A stretch of DNA of 64,000 nucleotides from Spirochaetia bacterium (GCA_965203905.1 CBDBDQ010000005.1:5600001-5664000); one strand, 5' to 3'; numbered from the stretch's first letter, positions 1 to 64,000 are shown. A program made the numbers and translations. Notes: generated by a model from the sequence alone, not told the origin.

Positions 1-943
1 GCGGGTCGAGGAACGCGTAGAGCAGATCGACCACCAGGTTGATGACCACCACGCCGGCGGCAAAGACCAGGTTTACGCCGGAGACCATCGGGTAATCTCG
101 GTCGAGGAGGGCATCCACCAAGAGACGCCCGATCCCCGGCAGGTTGAAGATGTTCTCCATTATTACTGATCCGCCGATCAGGACAGGCAGCTGCAGACCG
201 GTCAGGGTGATGACCGGAATGAGGGCATTCTTGATGGCGTGCCTGACCACGACCACTCGCTCCCGCAGGCCCTTGGACCAGGCGGTGCGCACGTAGTCTT
301 GCCTGAGCACCTCCAGCATCATGGTGCGGGTCATGCGCATGGTCGCGGCGGCGAAGTAGGTGCCCAGAATCAGACTGGGGACGATGAACACGCCGAGATT
401 GCCGAGCAGGTCATCGGAGAGTGCAATCATCCGAATCGGCGGAGTCCAGTTCCACCAGATCGCGGGAAAGACAATAACCAGCAGACCCAGCCAGAAGTTG
501 GGCGTCGCCAATCCGACGACCGCTACGGTACGCCCAGCGTAGTCGGCGAGCGTGTTACGGCGGATCGCCGAGTAGATGCCCACCGGCAGCGCGATGATGA
601 GCCCGATGGCGATCGCCAGAAGGCCAAGCTCGAGGGTGACCGGCAACCTGCGGAGAATCTGCTGCTCGATCGTGATGGCGCTGCCAAGCAGCGACTTCCC
701 GAGCGTGCCGTGCAGCACGATGCCGCCGATCCAGCGCGCGTACTGCACGTGCGCAGGCACATCAAGGCCGAGAAAGCGCTCGAGATCCGCGCGAGTTTCA
801 GCAGATCCGCCCCTATAGGAGCTCGCAAACATCGCGTCGATGACATCGCCGGGGATGAACCGGATGAGCAGGAACACCAGGATGCTGACCAACAACAACG
901 TCGGGATCATCAGCAGCAGTCGTCTAATGATGTAGGCTTTCAT
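1..943 (-). CDS. Peptide/nickel ABC transporter permease (OppB/DppB-like), 3' end runs off the window
   Basis: Manual translation from ATG at 943: MKAYIIRRLLLMIPT...DYVRTAWSKGLRERVVVVRHAIKNALIPVIT...DLLYAFLDP (EAA loop). Not in the ORF track because it lacks a stop in the window. Confidence 0.93.
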   Translation of the reverse strand, partial: MKAYIIRRLLLMIPTLLLVSILVFLLIRFIPGDVIDAMFASSYRGGSAETRADLERFLGLDVPAHVQYARWIGGIVLHGTLGKSLLGSAITIEQQILRRLPVTLELGLLAIAIGLIIALPVGIYSAIRRNTLADYAGRTVAVVGLATPNFWLGLLVIVFPAIWWNWTPPIRMIALSDDLLGNLGVFIVPSLILGTYFAAATMRMTRTMMLEVLRQDYVRTAWSKGLRERVVVVRHAIKNALIPVITLTGLQLPVLIGGSVIMENIFNLPGIGRLLVDALLDRDYPMVSGVNLVFAAGVVVINLVVDLLYAFLDP

Positions 944-1009
944 GCAGTGTGGTGCTGGAGGGGTGGCCGTTGGGACGGCGGCTCTGTCACCGCCATCCCA
1001 ACGCCACGA

Positions 1010-2803
1010 TCAGAACCCCAACGATTTCTTCAGATCGGGGTCGAGCCACATACGCGCCACCATGGCGCCGGCGCCGACGGATACAAGGTCATACTCGCCG
1101 TTGAAGCCCTTGACCCAGGGCTGGCTCACGGAGACATTGCCGGTGCTTCGCCGGCCGTCGTGTAGTAGTGGTTCTTCAGCATGACCAAAAGCGCCTCCTG
1201 CGAAGCCTTCTGCTGCCTCCTCGAGAGTAGACGCATTCTGCGCGGCTGCAACCAGGGCATCATACTCCGGGTTCGCGATCGGGCCCGCGGGCTGCCACGC
1301 GTTACCCGTGACGGAGTGCGTCAACGGAACCAGCTGACCCCACGTATTCGCCACCGTTGCGGAGGTCATGCTTTGGTACGTCTTGTTATTGATATTGCTC
1401 ACCCACGGAGCGGTTTCCATGACCTGTAGCTCGGCGTCGATACCAACCGCCAGAAGCTGTTCCGCATAGATCTCGTACACGTTCACATCGTAGACATTTC
1501 TGACCTCGATGTTGGTCTTGAACCTGATACCGTTGGCGCCGCGCGGGTAGCCGGCAGCGTCGAGGAGCCTTTCTGCCTCTGCCGGGTCGTGTCGGTAGAA
1601 CTTCTTGATCTCCTCGGGCCACTCGGCGAACGGCGGTGCGTATCCCACGATGGCGCTGCTCGTATGGGCTTGAGGCGTCGTGTTTGCCAAGCCCTTCCAG
1701 TAGCCGTCGTTGATCGCTTCCGCATCGAGTGCCATCTGGATCGCCTGGCGGACTCTGAGGTCGTTAACTGGCTCCACGGACAGGTTGAACGCGAGAGATG
1801 GTCCGCCCTGATAGTACGGCCACACCCCGATATCGGGATTGGTCCGCTTGAGATCGTCGATTACGTCGATACTGTGTATCTCCGAGAAGGAAACCGCACC
1901 CAGGTAGTCGATCTGGCCCGACCGGAATGCCGCCACCCGTGTCGACTCTTCGGGCATGATCAACCAGGCGACCTCGTCGATGTAGGGCAGGCGGTTGTCC
2001 GGGTACTTCTCGTCGAACGCCCAGTAGTTGGGGTTCTTGGTGAAGGTCAGGGAGCTGCCTTCAACCCAGTCGGCCAGCTCATAGGGGCCGGTGCCGACCA
2101 TGTTGCGCCAATCCAGAAGGTCGCCGTGCTCTTCGATAACTTCAGGAGGCGCGATGTGAGTACTGTATTCATGGACGATCGTCCGCTCCGCGAGGACATC
2201 CGGCGCGCTCAGTCGAAAGACGACCGTGCGGTCGTCGGTGGCGGTTACCGACACGATGCCTACATCGTCGACCTGCGCCCATTGCGCTACGAAGGGGTTG
2301 ACTTCGGTGTAGCCACTGCCCAGGCCCAGATAGCGGTGCCAGTTGTACTCCACGTCCTTGGCAGTGAGCTCGCGGCCATTCATCGGTGCCTTGTCGTGCC
2401 AGTGCACGCCGCTGCGGATCCGGACTGTCAGCGTTACCGGGTCGGTCCAGTCCCAGCTCTCGGCCAACTGACCGGTTATCGCGAAGTCAGGAATATACGG
2501 GGATTGCAGGGCGTTTTGCTGTCTGTCGAGCGCCCAATCCCCCATGGCCAGCTTCTCGAGCGTGAACATCCAACAACCGAAACCCGGGTGCCCCTGCCCG
2601 GGGTCACAATTGGGCGGCTCGCTGGCGGTGCCGAGGGTAATGGTGCCACCGTACTCGGGCGCGGTCACCATCTTGCCGGTGGCCGGGTCGCGCACCATTT
2701 CCTTCTCGGCGGCGGCGGTGTCGTCTTCGCCGGCGGGGCTGGCCAACGTAGCGGTAGCCACCAGCGCGAACACCAGCGGCAGCAACAGGAGTCTGGGAGT
2801 CAT
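1010..2803 (-). CDS. ABC transporter substrate-binding protein, family 5
   Basis: Signal peptide MTPRLLLLPLV after a GAGGAGG RBS; motifs GQLAESW, GTGPYEL, NPNYW, DLRVRQAIQMALD. Probable compensating indels near the C-terminus (see findings). Confidence 0.92.
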   Translation of the reverse strand: MTPRLLLLPLVFALVATATLASPAGEDDTAAAEKEMVRDPATGKMVTAPEYGGTITLGTASEPPNCDPGQGHPGFGCWMFTLEKLAMGDWALDRQQNALQSPYIPDFAITGQLAESWDWTDPVTLTVRIRSGVHWHDKAPMNGRELTAKDVEYNWHRYLGLGSGYTEVNPFVAQWAQVDDVGIVSVTATDDRTVVFRLSAPDVLAERTIVHEYSTHIAPPEVIEEHGDLLDWRNMVGTGPYELADWVEGSSLTFTKNPNYWAFDEKYPDNRLPYIDEVAWLIMPEESTRVAAFRSGQIDYLGAVSFSEIHSIDVIDDLKRTNPDIGVWPYYQGGPSLAFNLSVEPVNDLRVRQAIQMALDAEAINDGYWKGLANTTPQAHTSSAIVGYAPPFAEWPEEIKKFYRHDPAEAERLLDAAGYPRGANGIRFKTNIEVRNVYDVNVYEIYAEQLLAVGIDAELQVMETAPWVSNINNKTYQSMTSATVANTWGQLVPLTHSVTGNAWQPAGPIANPEYDALVAAAQNASTLEEAAEGFAGGAFGHAEEPLLHDGRRSTGNVSVSQPWVKGFNGEYDLVSVGAGAMVARMWLDPDLKKSLGF

Positions 2804-3075
2804 AACGTACTCCTCCTCGTTATTTTCGGGATCGGGACTGCGCCCCGTTGCTAACGGGCAACTGTGGTGGGCTGCGTGATCGAGCTTCATCCGCGTCTTT
2901 CCGAGTCCCGAATCAAGACTATGCCACACGCCCGGCGACGGTTCAAGCACGCGAAATCGTCCGCAGTCAACCAGGGCATTTCGCTTGCGCCAGCCGCGTC
3001 AGTCTCTGGCGCTTGATCGTGGCGGGAAGCATGCTCGGATGTCAGGCCGGTGGAAGTGCCGGTCCCGCTCTCTGC

Positions 3076-3335
3076 GCGGTGGTGGAACTGCCGGGGTTAT
3101 CGTCGCAGAGATGCGCCGCACGGGCTGGCAGCCGGAGCCGGCAGCCGCGGGGGAGATGCTGGTCCGCGGCGGCTTTCCCGAGCTGTGGGCGGACCGCACC
3201 ATACCGGCGCGCGAGTTCTACCAGAGCTACGTAAGTACCTACCTGGACGTGACCTGCGCCAAGTCGTGAACGTCGGCAGCCTGCGCGACTTCGAGCGCTT
3301 TCTGCGGTCCTGCGCGGTGCGCGCCGGCCTGCTGG
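3076..3335 (+). pseudogene. Internal fragment of an AAA_14/DUF4143-type ATP-binding protein
   Basis: AVVELPGLS, RGGFPELW..FYQSYVSTYL and RDLRQVVNVGSLRDFERFLRSCA lie in shifting frames; no N-terminus or C-terminus. Confidence 0.75.
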
Positions 3336-3519
3336 CGCGTCACGGTGCGTTCGCGTCGCTGGACGCCGTCGCGGCCGTGTTGCACAGCGCATCCGGCATC
3401 GTGCACGTGGATGTCGGCCTGGTGGGGCGCATGACGGGGACACGACGGCTGGCCGTCAACCGCACCGCGGTGTCCGGTTTCGCGATCGCCGACTTTCTGC
3501 CGGCGGACGACTAAACTGA

Positions 3520-3714
3520 ATGGGCGGGGCCGATTTCGCCCCGGGCAACGTGTATCTGAGCGCAGCCGAAACGCTGTTGCCCAGAGACTCGGTGGTCGTC
3601 GTGTCCCAATTGACCTGCATCGACCGCACGCGACTGGTGGAACAGGCGGGAACACTGGGGCCACCGAACCTCGCCGAAGTGGAGGCTGGGCTCCGACTCG
3701 TGCTCGCGCTCTAG
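3520..3714 (+). pseudogene. C-terminal half of a MazF/PemK toxin
   Basis: APGNVYL..LPRDSVVVVSQLTCIDR..EAGLRLVLAL*; the N-terminal RP catalytic motif is missing. Confidence 0.78.
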
Positions 3715-3901
3715 TGTGGTGTCCCGCAAGTTTGCCCACGCGCCGCGCGATGTAGCTCGGTCACTCCACGTAGCAGGTGGCCGCAGGACTGCGCCGCCAG
3801 CCTGCTACCGCTGCCGCCAGGTGGGTGCGCGGCGCTTCGCCACGGGCGGCAACCCTTCAGCGGCCCGCCTCTTGTGTAGAGGGATTTCCGGGACACCACA
3901 C
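3714..3901. mobile_element. IS630-family internal-deletion derivative (MITE-like)
   Basis: Terminal IR GTGTGGTGTCCCGcAAgT versus reverse complement of ATTTCCGGGACACCACAC; CTAG on the left flank and CGAG on the right; the right end encodes LCRGISGTPH, resembling IS630 transposase C-termini. Confidence 0.65.
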
Positions 3902-4054
3902 GAGAGACCTGCCGCGGTGGACCGCTCACGACGCGGGTCCGTCTCCATGCGATCCGCGCGGCAGGGCTGTTCGACGTACATCGCTCATGAGTCGAGCCGC
4001 GGCGACTCATCGCCGTTGGCGGTCGGCACGCGAACTCCGATAGACTGGCGGCGC

Positions 4055-5302
4055 ATGCAGAGTCGAGCCACACCGCCAGCCGACGTGTTCAACCTCGGCG
4101 TGCTCGCTGTCGCGCAGGCGCTGGGGCTGTCGGCCATGTCGATGATGATCTTCATCGGCGGCATAGTCGGGCGCGAGCTGGCCCCGCGGCCGGCGCTGGC
4201 GACGCTGCCCCTGGCGCTCGCCATCATCGGTCTGGCCGCGACCACCGTCCCGGCGGCGCTGCTGGCGCGCCGGCTCGGCCGGCGGCGCGCGTTCGTTATC
4301 GGGGCGCTGCTGGCAACCGCGGCGGCGCTGGTGCTCGTGCTCGCGGTCAGCCGCGTCAGCTTCCCGCTGTTCTGCGGAGCGGCCGTGGTGCTCGGTATGA
4401 ACGGCGCGTTCGTGCAGCAGTACCGCTTCGCCGCCGCCGAGAGCGCAACGCCCGAATATGCCGGGCGCGCCGTTGCCTACGTGCTGGTCGGCGGCATGAT
4501 GGGCGGTGTGCTCGGGCCCGAGGTGGCCAAGCGGAGCCGCCATCTGCTGGAGGCCGAATATGCCGGCGGCTTTCTGGTGCTTGCCGCTCTGCTGGTGCTG
4601 TTGGCGCTGGTGGTCAGCCGCCTGCGGGACAACGGCGCTCGCTTCGCCACGCCACCGCCGCCGCCCCATCGCACGCCGGTCGCAGGCGCGCCGCCCGAGG
4701 TGCGGTCCGCTGCCGCCTCCCGCCTGTCCGCGCCCGGCTTCGGCGTGGCGGTCCTGGCGGCGGCGGTCGCCTACGCGGTCATGTCGTCGATCATGACCGC
4801 CACGCCGCTGCACCTGAACGCTACCGGCCTGCCCCTCGATCGCACCGCCATCATCATCCAGAGCCACGTCATCGCGATGTACCTGCCGTCGCTCGCCAGC
4901 GGCTACATCATGGATCGCCTGGGCGTCGCTCGCGTGCTCTTAGTGGGCGTGGTCGGCATGACCGCATCGATCGTGGTGGGGGTGTACGCGGCAAGCTTCC
5001 TGGCGTCCTGGGCCGCACTGGTCCTGCTCGGCCTCGGGTGGAACATGCTGTTTCTCGGCGGCACCGTGCTCTTGGCGCGGAGGGCCGCCGGGGCCGAACG
5101 CTTTCGCCTGCAGGCCATCAACGACTTCGGCGTGTTCGGCGCGCAGGCGCTGGCCTCCCTGTCGGCCGGAACCGCGCTGGCCCTGGTGGGGTGGGACGCC
5201 CTCAACCTCGCTGTGCTGCCGCTGCTGGCCTGGGTAGCGATCACCGTCCTGGTACGGCGCGCCGCCCTCTCGGGCACCGCCCGGCGCGCCGCCGTCGCCT
5301 AG
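4055..5302 (+). CDS. MFS transporter
   Basis: About 12 hydrophobic segments; RRLGRRRAF loop, QQYRFAAAE, IQSHVIAMYLPS, QAINDF. Confidence 0.9.
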   Translation: MQSRATPPADVFNLGVLAVAQALGLSAMSMMIFIGGIVGRELAPRPALATLPLALAIIGLAATTVPAALLARRLGRRRAFVIGALLATAAALVLVLAVSRVSFPLFCGAAVVLGMNGAFVQQYRFAAAESATPEYAGRAVAYVLVGGMMGGVLGPEVAKRSRHLLEAEYAGGFLVLAALLVLLALVVSRLRDNGARFATPPPPPHRTPVAGAPPEVRSAAASRLSAPGFGVAVLAAAVAYAVMSSIMTATPLHLNATGLPLDRTAIIIQSHVIAMYLPSLASGYIMDRLGVARVLLVGVVGMTASIVVGVYAASFLASWAALVLLGLGWNMLFLGGTVLLARRAAGAERFRLQAINDFGVFGAQALASLSAGTALALVGWDALNLAVLPLLAWVAITVLVRRAALSGTARRAAVA

Positions 5303-5554
5303 TGGGACGGGACAATCCACTTAAAGCTCAACACATGTGACTGATAAAGCGGGGGTCTCCGACTGACCGCGGGCGGGAATCAAAAAAGCCAGCGCAGCAG
5401 GGGACGCGCCCAGACTACCTGAGTCAGCTTCAGGGGTCGCGTGGCGGTCTGGAGTGCCTTCATCGTGCCGGAAGTCGGGGCGCTGCGCGCTCGCGGATGT
5501 CGACCCAGAGTGCCGGCCCCGAATTGACCCGCCCCCGCAGCGCGCACGGTCGCA

Positions 5555-6049
5555 TCACGTTTCGCCTGCTTGCTCGAGGATCGCCTGAACGAGTTGGTCC
5601 GAGAGTCTGAAATCCCGCGCAGCCAGTCGCTCGAAGAAGGGCCTGACGCTCTCCACCAAGCTCGCCCTCTTGGCGGCAAGCAGTACGCCAGCAAGGCCGG
5701 TGACCGCGAGTCCATGAGCATCCGCATACGATCGTCCAAGCGGCTCGTCCATCAGTATCAACGAGGGACCGACGTGAGCGGCCGCCAGGGTGAGCGTGCT
5801 CGATTCGCCGGCGTCCAGATCAGCGAAGGCAGCGTTCGCCGCGGGCGTGTGCTCGACCTGGATCCATCCATCGCGGATGGCTGCGGCCAACTCTGCCGCC
5901 CCCGGCAGGTACCCGCCGGCCAGCACCTCGTCGCGCACCGTGTTGGTGATCGTCAACTGGCCGAACAGCCTGCGAAGCAGATCGAATCCCCCCGCGGCGG
6001 CCAGCCCGATCAGTGGGCTTGCGTCGGCCGCGACGAGCCGCTCCGCCAT
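5555..6049 (-). CDS. DUF3368 PIN-like toxin
   Basis: ADASPLI, LDAGESSTL, ILMDE, VTGLAGVLLAAK, ILEQAGE. Confidence 0.88.
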   Translation of the reverse strand: MAERLVAADASPLIGLAAAGGFDLLRRLFGQLTITNTVRDEVLAGGYLPGAAELAAAIRDGWIQVEHTPAANAAFADLDAGESSTLTLAAAHVGPSLILMDEPLGRSYADAHGLAVTGLAGVLLAAKRASLVESVRPFFERLAARDFRLSDQLVQAILEQAGET

Positions 6050-6375
6050 GCCTCGACTGCCTGGGTATCTTCACGCACCGTGGCGGGCGTGCCGTCGACG
6101 ACCGGAATGCCAAGATGGGACACTCGCTGGATGAACTTGGCAATCCCGAGGCGGGAGAACCGCGCGGCCTGACCCAGCGACAGGCTGCGCTCGCGAAACA
6201 GCGCCGTGGCGAGGGCGAGCCGGATGCCCGGCTCCGCGAGCAACGAGTCATCATCAAGATGCACCAGCAGCGCCTCCGGTTGATGTCGGTTGAGTACCAT
6301 GACCGGGTGTTCACGCGCCTCGCGAAGTGCCGCTGACGGGTTGTTCTTTAGCTCGCGGATGCTGACTGCTTTCAC
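6010..6375 (-). CDS. Phd/YefM-UPF0175 fused antitoxin
   Basis: N-terminal KAVSIRELKNNPSAALR (Phd-like) plus ALFRERSLSLGQAARFS..LGIP (UPF0175); overlaps the DUF3368 gene. Confidence 0.82.
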   Translation of the reverse strand: MKAVSIRELKNNPSAALREAREHPVMVLNRHQPEALLVHLDDDSLLAEPGIRLALATALFRERSLSLGQAARFSRLGIAKFIQRVSHLGIPVVDGTPATVREDTQAVEAWRSGSSRPTQAH

Positions 6376-6379
6376 CCTG

Positions 6380-6395
6380 CTACCTCATGAGGTAG
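6380..6395. promoter_or_regulatory. Putative antitoxin operator, perfect 16-bp palindrome
   Basis: CTACCTCATGAGGTAG, 4 bp upstream of the antitoxin GTG start. Confidence 0.65.
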
Positions 6396-6755
6396 GAACA
6401 TACCGCGGGAACACGAGGAGGAGCAAGGCTCCAACACACGCCACAGCAGCACGAGCGGCGTGCGGTCGTCAGCGCCCAGCGACTCAGCCTCAGGTTCAGC
6501 TCGCCACCCGGTGCGGCGCTGTTCATTGCCTCGCGGCGGATACGCTCCGCCGTGTCGTCCGCCCGGCGTCAGGCTCGCCCTGAGTAGGGTCGGCTACTCC
6601 AGCTCGCCAGTCAGCGTCGGCAGGACGTCCGCCAGGGTGATGCCGAAGTCGTTTTCCTGGGTGGCTTGAATAGAAAGGGGTTGTAGAACCCGCGGACACC
6701 CGACCCAACTAACCGCTGGGGTGTCGTCACGCCCAAACCATCATAGAGGCTCTCG

Positions 6756-6839
6756 TGTCTCTACGTCTATTGCCAACTGCATCGCCTGACGCACTCGGAT
6801 GTCATCAAAGGGCGGCTTGCGCACGTCCATGGCATAGGA
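6756..6839 (-). pseudogene. Orphan internal fragment of a family 5 solute-binding protein
   Basis: Translates to SYAMDVRKPPFDDIRVRQAMQLAIDVET, the same motif as DLRVRQAIQMALD in 1010..2803. Confidence 0.7.
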
Positions 6840-6998
6840 GCTTTTCGATTTACCGGTTTTCGACGGAGCAGGACGGAGGCAGACGCCGAGCTACAGCGGG
6901 TTGTATCTATCATCGCGCTCATTGCGTTGTCCACCTCCCTGCGACGACCACTGTACTACACTCCCGGCAACCGTCAAGTTCGTGGAGATGCATGCGGG

Positions 6999-7451
6999 TC
7001 ATTCGAGTATCTCGTCGGGAGTTGCGACCCGGCCCGCGTATCGGTCGAGGAAGTGGTCACGGTCCCAGGTCACGAGCGTGGTCACGAACGCCACGTACTT
7101 GCGCGCGGTCAACAGGAACTGGGCGTCACCGAGAGACATCCGCTGCTGAAGAAGCGCGAACAGTTCGCCGATGCCCATCTTGGGGACCGGAACATCGAGA
7201 TCCGGTACCGGCAGGACATCGACGCCGTAGCGATCCGGAAACTGCTCCCACAACGTGCTCAGTTGTCGTGGATTGAGGTTGAACGAAAGAATGCCGCACA
7301 ACTCAAGCAGGTTGATGGTGGTCGTAACCCCTGATCGTTCCCGCTTGATCGCGTCCAGGAAGCGGCGGTTGACGCCGAAGTTTCGATCCCGCGGGTAGCG
7401 CAGGTCGATCACGAAGACGTTGGTGTCGATGAGGTACGGTCCCTGATCCAT
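6999..7451 (-). CDS. PIN-domain (VapC-like) toxin
   Basis: YLIDTNVF, NLLE, MSLGDA, LVTWDRDHF acidic PIN residues. Confidence 0.85.
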   Translation of the reverse strand: MDQGPYLIDTNVFVIDLRYPRDRNFGVNRRFLDAIKRERSGVTTTINLLELCGILSFNLNPRQLSTLWEQFPDRYGVDVLPVPDLDVPVPKMGIGELFALLQQRMSLGDAQFLLTARKYVAFVTTLVTWDRDHFLDRYAGRVATPDEILE

Positions 7452-7687
7452 GCCGTGGCCTGCGACCAGTCGGGAAACGCCGGTTCGGACTGCGCCAGCG
7501 CTGCTTCAACCTCCGCCCAGCGTTGGTCGGCCCCTGCGGCCGAACCCTCCCACTGGTCGTCGGTGCACGGTGTCACTACCCCGATACGCTTGCCGCGGTA
7601 GGTAAGTACAAAGGGTTCTCCGGCGCGCAATCGCTTGATGAAGTCTCCGGTGTGCTGTTTCAACGCCTTTGCCGTGATCACTCCCAT
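7409..7687 (-). CDS. Phd/YefM family antitoxin
   Basis: MGVITAKALKQHTGDFIKRLRAGEPFVLTYRGKRIGVVTP; a GTGTACAC palindrome lies at 7695-7702 just upstream. Confidence 0.85.
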   Translation of the reverse strand: MGVITAKALKQHTGDFIKRLRAGEPFVLTYRGKRIGVVTPCTDDQWEGSAAGADQRWAEVEAALAQSEPAFPDWSQATAWIRDRTSSTPTSS

Positions 7688-7907
7688 CCGCGAAGTGTAC
7701 ACCCCCGAGCGGTAAGTGTCTACTCCGCGACATCGTCCGTGAGCAGCCGATCTCGCGGCAGAACGACTGGAACTCATTCGCCAGGCGAAAGAGGTCTCGC
7801 ATCCCGGATTCTGGCGCGCGACGTCGAGATCTGGCCGCTCGAATTCTTCCTGGCGGCACTGTGGCGGGACGCCCTCGCATCGTGAGGATATACCGCGGCA
7901 CGTCGGC

Positions 7908-9620
<1,713 letters not shown>

Positions 9621-9647
9621 CGCCGCGGCCCCTACGTTCCGTCGCCT

Positions 9648-10850
9648 CTAGCGGTGCGCCAGGTCGCCGATGGAAGCCTCGGCGGCAAGCCGCTCGCCGT
9701 CCGGCAGGACCACCTCGTCCTCACGCAACACCGCCGGGTGCGCGGTGGCCGGCAGCGGCGTCCGGTACTGGTAGTTCGGGTCGTGCCGCTGGCGTTCGGC
9801 GCTCTGGATTATCTCCGCCCACGCCTGCCACAGGGTGCGCAGCCGCGGCATGTCGGGAGCGATCTCCCCGGCCAGCTCCTTGAGGTGGTAGCAGGGCACA
9901 CCGGCGTACATATGGTGCTCGGCATGCCAGTTCATGCGCCAGTACAGGAACGAGGTGAACGGGTTCAGCTTGATGGAGCGGGTCGTCATCCGGAAATCCG
10001 GGACGCTGTCCATCAGTCCGAAGTGCTGCGGAATCACGATCAGTGTGAACAGCCAGCGGCCGACGAACACCGCGCCGGTCAGGACGATCGGCAGCCACCA
10101 CGCGCTCAGCGCCGCGCCAATCAGCAACGCGGCCAGGTGAAAGGCGAGGGTGAGCCGGGCGAAACGCACCGCCTTGCGTTCGATCTGTGGGCTCGTCGCG
10201 AACAGGGCGGCGGCCCACTCGCTGGCGAAAATGCCGGTGAACTTCATCCGGTAACGCCGCGTGGCCAGGCGCAGCGTGGACATCGTCAGGTGGCGCAGGC
10301 TGGCGAAACTGAACGTCAACTCCTGAACCGCCCACCACGGCGTGATGTTCAGCAGCCAGGGGTGCACCACTGTGCCGGCATCGTAGTATTGGCCGGGCAG
10401 TTCGCGGTCGCCCTCCGGATAGAGGGTGTAGCGATGATGGTAGATGTGGCTCAGGTCGTGCTCATGCGGGTTCCAGAACGACAGCACGCCGAAGATGCTC
10501 TGGAAGAAACGGTTCAGCCACCTGGTGCGAAACACGGTGCCGTGGCCGAGATCGTGACCGGCGATGTACATGAACGTGCCGAAGGTGCCGTGGCACCATA
10601 GCGCCAGGGCAAACGGCAGCCACATCGCCTGCGTGAAGAACCAGGCGGTGAGGATGCCGGTAGCGGCGAACAGGCCCAGATGGCCCAACGCCTGCAGCGC
10701 CCCCTGCAGGTCGCTGCGCCGCATCAGGCGGCGCAGCGTCGACGGGTCGATCGGCGAGCGATACCACTTCACCCGCAGGTTCCGTCGAACCTCGTCGAGC
10801 GGCGGAAACTCGAACGGACGCGCCGCAGGCGCGGTCGCCTGCTCACTCAC
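9648..10850 (-). CDS. Fatty-acid-desaturase-fold membrane di-iron oxygenase (MocD-like)
   Basis: His boxes HDLGH, HDLSHIYHH, HAEHH; N-terminal WYRSPID..LMRRSD. GTG start at 10850 is an estimate. Confidence 0.85.
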   Translation of the reverse strand: MSEQATAPAARPFEFPPLDEVRRNLRVKWYRSPIDPSTLRRLMRRSDLQGALQALGHLGLFAATGILTAWFFTQAMWLPFALALWCHGTFGTFMYIAGHDLGHGTVFRTRWLNRFFQSIFGVLSFWNPHEHDLSHIYHHRYTLYPEGDRELPGQYYDAGTVVHPWLLNITPWWAVQELTFSFASLRHLTMSTLRLATRRYRMKFTGIFASEWAAALFATSPQIERKAVRFARLTLAFHLAALLIGAALSAWWLPIVLTGAVFVGRWLFTLIVIPQHFGLMDSVPDFRMTTRSIKLNPFTSFLYWRMNWHAEHHMYAGVPCYHLKELAGEIAPDMPRLRTLWQAWAEIIQSAERQRHDPNYQYRTPLPATAHPAVLREDEVVLPDGERLAAEASIGDLAHR

Positions 10851-11214
10851 GGGCGAGGAGACTCGGCAGGCGGTCTTCGGGGCGCTGGACACGCATCCCC
10901 GCCCCATGGGTGCACCGCGACGATGTAAAGCGCTTCCACCTGAAGGATCAGTCGTACCAGCTCGGCTTTCGGCATGCACGTTGCTCCTTCTCCGTGTCGA
11001 ACCCTCCGGGCTCCTGAATGCTGTTCCCATATTAGGCATCCGCAACCAACCACGCAATCGCTGCAGCGACATCGGCGACATCGGCGGCGCCAGCGGCCAC
11101 CCTGCGAGCCGCAGCGGAAGCCAGAAACTGCGCAAGACGACGTAACACGTTACGTTACGCGTGTTAAGACATTGCAAGCCGAACACTCCAGAGGAGAGTC
11201 CATCGTTCACTATC

Positions 11215-11245
11215 GCAAAAGGTAACATTTTGTGTTATCTTTTGC
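11215..11245. promoter_or_regulatory. Inverted repeat upstream of abiEi (probable autoregulatory operator)
   Basis: GCAAAAGgTAACA-N5-TGTTAtCTTTTGC (12/13 match); second IR TAACACG/CGTGTTA at 11143-11166. Confidence 0.65.
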
Positions 11246-11269
11246 ACGCGAAGACACTGGAACCCGAGG

Positions 11270-12055
11270 ATGCCGTCCATCTCAGACTATCTTGATGACC
11301 TGCAGGCCGCCGGACGATTCGTGTTTACTACCGAGCAAGCTGTCAAGGCGCTCGGGGTGTCCGTGACCGCCGCGAGGGCCGCGCTACGCAGGCTGAAGCG
11401 CAGGACCTCTGTCGCCGACCCGTTTCGCGGCTTCCACGTTATCGTGCCTCCAGCCTATCGGCGGCTGGGCTGCCTGCCCGCGGACCAATTCATCCCTGAC
11501 CTGATGTCCCACCTCGGTGAGCCCTACTACGTCGGGCTGCTCAGCGCGGCGAAGTACCACGGGGCTGGGCACCAGGCACCGCTCGTATTTCAGGTTGTCG
11601 TACCCAAGTCACGACGGGCGCTGCAATGCGGAGGTGTCCGAGTGGAGTTCGTGGCCCGGCGAAACATGCACGAAACTCCCGTCATCGAGCGGAACACACA
11701 GACGGGGACGATCCGCATCGCCGCGACCCAGGCCACCGCCTTCGAGGTTGTCGGTTATGCCGAGCGCTGCGGCTCCCTTGACAACGTCGCGACCGTGCTG
11801 GCCGAGCTCTCCGAGTCGCTGTGCGGCGAATTGCTTGCGGAAGAGGCCCGCCGGGCCCCATTGGCCTGGGTCCAGCGCCTTGGCTATCTGCTTGAACGCG
11901 TTGACCAAGCGGATCTGGCAGACTACCTCGACCCCGTGCTGACGGCGCGAACCGCATTTCCGGTCGCGTTAGCGCCATGGAAGAAAATGAATGGGTCCCA
12001 ACGCGATCGCCGCTGGAATGTCGCCGAAAACATCGAAGTAGTTCCCGACCTGTGA
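11270..12055 (+). CDS. abiEi: Type IV TA antitoxin, AbiEi family
   Basis: N-terminal HTH, YYVGLLSAAKYHGAGHQAP, QRLGYLLE, DRRWNV. Confidence 0.88.
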   Translation: MPSISDYLDDLQAAGRFVFTTEQAVKALGVSVTAARAALRRLKRRTSVADPFRGFHVIVPPAYRRLGCLPADQFIPDLMSHLGEPYYVGLLSAAKYHGAGHQAPLVFQVVVPKSRRALQCGGVRVEFVARRNMHETPVIERNTQTGTIRIAATQATAFEVVGYAERCGSLDNVATVLAELSESLCGELLAEEARRAPLAWVQRLGYLLERVDQADLADYLDPVLTARTAFPVALAPWKKMNGSQRDRRWNVAENIEVVPDL

Positions 12056-12897
12056 TCCCTCGCGCGTATATCACCGAGTGGCGGGCGGTTGCCCCGTGGA
12101 GTCAGGACGCATGGGTCGAGCAGGATCTCGTCATCAGCCGAGCCCTCGTAGCGCTGTTCAGTGTAGCCGCGCTGGCCGAACGCTTGGCTTTCCGGGGTGG
12201 CACAGCACTCTACAAGCTCCATCTCCGTCCACCCGCCCGCTACTCCGAAGACATCGACTTGGTGCAGGTGCGCGCGGAACCCATCGGCGGGACGCTCGAT
12301 CTCGTCCGTGGCGCGCTTGATCCGTGGCTCGGCACCTCGCAGCACAGGCTCAGCGAGAGCAGCGCCACCTTGGTGTACCGGTTCGATTCGGAAGATGACC
12401 CGCCGCTGAGGATGCGCCTGAAGATCGAAATCAACACCCGCGAGCACTTCACCGAGTTGGGCCTGACGCGCGTCCCGTTTCGGGTGGAGAGTCGCTGGTT
12501 CAGCGGCGACGCCGGAGTGACCACCTTCAAGATCGACGAACTGATGGGGACAAAGCTGCGAGCTCTCTATCAACGCAGCAAGGGGCGCGACCTCTTCGAC
12601 CTGTGGTTTGCCCTCGTACACGGCACGGTAGACACGGGGGCGCTGTTCCGCAGCTTCCGGCGCTACATGGCCGAGGGCGGCCACACGGTTACCCGCGCGC
12701 AGTTTGAGCGGAACCTCCACGAGAAGGCCCGAAGCCGCGGATTTCGACGGGACATCCAACCACTGCTGAGACCGGATTCCAACCAGGACTTCGATATCGA
12801 TGAAGCGCTGGACGTTGTGCGGGAGCGGCTCATAAGGATGCTGCCGGGCGAACCGTGGCAGGGAGTGCGAGTGCGCCCCGGCAGCCCCACTATCTGA
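12052..12897 (+). CDS. abiEii: Type IV TA toxin, AbiEii nucleotidyltransferase
   Basis: VEQDLVISRAL, FRGGTALYK, RYSEDIDL, KLRALYQRSKGRDLFD; GTGA overlap with abiEi. Confidence 0.92.
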   Translation: MIPRAYITEWRAVAPWSQDAWVEQDLVISRALVALFSVAALAERLAFRGGTALYKLHLRPPARYSEDIDLVQVRAEPIGGTLDLVRGALDPWLGTSQHRLSESSATLVYRFDSEDDPPLRMRLKIEINTREHFTELGLTRVPFRVESRWFSGDAGVTTFKIDELMGTKLRALYQRSKGRDLFDLWFALVHGTVDTGALFRSFRRYMAEGGHTVTRAQFERNLHEKARSRGFRRDIQPLLRPDSNQDFDIDEALDVVRERLIRMLPGEPWQGVRVRPGSPTI

Positions 12898-13083
12898 CGC
12901 GGGGCAGGCGCAGAGGCTGCTAGTGGGTCAAAGGCTGGAACCTCATGATCCCGGCCGAAATCCTCGAATGGAAGGCCCTCCACGTGCGGTGCCACAAGGG
13001 ACTATCCTGAATGGTCCTGGTATACTCTGGTGTCCGTAACTCAGCCGCGGCGCGTGTGCGGCGGCGTTCCCCAGGAGTACTTC

Positions 13084-13575
13084 ATGTTGCAGCATCTGCT
13101 GAACGTCTACGCGATGAACTTGAAACGCTTGGGCATGCACGTCCAGGACCTGTCCGCCGAGCAGATGGCGGAGCAGCCGTCCGGAGTGATCAATCACCCG
13201 GCATGGACCCTGGGCCATCTGGCGGCGACTGCCGACAACCTGGCCAGGACGCTGGGTCAGGAATCGACCTTTCCCGAGGAGTGGCGCGCGGCCTGCAGCA
13301 CCGGCGGGACGCCCAGCGGCAACGCCGCCGACTTCCCCTCCAGGGAACAGCTCCTGGAGCAGCTCGGCGCCCAGCACGAGCGGGTGGCCGCGGCCTTTGC
13401 CGCCGCCGGCGCGGAGCTGCTGGATCAGCCCCACCCCAACCCCCGCGGGCGCAAGGTATTCGGCACCGTCGGCGGCTACGCCGTGGCCCTGATGACCACC
13501 CACGAGGCCAACCACCTCGGGCAGCTCGCGGCTTGGCGCCGGGCCATGGGGCTCGGCTCGGCGACCGGTATCTGA
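13084..13575 (+). CDS. DinB-family protein
   Basis: NHPAWTLGHL ... HEANHLGQL histidine triad. Confidence 0.85.
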   Translation: MLQHLLNVYAMNLKRLGMHVQDLSAEQMAEQPSGVINHPAWTLGHLAATADNLARTLGQESTFPEEWRAACSTGGTPSGNAADFPSREQLLEQLGAQHERVAAAFAAAGAELLDQPHPNPRGRKVFGTVGGYAVALMTTHEANHLGQLAAWRRAMGLGSATGI

Positions 13576-13654
13576 GCCCTGCGCCGCGGCGCCCCGGACC
13601 GGTGATCGCGAAGCTGCCGCCGGTGGCAAGGCCGGGCGCGAGGCTGCTGCAGCG

Positions 13655-15073
13655 ATGGTAGATATCCGTAACCCGGCCTTCAGCGCCATGTTCCGCGAGT
13701 ACGACCTGCGCGGGCGCGTCGCCGAGGGCGAGCTCACCGACGACTCGGTGCGGCTGATCGCCAACGCGTTCGGACGCCTGCTGCAGGCGCGCGGCATCGA
13801 CCGCGTAGTGGTCGGTTACGACAACCGGCCGGCCTCGCCCGGCTTCAAGGATGCGGCCATCGGCGGCCTGCTGTCCGCGGGCCTGGAGGCGGTGGACATC
13901 GGCCTCACCATCAGCCCGGCGCTCTACTTCAGCCAGTACCACCTGGAGACGCCGGCCGGCCTCATGATCACGGCCAGCCACAACCCCAGCGAGTGGTGCG
14001 GCATGAAGCTGGCGCACGGCTACTCGCGGACCCTGGGCCCGGCCGAGATGCGCGAGTTGTACGCGCTGGTGGAAGCGGGCGAGAGCGGCACCGGCACCGG
14101 CCGGTGCCGTACCGCGGACACCCGCGACGCCTACCTGGAGCGGGTCACCGCCGGCACCCGGCTGGAGCATCCGTTGCGGGTGGCGGTGGACTGCGGCAAC
14201 GGCGGCGCCGGCGTGTTCGCCTACGAGGCCCTGCAGCGCATCGGCTGCCTCACCTTCCAGCTCTACTGCGACCCCGACGACAGCTATCCGCACTACTTCC
14301 CCAACCCGTCCGACCTGAAGGCGCGGCGGCGGCTGCGGCAGATCGTGACCCACCCCTACATCCGCGCCGACCTGGGCCTGGCCCTGGACGGCGACGGCGA
14401 CCGCATCGGGGTGATGGACGAGCGCGGCGACGACGTGTGGAGCGACCGGGTGCTGATCCTGCTGGCGCGGCAGGTGCTGCAGCGCAACGCCGGCGCCACC
14501 GTCGTCTACGACGTCAAGTGCACGCGTGGCCTGGAGGAGGAGGTGGCCGCCCGCGGCGGCAACCCGGTGATGTGGAAGACCGGCCACTCCCACATCAAGG
14601 CCAAGCTGCACGAAACCGGCGCCGCGCTGGCCGGCGAGCGCAGCGGCCACATCTTCTACCAGGAGGGCTACTACGGCTTCGACGACGCCCTCTTCGCCGG
14701 CATCCGCCTGCTGGAGGTGCTGGCCGCGCACGACGGCAGCCTCTCGGAGCTGGTCGCCACCACCCCACCCTACCTCACCTCGCCCGAGATCGCCGCGCAC
14801 TGCGCCGACGACCGCAAGTACCAGGTAGTGGACGCACTGGTGGCCGAGTTCAAGCGCGAATATGGAGAGCGGGTGAACGACATCAACGGCGCCCGCGTCG
14901 ATTTCGGCGACGGCTGGGGGCTGGTGCGCGCCTCCTCCAACCTGCCGGAGCTGGTGATCATCTTCGAGGCCAGGACCGAGCAGCGGCTGCGCGAGATCCG
15001 CGCCCTGTTCCGGGACAAGCTGGACGCCCACCCGGAGATCGACCCGGCGTGGCGCAACGACATCTACCACTGA
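13655..15073 (+). CDS. Phosphomannomutase/phosphoglucomutase
   Basis: FREYDLRG, TASHNP, DGDGDR, GERSGH, RASSN. Confidence 0.95.
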   Translation: MVDIRNPAFSAMFREYDLRGRVAEGELTDDSVRLIANAFGRLLQARGIDRVVVGYDNRPASPGFKDAAIGGLLSAGLEAVDIGLTISPALYFSQYHLETPAGLMITASHNPSEWCGMKLAHGYSRTLGPAEMRELYALVEAGESGTGTGRCRTADTRDAYLERVTAGTRLEHPLRVAVDCGNGGAGVFAYEALQRIGCLTFQLYCDPDDSYPHYFPNPSDLKARRRLRQIVTHPYIRADLGLALDGDGDRIGVMDERGDDVWSDRVLILLARQVLQRNAGATVVYDVKCTRGLEEEVAARGGNPVMWKTGHSHIKAKLHETGAALAGERSGHIFYQEGYYGFDDALFAGIRLLEVLAAHDGSLSELVATTPPYLTSPEIAAHCADDRKYQVVDALVAEFKREYGERVNDINGARVDFGDGWGLVRASSNLPELVIIFEARTEQRLREIRALFRDKLDAHPEIDPAWRNDIYH

Positions 15074-15089
15074 AGCAACCGCGAGCGAC

Positions 15090-16508
15090 ATGGGAGAGCG
15101 CATGACCAAGACACCGCCGGCGCGGGCCCGCATCGGCCTGCTGCCCACCGGGCACAGCTACTACTGGGAGCAGTTTCCGCGGCTCAAGGAGATGGGCCTG
15201 CGCATGTACCGCAAGCTGCGGGAATTGCTGGAGCCCCACGGCGAGCTGATCGCGCCGGAGCTGGTCGACACCGAGGCCAAGGGGCGCGCCGCCGCGGAGC
15301 TGTTCCGCAATGCCGGGATCGACATCCTGGTGATCTTTCCGTTCGGCTACACCACCAGCATGAACATGCTGCCCGCGGTGCAGGGAGTGGAGGTGCCGAT
15401 CCGCATCCTGAACGCGCACGAGGACCGCTCCTACGACTACGCCACCGCGGACACCACCGTCTACCTGCACCACGAGGGGGTGTGCTGCATCCCGGAGTTC
15501 GCCGGCTCGCTGACCAACATCGGCAAGCGCTTCCGGGTGCGCACCGGCCCGTTCGACGATCCCGGCCTGCAGCGGCAGCTGGCGGCCGACTTCCGCGGGG
15601 TCGCCGCCGCGCGCGCGTTCCGGGAGCTGAACGTGGGCCTGATCGGCCAGGTCTATACCGGCATGTCGGACATGCCGATCGACGAGCACCGTCTGCTACG
15701 CGCCACCGGCAGCCTGCTGGCGCGCCCCGAGGTGGAGGAGATCCAGGAGGCATACGCGCGCGTCACGGAGGCGGAGCTGGAGGAGATGTACCGCCAGTTC
15801 CGCGAGATGTACGAGGTCGATGCCACGGTGACCAACGAGCACATGCGCTTCTCGGCCCAGGTGGCGGTGGCGTTCGAGCGAGTGATCACCCGCCACGACA
15901 TCGGCCCCTTCGGCTACTACTGGTGGGGCGAGCAGGAACTGGTGACGCAACTGCGGGCGCAGTCGGGGCTGGCGGTGTCACGCCTGGCGGCGCTGGGCCG
16001 ACCGGGGGTGACCGAGGGCGACGTCAAGACCGCCATGGCGATGAAGATCCTCGACCTGCTCGGCGGCGGCGGCATGTTCGTGGAGTTCTTCGCCATGGAC
16101 TTCGACGACAACTTCCTGCTCATGGGCCATGACGGGCCGGCCAACATCAGCGTGGCCGAGGGGCGGCCGCGCCTCACCCACCTGGAGGTGCACCACGGCA
16201 AATCGGGGCATGGGCTCGGCATCGACTTCGACATGCAGCAGGGCCCGGCCACCCTGGTCAACCTGACCCAGGTCGACGCCGGCGAGTCGTTCAAGCTGAT
16301 CTACACGGTGGGAGAGATCATCCCCGGCCCGATCCTCAACATCGGCAATCCCAATGCCCGCGTGCGGGTAGACAAGCCGCTGCCGGAGTTCATCGACACC
16401 TGGTGCCAGCAGGGCCCCTCGCACCATATCGCCCTGGGCGTGGGCGACCACGGCGACGCCCTGGAGACCTTCGCCGAGGCGATGCGCTTCCCGATCCTGC
16501 GCATCTGA
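15090..16508 (+). CDS. L-fucose/L-arabinose isomerase family protein
   Basis: EGDVKTA, GGMFVEF, MGHDGP, GPSHHIALGVG. Confidence 0.85.
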   Translation: MGERMTKTPPARARIGLLPTGHSYYWEQFPRLKEMGLRMYRKLRELLEPHGELIAPELVDTEAKGRAAAELFRNAGIDILVIFPFGYTTSMNMLPAVQGVEVPIRILNAHEDRSYDYATADTTVYLHHEGVCCIPEFAGSLTNIGKRFRVRTGPFDDPGLQRQLAADFRGVAAARAFRELNVGLIGQVYTGMSDMPIDEHRLLRATGSLLARPEVEEIQEAYARVTEAELEEMYRQFREMYEVDATVTNEHMRFSAQVAVAFERVITRHDIGPFGYYWWGEQELVTQLRAQSGLAVSRLAALGRPGVTEGDVKTAMAMKILDLLGGGGMFVEFFAMDFDDNFLLMGHDGPANISVAEGRPRLTHLEVHHGKSGHGLGIDFDMQQGPATLVNLTQVDAGESFKLIYTVGEIIPGPILNIGNPNARVRVDKPLPEFIDTWCQQGPSHHIALGVGDHGDALETFAEAMRFPILRI

Positions 16509-16528
16509 ACGCGGGATGTCGCGGGCGG

Positions 16529-17170
16529 CTATGGAGTCGCCGGGAGCGTTGCGGAGAAGGTTTCGCGTACGTCGACGGAGAAGCCGGGCAGCAGCGGCGA
16601 GTCGGCCTGCTGTCCGGGGCGGAACACGCCGTGTTCGCGGTACCCGCCGTCACCGAGGACGAGCACGGTGATGGTCTCGTCGATGGGATTCACGATCCAG
16701 TATTCGGGGACGCGCGCCTCGGCGTAGTCGGCGCGCTTGTCGACCAGGTCACGGCCGGGATCGTCGGGACTGACCACCTCCAGCACCAGGTCGGCGCCGA
16801 GCCAGTATTCGTCGCGGCAGCGCGGGTCACCGGCTTGGCGCACCAGCAGCAGGTCCGGCTCGCGGAACTTGCCCTCACGGACTCGCAGGCGCAACGGCGC
16901 GAAGACCGCGTCGCCACCTAGACCCCGCACGAACGGGAACAGGGCGAGGAACAGGAATCGCAGGATCACCTGATGTCGGTACGTAGGCATGGGCAGAATC
17001 TCGATGCATCCGTCAGTGAACTCGATCAGCCGGTTACACTGATCCGTCAGCTTCAAGTATTGGGCCTCGGTCCAGGAACCCTGCAGGGCGGACAGGTCGG
17101 CTACCGATGAGGCATCGGCGGTAACGAGGCGCAGTCCATCGGTGGGTTGTCGGGCGACCGTCACGTTCAT
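16529..17170 (-). CDS. Uma2 family (restriction-like) endonuclease
   Basis: IEFTDG, PDLL, DLVLEVVSP, KRADYAEARVPEYWIVNP. Confidence 0.9.
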   Translation of the reverse strand: MNVTVARQPTDGLRLVTADASSVADLSALQGSWTEAQYLKLTDQCNRLIEFTDGCIEILPMPTYRHQVILRFLFLALFPFVRGLGGDAVFAPLRLRVREGKFREPDLLLVRQAGDPRCRDEYWLGADLVLEVVSPDDPGRDLVDKRADYAEARVPEYWIVNPIDETITVLVLGDGGYREHGVFRPGQQADSPLLPGFSVDVRETFSATLPATP

Positions 17171-17290
17171 GGGCCTGCCACCAGTTTCGGCTCGCCGATG
17201 TTCTCTGTCAACAGTAGCAGGAACTGCTGGAGCCGCCGTGGGTTTGCCCGCTGCCGAGGCGGTGCTATCATCCGCGGTGGGCACGACGGT

Positions 17291-17899
17291 ATGGCAGACG
17301 ACGACACACCCGGAACGCTGCGCAGCATCGTCATCTTCCTGGACATCGATGGCGTCCTGCAGCCTCCATCGAAACAGACCCGATTCAAGCATGACCTGGA
17401 GGAGCTGCGCCGCTCTCTGGCGGACAGGTTTGACGATGCGACCTATCTGAGCATGGACAAGTACGACCTTGGGGCGGTCTACCATGACTGGGACGGCGAA
17501 GCGGTCGAACGGCTGCGCACGCTGTGCGCGGAGTTCCGCCCGAGCATCGTGATCAGCTCGGATTGGCGCAGAAGCAACCCCATCCGCTGGCTCCGGGCGC
17601 TGTTTCGCCTGCACGACCTGCATCACTACGTAACCGACGCGACGAAGGAGCTCGACGGACCGCCGCACTACCGGGCAGGAGAGGTCAAGGAGTACCTGGA
17701 GTCGCATCCGGAGATCGAGCGGTTCGTGATCATCGACGATGGCTACGGACACGAGTTCGGCGAGCTGTTTCCCGAGCAATTCGTGCACACCGGATACCGC
17801 TTCGAGGCCCACGACGAGCAGCGTGCGCGGCAGATTCTGTCCGGGCTGCCGGCGCAGCCGAACCGACCCTGGCCTCCCCCGCCTGCAGGGTGGCGCTGA
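17291..17899 (+). CDS. HAD-domain protein (Swiss Army Knife RNA-repair-like HAD)
   Basis: IFLDIDGVL, IVISSDWR, RAGEVKEYL, FVIIDD. Confidence 0.8.
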   Translation: MADDDTPGTLRSIVIFLDIDGVLQPPSKQTRFKHDLEELRRSLADRFDDATYLSMDKYDLGAVYHDWDGEAVERLRTLCAEFRPSIVISSDWRRSNPIRWLRALFRLHDLHHYVTDATKELDGPPHYRAGEVKEYLESHPEIERFVIIDDGYGHEFGELFPEQFVHTGYRFEAHDEQRARQILSGLPAQPNRPWPPPPAGWR

Positions 17900-17991
17900 G
17901 AGTGACGGTAGCGCCCGGCACTACGCTGGGCACTGCGACGGTCCGGCGCCGGCGCACCCGGCCAGGGCGGCCGGGTGCGTGGCACATGTAA

Positions 17992-19689
17992 CTACGGCAT
18001 GCTGGCGCCGAGCTGTTCGGCCGCGACCTGCATCAGCTCCTCGCCTCCGGCCTGCTTCCACTCCTCGATGTAGGCGTCCCACTCCGAGATGTCGCGCTCG
18101 CCGAGGATGAACTCCAGCTCGCGCTGCAACTGCAGGTCCTTGATGCGGGTCGCAGTGCTCGCGTCGAGGTCGATCAGCAATTCGAAGTCGCGCACCCGCG
18201 GCATCGGGATCACCATCTGGTCCAGCAATCCGCCCGCCCAGTCGCGCGCCTTGGTATCCCGAAGCGGGTCGTCGTCGGCGTACGGCGGGGCTTCATACGT
18301 CTTCCAGCGCAACGAGATGCTCAGCACGTTCCAGTTGCCGAGCGGCAGATACTCGGGATCGTGAATCCCGGGGTGATCGTCGGCGAAGGCGAGCGAGTGC
18401 AGGCCGGTCTCCGGGTAGAAGTGGCGCTCGCCCGAGCCCGGGAAGATCGCCTCGCCGCCGCCCTCGATCACCTCGATGTTGCCCTGGTTGGGATAGGTGA
18501 TGAAGTCATGGAAGTGCATGATGCGCTTCATGAGTCCCTCGTCCTTCTCCAGTGACTTCGGAGAAATCAACAGCCGCCCGGGGCGGCCACCCGGCCCGTA
18601 CGCGCCGCCGCGCCCGTCGTCGGACATCGGCGGATCGATCGGCTGCCAGACATCCGAGACCGCCAGGTTGCCGTCGTGCGCGGTGGTGTTCTCGAAGATC
18701 AGGTTCCAGCCCGGGTAGTACACCATGCCGATCTGGTCGTTCATCGAGTAGGCGGTGAAGTTCTCCCACGAGATGGTGAACCAGTCGGGATGCAGCACAC
18801 CGGCGTCCCGCAGACGCTTGAGCCACAGCACGAAGCTCTTGCTGGTGCCGTCCAGGTTGGGGTGGTTGATCACGCCGTCCTTGACGTTCCAGCCGGGATG
18901 GCCGTACATGGTGCGGAACGGCTCCAGCATGGTGAAGCCGTTGCCATCCCCTGCGCCGCCCATGAACCAGGTGTCGGCGCTGCCGGTGCCGTTGGGATCC
19001 TCACGCACCACGCGCTGGGCGAATTCGAACAGCTCCGACTCGGTGCGTGGCGCATCCATCCCGAACTGCCCCAGCCAGTCCTTGCGGATCTGCAGTCCCC
19101 AGTTGTCCGCGAACACCGGGTAGCGCGGCAGCCCGTACATCACCCCGTCGTCGCTGCTGGTGGCCCAGGCCTTGTAGTCCTTGGTGAGGAACTGCTGCCA
19201 GGTCGGCAGGTATTGCAGGTAGGGCTCCACGTTGAGCAGCAACCCGTCTTCGTGCAGCTTCTTGGCAACGTTCTTCTGGCCGAAGCTGAGCGTGGTGATG
19301 GCGGGCGGATCGCCGGCGATGAAGCGCGTCGTCAACTGGTTTACCAGATCATCGCCGGGCAGAAAGTTGATCTCGATGTTGGCGTTGAGCTGCTCGTTCA
19401 GATACTCGTTGATGGGATCGTCCGGTACCGGGGTGAACCAGTAGCCGCTGGACAGAATCTCGAAGTCGTAGCTCTTGCTCATATCGTCGTAATCCCAGGC
19501 CGACGGGTCCGGGCGCACCGGTATCAGCGGCAGGGTGTCGGGCAAGTCCAGCTCCGGCATTGCCTCGCCGCCGCCGCCGGCGGTGCCGCCGCCCTCTTCC
19601 TGGCCGGGGCTGGCACCGAGATGTACGGCCGCCAGCAGCAGGGCCACCGCCACGGGCAGCCCGATCAGGTTTCGAATCGTCACTTTCAC
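17992..19689 (-). CDS. Carbohydrate ABC extracellular solute-binding protein (LplA-like)
   Basis: Signal peptide, IRKDWL, DPNGTG, FILGERDISEWDAYIEEWKQAGGEE. Confidence 0.9.
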   Translation of the reverse strand: MKVTIRNLIGLPVAVALLLAAVHLGASPGQEEGGGTAGGGGEAMPELDLPDTLPLIPVRPDPSAWDYDDMSKSYDFEILSSGYWFTPVPDDPINEYLNEQLNANIEINFLPGDDLVNQLTTRFIAGDPPAITTLSFGQKNVAKKLHEDGLLLNVEPYLQYLPTWQQFLTKDYKAWATSSDDGVMYGLPRYPVFADNWGLQIRKDWLGQFGMDAPRTESELFEFAQRVVREDPNGTGSADTWFMGGAGDGNGFTMLEPFRTMYGHPGWNVKDGVINHPNLDGTSKSFVLWLKRLRDAGVLHPDWFTISWENFTAYSMNDQIGMVYYPGWNLIFENTTAHDGNLAVSDVWQPIDPPMSDDGRGGAYGPGGRPGRLLISPKSLEKDEGLMKRIMHFHDFITYPNQGNIEVIEGGGEAIFPGSGERHFYPETGLHSLAFADDHPGIHDPEYLPLGNWNVLSISLRWKTYEAPPYADDDPLRDTKARDWAGGLLDQMVIPMPRVRDFELLIDLDASTATRIKDLQLQRELEFILGERDISEWDAYIEEWKQAGGEELMQVAAEQLGASMP

Positions 19690-19809
19690 TTGAAATCCCT
19701 CCTCTGGGGTTTCTTCTGCCGGCCGAGCGCTCGCTCGTGCCGTGCAGGTCCTTGTTGCATGCCGGCGCGCACTCCTTGCGGCGCCGCCACTGACGACATG
19801 GTGCCGTCA

Positions 19810-19855
19810 CTATCCCTTGATCGCTCCCAGGTATACCCCCTTGATGAAATGCTTC
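19810..19855 (-). pseudogene. Detached 3' end of the carbohydrate permease, separated by the IS
   Basis: Reverse complement reads KHFIKGVYLGAIKG*, the canonical C-terminus of LplC-type permeases. Confidence 0.9.
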
Positions 19856-20059
19856 GGGTGCGGCTCTTTTAGGACGACCTCTATCTTCAGTTTGATGCGT
19901 TAATTGGGGGTTCTGTCGGACGCCCGGCGCTGGTTCAGCGGCATACGCTTGGGGAACGGGGCCATAGGCTGCCACGTATCGTGCTGGCGGGCATAGCAAG
20001 GGCTGGACAAAACCCACCACGACTCGGTACGGTGCCTCCGTTGTCAGCGGAGGGTGCCG

Positions 20060-20959
20060 ATGAATGCCAACAGCGAGGGCGTGCGCAGCGCCGGCAGAAC
20101 GTTCAGTGAGGCTGAACTGCGGATCGTCTGCCAGATCGTTGCCGCCGGTGGCCGCCTCAGTCGTACGCAGTTGATGGTGCAGGTGTGTCGGCGGCTGCGC
20201 TGGCAGCGCCCGAACGGTGCGCTGAAGGTCCGCGAATGTCGTGATCTGTTTGCAATGCTGCAGCGCAGCGGTCGCCTGCGCCTGCCGCCGAAGCGCAGCA
20301 CCGGGCGCCCGCTGGGCTCGCACACCGAGGTGCCGTGCACGCCGGCTGGCGAGCCGGGACGGCCAGTATGCGGCACCGTCGGGCAGTTCGGCAGCGTACA
20401 CCTGGAGCCGGTCACGACCGCCGGCGAGCAGCGCTGGTGGCGGGAGCTGGTGGGCCGCTATCACTACCTGGGCTACCGGGTGCCGTTCGGTGCCCAACTG
20501 CGCTACCTGGCGTTCGTCAGCGAGCCCACCACGACGCTGGTGGCGGCGTTGCAACTGTCCTCGCCGGCGTGGCGGCTGGCGGCGCGCGAGCGCTGGATCG
20601 GCTGGGACGAACCGACTCGGACACGCAATCTGCAACGGGTGGTCAACAACAGTCGCTTCCTGGTGCTGCCGTGGGTCCGGGTGAAGAACTTGGCCAGCCG
20701 CCTGCTGGCGCTGCTGGCCGGGCGGCTGGCTGCCGATTGGCAGCAGCGGTTCGCGGTCGAGCCGCTGCTGCTGGAGACGCTGGTGGATAGCGGTCGCTTT
20801 GCCGGCACCTGCTACCGGGCTGCCAACTGGATCGAGTTGGGCGCCACGGCAGGTCGGGGACGCATGGACCGCGCCCATACCCGTCATGGGCAAGCGCCGA
20901 AGCGGGTTCTGGTGTATCCTCTGGTGGCCGACGCGCAACGCCGGCTGGCGCAGGGCTGA
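20060..20959 (+). CDS. DUF4338 (DruA-like) protein with Mom-like GNAT motifs
   Basis: LSRTQL..VCRRLRW..PNG, YHYLGY, RERWIGW, VVNNSRFLVLPWV, NLASRLL, LLETLVD..FAGTCYRAANWIELG.T.GRGR. Confidence 0.88.
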   Translation: MNANSEGVRSAGRTFSEAELRIVCQIVAAGGRLSRTQLMVQVCRRLRWQRPNGALKVRECRDLFAMLQRSGRLRLPPKRSTGRPLGSHTEVPCTPAGEPGRPVCGTVGQFGSVHLEPVTTAGEQRWWRELVGRYHYLGYRVPFGAQLRYLAFVSEPTTTLVAALQLSSPAWRLAARERWIGWDEPTRTRNLQRVVNNSRFLVLPWVRVKNLASRLLALLAGRLAADWQQRFAVEPLLLETLVDSGRFAGTCYRAANWIELGATAGRGRMDRAHTRHGQAPKRVLVYPLVADAQRRLAQG

Positions 20960-22573
20960 GTGATGGGCGCTCCTCAGGCGTGGGCGAGTGAGCCGGCCGC
21001 CGACCCCTTCGCTGCCACGCGGGCGCGGTTCGAGCACCTGCTGCGAATAGCCAACGACGTAGAGACGCGACAGATGAAGCACAGTGACCTGGAGCGACTG
21101 CTGACCAGCGAAGGTCAGGAACTGTTACGGCAACTCTACCAGAACTGTCTTGACCAGCAGGCCGAGGCGCAGGTCAGCGCAGAGGTGGTGGATGCGCAAG
21201 GCCAGCCGCGCACGCGCCAGCGGACCCAGCAGCGCCAGTTGGAGACGATCTTCGGCACCGTCCAGGTAGCGCGCACCGGCTACGGGGCGGAGGGGCAAGC
21301 GAGCCTGCATCCGCTGGATGCGCAGTTGAACCTTCCCGCCGAGCGCTACTCGCTGGAGGTGCGGCGGCGAGTAGCGCTGGAAGCAGCGAAGAACTCGTTT
21401 GACGAGACGGTGGAGACGCTCAATCGCTGCACCGGTGCCAAGATCGGCAAGCGGCAGGTGGAAGAACTGGTCAGTCGGGCGGCGCAGGACTTCGACGCCT
21501 TCTACCAGCAGCGGCGCCAGCAAGCGTCTGCGGAGCAGACGGTCGCCGACCACGGAGCGGTCGAGCCGCAGGCGACTGAGGATGCCCTGCTGGTGATCAC
21601 CAGCGACGCCAAGGGCGTGGTCATGCACCAGCAGGACCTGCGACCTGCCACGCGCGCGGCCAGCGAGCGCACGGCGCGTGGCAAGCTGGCCACGCGCCTG
21701 AGCAAGGGCGAGAAACGCAACCGCAAGCGCATGGCCACGGTGGCGGTCGTCTACTCGGTGGCCGCCCACGTGCGCACGCCGCAGCAGATGCTGGCGCTGC
21801 TGGCGCGCGCTGAGGACGCCGAGCAGCAACGCTCGCCGCCGCGACCGCGACCGCAGCACAAGCGCGTGTGGGCGAGTCTGAAGCAGGAACCTCGGCAGAT
21901 GTTGCAGGAGGCGTTCCGAGAAGCGCGCGAGCGCGATCCGCAGCAGCAGCAGACCTGGGTCGCGGTGGTCGACGGCAACCGGACGCAGTTGGACCTCCTG
22001 GCAGAGCTGGCCGCGCACCACGGGGTGCAGGTGACCATCGTGCTGGACATCTTTCACGTGCTCGAATACCTGTGGAAAGCCGGCCACGCCCTGGAGGCCG
22101 AAGGCAGCCAACGGTTGGAGCAGTGGGTCTTGCAGCGCCTGGGACGTATCCTGGAAGGCCGCGCCCGCTCGGTGGCTGCCGGCATGCGCCGGAGCGCCAC
22201 CAGGCGCCGCCTGACGAAGCGGCAGCGGCGACCGATCGACCAGTGCGCCAACTACCTGCTGAAGTACCAGGGCTACCTGGCCTACGACCGCTACCTGGCC
22301 GCTGGGCTGCCGATTGGCTCGGGCGTCGTCGAAGGCGCCTGCCGGCACTTGGTCAACGACCGCCTTGGCATTACCGGTGCGCGCTGGCGACTACGCTCGG
22401 CCGAAGCGGTACTGCGCCTCAGGGCGCTGCGCAGCAGCGGCGATTTCGACGCCTACTGGACGTTCCACGAGCAGCAGGAGTGGGAGCGTACCCACCGCCA
22501 ACGTTACGCTGAAGGCAACGTGCCGTCGCTGGAACACCCGAACCCCGTGCCGCACCTGAGACTCGTCCGGTAG
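20960..22573 (+). CDS. ISKra4-family (prokaryotic Mutator-like) DDE transposase
   Basis: LETIFGTV, LHPLDAQLNLP, SDAKGVVM, VVDGN, LDIFHVLEYLW, GLPIGSGVVEGACRHLV.DRL..TGARW. Confidence 0.92.
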   Translation: MMGAPQAWASEPAADPFAATRARFEHLLRIANDVETRQMKHSDLERLLTSEGQELLRQLYQNCLDQQAEAQVSAEVVDAQGQPRTRQRTQQRQLETIFGTVQVARTGYGAEGQASLHPLDAQLNLPAERYSLEVRRRVALEAAKNSFDETVETLNRCTGAKIGKRQVEELVSRAAQDFDAFYQQRRQQASAEQTVADHGAVEPQATEDALLVITSDAKGVVMHQQDLRPATRAASERTARGKLATRLSKGEKRNRKRMATVAVVYSVAAHVRTPQQMLALLARAEDAEQQRSPPRPRPQHKRVWASLKQEPRQMLQEAFREARERDPQQQQTWVAVVDGNRTQLDLLAELAAHHGVQVTIVLDIFHVLEYLWKAGHALEAEGSQRLEQWVLQRLGRILEGRARSVAAGMRRSATRRRLTKRQRRPIDQCANYLLKYQGYLAYDRYLAAGLPIGSGVVEGACRHLVNDRLGITGARWRLRSAEAVLRLRALRSSGDFDAYWTFHEQQEWERTHRQRYAEGNVPSLEHPNPVPHLRLVR

Positions 22574-22773
22574 CGCCCCAGCTTTCCACCGCTCACCCGC
22601 GCCCGCCAGCCGCCGCCTGCGTACCGGCTCATCTGCGTCCGTCACGCTCCTGACTTAACTTGCCGTCCGCAGCCCCCATCGCAACGCGGAATCCCCGCCG
22701 TAGCCATGAGTAATACATGCTCTCCCCACCACGCCTATGCCCTCCCCCGCGTCGTCGCAAAAGAGCCGCACCC

Positions 22774-23615
22774 AAATGCTTCTGGACGAATGGATAGACG
22801 CACAACAACGGCACGATTCCCACCACCACCGTAGTCATTTTCAGCGACTCGGGATTGATCTGGCGGCGCCCCATCACCTGGTATACCTCGCTCTGAGCGT
22901 AAGCGCCCAGCAGGATGTGGCGCAGGATGAGCTGCAACGGCCAAAGCGCGTCATCGCTCAGGTAGACCAGCGCATCGAACCAGGAATTCCAGTGCTCCAC
23001 GATGCTGAACATGCCGATCGCCGCCAACGCCGGCGCGGTCAGCGGGGTGATGATCCAGACCAGCATCTGCAGGTGACCCGCTCCGTCGATGCGGGCCGAC
23101 TCCACCAGCCCCTCCGGCAGGTTCTCGATGAACACCTTGATCACCAGCAGTCCGAAACTGTGCCCCAGGAAGGGCAGAATCATCACCCAGAAGTTGTTCA
23201 GCAGCCCCAGGCGCCGCATCACCAGGTAACTGGGGATCAGCCCGCCGGGAAAGATGATCGACGCCAGCACCAGCAGCAGAATGATGCCGCGCCCCGGCAG
23301 GCTGCGAATCGACAGACAGTAGGCTCCCACCAGGGTAAGCACCAGCGCCATGGCCGGCCCTATGGTGCTGCGCAATACCGAGATCATGAACGCGCGCCAC
23401 ACCGCGGTCTGCCCCAGTATCCGCTCGTAGCCCTGCAGCGTCGGCTCCAGGGGGATGATCACGAAGTAGTTGCGCTTGATCAGCTCGGTCTGGGTGGTCA
23501 TCGACATGCCGATCACGTACACCAGCGGGAACACCGCGGTCACGGCGATCAGGGCGACGATCAGGTGTATCGAGACCTGGTAGGCACGTTCGGCCGGATT
23601 CGAGTAGAGGACCAT
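22774..23615 (-). pseudogene. Carbohydrate ABC permease (LplC-like), interrupted 12 codons before its stop by the IS
   Basis: MVLYSNPAER..., PEGLVESARIDGAG (EAA), WNSWFDA, VYPFVQKH then IS sequence; read-through stops at 22629. Confidence 0.88.
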
Positions 23616-23623
23616 GCAGCCCC

Positions 23624-24586
23624 CTACCAGATCCCGCGGCCCGTGTAGCGCCGGGCGACGTAGTTGGCCGCCACCACGGTGAGCAGGCCGAAGAACGACT
23701 GGAACAGGCCCATGGCCGCGCCCAGGCTGAGCTCCAGTTGGCGCAGCCCGACGCGGTAGATCCAGGTGTCGATGATGTCGCCCACGTCGTACACCGCCGG
23801 GTTGTAGAACAACAGCACCTGCTCGCCGCCGGCGTACAGGATGAAGCCGAAGTTCAGGCACAGCACGAACGACACCACCGGCAGGATGGAGGGAAAGGTG
23901 ATGTGGCGGATCCGCGAGATGGGACCGGCGCCGTCGATCACCGCGGCGTCGTAGAGTTCCGGGTCCACGGTGGAGAGCGCCGCCAGGTAGATGATGGTCC
24001 CCCACCCCAGCTCCTTCCAGATCGCCGAGCCGATCAGGATCGGCCGGAACGCGCCCTGGCTGAGCAAGAACTCCATCCGCTCCAGGCCCACGAACACGCG
24101 AATGTTGTTTATCAGCCCGTTGGCGGAGGAGAACACCGCGAACACGATCCCCCAGATGATCACCCAGGAGAAGAAGTGCGGGATGTAGACGATGGTCTGG
24201 GTGGTCTTCCTGAACCACTGGATCGCCATGTCGTGGAACAGGATCGCCAGCAGGATCGGCGGCAGGAACCCGAATACGATGCGCAGCAGGCTGATCTCGA
24301 AGGTGTTGCGGATCACCCGCACGATGCCCCGCTGGCTGAAGATTTCGACGAAGTTGCCCAGGCCGACCCACTCGCTGCCCCACACGCCGCGGCCGATGCT
24401 CAGATCCGTGAACGACACCACCAGCGACAGCCCGATCGGCCAGTAGCGGAACAGCAGGTAGTAGGCCAGCACCGGCAGCAGCAGCAGGTACACGGTGCGG
24501 TGCTCGTTGATGCGCTCCAGGAGGGTCTTCCTGCGGCGTGCCGGCAGCGCCGGCGCCGCCACCGAACTGGCGGGCGTGGCTGGCAT
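23624..24586 (-). CDS. Carbohydrate ABC permease (LplB-like)
   Basis: WVGLGNF, YIPHFFSWVI, WKELGWGTIIYLAAL, ELYDAAVIDGAG. Confidence 0.93.
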   Translation of the reverse strand: MPATPASSVAAPALPARRRKTLLERINEHRTVYLLLLPVLAYYLLFRYWPIGLSLVVSFTDLSIGRGVWGSEWVGLGNFVEIFSQRGIVRVIRNTFEISLLRIVFGFLPPILLAILFHDMAIQWFRKTTQTIVYIPHFFSWVIIWGIVFAVFSSANGLINNIRVFVGLERMEFLLSQGAFRPILIGSAIWKELGWGTIIYLAALSTVDPELYDAAVIDGAGPISRIRHITFPSILPVVSFVLCLNFGFILYAGGEQVLLFYNPAVYDVGDIIDTWIYRVGLRQLELSLGAAMGLFQSFFGLLTVVAANYVARRYTGRGIW

Positions 24587-24804
24587 GAACGTGCCGCATT
24601 CTGCCACGCCCCGCCGGGCCGCGCAAACCGCCGCGGCCGCTGCATCCGCCGCCGCCACCGTTGCCGCGGCAGTGACTTGTCAGCCGTCGACCTGCGGACG
24701 CACGGTGGGGCATGCCGGTCGGTCGGATGCGCAGCGTGTGCATGCGTCGGGTTGCGCCGGTTGCGCCGGTTGGTGCATCGTGCGCGGCGGGATAGGATGG
24801 GCCG

Positions 24805-26373
24805 GTGGACAGACGCCGACTGCCGATCGGCATACAGACCTTTCGCACGCTGCGCGAGGAAAACGCGTACTACGTCGACAAGACACCTTACATCCGCCGG
24901 CTGCTGGACGAAGGCTCGCACTACTTCCTGTCGCGTCCACGGCGGTTCGGCAAGAGTCTGTTCCTGGACACGCTGAAGGAGTTCTTCGAGGGCAGCGAGG
25001 AGTTGTTCGCGGGGCTGTTCATCCACGACCGGCACGACTGGTCCCAGCGTCATCCGGTGGTGCGGCTGGACTTCGCGGGCGGCACATTCAAGGACTCTGC
25101 TGTTCTGGACGAGGACGTAATGCTCCAACTGGAGTATCTGGAGGAAGAAGCGGGCATTCCCGCCCGCCGCGTCAACACGGCGGCGCGCTTTCGCCGTCTG
25201 CTGCAGACGGTGCACCGGAAGACTGGGCGGCGCGTCGTGGTCCTGGTGGACGAGTACGACAAGCCGATCCTGGACGCGCTCGATGAACCGGAGGCGGCGG
25301 TCACCAACCGCGACTACCTGCGCGGGTTGTACGGGATGATCAAGTCCTGTGCGGCACAGGTGCGGTTCACGTTCGTGACCGGGGTGAGCAAGTTTTCGAA
25401 GGTCAACATCTTCTCCCAGTTGAACAACCTCGTCGATATCACCCTGGATCGGCGCTACTCCGGGATCTGCGGCTACACCGAAGGCGACCTCGATATGGTG
25501 TTCGCGCCCGAACTCGCGGGGCTGGACCGGGAGCAGGTGCGGGAATGGTACAATGGCTATCGCTGGCGCGGCGCTGAGAAGGTGTACAACCCGTACGACG
25601 TGCTGCTGTTGTTCGACAGCCGCGAATTCAAGGCGCACTGGTTCGAGACCGGTTCCCCGGCGTTTCTAGTGGACAAGCTGTTCATGCGCCGGGTTTCGTC
25701 GGTTTCTTTGAGCGAGACGGTGAGCACGGAAGACCTGCTGTCAGTGTTCGACGTGGAACACATCGGCACCGAGGCGCTGATGTTCCAGACCGGCTACCTG
25801 ACGATCACCGCGGAAGAACGGTTGGGCGGCACCACGCTGTACCGGCTGGACTATCCAAACCGAGAAGTGCGCGAGAGCCTGAATCGCGTGCTGCTGCGGC
25901 GATTGGTACAGGACACCCGGCAGCAGACGGCCAACAGCAGCAGGCTGGCGCGCCTGTTGGAGACGCACGATTGCGCTGGGCTGAAGGAGCTGTTCCACGC
26001 CTTCTTCGCCAGCATCCCGTACGAATGGTATGCCGCCGACGGTTGTCGGCGGACCAACAACGACATTGCGAAGTACGAAGGCTACTATGCGAGCGTGTTC
26101 TACTCCTACTTCGCGGCGCTGGGGTACGAGATCACGGTGGAAGAATCGAGCAGCCACGGGCGGCTGGACATGGCGGTGCGAACGGGCGGGCACGTATATC
26201 TGTTCGAGTTCAAGGTGGTGGAGATGGCGCCGCCGGGCTCGGCGCTTGTGCAGTTGCGGGAACGGGGCTACGCCGACAAGTACCGGGGCGAGGGCGAGGC
26301 GATTCATCTGATCGGCGTGGAGTTCAGCCGCGAGACCCGCAACGTCACGGCGTTCGAAGTAGCCGACGCCTGA
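24805..26373 (+). CDS. AAA-ATPase-like protein with C-terminal PD-(D/E)XK nuclease
   Basis: LPIGIQTF, YYVDKT, SRPRRFGKS, LVDEYDKP, WYNGY, GRLDM..FEFK. Confidence 0.93.
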   Translation: MDRRRLPIGIQTFRTLREENAYYVDKTPYIRRLLDEGSHYFLSRPRRFGKSLFLDTLKEFFEGSEELFAGLFIHDRHDWSQRHPVVRLDFAGGTFKDSAVLDEDVMLQLEYLEEEAGIPARRVNTAARFRRLLQTVHRKTGRRVVVLVDEYDKPILDALDEPEAAVTNRDYLRGLYGMIKSCAAQVRFTFVTGVSKFSKVNIFSQLNNLVDITLDRRYSGICGYTEGDLDMVFAPELAGLDREQVREWYNGYRWRGAEKVYNPYDVLLLFDSREFKAHWFETGSPAFLVDKLFMRRVSSVSLSETVSTEDLLSVFDVEHIGTEALMFQTGYLTITAEERLGGTTLYRLDYPNREVRESLNRVLLRRLVQDTRQQTANSSRLARLLETHDCAGLKELFHAFFASIPYEWYAADGCRRTNNDIAKYEGYYASVFYSYFAALGYEITVEESSSHGRLDMAVRTGGHVYLFEFKVVEMAPPGSALVQLRERGYADKYRGEGEAIHLIGVEFSRETRNVTAFEVADA

Positions 26374-26426
26374 CGACAGCCATACCGAGCACTCGGCAAC
26401 GCGCGTACATACAATCGTGGCGGTTG

Positions 26427-26579
26427 CGCACCATCGCCATCATCAAGCAACTGCCGGTCCTGCAGTGCAGGACCGGCCGCGAGTACCTGATCGAGGATCC
26501 GGTCATGCAGCGGATCGACGTACTTCTGATGCACGCCGACAGCTCCGCGGAACTGGAGGTTCTTCGGTACGCTGCGTGA
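26427..26579 (+). pseudogene. Remnant of a YgiT-type zinc-finger (MqsA-like) protein
   Basis: RTIAIIKQLPVLQC..REYLIEDPVMQRID..ELEVLRYAA*; the N-terminal CxxC is absent. Confidence 0.65.
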
Positions 26580-26666
26580 CGGTCGGTAGCGCTGCCGGCG
26601 AACGCCGAGCCCTCCGCCCTTGACCAACGGGGCGCTGTGGCGTCCAAGATCGGGCGGGAGGTGTCC

Positions 26667-29600
26667 ATGGAGCCGATTCCGGATCGCCTGATCGTTCTCA
26701 CCTTCGATGACGGCAAGAAGTCGAACGCCACGTTCGTGGCCCCGCTGCTGAGCCGCCACGGGTTCGGAGCCACGTTCTTCATCACCGAGGGGCTGGAGTT
26801 CGCCGACAAGAGCCGCTATATGGACTGGGACGAGATCAAGGCGCTGCACGACGCCGGCTTCGAGATCGGGAACCACCACGGCAACCACGTGGACGTGACC
26901 ACCCAGTCGCGGGAGGAGTTCATCCGCGACCTGGAGCAGGTGGAGCGGAGCTGCGCTGCGCACGGCATCGACGTGCCGACCAGCTACGGCTATCCGGGCG
27001 GCCACCATGACCTGGGCGCGATGGAGGCCCTCGCCGCCAAGGGATACCGCTTCGCCCGCAGGGGGATCTGGCCGGAGCGTCCGGACCACGTCGACGGCGC
27101 CTTCGGGCGCGCCTTCGAGCCCGGCGTCGATCACCCGTTGCTGATTCCCTGCGCCGGGGTGAACGGCGCGTCCTGGGACCTGGCAGACCTGTGCGCCGCG
27201 GCGTCATGCGCCGGCCCCGGGGAAGTGGCGGTGCTCACCTTCCACGGGGTGCCCGACCACCATCCCTGGTGCGACACCGACCCGGCCCTGTTCACGCGTT
27301 TCGTGTCCTGGCTCGCGGCCAACGACTACCAGGTGGTCGCCCTGCGCGACCTGGCTCGCTACGTGGACCCGGACCGGCGGCCGGCCGACCCCTACGCCTC
27401 GATCGAGGCTCGCCGGTGCCTCGAGGCGCGCGAGCTGACCTGCGAATACGCCCCCGACCCGCTCGGCCTGCAGTGCGCCACGCCGCGGTTCCGCTGGACG
27501 CTGGCCAGCGAGCAGCGTGATCAGCAACAGGCTGCATACCAGGTGCTGGTCGCGAGCAGTCCTGAGTTGCTGCAGCCAGGAGCCGCCGACCGCTGGGACA
27601 GCGGCAAGGTGAGCGCTCCCTCGGGGACCGCTGCGACGTACGCCGGGCAGCCCCTGTCCAGCGCCGACACCTGCTACTGGAGCGTGCGCTGCTGGAATGG
27701 CGGCGACCGCGTGGGAGCGTGGGCGGAGCCGGCGCGCTTCGAGCTCGGCCTGCTGCGGGAGACCGACTGGACCGGTGACTGGATCGGCGCCGCCGCCGAT
27801 GTCAGCTCGCCGTTGTTGCGGCGCGAGTTCGACCTGGCAGGTGCGGTGCGCCGCGCCCGCCTCTACGCGGCCGGGTTGGGGTTCGCCGAGCTGTTCGTGA
27901 ACGGCATCCGGCTCGGCGACGCGGTGCTCGATCCGGCGGCTACCGACTACGACAAGCGGATCCTCTACGTCACCCACGACGTGACCGGCCTGCTACGGGA
28001 GGGCGCCAACGCCGTGGGCGCGATGCTCGGCAACGGCTGGTACAGCGAGCCCTCGGCGCACCGCTACGGCGACTCACCGCGGCTGCTGCTGCAACTCGAC
28101 GTGGAGCTGGCGGACGGCACCAGGGTCGCGTTGGCCAGCGGCGCGGAATGGCGCGCGGCGTCCGGTCCGATCACGGCCAACGGCCTGTGGGGCGGCGAGT
28201 GCTACGACGCGCGCCTGGAGCAGGAGGGCTGGACCGAGCCGGGCTTCGACGCCGGCGCCTGGGCGCCCGTGGAGCGGAAGAGCGCGCCCGGCGGCGTGCT
28301 GGAGGCGCAGGAGCTGCCGCCGATCCGGGTGGTGCGCACCCTGCCGCCGCAGGCGGTCACCAATCCGCGCGCCGGCACCTGGGTGTTCGACTTCGGCCAG
28401 CTCTTCGGCGGCTGGGCAAGGGTGCGGGTGCGCGGCGCCCGCGGACACCGGGTGCGCATCACCTATTCGGCGCGCCTGGACCGCGTCACCGGGCTACTGG
28501 ACGAGCGCCACCACGTCAAGGGCGCGGAAACCGACAGCTACGTGCTGCGTGGCGGCGGCGAGGAGAGCTACGCGCCACGCTTCACCTACCACCCGGTGCG
28601 CTACGTGCAACTGGACGACTACCCCGGACAGCCGGCGGTTGACTCGGTCACCGGCTGCGTGGTGCGTTCGGCGGTGGACCTGACGCAGACCTTCACCTGC
28701 TCCGACCCGCTGCTGGAACGGATCCACCGCAACGTGGGCTGGACCTTCAGCAACGGTCTCTACGGGTTTCCCCTCGACTGCCTGCATCGCGAGCACTGGG
28801 GCTGGACCGACCCGGCCACCATCACCTCCACCCTCTACGCCCGTGCCTGGATGCCCCGGTTCTGGAAGAAATGGCTGGCCGACATCCGCTGCGCCCAGGA
28901 CGAGGCGGGCGTGGTGCCGGACATCGTTCCCGACTACCGGCCCTCGGGCAGCAGCCCGAAGAATCCGTTGCGGCGCAAGGGCGATCCCGCCTGGGGCGGC
29001 AACTACCCGCTGCTGGTGTGGTACCTCTACCAGTACTACGGCGACCGGGAGCTGCTGGCCGCCCACTACGACGGGATGTGCCGCTGCGTCGCCGCCCACA
29101 CCGAGATTGCCGAGGAACACCTGGTCACCCACGGGCACTACGGCGACCACATGCTGCCGGGCACCGCCCCCGGCGACGAGGAATTCGTCTCCAGCGAGAC
29201 GCCGCCGGAGCTGCTGTGGAGTGGCTACTACTACCGCGGCGCGGCGATCCTGGCGCAGGCGGCCCAGGTGTTGGGCAAGGAGGAGGATGCGCGTTCCTAC
29301 GCGCTCCTGGCCGGGCAGATCCGCGACGCCATCAACCGCCGCTGGTTCGACTCCGCGGGCGGCCGCTACGCCTCCGGCTCGCAGACCGCGCACGCCTTCG
29401 CCCTGGCGCTCGGCATCGTGCCGGAGGGGCACGCCGACGCGGTGCTGGCGGCGCTGGTGGATACCATCGAACGGCGCCACGGCGGGCGTCTGCACACCGG
29501 CAACACCGGCACTACCTGTCTCATCGACGTGCTCCCGAGTCACGGCCACGGCGCGCTGCTGCACCGCATCGCGACCCAGACCGAGTATCCCGGCTGGGGC

Positions 29601-30140
29601 TACATGGTGCGCCAGGGGGCGACCACGATCTGGGAAAGCTGGAGCCTCGAGAGCGGTGTCGGAGCCGAGGACAGCATGATCATGTGGGGCGCCATCGACG
29701 AGCTGTTCTGGGGCGTGCTGCTGGGGATCCGCGGACCCGACTACTACGGCCCCCGGTTGCTGGCTCCCGGTTTCGCGCGGGTCGAGATCCGGCCCCAGGT
29801 GGTGGGCGATCTCAGCGCCGCGGCGGGCTCGGTCAGGACCGTCCACGGCCGGGTGGCGGTGGCGTGGCGGCGGGAGCCGGAGCAGTTGGTCCTGGAAGTG
29901 TCGCTGCCGCCCGGGGTGCGCGGAAGCGTGAGCGTGCCCAGCCTGGGCCACGCCACGTTCCGGATCGAGGAGCACGGCTCACCGGTGTGGCGGCAGGACG
30001 GCACGGCGGGAGCGGCCGGCCCGTGGCCGGTAACGGGAATCGCCACGGCCTCGCCTGCTGACGAGGCGGTCGTCTTCGAGGTCGGCTCGGGCGACTACCG
30101 GTTCGTGCTGCGGAGCGACACCGGCCAGAGCGGGGATTGA
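26667..30140 (+). CDS. Polysaccharide deacetylase (CE4/NodB) fused to a GH78 alpha-L-rhamnosidase-like glycosidase
   Basis: N-terminal LTFDDG, EIGNHHGNH, YGYPGG, LTFHG; then CEY..DPLG, WDSGKV, FDFGQ, PRFTYH, PLDCLHRE, GATTIWESW, VGSGDYRF. Confidence 0.9.
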   Translation: MEPIPDRLIVLTFDDGKKSNATFVAPLLSRHGFGATFFITEGLEFADKSRYMDWDEIKALHDAGFEIGNHHGNHVDVTTQSREEFIRDLEQVERSCAAHGIDVPTSYGYPGGHHDLGAMEALAAKGYRFARRGIWPERPDHVDGAFGRAFEPGVDHPLLIPCAGVNGASWDLADLCAAASCAGPGEVAVLTFHGVPDHHPWCDTDPALFTRFVSWLAANDYQVVALRDLARYVDPDRRPADPYASIEARRCLEARELTCEYAPDPLGLQCATPRFRWTLASEQRDQQQAAYQVLVASSPELLQPGAADRWDSGKVSAPSGTAATYAGQPLSSADTCYWSVRCWNGGDRVGAWAEPARFELGLLRETDWTGDWIGAAADVSSPLLRREFDLAGAVRRARLYAAGLGFAELFVNGIRLGDAVLDPAATDYDKRILYVTHDVTGLLREGANAVGAMLGNGWYSEPSAHRYGDSPRLLLQLDVELADGTRVALASGAEWRAASGPITANGLWGGECYDARLEQEGWTEPGFDAGAWAPVERKSAPGGVLEAQELPPIRVVRTLPPQAVTNPRAGTWVFDFGQLFGGWARVRVRGARGHRVRITYSARLDRVTGLLDERHHVKGAETDSYVLRGGGEESYAPRFTYHPVRYVQLDDYPGQPAVDSVTGCVVRSAVDLTQTFTCSDPLLERIHRNVGWTFSNGLYGFPLDCLHREHWGWTDPATITSTLYARAWMPRFWKKWLADIRCAQDEAGVVPDIVPDYRPSGSSPKNPLRRKGDPAWGGNYPLLVWYLYQYYGDRELLAAHYDGMCRCVAAHTEIAEEHLVTHGHYGDHMLPGTAPGDEEFVSSETPPELLWSGYYYRGAAILAQAAQVLGKEEDARSYALLAGQIRDAINRRWFDSAGGRYASGSQTAHAFALALGIVPEGHADAVLAALVDTIERRHGGRLHTGNTGTTCLIDVLPSHGHGALLHRIATQTEYPGWGYMVRQGATTIWESWSLESGVGAEDSMIMWGAIDELFWGVLLGIRGPDYYGPRLLAPGFARVEIRPQVVGDLSAAAGSVRTVHGRVAVAWRREPEQLVLEVSLPPGVRGSVSVPSLGHATFRIEEHGSPVWRQDGTAGAAGPWPVTGIATASPADEAVVFEVGSGDYRFVLRSDTGQSGD

Positions 30141-33100
30141 ACCGGGCCGTCAGCGTGGGCCGCCGGCGCGCCGCCATCCTGGCGCTGTTTCTGTTTTCGG
30201 GGGCGAGCGGGCTGATCTACCAGGTGGTGTGGTTCCGGCTGCTGGCCACCGTGTTCGGCGCCACCGTGCCGGCGGCCACGACCGTGCTGGCCGCCTTCAT
30301 GAGCGGCCTCGCGCTGGGCAGCTGGCTGCTCGGCGGCAGCGGCGACCGCAGCCGCCGGCCGCTGCGTCTCTACGCCGGTTACGAGCTGGGAATCGCCGTC
30401 ACCGCGCTGGCGGCGCTGGTGGCGATGGAGCGGATGCGCCCCGTGGCCACGCTGCTGAGCAGCGCCCTGGGCGACGGCGGCGCCGGCCTCGTCGCCGCGC
30501 GCTTCGCGGTCACGTTCCTGGTGCTGCTGGTCCCCACCACGCTGATGGGCGCCACCCTCCCCGTCCTGAGCCGCGCCCTGGTGCGGGATCGGGAGGAGGC
30601 GGGGGTGAACCTCTCCGCCCTCTACGCGGCCAACACCTGGGGCGCCGCGCTCGGCGCGCTGGTCGCCGGCTTCCTGCTGATTCGCCTGCTGGGCCTGCGG
30701 GGTACGGTATTGGTGGCCGTGGTCATCAATGCGGCCGTAGCCGCAGCCGCGTGGTTGATGGCCCGGCGCAGCGCCGCGGCCGCCCGCCAGGTCGCCGCCG
30801 CCGAGGCACGGCGCGAGAGCGCGGCAGCACGTGGCACGACCGCGGTCGCCGCGCGCAGACATGGCCCGAAGGCGTCGGCCGGCGGACGATCTCGCGGCGT
30901 CGATTCCCGTCGTCTCCCGAGTTTCGGGGAGGCCGCGTCCCCTCGTCCGGCAACGCTGCTGCTCACATTCGGCGCCGCCGGAGCGACCACCCTCGCTTAC
31001 GAGGTGCTCTGGTCACGGGTTCTGCACGCGCTCCTCGGCAACTCGACCTACGCCTTCACCACCACGCTGGTGGTGTTCCTCGGCGGCATCGCGCTGGGGG
31101 GCTGGCTGGTGCGCCATGTCATCGACCGCATTCCTCCAGTCCGGCTGTACGCCGGCCTCCAGGCGGGGATCGCCGCCGCCGCGCTGCTGAGCCTGCCGCT
31201 GCTTACCGGCGTGGCCGACCTGCGCGGCCTGCAGGCCTTCTTCGCGGCCGGCGCCACGCCGTGGGCTGCCGAGCTGGCGGTCCGGTTCGGCGCCAGCGTG
31301 GCGGTGCTGCTGATCCCCACCACGCTGATGGGCGCCACCTTCCCGCTGGTGGCGCGCCTCTACCTGTCGCACGCCGGCCGCGTCGGGGCGGAGGTCGGCA
31401 CGGTGTACGCGGCCGGTACCGCCGGCAACATCGCCGGGGCGCTGCTGGCCGGCTTCCTGCTGGTGCCGCTGGCCGGCATCACCCGTTCGCTGGCCCTCGT
31501 GGCGCTGCTCAACGGCGTGGTGGCGGTGGCCATCGTGCTGCTCGCCGGGCGGCCGCGGCGGGCCACGCGGCTGGCCCTGAGCGGCGCCTGCCTGGCGCTG
31601 GGGGTGGCGGCGGTGGCGGGCCCAGTGTCGTTCCAGTTCCCGGCCGACACGGAAGCCCCGGGTGACGTGGTGCTGTTCTACCGGGAGGGGATCACCGCCA
31701 CCACCAAGGTGTACGAGAAGCCGCTCACCGCGCGCAAGCACATGAGCGTCGACGGCATCTACATCGGCGGCGCCGGTGGCGCGGAAAAGAAGGAGCAAGT
31801 GCTCGCTCACCTGCCCAAGCTGCTGCTGCCGCGGTACCGCAGCGAGCTGGCCGTGGGGCTCGGCTCCGGCGTGGTGCCGGGAGAGAGCGGCCGCCACCCG
31901 GAGCTGGAGCGGCTCGACATCGTGGAGATTGCCGCCAGCGTGGCGGCCGGCGCCGCCCGCTTCGAGCGCGAGAACCACGCCATCCTGGACGATCCGCGGG
32001 TGCGCCTGCTGGTGACCGACGGCATGCACTACCTGGCGACCGCCACTGTCCACTACGACATCATCGCCTCCGATGCCAAGTCGCGCCCCAGGTCGCGCGG
32101 CAACGGTCTGTTCTACTCGCGCGAGTACTACCGTCTGGCACGCGACCGGCTGACCCCGGAAGGAGTGTTCATCCAGTGGGTGCCGCTGCACCTGCCACGC
32201 CGCGTGTACGAGTCGGTGCTGCACACCTTCGCGGCCAGTTTCCCACACGCGAGCCTCTGGGTTCTGCCCGACCGCGACACCTTCCTGGTGGGGTCGCGGA
32301 GCCCGTTGACACCGAACTGGTCGCTGGTCGCCGCCCGCCTGGGGAGCGAACCGGCTGCCGGCTCCGCAAACAACCCCTACGCCGGGCTGCGCAAGCACGG
32401 CGTCACCAGTGCGGCCTCCCTGGCCGCCATGTACGTGGCCGGGCGCGAGGCGCTGCTCGGCGCCACCGCGCACGCTCCCGTCAACTCGCTGGACCGGCCG
32501 CAGGTCGAGTTCTACGCCTTTGCCGACTACGCGCGCTCCATCAACCGGATGGTCGCCGACAACTACGAACTGCTGCTGGCGTTGCGGGACACGGCCGAGG
32601 TCCCGGCGCCCGCGGAAGCCAGCCATCGCGCCCTGAGCCTCTATCTGCAGGCGCTGGGGCGCGCCTATGCCCTGGACCGGGACCACGCCGCGATCGAGGA
32701 GCTGCTGGCGGCGGCACTGCGCCTGGCGCCCGAGGACGAGTTGCTGCGCACCCTGGCGCTGCGATACTACGCGACCCGGGTCACGGGCCGGGTGCGGGCC
32801 GGCGAGCAGGCCGCGGCGCGGCGCTACCTGGCGGCGGCCCGCCGGGTGGACGGCACCGGCGCCGAGGCGCACCGGCTGGCCGCGCTGCTGCACCTGCACG
32901 CCGGCGACCGGGAGAGTGCCGTGCGGGAACTGCGGCAGGCGGTCCACAGGGCGCCGGGGGACGTTGCGCTGCATACCTCCCTGTTCCGCCTGCTGTGGCA
33001 AGCCGGTGCCGTGGACGAGGCGGCGCGCCACCTGCAGGAGGTGCTCGCGGTCGCTTCCGACAGCGTGTTCGCGCACCGCAACCTGGGGCTCTACCTCGCC

Positions 33101-33313
33101 CGCCGGCGCGGTGACGCCGGCGCCGCCCTGCCCCACCTGGAGCACGCCCATGCCCGTACGCCGCGGGACGCCGAGCTGATCGGCGCCCTGGCATGGGCAC
33201 GCTACGAGACCGGCGACCGCGCCGGCGCCCGCGCCGTGGTCCGCGCCGGCGGGCGCTATTTCCGCAGCCGTCCCGAGCTTGCCGCCGAACGCGCGCGAAT
33301 CCTCGGCCGCTAG
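30137..33313 (+). CDS. Fused MFS-like membrane domain / spermidine-synthase-like SAM domain with C-terminal TPRs
   Basis: FSGASGLIYQVVW, PTTLMGAT, YAANTWGA, VGLGSG, IVEI, FYSREYY, QWVP, followed by TPR-like helices. Confidence 0.9.
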   Translation: MNRAVSVGRRRAAILALFLFSGASGLIYQVVWFRLLATVFGATVPAATTVLAAFMSGLALGSWLLGGSGDRSRRPLRLYAGYELGIAVTALAALVAMERMRPVATLLSSALGDGGAGLVAARFAVTFLVLLVPTTLMGATLPVLSRALVRDREEAGVNLSALYAANTWGAALGALVAGFLLIRLLGLRGTVLVAVVINAAVAAAAWLMARRSAAAARQVAAAEARRESAAARGTTAVAARRHGPKASAGGRSRGVDSRRLPSFGEAASPRPATLLLTFGAAGATTLAYEVLWSRVLHALLGNSTYAFTTTLVVFLGGIALGGWLVRHVIDRIPPVRLYAGLQAGIAAAALLSLPLLTGVADLRGLQAFFAAGATPWAAELAVRFGASVAVLLIPTTLMGATFPLVARLYLSHAGRVGAEVGTVYAAGTAGNIAGALLAGFLLVPLAGITRSLALVALLNGVVAVAIVLLAGRPRRATRLALSGACLALGVAAVAGPVSFQFPADTEAPGDVVLFYREGITATTKVYEKPLTARKHMSVDGIYIGGAGGAEKKEQVLAHLPKLLLPRYRSELAVGLGSGVVPGESGRHPELERLDIVEIAASVAAGAARFERENHAILDDPRVRLLVTDGMHYLATATVHYDIIASDAKSRPRSRGNGLFYSREYYRLARDRLTPEGVFIQWVPLHLPRRVYESVLHTFAASFPHASLWVLPDRDTFLVGSRSPLTPNWSLVAARLGSEPAAGSANNPYAGLRKHGVTSAASLAAMYVAGREALLGATAHAPVNSLDRPQVEFYAFADYARSINRMVADNYELLLALRDTAEVPAPAEASHRALSLYLQALGRAYALDRDHAAIEELLAAALRLAPEDELLRTLALRYYATRVTGRVRAGEQAAARRYLAAARRVDGTGAEAHRLAALLHLHAGDRESAVRELRQAVHRAPGDVALHTSLFRLLWQAGAVDEAARHLQEVLAVASDSVFAHRNLGLYLARRRGDAGAALPHLEHAHARTPRDAELIGALAWARYETGDRAGARAVVRAGGRYFRSRPELAAERARILGR

Positions 33314-33382
33314 CTGCGTTGCACTCTCCGGAGGGTGCGGGGTTTCTTTCTTCCGCCGCGACTCTTTTGATCAATTCCACTT

Positions 33383-33423
33383 TGACTCATACACTGAATC
33401 TCTGTGAGTCTCCAAATGAATCA
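33383..33423. promoter_or_regulatory. Four TGANTCW boxes upstream of an RHH-VapC TA operon
   Basis: TGACTCA (33383), TGAATCT (33395), TGAGTCT (33405), TGAATCA (33417); spacing 12/10/12. Confidence 0.6.
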
Positions 33424-33438
33424 CTCGGGAGCAGGCCA

Positions 33439-33702
33439 TTGCACCAGTTGACAGTGCGAGGATTCGAGCCTGAACTGGCCGACTGCATCCGCAGGCTGGC
33501 GCAGCAAGAACGAATTTCATTGAATCAGGCTGTGCTGCGTCTCCTCCGGCGCGGAGCCGGTCTCGAACGGGACCAGGAAGCCGACGCTACGGTGGGGTCC
33601 TCGTTGGACCACTTCATCGGTCGTTGGACCAGCCGGCAGGCGGATGAGATGGACCGGGCGCTGGCGGATTTCAAGGGCATCGACGAGTCGATGTGGTCAT
33701 GA
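33439..33702 (+). CDS. FitA-like ribbon-helix-helix antitoxin
   Basis: QLTVRGFEPEL..IRRLA..SLNQAVLRLL...LDHFIGRW..IDESMWS; TTG start estimated. Confidence 0.78.
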   Translation: MHQLTVRGFEPELADCIRRLAQQERISLNQAVLRLLRRGAGLERDQEADATVGSSLDHFIGRWTSRQADEMDRALADFKGIDESMWS

Positions 33703-34097
33703 GGGTCGCGCTGGACTCCAACGTATACTCGCTGCTGTTGCGCGGACATCCGTTGGTCGCCGAAATCGTTCGCCGGTCTCAGGAGGTGGTGCTCTCGGCG
33801 GTCGTAATCGGAGAACTGCTCTACGGGTACCGATACGGTTCGCGTCTGGCTCGGAATCTGCGCGAACTCGATGACTTCCTGGCCAATCCCCACGTAACCC
33901 TGGCGACGGTGAGTCGGATTACCGCGGACCGTTACTCGCGGATCGCGACAGCTCTGCGAGCGAAGGGCCGCCCCTTGCCGACCAGCGACATCTGGATTGC
34001 GGCCCATGCGATGGAGACGGGAACCGAGTTGATTTCCTCCGACGGTCACTTCAAGTACGTTGATGGTCTGGCTTGGGTCCACGTTCCGGTCGGGTGA
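33699..34097 (+). CDS. vapC: VapC PIN-domain toxin
   Basis: LDSNVYS, VIGELLYG, LPTSDIWIAAHA, SSDGHF; ATGA overlap with the antitoxin. Confidence 0.92.
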   Translation: MRVALDSNVYSLLLRGHPLVAEIVRRSQEVVLSAVVIGELLYGYRYGSRLARNLRELDDFLANPHVTLATVSRITADRYSRIATALRAKGRPLPTSDIWIAAHAMETGTELISSDGHFKYVDGLAWVHVPVG

Positions 34098-34900
34098 TAC
34101 GGTTTACGGTCACCAAATATCCGCAGGGCGCTTTTTCCTGGGTGGATTGCAGCACCAGCGATGCCGATGCCCGGCACTTCTATGCCAGTCTCCTGGGCTG
34201 GGACATCGAGGAAGCCCCCATGGGCGGGAGATTGACGAATTACACCTTCCTCAGGGATGGCCACAGGATCGCGGCTCTGAGCGAACTGCCGCCGCAGATG
34301 GCCCACTTGCCGCCGTCCTGGAACAGCTACGTCACGGTCGATGACGTCGATGTCCTGGCGCCCGCGGTGCAGAAACTCGGCGGGACTGTGCTGGTGGAGC
34401 CCTTTGACATCTCTGACAACGGTCGCCTGCTCATGTGTCAGGACCCGCAAGGCGCGGCGATCTCGTTCTGGCAGCCGATCAACCATATCGGTGCCGGGCT
34501 GGTCAACACGCCGGGGGCACTCTGCTGGAACGAACTGTGGACAGCGGACCTGCAATCCTCCACGGCCTTTTACGGTGCGTTGCTGGGCTGGGCCTTTGAA
34601 GACGGGCCCGCCGTCCCGGTCTACACCACCATATTGAACCAGGGGCGCAGGAACGGCGGCATCCTGTCCATGGACGAGGAGATGGCGGCGGAAACGCCGC
34701 CAATGTGGGTGCCTCACGTCTCGGTGGCGGACATTGACGCCGCGGCCCGGCGCGTGGTGCAACTGGGCGGTACCGTACACGTCGGCCCGCGCACAAACGC
34801 TGACGCCAACCGCTGGCTGCTGTTCGCGGATCCACAAGGCGCGCTCTGTTATCTCATGCAGCTAAACAACCCCGAACCCTGGCTCGAGCATTCGTCCTGA
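34094..34900 (+). CDS. Two-domain VOC/glyoxalase family protein
   Basis: GAFSWVD, FYASLLGW, WNSYVTVDDVD, DPQGA, LCWNEL repeated domain. Confidence 0.9.
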   Translation: MIRFTVTKYPQGAFSWVDCSTSDADARHFYASLLGWDIEEAPMGGRLTNYTFLRDGHRIAALSELPPQMAHLPPSWNSYVTVDDVDVLAPAVQKLGGTVLVEPFDISDNGRLLMCQDPQGAAISFWQPINHIGAGLVNTPGALCWNELWTADLQSSTAFYGALLGWAFEDGPAVPVYTTILNQGRRNGGILSMDEEMAAETPPMWVPHVSVADIDAAARRVVQLGGTVHVGPRTNADANRWLLFADPQGALCYLMQLNNPEPWLEHSS

Positions 34901-34945
34901 CGCAAGAAGGAAAACCCCATGCCGCGTAGAGTCCGAGCTTGCCGC

Positions 34946-35086
34946 GGCGACGCGGTGCGCGACCTGCTCGACCCCCGGCTGCGCGGCGGCCAGGGAAGTT
35001 ATGGCACCTCGGGGAACCGCAAGCGAGGCCTCCTGCGGCGTGGCGGTCACGCTGCTTCCGCATTGCCACGGGACTCGCGCGTTTGA
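34946..35086 (+). pseudogene. Orphan C-terminus of a DppC/OppC permease
   Basis: GDAVRDLLDPRLRGGQGSYG...* with nothing homologous upstream. Confidence 0.7.
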
Positions 35087-35112
35087 TCCCGAGTTCCCCT
35101 GGGAGACCGCAC

Positions 35113-35196
35113 GTGACCGCTGACCTGATTGAACGGCGCAACCGGGCGCTCGGCGCCGGCAGCGGCGCCGGCGCCCCGCTGTGCTATCGCGAGCCG
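35113..35196 (+). pseudogene. Orphan N-terminus resembling a class-III aminotransferase
   Basis: GGAG RBS, then VTADLIERRNRALGAG(SGAG)APLCYREP, then truncated. Confidence 0.45.
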
Positions 35197-35258
35197 GGGG
35201 CGGTTGGGGCCACAGTACCCTGCCAGATGCCTCCGTGCGCCGGGGTGACCGTGCCGAC

Positions 35259-36701
35259 TCAGCGCAATGGGTGCGGGCGTGTCGGTGGATCGACGTCAGC
35301 CGGAATCGGACACACGTAGGGTGCGCCGTTGGTCGCCGCCGCCAACTCCGCGCGCGCCGTGCGCAGGCGTTCCGGATCCAGGTACAGGTCCAGCGACGCC
35401 ACCGCCATCACTTTCGCGGAGTGCATCATGCCCTTGTGACCGATTGACGTAGCTCCGGTGGCCACGATGCCCCAACTGTGGCCGGGGGCGCGGGTTGCCC
35501 AGCAGGCGGTACGCAGCATGCTCAGCGGCGTGATCCAGCTCACGTCGCCCACGTCGGTCGAGCCGGTGCCGACCCAGTCCGCGTCCCACGCCGGGAAGTT
35601 GTCGCCGATCAGCGGTTCGCGCGCCAGCCGCTCCAGCCGCGGCTGCTCCTCCGGCGGCGTCTGCCAGCCGGCGAACATCTCGTCGGCGTTGCGCGCGGGA
35701 AACGCCGCATTGACGTGGGCCGCGTACGCCTTCTCCTCGGCGGTGAACTCGATCGGCCCGACCAGCTGCATCGCCTCGTACTGCAGATCCGCCAGGTGAG
35801 CGTTGTTGAGCAGCCTCGAGCAGGCGCCGCGCACCCGCATCTCCACGGTGGTGTCGGTCATCAATGCCGCGCCGCGGGCGCAGTTGCGTACCCGCTCGGA
35901 TACCTCCTCGATCTCCGCCCGTTCCAGGGCGCGCACGAAGTACCACACCTCCGCGGTGTCCGGAACCACGTTGGGCAGCTTGCCGCCGTCGGTGATCACG
36001 TAGTGGATGCGCACCTTGTCGGTGACGTGCTCGCGCAGGTAGTTCACCCCGACGTTCATCAGCTCCACCGCGTCCAGTGCCGAGCGCCCCTCGTGCGGCG
36101 CGCCGCCGGCGTGAGCGGTGCGGCCGTGGAAGCGGAACACCAGGTCGTTGACGCCGACGCAGGTACCCTTGGACGGAGCGTTGACCTTGGCCGGGTGATA
36201 GTTGAACGCCGCATCCAGGTCGTCGAACGAGCCGGTGCGCGCCATGAACGCCTTGCCGCTGATCTGTTCCTCGGCCGGGCAGCCGTAGTAGCGCACGGTG
36301 CCGGCGGTGCCGGTCGCATTCAGCCAGCGGGCCACGGCCACCGCCGCGGCCAGGCCACCGGTACCGAGCAGGTTGTGCCCGCAGCCGTGGCCCGGCCTGC
36401 CCTCCACCACCGGCTCCTGGGTCGGCTGGCGCTTCTGTGACAGCCCGGCCAGCGCATCGTACTCGCCCAGGTAGCCGATGATCGGGGCGCCGGAGCCGGC
36501 CTCGGCGCAGAACGCGGTGGAGATGCCGCCGAGATCCCAGGTGACGGCAAACCCCTCGGCGGCCAGGAAGTCCGCCTGCAGCTTGGAGGACGCGAACTCC
36601 TCCCAGGCCACCTCCGGGTTGGCCCACAACGTATCGGCCATGTCCGTGAACCGCCGCCGGTTCCGGTCGAGCCACTCGATGACGTCCTGTTTGCTGTGCA
36701 T
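35259..36701 (-). CDS. M20 amidohydrolase (AbgB-like)
   Basis: GEYDAL, GHGCGHNLLG, GCPAEE, SALDAVEL, GSTDVGDVSW. Confidence 0.92.
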   Translation of the reverse strand: MHSKQDVIEWLDRNRRRFTDMADTLWANPEVAWEEFASSKLQADFLAAEGFAVTWDLGGISTAFCAEAGSGAPIIGYLGEYDALAGLSQKRQPTQEPVVEGRPGHGCGHNLLGTGGLAAAVAVARWLNATGTAGTVRYYGCPAEEQISGKAFMARTGSFDDLDAAFNYHPAKVNAPSKGTCVGVNDLVFRFHGRTAHAGGAPHEGRSALDAVELMNVGVNYLREHVTDKVRIHYVITDGGKLPNVVPDTAEVWYFVRALERAEIEEVSERVRNCARGAALMTDTTVEMRVRGACSRLLNNAHLADLQYEAMQLVGPIEFTAEEKAYAAHVNAAFPARNADEMFAGWQTPPEEQPRLERLAREPLIGDNFPAWDADWVGTGSTDVGDVSWITPLSMLRTACWATRAPGHSWGIVATGATSIGHKGMMHSAKVMAVASLDLYLDPERLRTARAELAAATNGAPYVCPIPADVDPPTRPHPLR

Positions 36702-36795
36702 AAGCGCTCCTCTTTTACCTATCGGCGGCGCCGCCGTCGATCGTGGACTGATTCACATCCGGGACGCGGCCGCTCCACCAGCCGGTGCGGGAAGG

Positions 36796-38078
<1,283 letters not shown>

Positions 38079-38079
<1 letters not shown>

Positions 38080-39800
38080 CAGAAGTCGCGGGCGGCGGCG
38101 ACGCGCAGCCGTTCGATGGCGGCGATGCTGAGCGCCGTGGTAAGCATCAGGATGGTTGCCAGCGCCATGCCCTGGCCGTAGTTGGCGGCGCCGGGGCGCG
38201 ACAGCGAGCGGAAGATGGCGGTGGTGATGGTGGGCAGCTCGGGGCGCGCGATCAGGGCGCTGGCGCCGAACTCGCCGAGCGAGATGGCGGCCGCGAACAG
38301 CGCCGCGCTGGCCACGGCGCGGCCGAGCACCGGCAACTCCACGTGGATGAAGCGCTGCGCTGGCGAGGCGCCGAGCACGGCGGCGGCTTCGCGCAGGCGC
38401 GCCGGTACCGCTTGCAGCCCGCCCACCAGCGAGCGGAATACCAGGGGCAGCGCCACCAGCGTGTGCGCCACCGGCAGCAGCACCGGCGAGGCGCGCAGGT
38501 CGAGCCCCGGCAGCCCGAGGGCGAGGATGAAGCCGAAGCCGATGGTGACCGGCGAGGTGCCCAGGGGCAGCATCACCGCGACGTCGACCAGCCGCTGCAG
38601 CCATGCGCGCCGCACCCCGATTGCCGCCCACGCGGCGGGCAGCCCCACCGCCAGGCTGAGCAGGGCGGTCAGGGCGGCGAACAGCAGCGAGTTGCGGATC
38701 GCCAGCAGCGGCGGAACCGCCAGCGCCGCGCCACGGGGGCGGCTGCCGAGGCGGGCGAACAGGGCCAGGGTGAGCCGCCCCTCCTCCACCGAGAACAGGG
38801 CGCGCAGCGCCAGCGCCGCCAGCGGCACCACCAGCCACACCAGCAGCGCCCCCACCGTGAGCGCCACCAGCAGCCGTTCGCGGCCGGACGCCGGCCGGCG
38901 CTCGTGGGTGGCGGCGCGGCCGAGGCGGGCGCTGGCGCCGTAGCGGGCGGCTGCACTGCTGTAGGCGGTGGTGACCAGCGCGGTGAGCAGGAGCTGCAGC
39001 AGGGACAGCACCGCCGCGGCGCGCAGATCGAACAGGGTGACGGTCTGCAGGTAAATCTCCACTTCCAGGGTGGCGAAGCGCCCGGCGCCGAGCAGCAGCA
39101 CCACCCCGAACGAGGTGAAGTCGAACAGGAACACCAGCAGCGCCGCGGCGACGATCGGCCGCGTCAGCAGCGGCAGGGTGACCGAGCGCCAGCGGCGCAG
39201 CGGCCCGGCGCCGAGCACCGCCGCGGTCTCGGTGACACGCGGATGCATCTGCGCCCAGGCATCGCCTACCAGCCGCACCACCAGCGCCGTGTTGAAGAAC
39301 ACGTGGGCGGCGATGATCGCCCCCGCCGTGCCCGTGAAGCGAAGCGTCGGCAGCGCCAGGGCGGGCAGTGCCTGGTTCACGAAGCCGTGCGGCCCCAGCA
39401 GCGCCTGCCAGGCGGCGGCAACCACCAGCGTGGGCAGCACGAACGGTACCAGCGTGATGGTGCGCAGCAGGCGCTTGCCGGGAAACCGGTAGCGGGCGAA
39501 CACGTAGGCGGCCGGCAGTCCGACCGCCAGCGTGCACACGGTAGAGACCGCCGCCTGCCAGGTGCTGAACCAGAGCGCGCGCAGCGTGGTGGCGGCGGTC
39601 AGAATCTGCCGGATGCCGATCCCGTCCTCGGCCGGGGCGCTCAGCCCGCGCGCGATGATGGCGGCCAGCGGATAGAGGTAGAACAGGCCCAGAAAGGCCA
39701 GCGGCAAAATCCACAGCCACGGGCGCGCACCGGGCCGACCGATCGCTGCCTGCCCCGTCTGCCCCGGTCCGACGCTCCGGTCGGCTACCGCCTCCGTCAC
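38079..39800 (-). CDS. thiP: Thiamine ABC permease
   Basis: Duplicated permease domains, ETAAVLGA / EAAAVLGAS, SLGEFGA. Confidence 0.88.
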
Positions 39801-39831
39801 GGCCGCCGCCGGCTCATGTCAGCCCTGCACG

Positions 39832-40884
39832 TCAGCGCGCCATCGCTTCGCGCCACTGGCGGATCCAGCGCTCGCGGTGCTCGGCGATGGCAGCGGGATC
39901 GACGATCGCGGGGTGCTCGGGAATCGACAGGAAGCGTTCGAACTCCGGCGCCAGGGGAGTGTCGGCGATGACCGGGAACACGAACATGTTGAGCGGCAAC
40001 GCCGCCTGGAAGCTGGTCTCCAGCATGAAGTCGATCCAGCGTTCGGCCAGCTCGCGGCGCGGCGTGCCGGCCAGGATGCCGGCGAACTCGATCTGCCGGA
40101 AACAACTCTCGTCGCCCACCATCACCCCGGTAGTGGGCGCCTCGATCGGGGTCTCCGCGTAGATCACCTCGAACGGCGGACTGGAGCCGTAGGACACCAC
40201 CAGCGGGCGGTCGCCGGCGCTGGTGCCGCCGCTGAACTCGGCGAAGTAGGCGGTCTCCCAGTCGGGGGCCACGCGCACGCCGTTCTTCTGCAGTTCGCGC
40301 CAGTAGTCGAGGTAGCCGGGATCGCCGAACCTGCCGATCGTGGCCAGCAGGAACGCGAGCCCGGGCGACGAGGCGGCCGGGTTCTCGACCACCAGCAGGT
40401 CGACGTAGGCGGGATCGGCCAGGTCCTCCAGCGTTTGCGGCGGCTCCAGCCCGGCCTCTTCGAACCAGGTGATGTCGTAGTTCACGCACACGTCGCCGAA
40501 GTCGATCGGCGTGGCGTGGCCGCTGGCATCGAGGCGCAGCTCAGGGGCGATGTCGGAGAGGGCCGGCGGCTCGTACGGTTCGAACACGCCCTCGTCGAGT
40601 GCCCGGCTCAGGAACGCGTTGTCGACGCCGTACAGCACGTCGGCAAGCGGGTTGCCCTTGGCCAGGATGGCGCGGTTCAGCGCCGAGCCGGCATCGCCGG
40701 CCAGCAGGATGCTGACCCGGGCGCCGTAGCGCTCCTCGAATTCCGCCAGTACTTCGTCCGGGACCACGGTCGAGTCGTGTCCCATCACGGTGAGCACCTC
40801 CGGCTGTTCGGCAGCCGGCTCGGCGGCGACGTAGGCGGCGCACAGCAGTGCCATCAAGGCAGGCACTGCGATCAGGTAACGCAT
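39832..40884 (-). CDS. thiB: Thiamine ABC substrate-binding protein
   Basis: HDS, GDAG, ADVLYGVDN, SSPGLAFL, WETAY, SYGSSP, CFRQIEFAG, NMFVFP. Confidence 0.92.
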   Translation of the reverse strand: MRYLIAVPALMALLCAAYVAAEPAAEQPEVLTVMGHDSTVVPDEVLAEFEERYGARVSILLAGDAGSALNRAILAKGNPLADVLYGVDNAFLSRALDEGVFEPYEPPALSDIAPELRLDASGHATPIDFGDVCVNYDITWFEEAGLEPPQTLEDLADPAYVDLLVVENPAASSPGLAFLLATIGRFGDPGYLDYWRELQKNGVRVAPDWETAYFAEFSGGTSAGDRPLVVSYGSSPPFEVIYAETPIEAPTTGVMVGDESCFRQIEFAGILAGTPRRELAERWIDFMLETSFQAALPLNMFVFPVIADTPLAPEFERFLSIPEHPAIVDPAAIAEHRERWIRQWREAMAR

Positions 40885-40942
40885 GTATTCCTCCCGCCGG
40901 GGAATGGAATGTAACTGAGAATCGGGCTGCAGGTGGGCGATG

Positions 40943-41060
40943 AACTCCCTCCGCCGGCATTATCCGGATCAGGTCTGCGAGTCGAAAGCTCTGGGATCGG
41001 CGCTCAGCGTCCCAACCCACGGCTCTCCTCTCAGCTTGGCAACACCAAGCTCCCCGGTCT
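40943..41060 (-). ncRNA. TPP riboswitch
   Basis: Minus strand GGGGAGC...GCTGAGAG...GACCTGATCCGGATAATGCCGGCGGAGGGAG, directly upstream of thiB. Confidence 0.95.
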
Positions 41061-41221
41061 GTAGCGACATGCTAGACACCAATCGCGAAACCGTCAAGCG
41101 CCTGTCTCGTTGCCGGCGACCTGGTCCGCGCTCGCGGTGCCGTGCGAGATGCGGTATGTTCTTTGTGACACCATGAATGAGCTTGGCAGCGGGTAATTTT
41201 CTGGCACGCGTCGAGACACTG

Positions 41222-41674
41222 CTGGCACGGCGAGAGCTGACGGGACCGCTGCGGGTCCTCAAGGTGCGCCGCATGGAGAGCGAGACGCGCAGGGCGCTGG
41301 GTGACATCGGGATCGAGAAGTTCTCCGAAACGGGCAATCGCTCGGTGTCCGAGCCGGTGGGCAAGCTGTCGGGCGGCGAACGGCAGTCGGTGGCGATCGG
41401 CCGCGCCGTGCACTTCGGCGCATCGCTGCTGATTCTCGATGAGCCCACCTCCGCCCTCTCCGTGGCGGAGACGGAGAAGGTGCTGAGCTACACCCAGGCC
41501 GCCAAGCGGCGCGGCCTCGGCGTCATCTGCATCAGTCACAACATCCACCACGTGTACCTGGTGGGCGACCGCTACACCATCCTGCGCCACGGCCGCAAAA
41601 CCGGCGACTACGTGAAGGGCGACCTGACCGAGAAGGACATCGCCGACATCATCACCGGCGAACGGGAACGCTAA
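41222..41674 (+). pseudogene. C-terminal half of a sugar ABC ATP-binding protein
   Basis: LSGGERQSVAIGRA, LILDEPTSAL, ISHN present; Walker A absent. Confidence 0.8.
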
Positions 41675-41834
41675 GCGACGGGCCGCCGAATGGAGTGCGC
41701 GCGGGCGGGGCCGGCACCGGACTTTACGTTGGTGGCGGTCAAAGACCGGGCTGGCGGCAGGAGTGCGCTTGGGCAGTCATTCGGCGTCCGTTCCTGGATC
41801 GGGCCCGAGCCGTTTGCGTGAGGCAATGGGATGG

Positions 41835-41865
41835 ATTGACAACTTGTCGAATACACTCTACTCTG
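41835..41865 (+). promoter_or_regulatory. Sigma70-type promoter with a conserved spacer motif
   Basis: TTGACA (41836)-N17-TACTCT (41859); same architecture as 49931-49961. Confidence 0.7.
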
Positions 41866-42044
41866 CTCTGCTTTGAAGCTGCCCAATAAACGGATCTACT
41901 GCAAACGGTTTCCGCGCCGCGGGCTGGTTCAACTACTCGTCTATTGCGACTTTGTTGATCCGGGAAGGCCGATCAGTTGGCTTATGGGTCAGTGCCAGGG
42001 GCGAATCGTGGACCACTGAAATCAGCGAGGTTTCGGGGCGTAGT

Positions 42045-43067
42045 ATGGGCGAAGGTGCTGCACTTCTGCAGGTCAAGAATCTCAAGACCCACTTTCAATC
42101 GCGCGAAGGGACGGTCAAGGCAGTCGACGGCGTGAGCTTCGAGATCGGGCCCGGAGAGACACTTGGGATCGCTGGAGAGAGTGGCTGTGGTAAGAGCGTA
42201 ACTTCGCAGTCGATCCTGAGAATCGTTCCTAAGAACGGGCGCATCATAAGCGGCCATATCCTCTACTCGAGAAACGGGCGAGCGATCGACTTGGCCAAGG
42301 TGAAGCCGCATAGCCAGTTGATGCGGGCTATCCGTGGTGGGGAAATTGCGATGATATTTCAGGAGCCAATGACCTCATTTTCTCCTGTTCATACCATTGG
42401 AGACCAGATCATGGATACCATCAAATTGCACCAGAATGTGTCCAAGCGTGAGGCCCGGAGGCGGGCAATTGAGCTCCTCAAGATGGTCGGGATGCCGAGG
42501 CCGGAGGAGATGATCGATGCCTATCCGTTCACGTTGAGCGGCGGGATGCGGCAGCGTGCGATGATCGGAATGGCGCTGGCCTGCCGGCCCAGCCTGCTGA
42601 TCGCCGATGAACCCACCACGGCTGTTGACGTGACCATACAGGCGCAGGTGCTGGCGCTGATCAAGCGGTTTCAGTGTGAATTCACGATGGCACTGATTAT
42701 CATCACTCACGATTTGGCGGTAATCGCCGAGCTGGCTGACATGGTGCTGATCATGTATCTGGGCAAGAGCGTCGAGTACGGTCCCGTTCAGGAGATCTTC
42801 TCCAGCCCCAAACACCCCTACACGCGGGCGTTGCTCACCTCCATTCCAAGACTCGGGAGCGGTTCAAGGCAGAAAACGGGAACTCGCATCGATTCGATCA
42901 GCGGTTCGGTACCGAGTCCATACGAGATGCCGAGCGGGTGTCTGTTTCACCCCCGTTGCACTGAGTTCATGGCCGGGGTCTGCGAGCGGATCGACCCACA
43001 GGCGCGGGCGGTCGGACCCAACCATCAGGTCAGTTGCCTGCTTTATGATGGATCCGTGCAGCAATAA
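42045..43067 (+). CDS. Oligopeptide-type ABC ATP-binding protein (OppD-like)
   Basis: [32 protein letters not shown]. Confidence 0.95.
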
Positions 43068-43068
43068 G

Positions 43069-44121
43069 ATGGAAGGCGAGGAGCGGCGCGTCGAAGTGAG
43101 TGGGTTGGCAAAAACCTTCGTGCGCACCAGAGGCCTGCGCAGGAAGGTGGTCGGCACCGTGAGGGCGGTCAATGGAGTTGACTTTTTCATCCGAAAGGGT
43201 GAGACGCTCGGGCTCGTGGGCGAGAGCGGTTGTGGGAAGACTACCACGGGCCGCTGCCTGTTGCGGGCGGTGGAGCCGAGCTCGGGCGACATCGTTTATC
43301 GCTTCGACTCGGCCGCGCCCGTCGACATCCGAAATCTCACCAGGAAAGAGCTGAAGGAATTTCGCAAGAGCTTGTCGATGATCTTCCAGGACCCCTTCTC
43401 CTCGTTGAATCCACGCAGGACCGTGTTGGAGTCCGTGGGCGAGTCGTATGTCATCCACGGGATGGTACGGAACCAACGCCAGCTTGAGGATCGTGTCGCC
43501 GCCCTGTTGAGTCTGGTGGGGCTGGATCGGGTGTACCTGCGGCGCTACCCGCACGCCTTCAGCGGTGGCCAGCGGCAGCGCATCGCGATCGCCCGATCGC
43601 TCGCGCTGCAGCCGCGTTTCATAGTTGCCGACGAGCCGGTCTCCGCGCTTGACGTTTCAGTGCAGGCGCAGATCCTCAACCTGCTCGTCGATCTCCAGGA
43701 CAGGTTACACCTTACCTATCTGTTCGTCGCCCACAACCTGGCCGTGGTCGAATACGTAAGCGGCCGGGTGGCGGTGATGTACCTCGGCAAGATCGTCGAG
43801 CTTGCCGACACCGATGAGCTGTTCTCAAAACCGCGTCATCCGTATACCGAAGCGCTGCTGGCGGCGGTTCCGACGCCCGATCCACGGGTTCGAAAGGAGG
43901 GGGTTGCCCCGGCTGGCGATGTTCCGGACCCGGCACATCCACCCGCCGGTTGTAGCTTCCACCCGCGCTGCCCGTACGCCGAGCAGGTCTGCAGCGAACA
44001 AGAGCCTCCGCTGGTGAATCTGGCTCGCCGGGGGCAGCCGCCACACTTTGCGGCGTGCCACTTTTCCGAGTCGCTGAGGCTCGCGGGTACCGCGCAGCCG
44101 GGTCCGGCCGGCCCCAACTAG
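43069..44121 (+). CDS. Oligopeptide-type ABC ATP-binding protein (OppF-like)
   Basis: [36 protein letters not shown]. Confidence 0.95.
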
Positions 44122-44124
44122 CTG

Positions 44125-44976
44125 GTGGGTGGTCTCGCCAGGGAACAGATCGCAGCAGCGTTGGGAGACCTGGGTCTGCGCACCGGAGAGATCGTGTTCG
44201 TGCACAGCTCGCTGCGCAGCCTGGGGTACGTCCGGGGCGGAGCTGAGGCCGTCGTCGATGCGATCCTGGACACCCTCGGCCCACAAGGCACGCTGGTGGT
44301 GCCGACCTTTATCTTCTCGCACGACACCGACGGGGTGGCGGTCTTCGACCTCGAACGCGATCCATCGGAAATGGGTCGTCTGACAGAAACCGTACGCACC
44401 AGGGCTGGGGCAGCCAGGAGCCGTCATCTGGTCCATTCGGTTGCCGCGCTAGGCCCGCACGCGCAGCAGATCACCGCCGTGCAAGGAGCTGCGGCGTGGG
44501 CCGCTGACGGTCCGTTCTGGCAGCTATACGTGCTGGACGCTCGCATCCTGCTGCTTGGCGTTCCCTACCTGCGTTGTACCTACTTCCACGTGATCGAGCA
44601 GCTCGTACAGGTGTCCTACCGCCGCTGGAGATCGAGGGCGGCGATGATTCGCGAGAGCAATGGCGCAATGCGAGACCTTCCTACGGTGAGCTACGGTCCC
44701 GAGCAGGGTTTTGGGGGCAACGACTTCAACAAACTCGGCGCGCTTCTGGAACACCGGGGGCTGGCTCACGTAGGGGCGGTCGGGAACGCAGTTGCGCGGC
44801 TCTTTCCGGCGCGGGGTGCGCTTGAGGTCGGGATTGCCGAGTACCGCAGAGACCCGCAGCTCTTCGTCAAGACGGGGGGACACGTCACTCCGCTGGACCA
44901 CGGAGTGATGACTGAAGATCTCAACAACGAAAAGTGCGTGCTCGACGCGGCCGCCATATTCTCGCCGCGGCCGTAG
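44125..44976 (+). CDS. AAC(3)/YokD-family N-acetyltransferase-fold protein
   Basis: VHSSLRSLG, GTLVVPTF, MGRLTE, RSRHLVHSVAALG, ILLLGV, TYFHVIE. Confidence 0.88.
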   Translation: MGGLAREQIAAALGDLGLRTGEIVFVHSSLRSLGYVRGGAEAVVDAILDTLGPQGTLVVPTFIFSHDTDGVAVFDLERDPSEMGRLTETVRTRAGAARSRHLVHSVAALGPHAQQITAVQGAAAWAADGPFWQLYVLDARILLLGVPYLRCTYFHVIEQLVQVSYRRWRSRAAMIRESNGAMRDLPTVSYGPEQGFGGNDFNKLGALLEHRGLAHVGAVGNAVARLFPARGALEVGIAEYRRDPQLFVKTGGHVTPLDHGVMTEDLNNEKCVLDAAAIFSPRP

Positions 44977-45034
44977 CCCTGCCAGCCGGGCGCCTCGCCG
45001 CTCTCGGTGCGACGCCGGGTGCCACCACGGGCTG

Positions 45035-45868
45035 CTAGGTGAGAATCACCTTGCCTCCTGGACTCAAGATCATGATGTCCGTATTGGGCAGCCGATACTG
45101 ACGAGCCGCAATTGCCGTGAGGTATTCAGCCGGATGTGCACCCTGAGACCGTACTCGCGGGGAGAAGAAGCCGAAATGGCACGGTATCACCACGCGCGGC
45201 TGCAGGATCTGAGTCAACAGCGCGGCAAACCCGACTCCCATGTTGGTGTCGTTGATTGGCAACAGCAGATAGTCTACCGATAGATTACACATTTCCTCCT
45301 TGTGAGGGGTGTCGAACTTGTGATCACCGGGATAGTAGATCGTCCCCCGTGCACTATTGATCACGAATCCGCAATCTCCCGGGGTGTGGTGCTTGGCGTA
45401 GGTCACGTTGATCGAGATTTCGCCGAAATCGAAACTGGATCCATACTCGGCAGGGCGCAAGGACTCGGACGCGATACCCAACTCGGTGAGCTGGTCATGA
45501 CAGTACTTGGGGGCAATCACGGTAGGCTTCAAATGGGCGATCCCTCGTATCGAGTCCCGGTTCAGGTGGTCGCCATGGTCATGCGAAATGAGCACCACGT
45601 CGATTCGCTCTACGTCCGCTGCAGCGAGTGGAACCTGGTCGCTCTGCAGGTACACTTCGTCAACCGAGTAGTGCCTGAATTCGACTGGAAGCTGCCCCTG
45701 CTTCTGATACCCGCGCCGAGTAGCCTGGATTGCGGGATCCGGTAGTGCGAGAATCGGGTCGATCATGATATGCGTGCCGTTGAGCCGGACTACAAAGCCG
45801 CAATTGATCAGATACCAGATCCCGTCATAGCCATCCTGTGCGTAGAGCTCATGCTTCATGGTTGCCAC
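45035..45868 (-). CDS. MBL-fold metallo-hydrolase (UlaG-like)
   Basis: ISHDHGDH, IYYPGD, LLPIN, VIPCHF. Confidence 0.85.
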   Translation of the reverse strand: MATMKHELYAQDGYDGIWYLINCGFVVRLNGTHIMIDPILALPDPAIQATRRGYQKQGQLPVEFRHYSVDEVYLQSDQVPLAAADVERIDVVLISHDHGDHLNRDSIRGIAHLKPTVIAPKYCHDQLTELGIASESLRPAEYGSSFDFGEISINVTYAKHHTPGDCGFVINSARGTIYYPGDHKFDTPHKEEMCNLSVDYLLLPINDTNMGVGFAALLTQILQPRVVIPCHFGFFSPRVRSQGAHPAEYLTAIAARQYRLPNTDIMILSPGGKVILT

Positions 45869-45999
45869 TGTGAGCCTCCCCGGTGCTGTTCGGCGGATGC
45901 TTCTCCGCGCCTCGATGCGACCGTTCCGTGAGGAAGGGAAGAATAGGCTGGTTCCGGCCGGAAGTCAACGCGTGCCGGTGCTTGCTGCGGGCGACGCAC

Positions 46000-47397
46000 C
46001 TAACGAAACCGCATGGCGTAGAGATCGGCGTCCTTCATGGTAAAGCGAACCCGGATCGGGGCACCCGCGAGACTCGCCACGGACGAGCCGCCGGTCCATC
46101 TCACCACCCGTTCGATCTGGTCACCGATAAGCACCCGGCATTGGTCTTCGGTGAATCCCGGTCGCGGTCTACCCGCTGCATCCTGCAACTCGACGGAGAT
46201 TTGGCCGCTGGCGCCGGTCGAGTAGTTGAGCACCAGCTCGCTGCCCGCGAATCGAATCGGCTTGGTGACCATCGTGCCGTCGGTGTAGGGGGAGTTCACC
46301 GAAATGAACCCGTCGGTGCGCAAAGTCTGCCGCTCTAGGTAAATCGACCGCTGAGCATAGTGGCGCACGACGTAGAGCGACAACTCCGCGGGCCCGGTTG
46401 GAACCACCCCAAGGGCGGCGTAGTTGGAGCGTGACACCCAGTCGCCGCGCCCCAGGCCCGGACGGATGAAGGCTTCCATGAAGGTGCGGTCGAAGCGTTC
46501 GCCGCCTCTGCTGGTCATCAAGACCGTCTCCGAACAGTCCCCCAGGTATCCCTCCGGCACCCCCATCCGTCGCGCTTCCTCGGTGGTCAATACTCGACGC
46601 CCTGGCAGGAACCGGGCCGGGAGCGCCACGTAGATGTGCGGAGCCCGGAAGTAGGGGTGAGTCTGGCTGGTGTAGAGGTGCTCGGGCGGCCGGTCGCCGA
46701 AGCGCATGAGCTTCGGCGCCGACCAATGCTCGAAGTCTGCCGATTGAGAGCGTGCTATCGTTCTATATCCCTCCGGGGCTTCGCCGAGCCAGGCTCGGAA
46801 GTAGCAGAGGTAGCAACCCTCGTGCTCGGACCAGAACGCGAGGTTCTGGGAATCGAAGCGGAAGTCTTCCGGGTCCGCAGGCATGACCGGTTCCCGGCGC
46901 CAGCGGCGCCAGTGCACGCCGTCACCGGAGCACAAGGCGACCAGCCCGCTCGTCTGGGTGCCGCCGAGTGCCTTGAAACGCTCCGCAGGGGGGACATTCG
47001 GACGAGCATCGACGAAGGGGCTGAAGTTGTGGGAAAGCGGTCCGTCCCCGGCCAGGATGACATTGTTCTCTCGGGTGCCGCAGACCGTGTGCAGGCCGAG
47101 GCGCGGCTTGATCCAGTGCTTCCCGTCGGCGCTCTCCGCGTAGCAGGTAACCTGACTGTCCTGGTCGTCCCCCGCCGGTGATGAGCTGCCGCGATAGTAC
47201 ATGCGGTAGGTTTCACCGTCGGCGAGGACCGTGGCATAGGTCGAGAAGGGTCCCTCCCAAGGACTGTCGAAGCGAACCGCCTCGCCCGCGGGCAGTGGCG
47301 CCTGAAGCTTGAGCGCTGTCCCCTCAAGGCGGTCGATCACGTGGTGATCAACGAACAGCTCGAGCCGGTCTCCGAGGTCGATCGTCGCAGCGGCCAT
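46000..47397 (-). CDS. Uncharacterised beta-propeller glycoside-hydrolase-like protein
   Basis: ELFVD, YRMYY, YAESADGKHW.KP, SGDGVHW, FDSQN, R.DGF, ADLYAMRF; Asp-box-like repeats. Confidence 0.7.
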   Translation of the reverse strand: MAAATIDLGDRLELFVDHHVIDRLEGTALKLQAPLPAGEAVRFDSPWEGPFSTYATVLADGETYRMYYRGSSSPAGDDQDSQVTCYAESADGKHWIKPRLGLHTVCGTRENNVILAGDGPLSHNFSPFVDARPNVPPAERFKALGGTQTSGLVALCSGDGVHWRRWRREPVMPADPEDFRFDSQNLAFWSEHEGCYLCYFRAWLGEAPEGYRTIARSQSADFEHWSAPKLMRFGDRPPEHLYTSQTHPYFRAPHIYVALPARFLPGRRVLTTEEARRMGVPEGYLGDCSETVLMTSRGGERFDRTFMEAFIRPGLGRGDWVSRSNYAALGVVPTGPAELSLYVVRHYAQRSIYLERQTLRTDGFISVNSPYTDGTMVTKPIRFAGSELVLNYSTGASGQISVELQDAAGRPRPGFTEDQCRVLIGDQIERVVRWTGGSSVASLAGAPIRVRFTMKDADLYAMRFR

Positions 47398-47746
47398 TCG
47401 GGTCCCTCAGAGAGCTTATCACCTCTCGCTCCAACCTGACAAATCTCGTGCCGGCTGACCGGCTGACGCTAAGCCGGCACCGAGCAGGACCGCCAAGGCC
47501 CGCGCCTCGGCGCGGGAGGGCTGACTGAGCCGGCTGGACCTCCAACCGAAACCACCGTATGCTGCCACAGCGCGCTGTCCAGCAGACAGTGACCACCTCA
47601 GATGGCTGCGACGAAGCGCCGGTGCGGGCCGCCGGTGGCGCGAAGTCAGCCTCGACGTTGTTGGCGGTCGCCCGGTCGTCGAGGTCTTCACCGCAGCCAG
47701 TCGAAGCTCATTCACCGGGCGCAAGGCTGATCGGATTCCGGAACAC

Positions 47747-48733
47747 ATGTGGCGCCTCATAGTCCGTAGATTCCTCCTCATGATCCCGACGCTCATCGCC
47801 ATCTCGATCATCTCATTCGTCATCATTCAGGCGCCCCCGGGTGACTTTGTCAGCTACTACATCGATCAACTGGAAGCCTTGGGAGAGCGTGTAGACGAGT
47901 CCGAGATCGTCGCCTTGAAGGAGCGTTATGGGCTGTCACAGCCAATGTATGTTCAGTACTTCAAGTGGATGGCTGGTCTGCTGCGTGGTGATCTGGGTCG
48001 TTCCTTGCAGTGGAATAGGCCAGTCGCGAAACTGATCGCCGAGCGGTTGCCATGGAGCATCACGATCTCGTTTGCGGCCTTCGTGCTGGTCTACCTAATC
48101 GGGATACCGTTTGGCGCTATCGCCGCTACCCGGCAACACTCGATCGCCGACTACGCCGTGACAGTGATCGGATTCATCGGTTTGGCGATCCCGAATTTTC
48201 TCTTCGCGCTGATCCTTCTATGGTTGATTTTCGTCCATACGGGCAACGTGGCAGTCGGTCTTTTCTCTCCAGAGTTCGAGCGTGCCCCGTGGAGCCTGGC
48301 GAAGCTCCTTGATCTGCTTCGGCACCTGTGGGTGCCCGCGATCATCGTCGGCACTGCCGGCACCGCCGGCCTGATCCGGGTCATGCGCGCCAACCTCCTG
48401 GATGAGTTGCACAAGCCCTACGTGATGGTCGCGCGGGCCAAGGGTCTCTCCGAACAGAGAGTGCTCTACAAGTACCCCTTCCGGGTTGCGATCAATCCCG
48501 TAGTGAGCACCATCGGATGGACTCTACCGCAGATGGTGAATGGTGAACTGCTTACCTCCCTGGTTCTCAACCTGCCCACCCTCGCGCCCATTTTCCTCGG
48601 CGCTCTGCTCAGTGAAGACATGTTCCTGGCGGGCAGTATCGTGTTCATTCTCAGTACCCTTACGGTGTTCGGTACGCTGCTCTCCGACATCCTCCTTGGA
48701 TGGGTTGATCCACGCATACGGGAGTCGATATAG
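47747..48733 (+). CDS. ABC permease (OppB-like)
   Basis: PPGDF, GDLGRSL, VMRANLLDEL.KPYV..ARAKG, VDPRIR. Confidence 0.93.
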   Translation: MWRLIVRRFLLMIPTLIAISIISFVIIQAPPGDFVSYYIDQLEALGERVDESEIVALKERYGLSQPMYVQYFKWMAGLLRGDLGRSLQWNRPVAKLIAERLPWSITISFAAFVLVYLIGIPFGAIAATRQHSIADYAVTVIGFIGLAIPNFLFALILLWLIFVHTGNVAVGLFSPEFERAPWSLAKLLDLLRHLWVPAIIVGTAGTAGLIRVMRANLLDELHKPYVMVARAKGLSEQRVLYKYPFRVAINPVVSTIGWTLPQMVNGELLTSLVLNLPTLAPIFLGALLSEDMFLAGSIVFILSTLTVFGTLLSDILLGWVDPRIRESI

Positions 48734-48739
48734 GCCGCC

Positions 48740-49867
48740 ATGTTGCTCCGTACCAGGTCCATATCCAGCCCCCGGGAGGCCGCCGAAAGGAGCTACTTAA
48801 TCGCCTCGCAGTGGCAGCTCATACGATGGAGGTTCCTCCAGCACAAGCTCGCCATAGGTTCACTGGGCGTGCTCTCGATCCTTTACCTGTGCGCGCTGTT
48901 TGCCGAGTTTGTCGCGCCGTACGACCCAAATCACTACGACGTTCAGCACATTCACTGTCCTCCGCAACGCATCCGTCTGTTCGCTGAAGACGGCAGCCTA
49001 AGACCGTTTGTGTACCGGCTTGAGACCAGCGTCGACCCGACCACGTTTGTCGAGACTTGTGAAGAGGACTTGACGGTGCGTTACCGCCTCACTCTTTTGC
49101 TGGCGGGTCAGCCCTACAAACTATGGGGATTGTTCCCCGGGACCGTCCATCTGTTTGGAGCGAGAGACGGGAGAGTGTTCGTCTTCGGAACTGACCGGCA
49201 GGGCCGCGACATGTTCTCTAGAATCATTTACGGTGCCAGGATTTCTCTGTCGATCGGTCTGGTCGGAATCGCGCTGAGTTTTCTCCTGGGAATCCTGATC
49301 GGTGGGTTGTCCGGGTATCTTGGTGGCACTGTCGACGTCCTGATTCAGCGCCTGATCGAGTTTATTCGCTCGATCCCGACGCTGCCGCTGTGGATGGCGC
49401 TGAGTGTTGCACTCCCGCCGCAGTGGCCGATCATCAAGGTCTATTTTGGAATCGTCATTATTCTTTCGCTGGTAGGATGGACCGATGTGGCTCGCGTCGT
49501 TCGGGGAAAGTTCTTGGCGCTTCGAGAAGAAGACTTTGTTGTCGCCGCACGGCTTCAAGGAGCAGGCGAGTCGCGGGTAATCTTCTGGCACCTGCTGCCG
49601 TCATTCTACAGCCATATAATCGCCACGTTGACGCTCTCCATCCCCGGCATGATCCTGGGAGAGACCGCACTGAGCTTTATCGGTTTGGGACTGCAGACTC
49701 CAGCGATAAGTTGGGGAGTCCTGCTGAAGGAAGCTCAGGCTGTTCACGTTCTTGCGAGCTCACCGTGGCTGCTGCTACCGGCGGTATTCGTGGTCGTCGC
49801 AATCTTGGCGTTCAATTTTGTGGGGGATGGGTTGCGGGACGCCGCAGACCCCTATGGTTCAGTATGA
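48740..49867 (+). CDS. ABC permease (OppC-like)
   Basis: FGTDRQGRD, REEDFVVAAR, GETALSF, GDGLRDAADPY. Confidence 0.93.
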   Translation: MLLRTRSISSPREAAERSYLIASQWQLIRWRFLQHKLAIGSLGVLSILYLCALFAEFVAPYDPNHYDVQHIHCPPQRIRLFAEDGSLRPFVYRLETSVDPTTFVETCEEDLTVRYRLTLLLAGQPYKLWGLFPGTVHLFGARDGRVFVFGTDRQGRDMFSRIIYGARISLSIGLVGIALSFLLGILIGGLSGYLGGTVDVLIQRLIEFIRSIPTLPLWMALSVALPPQWPIIKVYFGIVIILSLVGWTDVARVVRGKFLALREEDFVVAARLQGAGESRVIFWHLLPSFYSHIIATLTLSIPGMILGETALSFIGLGLQTPAISWGVLLKEAQAVHVLASSPWLLLPAVFVVVAILAFNFVGDGLRDAADPYGSV

Positions 49868-49930
49868 GGACATCCCTGTCCGCTTCTGCGGCAAACCGGA
49901 GTCGGAAGCAGGCGGGAGCGAGAGGGCGGT

Positions 49931-49961
49931 ATTGACAACCATCGGAATACAGGTCACTCTG
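49931..49961 (+). promoter_or_regulatory. Second copy of the island promoter motif
   Basis: ATTGACAAC-N5-GAATACA-N4-ACTCTG, upstream of the SBP gene. Confidence 0.65.
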
Positions 49962-50084
49962 TGGCACAGTCCGGGCAACGAGCCGGGACCAACTGGAGGC
50001 CAGTAGGATACTTTACTGACAGTGGGTAGGCTCTGGGTGCTGTAGAGCCTTGTTGTTGACGGCAGTGGATGGTGGAGGTGAACC

Positions 50085-52049
50085 ATGACGCGACCATGGT
50101 TAGTGTTGGTAATCGTCCTGTGCGGCGCCGGATCGGTGTTTGCAGGCGCCGCTGCGGAGCCCGGTGCCGCGGCTGAGGGGACCACCGAGACGGCGACCAC
50201 GGCCAAATCGGGGAAGTGGAACGAGGCACCCATGCTCAGGCAGCGGGTCGAAGCAGGTGAGTTGCCGCCGGTAGAACAGAGGTTGCCGCAGGAGCCGCTG
50301 GTGGTCGAGGTGCTCGAGGGAATCGGTCAATATGGCGGCGTGATCAGCTACGCCCGCAACCCGAATTCTCCTAAGTATCAGACGCATCGCATGCTTTACG
50401 AGTTCTACAATACTTACACGACCCCATATCGTGACAAGATCATTCCCAATGTCATGAAAGACTGGCAGATTAACGAAGATGCCTCGACGTTCAGGTTTTT
50501 TATGCGGAACGGTATGAAGTGGAGCGATGGTCAACCGTTTACTGCCGATGATGTTCTGTTCTGGTATCAAGACATCATCCTGAACGATGATATTACGCCA
50601 TCTAAACCGGGCGCGTTAACCGTCGGTGGTGAGCTCGGTAAGGTCAGCAAGATCGATGATTACACGGTCGAGTTTTCGTTCGCCGCTCCCAACGGAGTGT
50701 TCCTGGAGTCGTTAGGGAGGTGGAGGCCGGAACCGTATGCCCCCGGCCACCATCTCAAGCAGTACCATCCAACCTACACTTCCCAAGACACGATAGCGGA
50801 GCTGATGAAGGACGAGGGCTACGACAGATGGTCGGACTTCTTCGTCGAAAAGGTCGGCGGCACCGGTGCGAGCCGAGTTCCTCCTCCAGAGGCCCCCTCG
50901 ATCAGTGCCTGGGTGGCGTTGAACAAGGCTGAGGACACTACTCACGTGTTGGAGCGCAACCCGTACTATTGGAAGGTTGATTCGGCTGGCAACCAGCTCC
51001 CGTATGTAGACCGGATAGAGACCACGATGTTCGATCAGGAAGCCTGGATTCTGAAGATTCTCGCCGGTGAGCTGACCTATGCGGCGGGCGGTCATGTCGG
51101 CGGTATCACCAATCTTCCTACTATTATGCAGCGTCGCGATTCCGGTAACTATCGGGTCGTCCAGAGTACTCTGCCGGCGGGAAGTTACGGCACGATTTTC
51201 CTGAATTACAGCCATGAAGATCCGTTTCTGAGAGAGCTCTTCAACGACCATCGATTCCGAGTTGCGTTGTCGATCGGAATCGACCGAGAAGTGATAAGCG
51301 ATCTGGTGTTCAGAGGGCAGGCGGTTCCGTCGCAGCCGAGTCCGGGGGGCGGACCGCCGTACTACGGTGACACACCGATATTCAAGGCCCACACGGAGCA
51401 CGATCCGGATCAGGCGAATCTGCTGCTTGATGAGATCGGGCTTGCCACGCGCGACAGTGAAGGATTCCGCGTGCGTCCCGACGGCTCGGAGCTGGTGCTG
51501 GTCAACCTGGTGTCGAATTCAGCCCAGTTTACCGTCGACATGGCCGAGTTGTACAAGACGCATTGGAAAGACATCGGGATCAAGGTGATCAATAAGCCGA
51601 TCGGCGGCAGACTGTGGGGCACGCAAAAGCGAGCTGGAGAGTTTGACATCGCCACCAACTGGAACTGGGTCGGAGGCCGACCGATGAACTTCTTCCAGAG
51701 AGGCGACATCTTTCCGGCTTACGTGAGTTGGTCAACGGCGCCGGCGTGGGCTACCTGGCTGGTAACGATGGGCGCCGAGGGTGAGGAGCCGCCTGATGGC
51801 GTCAAACGCCTGCGGGAACTGTATGAGGAAGGTCTCAAAACGGTCGATGAAGAAACGTCGCTGCAATTGGTCAACGAAGCATTCAAGATCAGCAGCGAGA
51901 ACGTTTGGCGAATCGGCGTGCTTACAGAGCCGGCGGTAGGCAGATTCTACGTGCTGAGCAATAAGCTCAGGAATGCTCATCGTCCTGACGAGCCGCTTCC
52001 GGACGACCTGTACTCCACTCCGGTAGCCGCATGGTATCTGGAACAGTAG
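50085..52049 (+). CDS. ABC substrate-binding protein, family 5
   Basis: EAPML..GELPPVEQRLP, KWSDGQPFTADD, RNPYYWKVD.AGNQLPY. Confidence 0.93.
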   Translation: MTRPWLVLVIVLCGAGSVFAGAAAEPGAAAEGTTETATTAKSGKWNEAPMLRQRVEAGELPPVEQRLPQEPLVVEVLEGIGQYGGVISYARNPNSPKYQTHRMLYEFYNTYTTPYRDKIIPNVMKDWQINEDASTFRFFMRNGMKWSDGQPFTADDVLFWYQDIILNDDITPSKPGALTVGGELGKVSKIDDYTVEFSFAAPNGVFLESLGRWRPEPYAPGHHLKQYHPTYTSQDTIAELMKDEGYDRWSDFFVEKVGGTGASRVPPPEAPSISAWVALNKAEDTTHVLERNPYYWKVDSAGNQLPYVDRIETTMFDQEAWILKILAGELTYAAGGHVGGITNLPTIMQRRDSGNYRVVQSTLPAGSYGTIFLNYSHEDPFLRELFNDHRFRVALSIGIDREVISDLVFRGQAVPSQPSPGGGPPYYGDTPIFKAHTEHDPDQANLLLDEIGLATRDSEGFRVRPDGSELVLVNLVSNSAQFTVDMAELYKTHWKDIGIKVINKPIGGRLWGTQKRAGEFDIATNWNWVGGRPMNFFQRGDIFPAYVSWSTAPAWATWLVTMGAEGEEPPDGVKRLRELYEEGLKTVDEETSLQLVNEAFKISSENVWRIGVLTEPAVGRFYVLSNKLRNAHRPDEPLPDDLYSTPVAAWYLEQ

Positions 52050-52230
52050 ACCGGTAGCGCGTGGAGCGCGGTTGGTACCCGTGAATGGCTTGGTCGCGGG
52101 CGTTCGATCGGCCGTTCTGGGTAACCGGCGCCGGCAGCCCGGATAGGCCGCTTCGGGATTGGGACGGCGGCTGACGCGTCCGGTCAGAGGCACGGTTTGG
52201 GCACCACGTCCGCTCTCGGATGCGGTGCCC

Positions 52231-52619
52231 TGCGGGCTGGCCGCACTTCCCGTGGGAGGCGGTGGCGCAGTCCGGCCCCAACCACTTGGCGCGGCTGTTC
52301 GCCGGCGCCAGCTACCTGACCCAGCTCATCTGCGACTCCGCCCACCTCGTCCAGCCCAACCGGGCCCTGTTCCCCGGCTTCCACGCCTGGTACTGCGAAC
52401 GCGGCCAGGAGGGAGACACCCCGCTGCTGCACGCCAACGATCCGATCCCGCCGGTGGTGCCGCACGATAAGACCTTTCCGATTCCGGGTGGGCTGCGCCC
52501 TACCCTGGTCGACCGTCACCGCTGGCACAACCGCTACTTCGAGCTGGAGGAACAGACCTTCTCCTACCGGACTGTGCACACCACGGTGCGCTGGCTGGAG
52601 GTGAACTACCGCAGCCCGC
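52231..52619 (+). pseudogene. Diverged partial duplicate of the sulfatase-like gene
   Basis: About 390 nt aligning with 53289-53677, with roughly 30 substitutions counted by eye; no start and no C-terminus. Confidence 0.88.
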
Positions 52620-52689
52620 GACTGGCGTGGCCGGTCCAGGTGATCGAGCAGACCTAAGGCACGTATCTCGCCGCCGGAGTTCCTCGCGC

Positions 52690-52956
52690 ATGCGGAGACG
52701 GTGGAAGCAGACCCTGCAGTCCGGTCTCGCCGAGTTCATGCGCTACAACCCGCCGATGAACGAGGACGAGATCGAGCGGCTCAAGGACGTGCAGCCGCGG
52801 GTGGACAACCTGATGGAACGGGAGATCGACAAGTTCATCCCCGGCGAACGCCCGCTTTCCGAATTCGAGGCGTTCCGCCAGGAGCTGATCGAGCTCGGCG
52901 CCGGCGAGGTGGAGGATATCTACAACTCCGCCTACCGGCGCATGCGCGGCCAGTAA
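52690..52956 (+). pseudogene. Orphan C-terminus of an LplA-like solute-binding protein
   Basis: KFIPGERPLSEFEAFRQELIELGAGEVEDIYNSAYRR*. Confidence 0.72.
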
Positions 52957-53076
52957 CGGCCGTTGCCCGGGCGGTTCGCGGCGCAGCCCTCTCGTTGCAG
53001 GTGGCGCGCCGCGGACCGGCCCCAGCCGGCGCAGGGCCGGCCTCTCGTGCTATGCTGGGGTAGCGGACCTCCACGA

Positions 53077-54537
53077 ATGATCAACCCTGACCACGGGCAG
53101 GATCGGCGCAACGTCATCCTGATCATTGCCGACACATTTCGGCGCGACAACCTGCGGCCCTCGGCGCAGGGTGGCCCGCGCACCCCGCACCTGGACCGCT
53201 TCAGCACCGAGCGCGCGGCGTCGGTGGAGCGTTACTACTGCGGCAGCTTTCCGACCGGGCCCAACCGTACCGACATCGTGACCGGACGTGCCGGCTGGCC
53301 GCACTTCCCGTGGCAGCCGGTGGCGCAGTCCAGCCCCAACCACCTGGCGCGGCTGTTCGCCGGCGCCGGCTACCTGACCCAGCTCATCTGCGACTCCTCC
53401 CACCTGATCCAGCCCAACCTGGCCCTGTTCCCCGGCTTCCACGCCTGGTACTGCGAACGCGGCCAGGAGGGGGATACCCCCCTGCTGCACGCCAACGACC
53501 CGATCCCGGCGGTGGTGCCGCACGACAAGACCTTTCCGATCCCCGGCGGGCCGCGCCCTACCCTCGTGGACCGTCACCGCTGGCACAACCGCTACTTCGA
53601 GTTGGAGGAACAGACCTTCTCCTACCGCACCGCGCGCACCACGGTGCGCTGGCTGGAGGAGAACTATCGCAGCCCGCAGCCGTTCTTCCTGTGGGTGGAT
53701 TTCTTCGATCCCCACGAACCGTGGGATCCGCCGGAGTACCTGGTGCGACGCTACGACCCCGATTACGCCGGAACCCCGATGATAATGCCGAATTACGGTC
53801 TCGCCAGCCGTTACACTCCGGCCGAGCTGGCCAATCTGCGTGCCCACTACCTCGCGGAGACGGAGCTGGTGGACCGCCACGTCGGACGCATTCTGGAGAA
53901 GATCGAGGATCTGGAGATGTGGGAGGACACGGTGGTGGTGTTCGCCTCCGATCACGGCACCTCGCTGGGCGAGCACGGGCGCACCTCGAAGATCAACCGC
54001 GACCCCGACGACGGCCGCTACTGGACGCTGTCGCCGGAGCTGTCGCACATCCCGTTGCTGGTTGCGGCGCCGGGCGTCACCCCGGGCGCCCGCCACCAGG
54101 TGTTCGCCCAGCCGGTGGACCTGATGCCGACGCTGTTCGACCTGAGCGGGGTGTCGGCCGACGGCGCGGTGGCGACGCCGGAGCCGCTGCACGGCCACTC
54201 CCTGGCAGCGGCGATGCGCGGGCACAACACTGGCCGGCGCGCCGCCACGCTGTCCGGATCGTACCCCGGTGAGATCGGACCGGGCGACCGGTGGCCACGC
54301 GGAATCAACACGCCTTTCGTGATTTCCGAGGAGTACGGCTACGCTCCCATCGGCGAGGATGGCACCGCCCAGCTCTTCGATCTCGCCGCAGATCCGCTGG
54401 CCGAGCGCCCGCTCGGTGCCGCCAGCGCGGACCTGGACGAGGGCCACGCCCGGCTCAGCGCGCTGCTGCAGGAGATCGATGCACCGCAACGGCTGCTGGA
54501 GTTCTTCGGCCGCGGCGCCCGGCCTGGGAGCGGCTGA
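53077..54537 (+). CDS. Sulfatase-fold hydrolase with Thr at the nucleophile position
   Basis: NVILIIADTFRRD, TPHLD, SFP-TGPNR-TDIVTG, DPHEPWDPP, SDHG, LFDL.ADP. Confidence 0.88.
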   Translation: MINPDHGQDRRNVILIIADTFRRDNLRPSAQGGPRTPHLDRFSTERAASVERYYCGSFPTGPNRTDIVTGRAGWPHFPWQPVAQSSPNHLARLFAGAGYLTQLICDSSHLIQPNLALFPGFHAWYCERGQEGDTPLLHANDPIPAVVPHDKTFPIPGGPRPTLVDRHRWHNRYFELEEQTFSYRTARTTVRWLEENYRSPQPFFLWVDFFDPHEPWDPPEYLVRRYDPDYAGTPMIMPNYGLASRYTPAELANLRAHYLAETELVDRHVGRILEKIEDLEMWEDTVVVFASDHGTSLGEHGRTSKINRDPDDGRYWTLSPELSHIPLLVAAPGVTPGARHQVFAQPVDLMPTLFDLSGVSADGAVATPEPLHGHSLAAAMRGHNTGRRAATLSGSYPGEIGPGDRWPRGINTPFVISEEYGYAPIGEDGTAQLFDLAADPLAERPLGAASADLDEGHARLSALLQEIDAPQRLLEFFGRGARPGSG

Positions 54538-54621
54538 AGCGCCCCTCCGCGACGGCCGTGGCCGTCGTTGTCCGCCGTGCCCGGACCTGTCGGCGGCTGC
54601 GACTCGTGCTATGGTTCCCGC

Positions 54622-54960
54622 GTGGACCTGCGAACGGCCATCTCGATCTTTGCCCGTCACAGCGCCGACTTCGTCGTCGCATACGTGTTCGGTTCGGTCG
54701 CTGCCGGCAGCGCTGACGAGCACAGCGACATCGACGTGATTCTGGTGCGCCATACGGCGCTGCCGTTCTTCGATCGGGTCCGGGAGGTAATGGACCTCCG
54801 TCTCGCCCTGGGAGCTGCGGATCTTCTGATCTATACCCCGGCGGAGCTGGAGGAGATGCTCGCCGAGGAGGGCCGCTACTTCGTCAAGCAGGCGGTGCGC
54901 ACAGGACAGCGGATTGAAGGAACCCAACAGGGAAGCGGATCGCTGGCTCAGACAAGCTGA
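54622..54960 (+). CDS. Minimal nucleotidyltransferase (MNT) antitoxin
   Basis: FGSVAAGSADEHSDIDV (GS-x10-DxD), DLLIYTP.E. Confidence 0.88.
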   Translation: MDLRTAISIFARHSADFVVAYVFGSVAAGSADEHSDIDVILVRHTALPFFDRVREVMDLRLALGAADLLIYTPAELEEMLAEEGRYFVKQAVRTGQRIEGTQQGSGSLAQTS

Positions 54961-55324
54961 GGACGACCTGCGGTTCGCCCGGCTCGGGTTGCGCGAGGGA
55001 TTCTTCGCGCAGGTGTGCTTCCAGTGCCAGCAGATCTGCGAGAAGGCGATCAAGGCGCTCCGCTACGGCCGCGGCGAACGAGTGGTGTACGGTCACGCGC
55101 TGGTCGAGCTGGCCGCGCCACTGGCGGTGATGACCCGGTTCCGTGAGAGTCTGGCAATCCTGGACCAGTACTATGTTCCCACCCGGTACCCCAACGGGTT
55201 GCCAGGCGGCGTCCCGTCGGAGGTCTACTCCAGGACCCAGGCGAGTGCCGCCGTGAAGATCGCACAACAGGTCATTGCCGTGGTCCGCCGGGAGCTGCAT
55301 TCACAGCCCGACGCCGGCGCCTGA
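54914..55324 (+). CDS. HEPN-domain toxin
   Basis: WLRQAEDDL, CFQCQQICEKAIKA, GH.L, YYVPTRYPNGLPG. Confidence 0.88.
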   Translation: MKEPNREADRWLRQAEDDLRFARLGLREGFFAQVCFQCQQICEKAIKALRYGRGERVVYGHALVELAAPLAVMTRFRESLAILDQYYVPTRYPNGLPGGVPSEVYSRTQASAAVKIAQQVIAVVRRELHSQPDAGA

Positions 55325-55333
55325 TGCCAGCCG

Positions 55334-55586
55334 TCACAGCGCGGCGGCGGCCTGCGCCACGGCACGTTCCGGGGTGAGGGCCACGAACGCCCGGTTCATC
55401 GGTTCGCAGCCGATTCGGGCCGCGGTAGCCGATCGCCGCCAGCCGTTCCAGCCGGCTGTCGTCCAGGCGGCGGAGCTGGGCGCGCGAAAGGCCGAGGCCG
55501 GCAACGCCGTGGCGCCGGGCCAGCGTCACGCCGGTCTCCGCCTCCATGTCTACCCCGAGCAGGTGGGCGTTCACCGTGCCGAACAT
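55334..55586 (-). pseudogene. Internally deleted sugar-phosphate isomerase/epimerase (TIM barrel)
   Basis: N-terminal LARRHG.AG joined directly to C-terminal LAAIGY.GP..CEPMN..ERAVAQAAAAL* with a frameshift. Confidence 0.55.
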
Positions 55587-55599
55587 GCGCGTCCCGACC

Positions 55600-56610
55600 T
55601 CACCCGCGGTCGATGCGCCAGCGGGGCGCGGTAAGGTCGATCTCGCGCCCCGCCTCCGCGCTGGCGTAGGCGCCCTGCACCACGGCCACGTCGGCGGCGG
55701 ATTCCCAAGCCTCGGGGCCGCGCGCTGCCTCCCCGTCGAGGCGGCGCAGCAGGTCGCGGTACACCGGCGTGTAGGGGTTGGCGGACACCTCCAAGGGTGC
55801 CTCGTGCTCGGCGCCGGTACGCGTCACCAGGCGCCAGCGGGCGGCGTCGAAAGTCACCATCCCCTCCTCGAACAGGTAGTGCGTGGTGAGCGGCCACCAC
55901 GGCGGGCGCGCCACGTAACCCAGCTCCTCGTAGTGCATGGCCCCGCCGCCGCGGTAGCGGACCAGCGCCGAGGTGCAGGCCTCCACCGGGTGCTCGGCAA
56001 GACGGGACACGGCGGCACTCACGGCGCACGGAACCAGACCCGGCAGGCAGGCGCGGGTCTGCGCCAGCCGGTGCAGGCCGACGTTGGCGAACATGCCGCC
56101 GCCGCTGGCGGCCGGATCGAGGAACCAGCCGGGACGCCCGGCATGGAAATAGAAGCGCACGTTGTGATGCATCCCGCTGAGAAAGCGGCCCAGGGTCCCA
56201 CCGTGAAACAGCGCGCCCGTGCGCAGGGCGCCCGGATGGTAGGCGGCGGTGTCGCTCACCGCCAGGACGCGCCGGGCGCGGCGCGCCGCCTGCAGCAGGG
56301 TGCGGCACTGCTCGACCGATATCGCCAGCGGCTTCTCCACCAGCACGTGGCAGCCGGCCTCCAGTGCGGCCACGGCCACGTCGCCGTGGAGGTGGTGCGG
56401 CAATGCCACCACCACTACGTCCGGCGCCGTCTGCAGCAGTTCGCGGTAGTGGTGGAAGCCCGGTACGGAGGCTTTCGCGCTGCGCCGGGTCACGACGTCG
56501 GGATCGAGGTCGCACACCCCCGTCAGCCGCAGCCGTTGCTGATCCCTGATGGCGGACAGGTGCGCGCCGGCAATGGTGCCGAGACCGACCACTGTTGCCG
56601 TGTAGGTCAT
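55600..56610 (-). CDS. Gfo/Idh/MocA oxidoreductase
   Basis: VVGLGTIA..H, ALPHHLH, HVLVEKP, GGGMFANVGLH. Confidence 0.9.
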   Translation of the reverse strand: MTYTATVVGLGTIAGAHLSAIRDQQRLRLTGVCDLDPDVVTRRSAKASVPGFHHYRELLQTAPDVVVVALPHHLHGDVAVAALEAGCHVLVEKPLAISVEQCRTLLQAARRARRVLAVSDTAAYHPGALRTGALFHGGTLGRFLSGMHHNVRFYFHAGRPGWFLDPAASGGGMFANVGLHRLAQTRACLPGLVPCAVSAAVSRLAEHPVEACTSALVRYRGGGAMHYEELGYVARPPWWPLTTHYLFEEGMVTFDAARWRLVTRTGAEHEAPLEVSANPYTPVYRDLLRRLDGEAARGPEAWESAADVAVVQGAYASAEAGREIDLTAPRWRIDRG

Positions 56611-56687
56611 GCCCGGCGCAGTGTAGCGCGTGCCGGGTTGGCATGTTGCGCGGTAATGCTCCACCATGGCGGTAAGCGGAGGCAGCG

Positions 56688-57896
56688 ATGCAGTTTCATG
56701 CGCGGGTGGACGTGAAGCGGGTCCTGGCGCAGGACCTCGAGGCGCTGCGCGAAGGCGCCGTCGGGGACCTGGTAGCGGCGACTGACGGGCTGGTGCGCTG
56801 GGCCGACCGGGTGCGGGATCCGCAGGCTCCCTACCGGTTCCGCTGGGCGGTCGAGGCGCTGCGGGCGGCCGACGTGGCCAGCACCAGCTACATCCTCAAT
56901 CGGCTGGTCGATGCCGGGGTGATCGACCGAGTGCTCACTCCCGCGCAGCAGCGCGACGGACGGCGCTGGATCCGCTCCCTGGAGACCGCCCCCGAAAGCT
57001 ACGAGGATCCCTCCTTGCTGGCCTACAAGCCGCCACGATGGGATGACGCGGAGGAGCCCTGGCCGCCCACGGCGGCGCACAAGGAAGCGATGAACCAGTA
57101 TGCCCGTGGCTGCCTGCGCGGCTACGGCGACCTGACACTGGACGCCATCCACGGTCCGCCGCCGCCCGACTGGCCGCAGCAGCACCAGGCCGACCAGGTG
57201 CTGGCCTGGATCCAGGGCGTCGAGCCCAACTGGAGCTGGATCGGGCGCATGATCCGCCGCCTGATGGACTGGTACCTGGCGGGCACCACCGGCCTGGATC
57301 CGCTGCTGGAGTGTCTGCGCTGGGCTTACAGCCGGCAGGATCCGCGCACCGGCTTCTGGGCCGGCGGCATCCAGACCACCTTCAAGATCATCATCGCGGT
57401 GCTGGAGCCGCTGGGGCTGCCGGTGCCGCACGCCGAGCGCCTGGTGGACTCGGTGCTGCGCACCATGTACCACCGTGACTACGACGATAACCTGTTCCCC
57501 TGTGAAGAGTTCGATGCGTTCTACGACATCGCCGCCGCGTGGCAGCAGGTTCCGGAGTACCGCCGCGAGGAGGTGCTCAAGTGGGCCGCCTACCGCATCA
57601 GCTTCATCCTCAACACCCATGTGCAGGAGGACGAGGGTCTGGCCAGCTACCCCGACCACTGCATCCCGACCTGGCTGAAGTGGGACATGGCGCCGGCGCT
57701 GCCCCAGGGGGACGCCTTCGGGCTCGCCATCTTCGGCGCCGGCTTCGACATCTGCATCGACCTGCTCGGCGTCCAGCAACGGACCGGCTGGGCCGGAAAC
57801 TGGCGCTACGACGCGCGCGACGCCACCGCCTACCGTGAGTTGGGACGCGAGGTAGTGGGACAGCTCGGACTCGGCCGCCGCCAGACCGCGCCCTGA
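56688..57896 (+). CDS. Hypothetical protein, possible (alpha/alpha)6 barrel
   Basis: Strong GC3 codon bias, GGAGG RBS; RQDPRTGFW and QEDEGL motifs resemble prenyltransferase/QW-type repeats. Confidence 0.75.
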   Translation: MQFHARVDVKRVLAQDLEALREGAVGDLVAATDGLVRWADRVRDPQAPYRFRWAVEALRAADVASTSYILNRLVDAGVIDRVLTPAQQRDGRRWIRSLETAPESYEDPSLLAYKPPRWDDAEEPWPPTAAHKEAMNQYARGCLRGYGDLTLDAIHGPPPPDWPQQHQADQVLAWIQGVEPNWSWIGRMIRRLMDWYLAGTTGLDPLLECLRWAYSRQDPRTGFWAGGIQTTFKIIIAVLEPLGLPVPHAERLVDSVLRTMYHRDYDDNLFPCEEFDAFYDIAAAWQQVPEYRREEVLKWAAYRISFILNTHVQEDEGLASYPDHCIPTWLKWDMAPALPQGDAFGLAIFGAGFDICIDLLGVQQRTGWAGNWRYDARDATAYRELGREVVGQLGLGRRQTAP

Positions 57897-58000
57897 ACCG
57901 ATGCCCGACCGCCGGGTCGCAGCAGCCCGGTTCGTCCCGTGCCGGCGGCAGCGGACAGCGCCGGCAGTATCGCGATTCTCTTACGCCCTACTCGTATGCC

Positions 58001-58402
58001 CTACTGTTCAGGGCACCACAGCGCCACCGCATCGGCATCATGAGTGGGGGTCGTTACACTGCCGGTAATCGCGGAAGCCACGTACTCGCCATCGCCGGGA
58101 TCTTCCACGCGCTGCAACAGAAGGGTATTGGCGCCGAGCTTGCCGGCTTCTTCGCGCAGCCGGTCGACCATTTCCCCGCGGTCGGATCCGAACTCGGTTG
58201 CACTGGCATACATGAGCGCAACCCGTTCGCAGGTCTCGGGCACCTCGTCGGTGGCGAGTAGCACGTCCACCCCGTCGATACCTACAGGATGGGCGGAGCG
58301 ATCCAGCAAGACCGACTTGCTGACGTTCACGCATCCGACGAGGAGCACAAGGAAGGCTACGGAGGCGATCTTCGAAACACGCCAGATCATTTCCGCAAAC
58401 AT
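58001..58402 (-). CDS. Putative lipoprotein, YbjQ-like domain
   Basis: Lipobox LVGC; LREEAGKLGAN motif. Confidence 0.65.
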   Translation of the reverse strand: MFAEMIWRVSKIASVAFLVLLVGCVNVSKSVLLDRSAHPVGIDGVDVLLATDEVPETCERVALMYASATEFGSDRGEMVDRLREEAGKLGANTLLLQRVEDPGDGEYVASAITGSVTTPTHDADAVALWCPEQ

Positions 58403-58453
58403 AACGGGGGCCAGCCGCGCGGTCAACGGCGGCGGCGTAAGGCCCGGACTTCG

Positions 58454-59794
58454 TCAGCCGGTGAAGGGATGGCCGCGGGTGTGGTGGATGATGCCGGAGC
58501 GGACCCGCACGCTGCCGTCCGGGGAGCGCTCGATGATCGGGCCCTCGCGCCAGTTGTAGATGGTGTTGATGCGCATGTAGGGGTGGTCGAGCAGCAGGGA
58601 CGCCATGTACAGCGGGATCGCCAGGTTGTGCTTGCCGTGCCAGGTGCCCTCGCGGAACCAGCCGGCCGCGTCGTCCCAGTTGTCGAGGAAGGTGAGGAAC
58701 GAGGCCGCGGTGGCGGCGTCCACCTCCGCGGCGCGATGGTCGTTGCCCCGGCAGCGCAGCACGTAGAGCACCTGCATCGGGTCGAACACGCTGCACCCCT
58801 GGCCGGCGAAACCGCGCTCGCGGTCGCTGCCGCCGAGCACGAAGTCGACGATGGCGCGCTGGCGCGGGATCTTCCAGCCCAGCCGCTCGTAGGTCACGAA
58901 CAGCTTGAAGATGCCGTTGACCACGTTGTGATGCGGGGACTCGACGCCCGCGTACCAGGCCCCGGTGGTGCGGTCCTGGCGCGCCTCCAGCCACTGTTGG
59001 ACGAATTCGATCACCGCGTCCTGTCGGGGCAAGCCGGATTCGGCGGGGGTGCGGTCGCCCTCCCCGCCTTCCGCTGTCGCGGCCTGGAGGGCCAGGTGGG
59101 TCTCCACCGCCCGGGAGGTCCAGCTTCCGGCGGTCCACGGCGGATGCGCGGCCCAGGTCTGCTCCAGCCACTGCCGCGCGTCGTCGACGGTGGCGAGGTA
59201 GTCGCGGTTGGACTGGGCGCCGGCGGGCAGCCGGTAGCGGTCGGCCATGAACACCCGGTTGCGCAGCTGCCATTCGAACCCCGACGACACGTAGCGCTCG
59301 GGGGAGGCCACGGCGCCGCCGATGGTGCCGTCGCCTTGCGGGACCCGCAGCAGGTTGGTGACCGGGTCGCGGTGCTCCAGGATGGCCCCGGTCCAGGCGG
59401 CGAGCACGTCCTCGTCGGGGCCCCAGGGCGGCTGCCGCGGCGGCGTGAAGCCCATGGCGCGTAGCTCTCCGAAGGCGCCGAGCGCCATGCTGGAGATGAA
59501 CAGCAAGGGATCCGATTCGCCGGGGGCGGAGGTGAACAGCCAGGGATGACGCGTGCTGCGGGTGGCGTCGAAGAATCCGAACGCCCGCTCCAGACGCACC
59601 GCCATCTCGGCGAAGATGTCGCGCAACGGGTAGCGCGCGCATGCCGGGCAGGCCGCCGGAGCCCCGGCGCGCATGGGGTTCACCGCGATACAACCTGGGC
59701 AGTAGTAGTACACCTGCCCGCGTGGCCAGGCGCTCGCCGGGAGCAGCAGGTGACACGCCGCCGGCGCCGCCACACGGCTCACAAGGTCACTCAC
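58454..59794 (-). CDS. Hypothetical protein homologous to 56688..57896, with an N-terminal zinc ribbon
   Basis: CPGC-x13-CPAC; RQDRTTGAW..NGIFKL..LG..IP..IVDFVL..CSVFD. Confidence 0.75.
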   Translation of the reverse strand: MSDLVSRVAAPAACHLLLPASAWPRGQVYYYCPGCIAVNPMRAGAPAACPACARYPLRDIFAEMAVRLERAFGFFDATRSTRHPWLFTSAPGESDPLLFISSMALGAFGELRAMGFTPPRQPPWGPDEDVLAAWTGAILEHRDPVTNLLRVPQGDGTIGGAVASPERYVSSGFEWQLRNRVFMADRYRLPAGAQSNRDYLATVDDARQWLEQTWAAHPPWTAGSWTSRAVETHLALQAATAEGGEGDRTPAESGLPRQDAVIEFVQQWLEARQDRTTGAWYAGVESPHHNVVNGIFKLFVTYERLGWKIPRQRAIVDFVLGGSDRERGFAGQGCSVFDPMQVLYVLRCRGNDHRAAEVDAATAASFLTFLDNWDDAAGWFREGTWHGKHNLAIPLYMASLLLDHPYMRINTIYNWREGPIIERSPDGSVRVRSGIIHHTRGHPFTG

Positions 59795-59845
59795 GGCGGC
59801 CCGCCGCGTCCTGTTTCTGGGTGCGTTGCATACGAAAGGGCGTGC

Positions 59846-61281
59846 CTATTTGCCATCATCGCTACGTACTCGATTTCGCGGCGGCTGTAAGCTCCGCAAC
59901 TCCGCGACGAACCTCGGCTCATCCGGAAGCAGTTCAATCGCCCTGCGATAGGCAGCCTCGACCTCGCCAAGCGGTACTCGCAACCAGTTCAAGGTTCGCG
60001 CAAGATCGCGCCACGCCCAGGCATGTCGGGCCGGGGCAGCGTCGAGTTGGATCACGCGCTCCAGGAGCGGCCGAGCCTCCGTGAGGAATCTTCGGTTGAG
60101 GTCGCGGCGGCGCTGGCGGAAGGACTCGGTCGCCAACCAGAGTTTGGTCTGGGCGAATTCGTGCAGCGCGCGAGGGTCGGTGTAGATCACGTCTCCGGCA
60201 CGCTCGAAGTATCGATGCGCAGTGCGGGAGTCTCGCGCGCGCCGTGCCAGAATGGCGGCGTCTATGGCGTCCTGGCCCACCACTACCGGGCGGCTGCGGG
60301 TCAGCAGCCTCCGTGCGCTGCCGACTCGTCCCGCCTCTACAAATGCCTCGATCAGCCGATTCTCGACGTGTGGCACCGCCGTGCTCCGAGGTCACCCTCT
60401 GCGCCTTGATGCCTGAATTCGGGTGGACTCCCATCGCTAGGACTTCCTCGCGCAGCGCGACGGTCGAGCAGAGTCACCGAACTCGAACCGAGGGACCGGC
60501 GACATCGCCTGTGTCGGCAAGATCATCGCCTGCGGCGAGGATGCCGGAAGAGATTCGGCTCGACTCCGGGAACCGGGCCGGGACTCCCATGCGGCCCGCT
60601 ACTTGGTAGGCTCCGGCTGATCGACGTCGTAGCCGCGGTGCGCGTTTGTTTCGCGCGTGCTCTCCCACCCCGTACCTGGCTCCGGCCTTTTGCAAGTGCG
60701 CCGCGTCGCGCAGCGCCGACAGGGCACCGTATTCGGGATGTGCGGGCAGAGTGGCCTGGAAGTAGGTGCGCTGCTCGTCGAACTCGAACCGAGGGACCGG
60801 CGATGTCCTCGACCGTTGGCCGCCATCGCCTGAAATACCTTGGGCACACGCGCCCCGGAGAGCCGCCGGGCCTTCGGTCGCATGGCACAGTTTCACGCCG
60901 GGCCGTTGCTCGGCGTTCACTGTCTTCAGAAACTCGCCGATTCGCCGGAATCAGTCGATCGACCGTCTCAGGTGACAACACGGGGAAGTAAGGCGGGTCC
61001 AGGGCGCCGCACTTGCCTCGTAGCCACTTCTGTGCCGCGTCCAGATTGTCGGCGGACAATCCCGCGGGCGGCAGCTCGGCCCGTCCTTCGCGCTCTCCGA
61101 CTCCGATCACCACGTAACCGCCGTTCAGGTTGTGATAGTCGTTTGCGAATGCACAGATGGTGCGGAGTACCTGCGGGCCGGTGTTTTGCGCGTTCCATGA
61201 TTCCTTGAACTCGACCCGTTCCGACTCTACGCCGCGGCAGTAGAGCAGGTCATCGAGGTTTATCGTGAGAGTCGTGCTCAT
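59846..61281 (-). pseudogene. Disrupted AlbA_2 (Schlafen-like)/HATPase/TPR protein
   Basis: N-terminal ESERVEFK, TICAFAND..GGYVVIGV; later PKVFQAMAANG / SPVPRFEFDEQRTYF..LPAHPEY; C-terminal TPR 59846-60376; large deletion and frameshifts in between. Confidence 0.82.
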
Positions 61282-61392
61282 CGATGGGGCGTTCGGGAGT
61301 GTACTACACTCGCCGTCTGCCGCCGACCGGTTTGCAATGGCCGCACCGGCCCGCTTGCCACGTGCGCGTTATCGGCCCTACGCTCCACACTC

Positions 61393-62193
61393 ATGGCAAC
61401 CGCACAAGAAGCCGGCACCGCCGCGGCGATCGAGCTGACCGACGAGCAACTCGCCCACTACCGCAGCCATGGTTTCGTGGTGATCGAGAACCTGGTCTCG
61501 GAGGCCGAGCTGACGGCCCTGCAGGAGCGGCTGCGCGAGTACACCCACGGCGGACGTTCGCAGGAGCAACTCCGGGTGCAGATCGAGCCGCGCGTCACGC
61601 GCGGCGAGCTGAGCGTCGAGCATCCCGGCGACGGCATCCGCAAGGTCGACGGGCTGGTGGAATCGGACGACCTGTTCCAGGCGCTCGGGCGCCATCCCAA
61701 CATCGTCGGCGTCCTGACCCGCATTCTGGGGCCGGACATCAAGATGTTCCGCAACGGGGTGCTGCTCAAGCCGCCGGAGGTGGGTTCCGCCAAGGGCATG
61801 CATCAGGACTCGCCCTACTGGCCGATCCGGCCCATGGAGCTGTGCAGCTGCTGGTTCGCCATCGACGAGGCGACGGTCGAGAACGGCTGCATGGGGGTGA
61901 TCGCGGGCGCCCACCTGGACGGTGCCCTGCCCCACGTACACGTGACCGACGACTACGTGATTCCGCCCGAGCACTACGACGCGGCGGCCAAGACGCTGGC
62001 GCCGATGCCGGCCGGCGCGGGACTGTTCTTCCACTCCCTGCTGCCGCATGCCACGGAGCCGAATCTCAGCGACAAGTGGCGCCGTGCCATCGCGCTCTCC
62101 TACATGAGCGCCCGTTCCACCCACACCGATCCCGGCGGCGGTCCGGTCTATTTCCCGATCGCGGGCGCCACCTATCCCGGCTGCGTGAGGTAG
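61393..62193 (+). CDS. Phytanoyl-CoA dioxygenase (PhyH) family 2OG-Fe(II) oxygenase
   Basis: HQDSPYW, WFAIDEATVENGCM, FHSLLPH, N.S.KWRR. Confidence 0.92.
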   Translation: MATAQEAGTAAAIELTDEQLAHYRSHGFVVIENLVSEAELTALQERLREYTHGGRSQEQLRVQIEPRVTRGELSVEHPGDGIRKVDGLVESDDLFQALGRHPNIVGVLTRILGPDIKMFRNGVLLKPPEVGSAKGMHQDSPYWPIRPMELCSCWFAIDEATVENGCMGVIAGAHLDGALPHVHVTDDYVIPPEHYDAAAKTLAPMPAGAGLFFHSLLPHATEPNLSDKWRRAIALSYMSARSTHTDPGGGPVYFPIAGATYPGCVR

Positions 62194-63341
62194 CGGCGCG
62201 GCGCGCCGCGGCCGCGGGTTCCGGTCAGGTGCCGGCCGCGTTGCGGGCGTCCGGGTAGACGCAGCGGGCGCTGGTAGGTGGGGTCGCGCTTCTGCTTGCG
62301 CAGGGTGTCGACGATCTCGCGCCAGGTGGCGAACAGGCCGTAGGGAGCGACCGGCAAATCGGGCTCCAGCACCTTGCGCAGCTTGGGCAGGTTGTAGAAC
62401 GGCACCGCGGCGAACATGTGGTGCTCGACGTGGTAGTTCATGTTCCAATAAAAGAAGCGCACGAACGAGCCGGCCAGGTAGGTGCGCGTGCTGCGCCGCC
62501 AGTCGGCCACGTCCGGCTCCATGCCGATGTGTTGCGGCACGTGGGTCAGGATGCCGAACCACCTCGCGAAGAACGTCGCGAAGGTCACCAGGAACAGCAG
62601 GATCCAGTTGCCCGAGAGCACGAAGACCAGCGCCAGCGCGGCATGGCCGAACAGCATCACGCGGGCCCAGCGCACCATCTTCGCGAGCACCTCGGGGTCG
62701 GATGCCGGGAACAGGACTCTCTCCCGTTTGGACTTCAGGATCAACTCGGGACGGCGGCCGAAGCAGTGCCGGAACAACTGACCAAACACCAGCAGCATCA
62801 CCTTCGGGTGAAAGGTGAAGCCGTAGATCCAGGCGTGCCACTTGAAGTCGAGCGGCAGCATCACCTCCAGGTCGAAGTCGTGGTGCGTAGTGTACTGGTG
62901 GTGCCTGGCGTGGCTGCGGCGGAAGTGGATGTAGTTGAACCAGGTCAGGAAGCCGTTGAAGCGAAGGAAGAACTCGTTCAGCCAGCGGGTCTTGAACATG
63001 CTCTTGTGGGCCAGCTCGTGGCCGCCGGTGCCGCCGCCGAAGAAGCCGTAGAACGAGCAGTGCACCCAGACCGCGGCCACCACCCAGGGCCAAGCAAGGT
63101 GGTGGAATGCCCATACGGCTAGCGCGCCGGTAGCGGCCGAAAATCCGAGCATGCCGAGATTGTGCAGCAGCGGCTGCCAGTCATTCCTGCGGTTCAACTC
63201 CGCCAGCACCGCGCGGTCGATGGGGCTGCGGTACCAGTTGAAGCGTACGCCGCGGTCGTCGATGCCGGTCTCCGCGACGCTGTACTCAGCAGGCTCGCCG
63301 ATCACCTGCGTGCGGTGCTGCTCAAGTTCGCTGGCGCTCAT
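62172..63341 (-). CDS. Second MocD-like desaturase-fold oxygenase
   Basis: WYRSPID, HELAH, HFRRSHARHH, PQH.G, YWNMNYHVEHH. Confidence 0.88.
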   Translation of the reverse strand: MSASELEQHRTQVIGEPAEYSVAETGIDDRGVRFNWYRSPIDRAVLAELNRRNDWQPLLHNLGMLGFSAATGALAVWAFHHLAWPWVVAAVWVHCSFYGFFGGGTGGHELAHKSMFKTRWLNEFFLRFNGFLTWFNYIHFRRSHARHHQYTTHHDFDLEVMLPLDFKWHAWIYGFTFHPKVMLLVFGQLFRHCFGRRPELILKSKRERVLFPASDPEVLAKMVRWARVMLFGHAALALVFVLSGNWILLFLVTFATFFARWFGILTHVPQHIGMEPDVADWRRSTRTYLAGSFVRFFYWNMNYHVEHHMFAAVPFYNLPKLRKVLEPDLPVAPYGLFATWREIVDTLRKQKRDPTYQRPLRLPGRPQRGRHLTGTRGRGAPRRYLTQPG

Positions 63342-63384
63342 TAGAATGGTGGTACCGGCCGGCTGGACGGTACAAGACGCAGGC

Positions 63385-63735
63385 TATGGCGTACACGAAC
63401 GTGGGAATCACGTCCGCGGTTTCGTAGATTGCCGGATTGTACAACAGAAAGATCTTCTCGAAGCCGATGCTCATCATGTTTCCCATGCGGAGAATGAGCA
63501 GAATGACTATGGTCGGCAAGATACCGGGAATCGTCACATGCCAGGCTTGGCGGAGCCGTCCGGCACCATTGATGGACGCGGAGGCGTACAATTCCTGGTC
63601 GATGGCGCTCACAGCGGCCAGGTAGATGATCGATCCCCACCCCACGCTTTGCCAGATCTCGGTAACTACGTAGACTGGCCTGAAATACTTGGGGAGATTG
63701 ATCCGGTCGCCGCCCAGAAGGGCGAGAAAGTCGCT
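63385..63735 (-). pseudogene. Internal fragment of an LplB-like permease
   Basis: WQSVGWGSIIYLAAV..IDQELY..GAGRLRQAWHVTIP..GFEKIFLLYNP..ADVIPTFVY; both ends missing. Confidence 0.82.
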
Positions 63736-64000
63736 GCCATAGATCGACTTTGCGCCCTGCAGGATTCGGTAACTGTGTGCTTGATCATCGCATAGCCTCG
63801 TACCTCCTTTTGGGATGAGTCCTTGGGGAGGCCGTTCGAGGCGCAAATCACAGGGACGCTTTCAACCATCTAATTCGCCTCCCTGAATTCATAAAAAAGA
63901 TCTGAACCCACTCTCACAAGAAGAAAAATAACTCCAGTTTTTTTATACAGTCTGTTGTTGCTAACATTCGCTTCAAGAATAAACATTAGATCATTATTGA

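What the first reader, a model, noticed from the sequence alone, without database searches (positions are those of the whole stretch)
19847..22782. Intact ISKra4 element carrying a DUF4338/DruA, Mom-like GNAT passenger: candidate DNA-modifying transposon module
Seen: 23-bp TIRs and a perfect 9-bp target duplication enclose exactly two ORFs, with the DUF4338 stop (20959) directly followed by the transposase GTG (20960). The passenger therefore moves with the element and is probably translationally coupled. Known: DUF4338 is the domain of DruA in Druantia anti-phage systems. Its ETLVD..F.GTCYRAANW..LG.T motif resembles the SYAD..H.GTIYQA.NW core of phage Mu Mom-type GNAT DNA-modifying enzymes (recognised by eye). 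No other Druantia gene is present. Inference: an acyl-CoA-dependent enzyme with an N-terminal HTH-like segment that may modify element DNA (protecting circular intermediates from restriction or marking ends) or regulate the transposase, or a defence domain spread by the IS. DUF4338-transposase adjacency is probably present in databases, but I know of no established function for it.
Basis: partly seen in the sequence, partly recalled or inferred. Interest (0 to 1): 0.78.

Follow-up and report, generated by a model that had tools for sequence, protein, structure and literature searches.

The report
ISKra4 transposon with Mom-like GNAT partner
This is an intact, recently moved insertion sequence whose transposase gene is tightly joined to a second gene for an enzyme-like protein most similar to phage Mu's DNA-modifying enzyme Mom. 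The same partner travels with many unrelated transposases, so it looks like an unstudied helper of transposition.

Summary
Window 19856-22773 is a 2918-bp ISKra4-family insertion sequence with 23-bp inverted ends (21 of 23 matching) and a perfect 9-bp target duplication. It sits in the 3' end of an ABC permease gene. The genome holds 5 copies, and one metagenome contig carries the empty site.

ORF1 (20060-20959) matches Pfam DruA/DUF4338. Its model is a GNAT fold, and its best PDB match is phage Mu Mom, only marginally ahead of ordinary GNATs. A weak profile alignment pairs several Mom active-site residues with conserved DUF4338 residues.

It is not a Druantia system and not ordinary cargo:
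- In 26 of 26 distinct relatives the transposase ATG lies -4 to +6 nt from the DUF4338 stop.
- The two proteins co-diverge (Mantel r 0.96).
- In five other genomes, 55 of 55 close transposase copies have the gene directly upstream.
- The same module is fused in one polypeptide to ISAzo13, IS630, IS4, IS66 and ISAs1 transposases.
- A second, IS66-type element in this genome also carries it.

Distant ISKra4 transposases lack it. Its chemistry is untested, and acyl-CoA dependence is not shown, since Mom uses Gly-tRNA.

This scan has noted DUF4338-transposase pairings before on other DNA, but none with ISKra4. My paper searches found no description of the pairing.

The parts
19847..19855 (.). Left copy of the 9-bp target-site duplication AAATGCTTC
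   Evidence: The empty-site contig shares exactly these 9 letters.
19856..19878 (+). Left inverted repeat (IRL), GGGTGCGGCTCTTTT...
   Evidence: 21 of 23 match to IRR. The same terminus GGGTG(C/T)GGCTCTT is present at both ends in 20 of 21 long related loci.
19879..20059 (+). About 180-nt leader upstream of ORF1. It is the most variable part among the genome's copies (indels at 19909, 19970 and 20005-20016).
   Evidence: No sigma-70-like promoter was found by the simple scan. No Rfam match.
20060..20959 (+). ORF1, 299 aa: DUF4338/DruA-family protein. It has an N-terminal three-helix domain plus a Mom-like GNAT domain. An alternative GTG start lies at 20054.
   Evidence: Pfam PF14236, E 6.5e-46. 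AF2 model pLDDT 77.6. Foldseek top hit is Mom 8bv8_B.
20060..20293 (+). N-terminal domain (residues 1-78): two short strands and three helices, conserved motif LSRxELAxTVCELLxWxRPxGxLKxREC
   Evidence: The fold search gave only non-significant winged-helix and homeodomain-like hits.
20360..20956 (+). GNAT-fold domain (residues 101-299). H135, R199, S213 and E239 are invariant in 54 diverse relatives, alongside the RYHYLG, KNLASR and GTCYRAANW motifs.
20940..20965 (+). Coupling junction: end of ORF1 (with a weak AGGG Shine-Dalgarno-like stretch, read by eye), TGA 20957-20959, GTG 20960, ATG 20963. ORF1 and the transposase are in the same frame, separated by one stop codon.
20963..22573 (+). ISKra4-family (prokaryotic Mutator-like) DDE transposase, 536 aa from ATG 20963 (537 aa from GTG 20960)
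   Evidence: NCBIfam NF033572, 354.5 bits, model positions 5-421 of 422. Intact in all 5 genome copies.
22574..22750 (+). 3' non-coding part of the element
22751..22773 (-). Right inverted repeat (IRR)
22774..22782 (.). Right copy of the target-site duplication AAATGCTTC
22776..23615 (-). Interrupted host gene: ABC transporter permease (BPD_transp_1), 5' part, ending ...PFVQKH at the insertion
19810..19854 (-). Displaced 3' end of the same permease gene (KHFIKGVYLGAIKG*). The solute-binding protein gene follows at 17992-19689.

Best explanation
Window 19856-22773 is an intact, recently active ISKra4-family insertion sequence. Its first gene encodes a dedicated partner of the transposase: a small N-terminal helical domain plus a Mom-like GNAT-fold domain (Pfam DruA/DUF4338).

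Shown:
- The two genes lie inside the inverted repeats and move together.
- They are arranged for coupled translation. A Shine-Dalgarno-like stretch lies in the end of ORF1, and the transposase ATG is 3 nt after the stop.
- The pair co-diverges across phyla.
- The same module is fused to, or sits next to, DDE transposases of at least seven families.

Inferred:
- The protein is made roughly one-for-one with the transposase and acts beside it on nucleic acid.
- The most likely mechanism is transfer of an acyl or aminoacyl group to DNA, as Mom does to N6 of adenine. The target would be the element's ends, its intermediates or the target site, and the effect would be to tune or protect transposition.
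- It is an optional add-on, not a requirement of ISKra4 chemistry.

My odds:
- Intact, active IS: 0.95.
- Dedicated transposase partner rather than cargo: 0.8.
- Catalytically active GNAT: 0.6.
- Substrate is DNA: about 0.3.
For: Anatomy and mobility. TIRs, TSD and ORFs were read directly. There are 5 copies, 4 of them with perfect TSDs. An empty-site contig exists. One other genome holds 44 intact copies of a related element.

Families. Pfam DruA 157.3 bits. ISKra4 transposase 354.5 bits.

Evidence that the gene is a partner of the transposase:
- 41 of 80 related DUF4338 loci have an ISKra4 transposase hit of at least 200 bits directly downstream.
- 20 of 21 long loci have the same termini enclosing both genes, and 17 of those 20 have perfect 9-bp TSDs.
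- The transposase ATG lies -4 to +6 nt from the DUF4338 stop in 26 of 26 distinct elements.
- Pairwise identities of the two proteins correlate (Mantel r 0.959; 0 of 2000 permutations as high). Mean identity is 64% for DUF4338 and 62.5% for the transposase.
- Searching five genomes with the transposase alone, 55 of 55 full-length close hits have DUF4338 directly upstream.
- Of the 27 proteins of at least 520 aa among the best 150 family representatives, 24 are fusions to transposases: 19 IS4, 2 IS66, 1 ISAzo13, 1 IS630 and 1 ISAs1.
- This genome also has 6 identical copies of an IS66-type element that carries a DUF4338 gene.

Fold:
- Foldseek gave 81 PDB hits at E <= 0.001. All those listed are GNAT-type acyltransferases. 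The top hit is Mom 8bv8_B (E 1.3e-5, target TM 0.59).
- hhalign of 54 DUF4338 sequences against 30 Mom sequences aligns 145 columns (P 0.0054). It pairs RYH135Y136 with Mom H48/Y49, KNLAS213R with RNSES114R, D243 with D139 and Y252 with Y149. In the numbering of PMC13219725 these Mom residues are H58/Y59, S124, D149 and Y159.
- H135, R199, S213 and E239 are invariant in 54 relatives sharing down to 33% identity.

Weak support for co-transcription. Contigs from two RNA libraries bridge the ORF1-transposase junction.
Against: - Mom leads the Foldseek list only marginally (1.3e-5 against 1.7e-5 for AAC(6')-Ib).
- The profile alignment has HH probability of only 6.7%. Against Mom alone it found just a 17-column motif.
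- ORF1 does not hit Pfam Mom.
- Mom's essential HTH-like insertion has no counterpart. Mom R111 and R151 are not aligned to arginines by hhalign, only by eye with a one-residue shift.
- The N-terminal domain has no significant structural match.
- None of 12 distant ISKra4 transposase loci carries the gene, so it is dispensable for the family.
- No biochemical or genetic data exist for any member.
- The RNA-library contigs could stem from contaminating DNA, as the tool warns.
- The related loci were found with DUF4338 as query. The five genomes used for the transposase-first test were chosen from those loci.
Confidence: 0.6

Rival explanations
1. The GNAT domain acetylates a protein rather than DNA. 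The target would be the transposase itself or a host nucleoid or repair protein, and the effect would be to regulate transpososome assembly or activity.
For: Most Foldseek hits after Mom are small-molecule or protein N-acetyltransferases, such as SpeG, AAC(6')-Ib, PaiA and HP0935. Coupling or fusion that yields about one protein per transposase would suit modification in cis.
Against: The region where GNATs bind CoA pyrophosphate reads KNLASR. By eye this resembles Mom's RNSESR rather than the canonical Q/R-x-x-G-x-G/A loop. The residues shared with Mom are those lining Mom's active site. The module serves transposases of unrelated sequence, so a transposase-specific lysine is an unlikely target.
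Confidence: 0.2
2. ORF1 is defence or counter-defence cargo. It would be a DruA-like sensor or decoy that hitch-hikes on insertion sequences and benefits the host or the element against phages or Druantia-like systems, without a role in transposition.
For: The Pfam family is named after Druantia DruA. There are weak PADLOC DruA hits (E 2.5e-4 and 7.4e-4). Earlier notes of this scan place DUF4338 genes in phage DNA-modification loci and in a candidate defence cassette. Those notes are leads only and were not tested here.
Against: - No Druantia partner lies near any of the 11 copies.
- The module is fused in frame to transposases of five families, which cargo genes are not.
- Coupling is conserved in 26 of 26 elements and the proteins co-diverge (r 0.96).
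Confidence: 0.1
3. The module is a non-catalytic DNA-binding or architectural accessory. It would recognise ends or choose targets, and its GNAT fold would serve only as a scaffold.
For: An N-terminal helical domain is conserved in all members. In fusions the module precedes complete transposases, where extra DNA-binding domains usually sit.
Against: Polar residues at the Mom active-site positions (H135, R199, S213, E239) are invariant down to 33% identity. The transposases already carry their own N-terminal DNA-binding parts: the ISKra4 model is covered over positions 5-421 of 422, and Tn5-type fusions keep Tnp_DNA_bind.
Confidence: 0.07
4. ORF1 is a GNAT toxin of the TacT type. It would acetylate charged tRNA and stabilise the element by addiction.
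For: GNAT toxins exist and use aminoacyl-tRNA. The Mom paper superposes Mom on TacT (PMC13219725, section 13).
Against: There is no antitoxin gene in the element. One genome holds 44 intact copies. The module is fused to transposases. TacT is not among the listed Foldseek hits.
Confidence: 0.03

Closest known systems
ISKra4 family insertion sequences (p-MULT 4 Mutator-like transposases; Guerillot et al. 2014, PMC3942029, passages read)
   Same: The transposase matches the NCBIfam ISKra4 model over its whole length. The termini start GGG and the target duplication is 9 bp. That these two features typify the ISKra4 group is my recollection of ISfinder, not a call.
   Different: This element carries an upstream, translationally coupled DUF4338 gene. 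[quoted passage not shown] I could not see its supplementary table, so I cannot tell whether DUF4338 is among them. Distant ISKra4 transposases in this phylum lack the gene (0 of 12 loci).
Phage Mu Mom (Pfam PF25680; PDB 8bv8), a Gly-tRNA(Gly)-dependent N6-adenine modifier of dsDNA (PMC13219725)
   Same: Both have the GNAT fold, and Mom is the best PDB match. A weak profile alignment over 145 columns shares H-Y, [KR]-N-x-x-S-R, an acidic residue and G-x-x-Y-x-A-x-N-[WF]. Both are encoded on DDE-transposable elements, since Mu is a transposing phage (established knowledge).
   Different: ORF1 gives no Pfam Mom hit. It lacks Mom's essential HTH-like insertion. It has its own N-terminal domain and a conserved insert, AW..A.RD.WIGW at residues 169-192. 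Its donor and acceptor are unknown.
DruA of type I Druantia (DruABCDE)
   Same: Same Pfam family, PF14236.
   Different: PADLOC's DruA models match only weakly and partially (18.3 and 16.1 bits). No DruB-E genes are present. The gene lies inside an IS with a transposase. Its length is 299 aa, against DruA model lengths of 407 and 675.
DUF4338-bearing IS66, IS4/Tn5, IS630, ISAzo13 and ISAs1 elements
   Same: The same module of about 290 aa is linked to a DDE transposase.
   Different: Here it is a separate upstream gene with an ISKra4 partner. IS66 elements carry it upstream, downstream or fused at the C-terminus. The IS4, IS630, ISAzo13 and ISAs1 elements seen here carry it as an N-terminal fusion.

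Membership tests
ISKra4 family IS | Transposase matches the family model above its curated cut-off | tested here: met
   NF033572, 354.5 bits against a cut-off of 205, model positions 5-421 of 422.
ISKra4 family IS | Terminal inverted repeats starting GGG and a 9-bp target duplication (criterion recalled from ISfinder) | tested here: met
   GGGTGCGG... at both ends and a 9-bp TSD. The same is seen in 20 of 21 and 17 of 20 related loci.
ISKra4 family IS | DDE catalytic triad | tested here: inconclusive
   D215, D337 and E457 are invariant in 22 transposases. Their assignment as the triad is by eye only.
Pfam PF14236 (DruA/DUF4338) | HMM match above the gathering score | tested here: met
   157.3 bits against 27, residues 106-273.
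Druantia type I system | DruA matched by PADLOC DruA models | tested here: not met
   Only 18.3 and 16.1 bits over 33-55 residues.
Druantia type I system | Adjacent DruB, DruC, DruD and the DruE helicase (DUF1998/MZB) | tested here: not met
   The neighbours are the transposase and ABC transporter genes. The two MZB matches in the genome are at C5:4.11 and 4.36 Mb. The nearest DUF4338 gene is at 4.458 Mb.
Mom family (PF25680) | HMM match to Pfam Mom | tested here: not met
   No hit at E <= 0.1 for ORF1. Mu Mom itself scores 253 bits.
Mom family (PF25680) | Essential residues R111, S124 and R151 (paper numbering) | tested here: inconclusive
   hhalign pairs S124 with the invariant S213. It places R111 and R151 next to, not on, R199 and R246.
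Mom family (PF25680) | HTH-like insertion (about residues 175-209) needed for activity | tested here: not met
   In the hhalign alignment this stretch faces a gap and a short GRGRMDR loop.
Mom family (PF25680) | Gly-tRNA(Gly)-dependent modification of adenine in dsDNA | not testable with these tools
   Needs biochemistry.
GNAT superfamily | GNAT fold | tested here: met
   81 PDB matches at E <= 0.001; all those listed are GNAT-type acyltransferases. PMC10853773 also calls DUF4338 a GNAT domain (passage read).
GNAT superfamily | Canonical acyl-CoA pyrophosphate loop Q/R-x-x-G-x-G/A (motif recalled) | tested here: inconclusive
   The corresponding stretch reads RVKNLAS. This was judged by eye on the alignment.

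The most novel reading that the evidence does not exclude
DUF4338 modules are tRNA- or CoA-dependent DNA base acyltransferases that DDE transposons of many families carry to mark their own ends, intermediates or target sites. That would be a chemical, epigenetic-like layer of transposition control or self-protection.

The same chemistry would explain DruA as the DNA-marking arm of type I Druantia. In this ISKra4 lineage, the single in-frame stop between the two genes (18 of 26 elements) might also allow occasional read-through to a fused enzyme-transposase.
Probability: 0.2. Interest if true: 0.9.

Novelty: new variant of a known kind. Interest (0 to 1): 0.68.

Why it matters
Insertion sequences are thought to need little beyond a transposase. 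Here a conserved enzyme-like module accompanies DDE transposases of at least seven families. It has thousands of sequence clusters and Mom-like active-site residues. It also accompanies elements that have burst to 44 copies in one genome.

If the module modifies DNA, transposons would have a chemical way to mark or shield DNA. The unexplained DruA component of Druantia would also gain a mechanism.

The element is small, intact and has defined ends, so the question is directly testable in a laboratory host.

Tried and rejected
- **Complex prediction.** Complex prediction of the transposase (A4) with ORF1 (A1) gave no answer (score 0.00). This is no evidence either way.
- **Solved structures by sequence.** The only hits were a non-significant match to chimallin (E 0.059) and a defensin.
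- **hhalign of A1 against Mu Mom alone.** It found only a 17-column motif, probability 0.6%.
- **N-terminal domain.** A separate model (pLDDT 74.5) gave no significant fold hit. The best was E 0.88, among winged-helix and homeodomain proteins.
- **Promoter and RNA scans.** The promoter scan found 0 sites. It found 3 terminator-like sites against 1.4 expected. Rfam gave 0 matches.
- **Circular intermediates.** No end-to-end joint appeared in the four runs laid, which are contigs only.
- **Parts without RNA-library contig cover** (for example 21678-21919) say nothing.
- **First TIR heuristic.** It failed for L020, L026 and L037. Anchoring on the terminal motif resolved all but L026.
- **First script for the interrupted copy.** It mis-set the boundaries. 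I used the BLAST coordinates instead.
- **Paper searches with nothing on a transposon link:**
  - 'DUF4338': 4 papers.
  - 'PF14236': 2 papers.
  - 'DruA' plus 'transposase' as whole words: 0 papers.
  - 'insertion sequence', 'passenger gene', 'GNAT' and 'transposase': 4 papers. I opened only the TnCentral preprint, where the GNAT is an integron resistance gene.
  - 'DruA' as a whole word is absent from the YprA preprint.
- **Supplements closed.** Table S1 of PMC3942029 may list the extra ORFs of four ISKra4 elements, and I could not see it.
- **Rejected: ordinary cargo or a Druantia fragment.** The reasons are given under rival explanations.


Full report
**What is there.** The sequence shows GGGTGCGGCTCTTTTAGGACGAC at 19856-19878. 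Its inverted partner lies at 22751-22773 and matches at 21 of 23 positions. Each is abutted by AAATGCTTC, at 19847-19855 and 22774-22782. Between them lie two same-strand ORFs. ORF1 runs from 20060 to 20959 (299 aa from the ATG; a GTG lies at 20054). The second frame is open from 20960 to 22573. ORF1 matches Pfam PF14236 (DruA, formerly DUF4338) at E 6.5e-46 over residues 106-273. The second protein matches the NCBIfam ISKra4 transposase model at 354.5 bits against a cut-off of 205, over model positions 5-421 of 422.

**It is a real and recently mobile element.**
- The host genome is 8.0 Mb, and the window is contig C5:5600001-5664000. It holds four full-length copies at 99-100% identity and a fifth split into two pieces.
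- Four of the five copies have perfect 9-bp duplications of different, mostly AT-rich sequence. The fifth matches at 7 of 9.
- All five transposase frames are intact.
- The differences among the four uninterrupted copies cluster in the leader, at element positions 54-187. Six substitutions fall in the two ORFs, three of them synonymous.
- The window copy sits in the last codons of an ABC permease gene (Pfam BPD_transp_1). That gene reads ...PFVQKH up to the right end, and its tail KHFIKGVYLGAIKG* lies beyond the left end. The solute-binding protein gene follows.
- A contig of a DNA metagenome (run X3) joins 19846 to 22774, skipping 2927 nt with 9 letters shared. This is the unoccupied site.
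- Near-identical copies occur in sponge and coral metagenomes. Twenty runs from 12 studies hold the stretch or part of it.

**The DUF4338 protein.**
- An AlphaFold2 model built from 26 relatives has mean pLDDT 77.6. It shows an N-terminal unit of two short strands and three helices (residues 8-69), a disordered linker (80-97) and an alpha/beta domain.
- Foldseek against the PDB gives 81 matches at E <= 0.001. All those listed are GNAT-type acyltransferases.
- The first is chain 8bv8_B, phage Mu Mom S124A (E 1.3e-5, target-normalised TM 0.59, 16% identity). AAC(6')-Ib follows immediately at 1.7e-5, so the lead is marginal.
- ORF1 does not hit Pfam Mom. A profile of ORF1 relatives against Mu Mom alone finds only the GTCYRAANW / GVVYQASNF motif.
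- With broader profiles (54 DUF4338 sequences sharing down to 33% identity, and 30 Mom relatives) hhalign aligns 145 columns, with pairwise P 0.0054 and HH probability 6.7%.
- That alignment pairs RYH135Y136 with Mom KH48Y49, KNLAS213R with RNSES114R, D243 with D139 and Y252 with Y149.
- The Mom structure paper numbers residues 10 higher. These are therefore its H58/Y59, S124 (essential), D149 and Y159 (PMC13219725, abstract and section 13 read).
- Mom's essential arginines R111 and R151 fall next to, not on, R199 and R246. Mom's essential HTH-like insertion has no counterpart.
- H135, R199, S213 and E239 are invariant across the 54 DUF4338 sequences.
- An Aravind-laboratory paper already calls DUF4338 a GNAT domain (PMC10853773, one passage read).
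- A separate model of the N-terminal 100 residues gave no significant match. The best was E 0.88, and winged-helix and homeodomain proteins dominate the weak list.

**Not Druantia.** PADLOC's DruA models match at only 18.3 and 16.1 bits over short stretches. The neighbours of the gene are the transposase and transporter genes. The genome's only two MZB/DUF1998 helicase matches lie about 100 kb or more from the nearest of its 11 DUF4338 genes.

**A partner, not a passenger.**
- The family is large. Among 8000 scored candidates of similar length, 6082 reach E <= 0.001. Many of the listed hits sit on contigs of about 3 kb. Among representatives at 50% identity, 7843 match at E <= 0.001.
- Of the 80 best related loci in species-representative genomes, 41 have an ISKra4 transposase hit of at least 200 bits directly downstream. 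Eight more have weaker or fragmentary hits, two have IS66-like hits and 29 have none by this tblastn.
- Of 21 loci with long flanks, 20 have GGGTG(C/T)GGCTCTT at both ends enclosing both genes. Seventeen of those 20 have perfect 9-bp duplications.
- In all 26 distinct element pairs, the transposase ATG lies between 4 nt upstream of the end of the DUF4338 stop codon (ATGA overlap) and 6 nt after it. A GGAG-type stretch sits in the last codons of ORF1.
- By that homology the window's transposase most likely starts at ATG 20963.
- Pairwise identities of the two proteins correlate (Mantel r 0.959; 0 of 2000 permutations as high). Mean identities are similar, 64% and 62.5%.
- The loci were found with DUF4338 as query, so I also searched five of those genomes with the transposase alone. 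All 55 full-length close hits (54-56% identity) have a DUF4338 hit directly upstream on the same strand. Forty-four of the 55 are in one 10.2-Mb genome. The seven DUF4338 hits without a full-length partner lie beside broken transposase pieces.
- In a sample of 401 genomes of the host's phylum (G000 included), ISKra4 transposases are rare (9 genomes). They are distant, at 21-47% identity. None of the 12 loci examined, including this genome's own solitary ISKra4 copy, has a DUF4338 gene within the 1.5-3 kb held on each side. The gene therefore marks one ISKra4 lineage, not the family.

**The same module with other transposases.**
- This genome also has six identical copies of a 2.59-kb IS66-type element. 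It has GTAAACATTCGGTCTAC ends and 8-bp duplications. A DUF4338 gene follows, and overlaps, a 541-aa transposase. That transposase was judged IS66-like by eye and from its ends.
- Of ten neighbour ORFs scanned in other loci, four are IS66 transposases and one is a distant ISKra4 transposase. One hits the IS1182 model below its cut-off, two are unrelated genes and two have no hit.
- Among the best 150 family representatives, 27 are at least 520 aa long, and I scanned all 27. Twenty-four are fusions to transposases: 9 IS4 of one subtype, 10 Tn5-like IS4, 2 IS66 (module at the C-terminus), 1 ISAzo13, 1 IS630 and 1 ISAs1. One is fused to a nucleotide cyclase domain and two have no hit.
- A quick maximum-likelihood tree of 61 modules groups them largely by transposase family. 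The ISKra4-linked modules form one group of 29 rows (SH-aLRT 92) with three transposase-less genes nested inside. IS66- and IS4-linked modules each fall in at least two separate places. This suggests a few transfers between families followed by long co-evolution.

**Expression.** Contigs from RNA libraries of two studies span the ORF1-transposase junction. Run X17 covers 20825-21494 and run X18 covers 20488-21154. This fits one transcript, but the tool warns that DNA can be present in such libraries. No sigma-70-like promoter or Rfam family was found in the element.

**Mechanism.** I commit to this reading. ORF1 and the transposase are made from one mRNA, with termination-reinitiation coupling. 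The ORF1 protein acts beside the transposase. Its conserved Mom-like pocket transfers an acyl or aminoacyl group to nucleic acid, most likely DNA at the element's ends, intermediates or target site, and so modulates or protects transposition.
- Shown: anatomy, mobility, coupling, co-divergence, fusions and the GNAT fold.
- Inferred: catalysis, the substrate and the effect on transposition.
- Rivals: protein acetylation, defence cargo, a non-catalytic DNA-binding role and a GNAT toxin.
- The fusions and the invariant polar residues weigh against the last three rivals.

**Novelty.** The searchable library has four papers with 'DUF4338', two with 'PF14236' and none with both 'DruA' and 'transposase' as whole words. 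None links the domain to transposons. Guerillot et al. 2014 mention four ISKra4 elements with extra genes of unknown function, and their supplementary table could not be opened. This scan's own notes record DUF4338-transposase pairings on other genomes: 18 notes for IS66, IS4/Tn5 and ISAs1, among others. No note holds both 'ISKra4' and 'DUF4338'. I reached the Mom and fusion results before reading those notes and treat them as agreement, not support.

Noticed in passing
G000:C5:4458103-4458699 and five other sites (outside the window): A second DUF4338-bearing element in the same genome. It is a 2.59-kb IS66-type IS in six identical copies with 8-bp duplications. The DUF4338 gene (about 335-aa frame) follows and overlaps a 541-aa transposase.
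   Followed up: partly
window 20957-20965; loci L015-L071: In 18 of 26 distinct elements, DUF4338 and the transposase are in the same frame, separated by a single stop codon (binomial P 2e-4 against one third, but the elements are related). Stop-codon read-through to a fusion protein is conceivable.
   Followed up: partly
G000:C5:5380352-5382941: The fifth copy of the element is interrupted inside the DUF4338 ORF by a 2.59-kb insert. The insert encodes an IS3-type integrase-core ORF and an IstB-like fragment, both judged by eye.
   Followed up: partly
G401 (genome of L015): One 10.2-Mb genome holds 44 full-length copies of a related ISKra4+DUF4338 element, a large burst. Neighbouring genomes hold DUF4338 matches inside 630-aa and 786-806-aa open frames in 4 to about 22 copies.
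   Followed up: partly
L066, L067, L076: DUF4338 genes without a transposase lie at the same chromosomal position in three Syntrophobacterales-type genomes. By eye they sit between an MtnA-like and a TsaD-like gene, and they form their own tree clade with L060 and L087. This may be a domesticated copy.
   Followed up: partly
L021 and L022 (one contig): The left flank of one copy (AGCGAAGCT) equals the right flank of another copy about 280 kb away. This suggests a rearrangement between two copies of the element.
   Followed up: no
P0191: A DUF4338 module fused to an adenylate/guanylate cyclase domain instead of a transposase. In the tree it nests beside an IS4-fused module.
   Followed up: no
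L073:244-1080 and 1776-2708: Two DUF4338-like reading frames in tandem on one short contig. The second shares only 30% identity with the query and lies inside a 451-aa ORF with no NCBIfam hit.
   Followed up: no
window 19909-20016: The leader between IRL and ORF1 is an indel hot spot among the genome's copies and in metagenome contigs (for example an 8-nt insertion after 19970). The coding parts are nearly identical.
   Followed up: no
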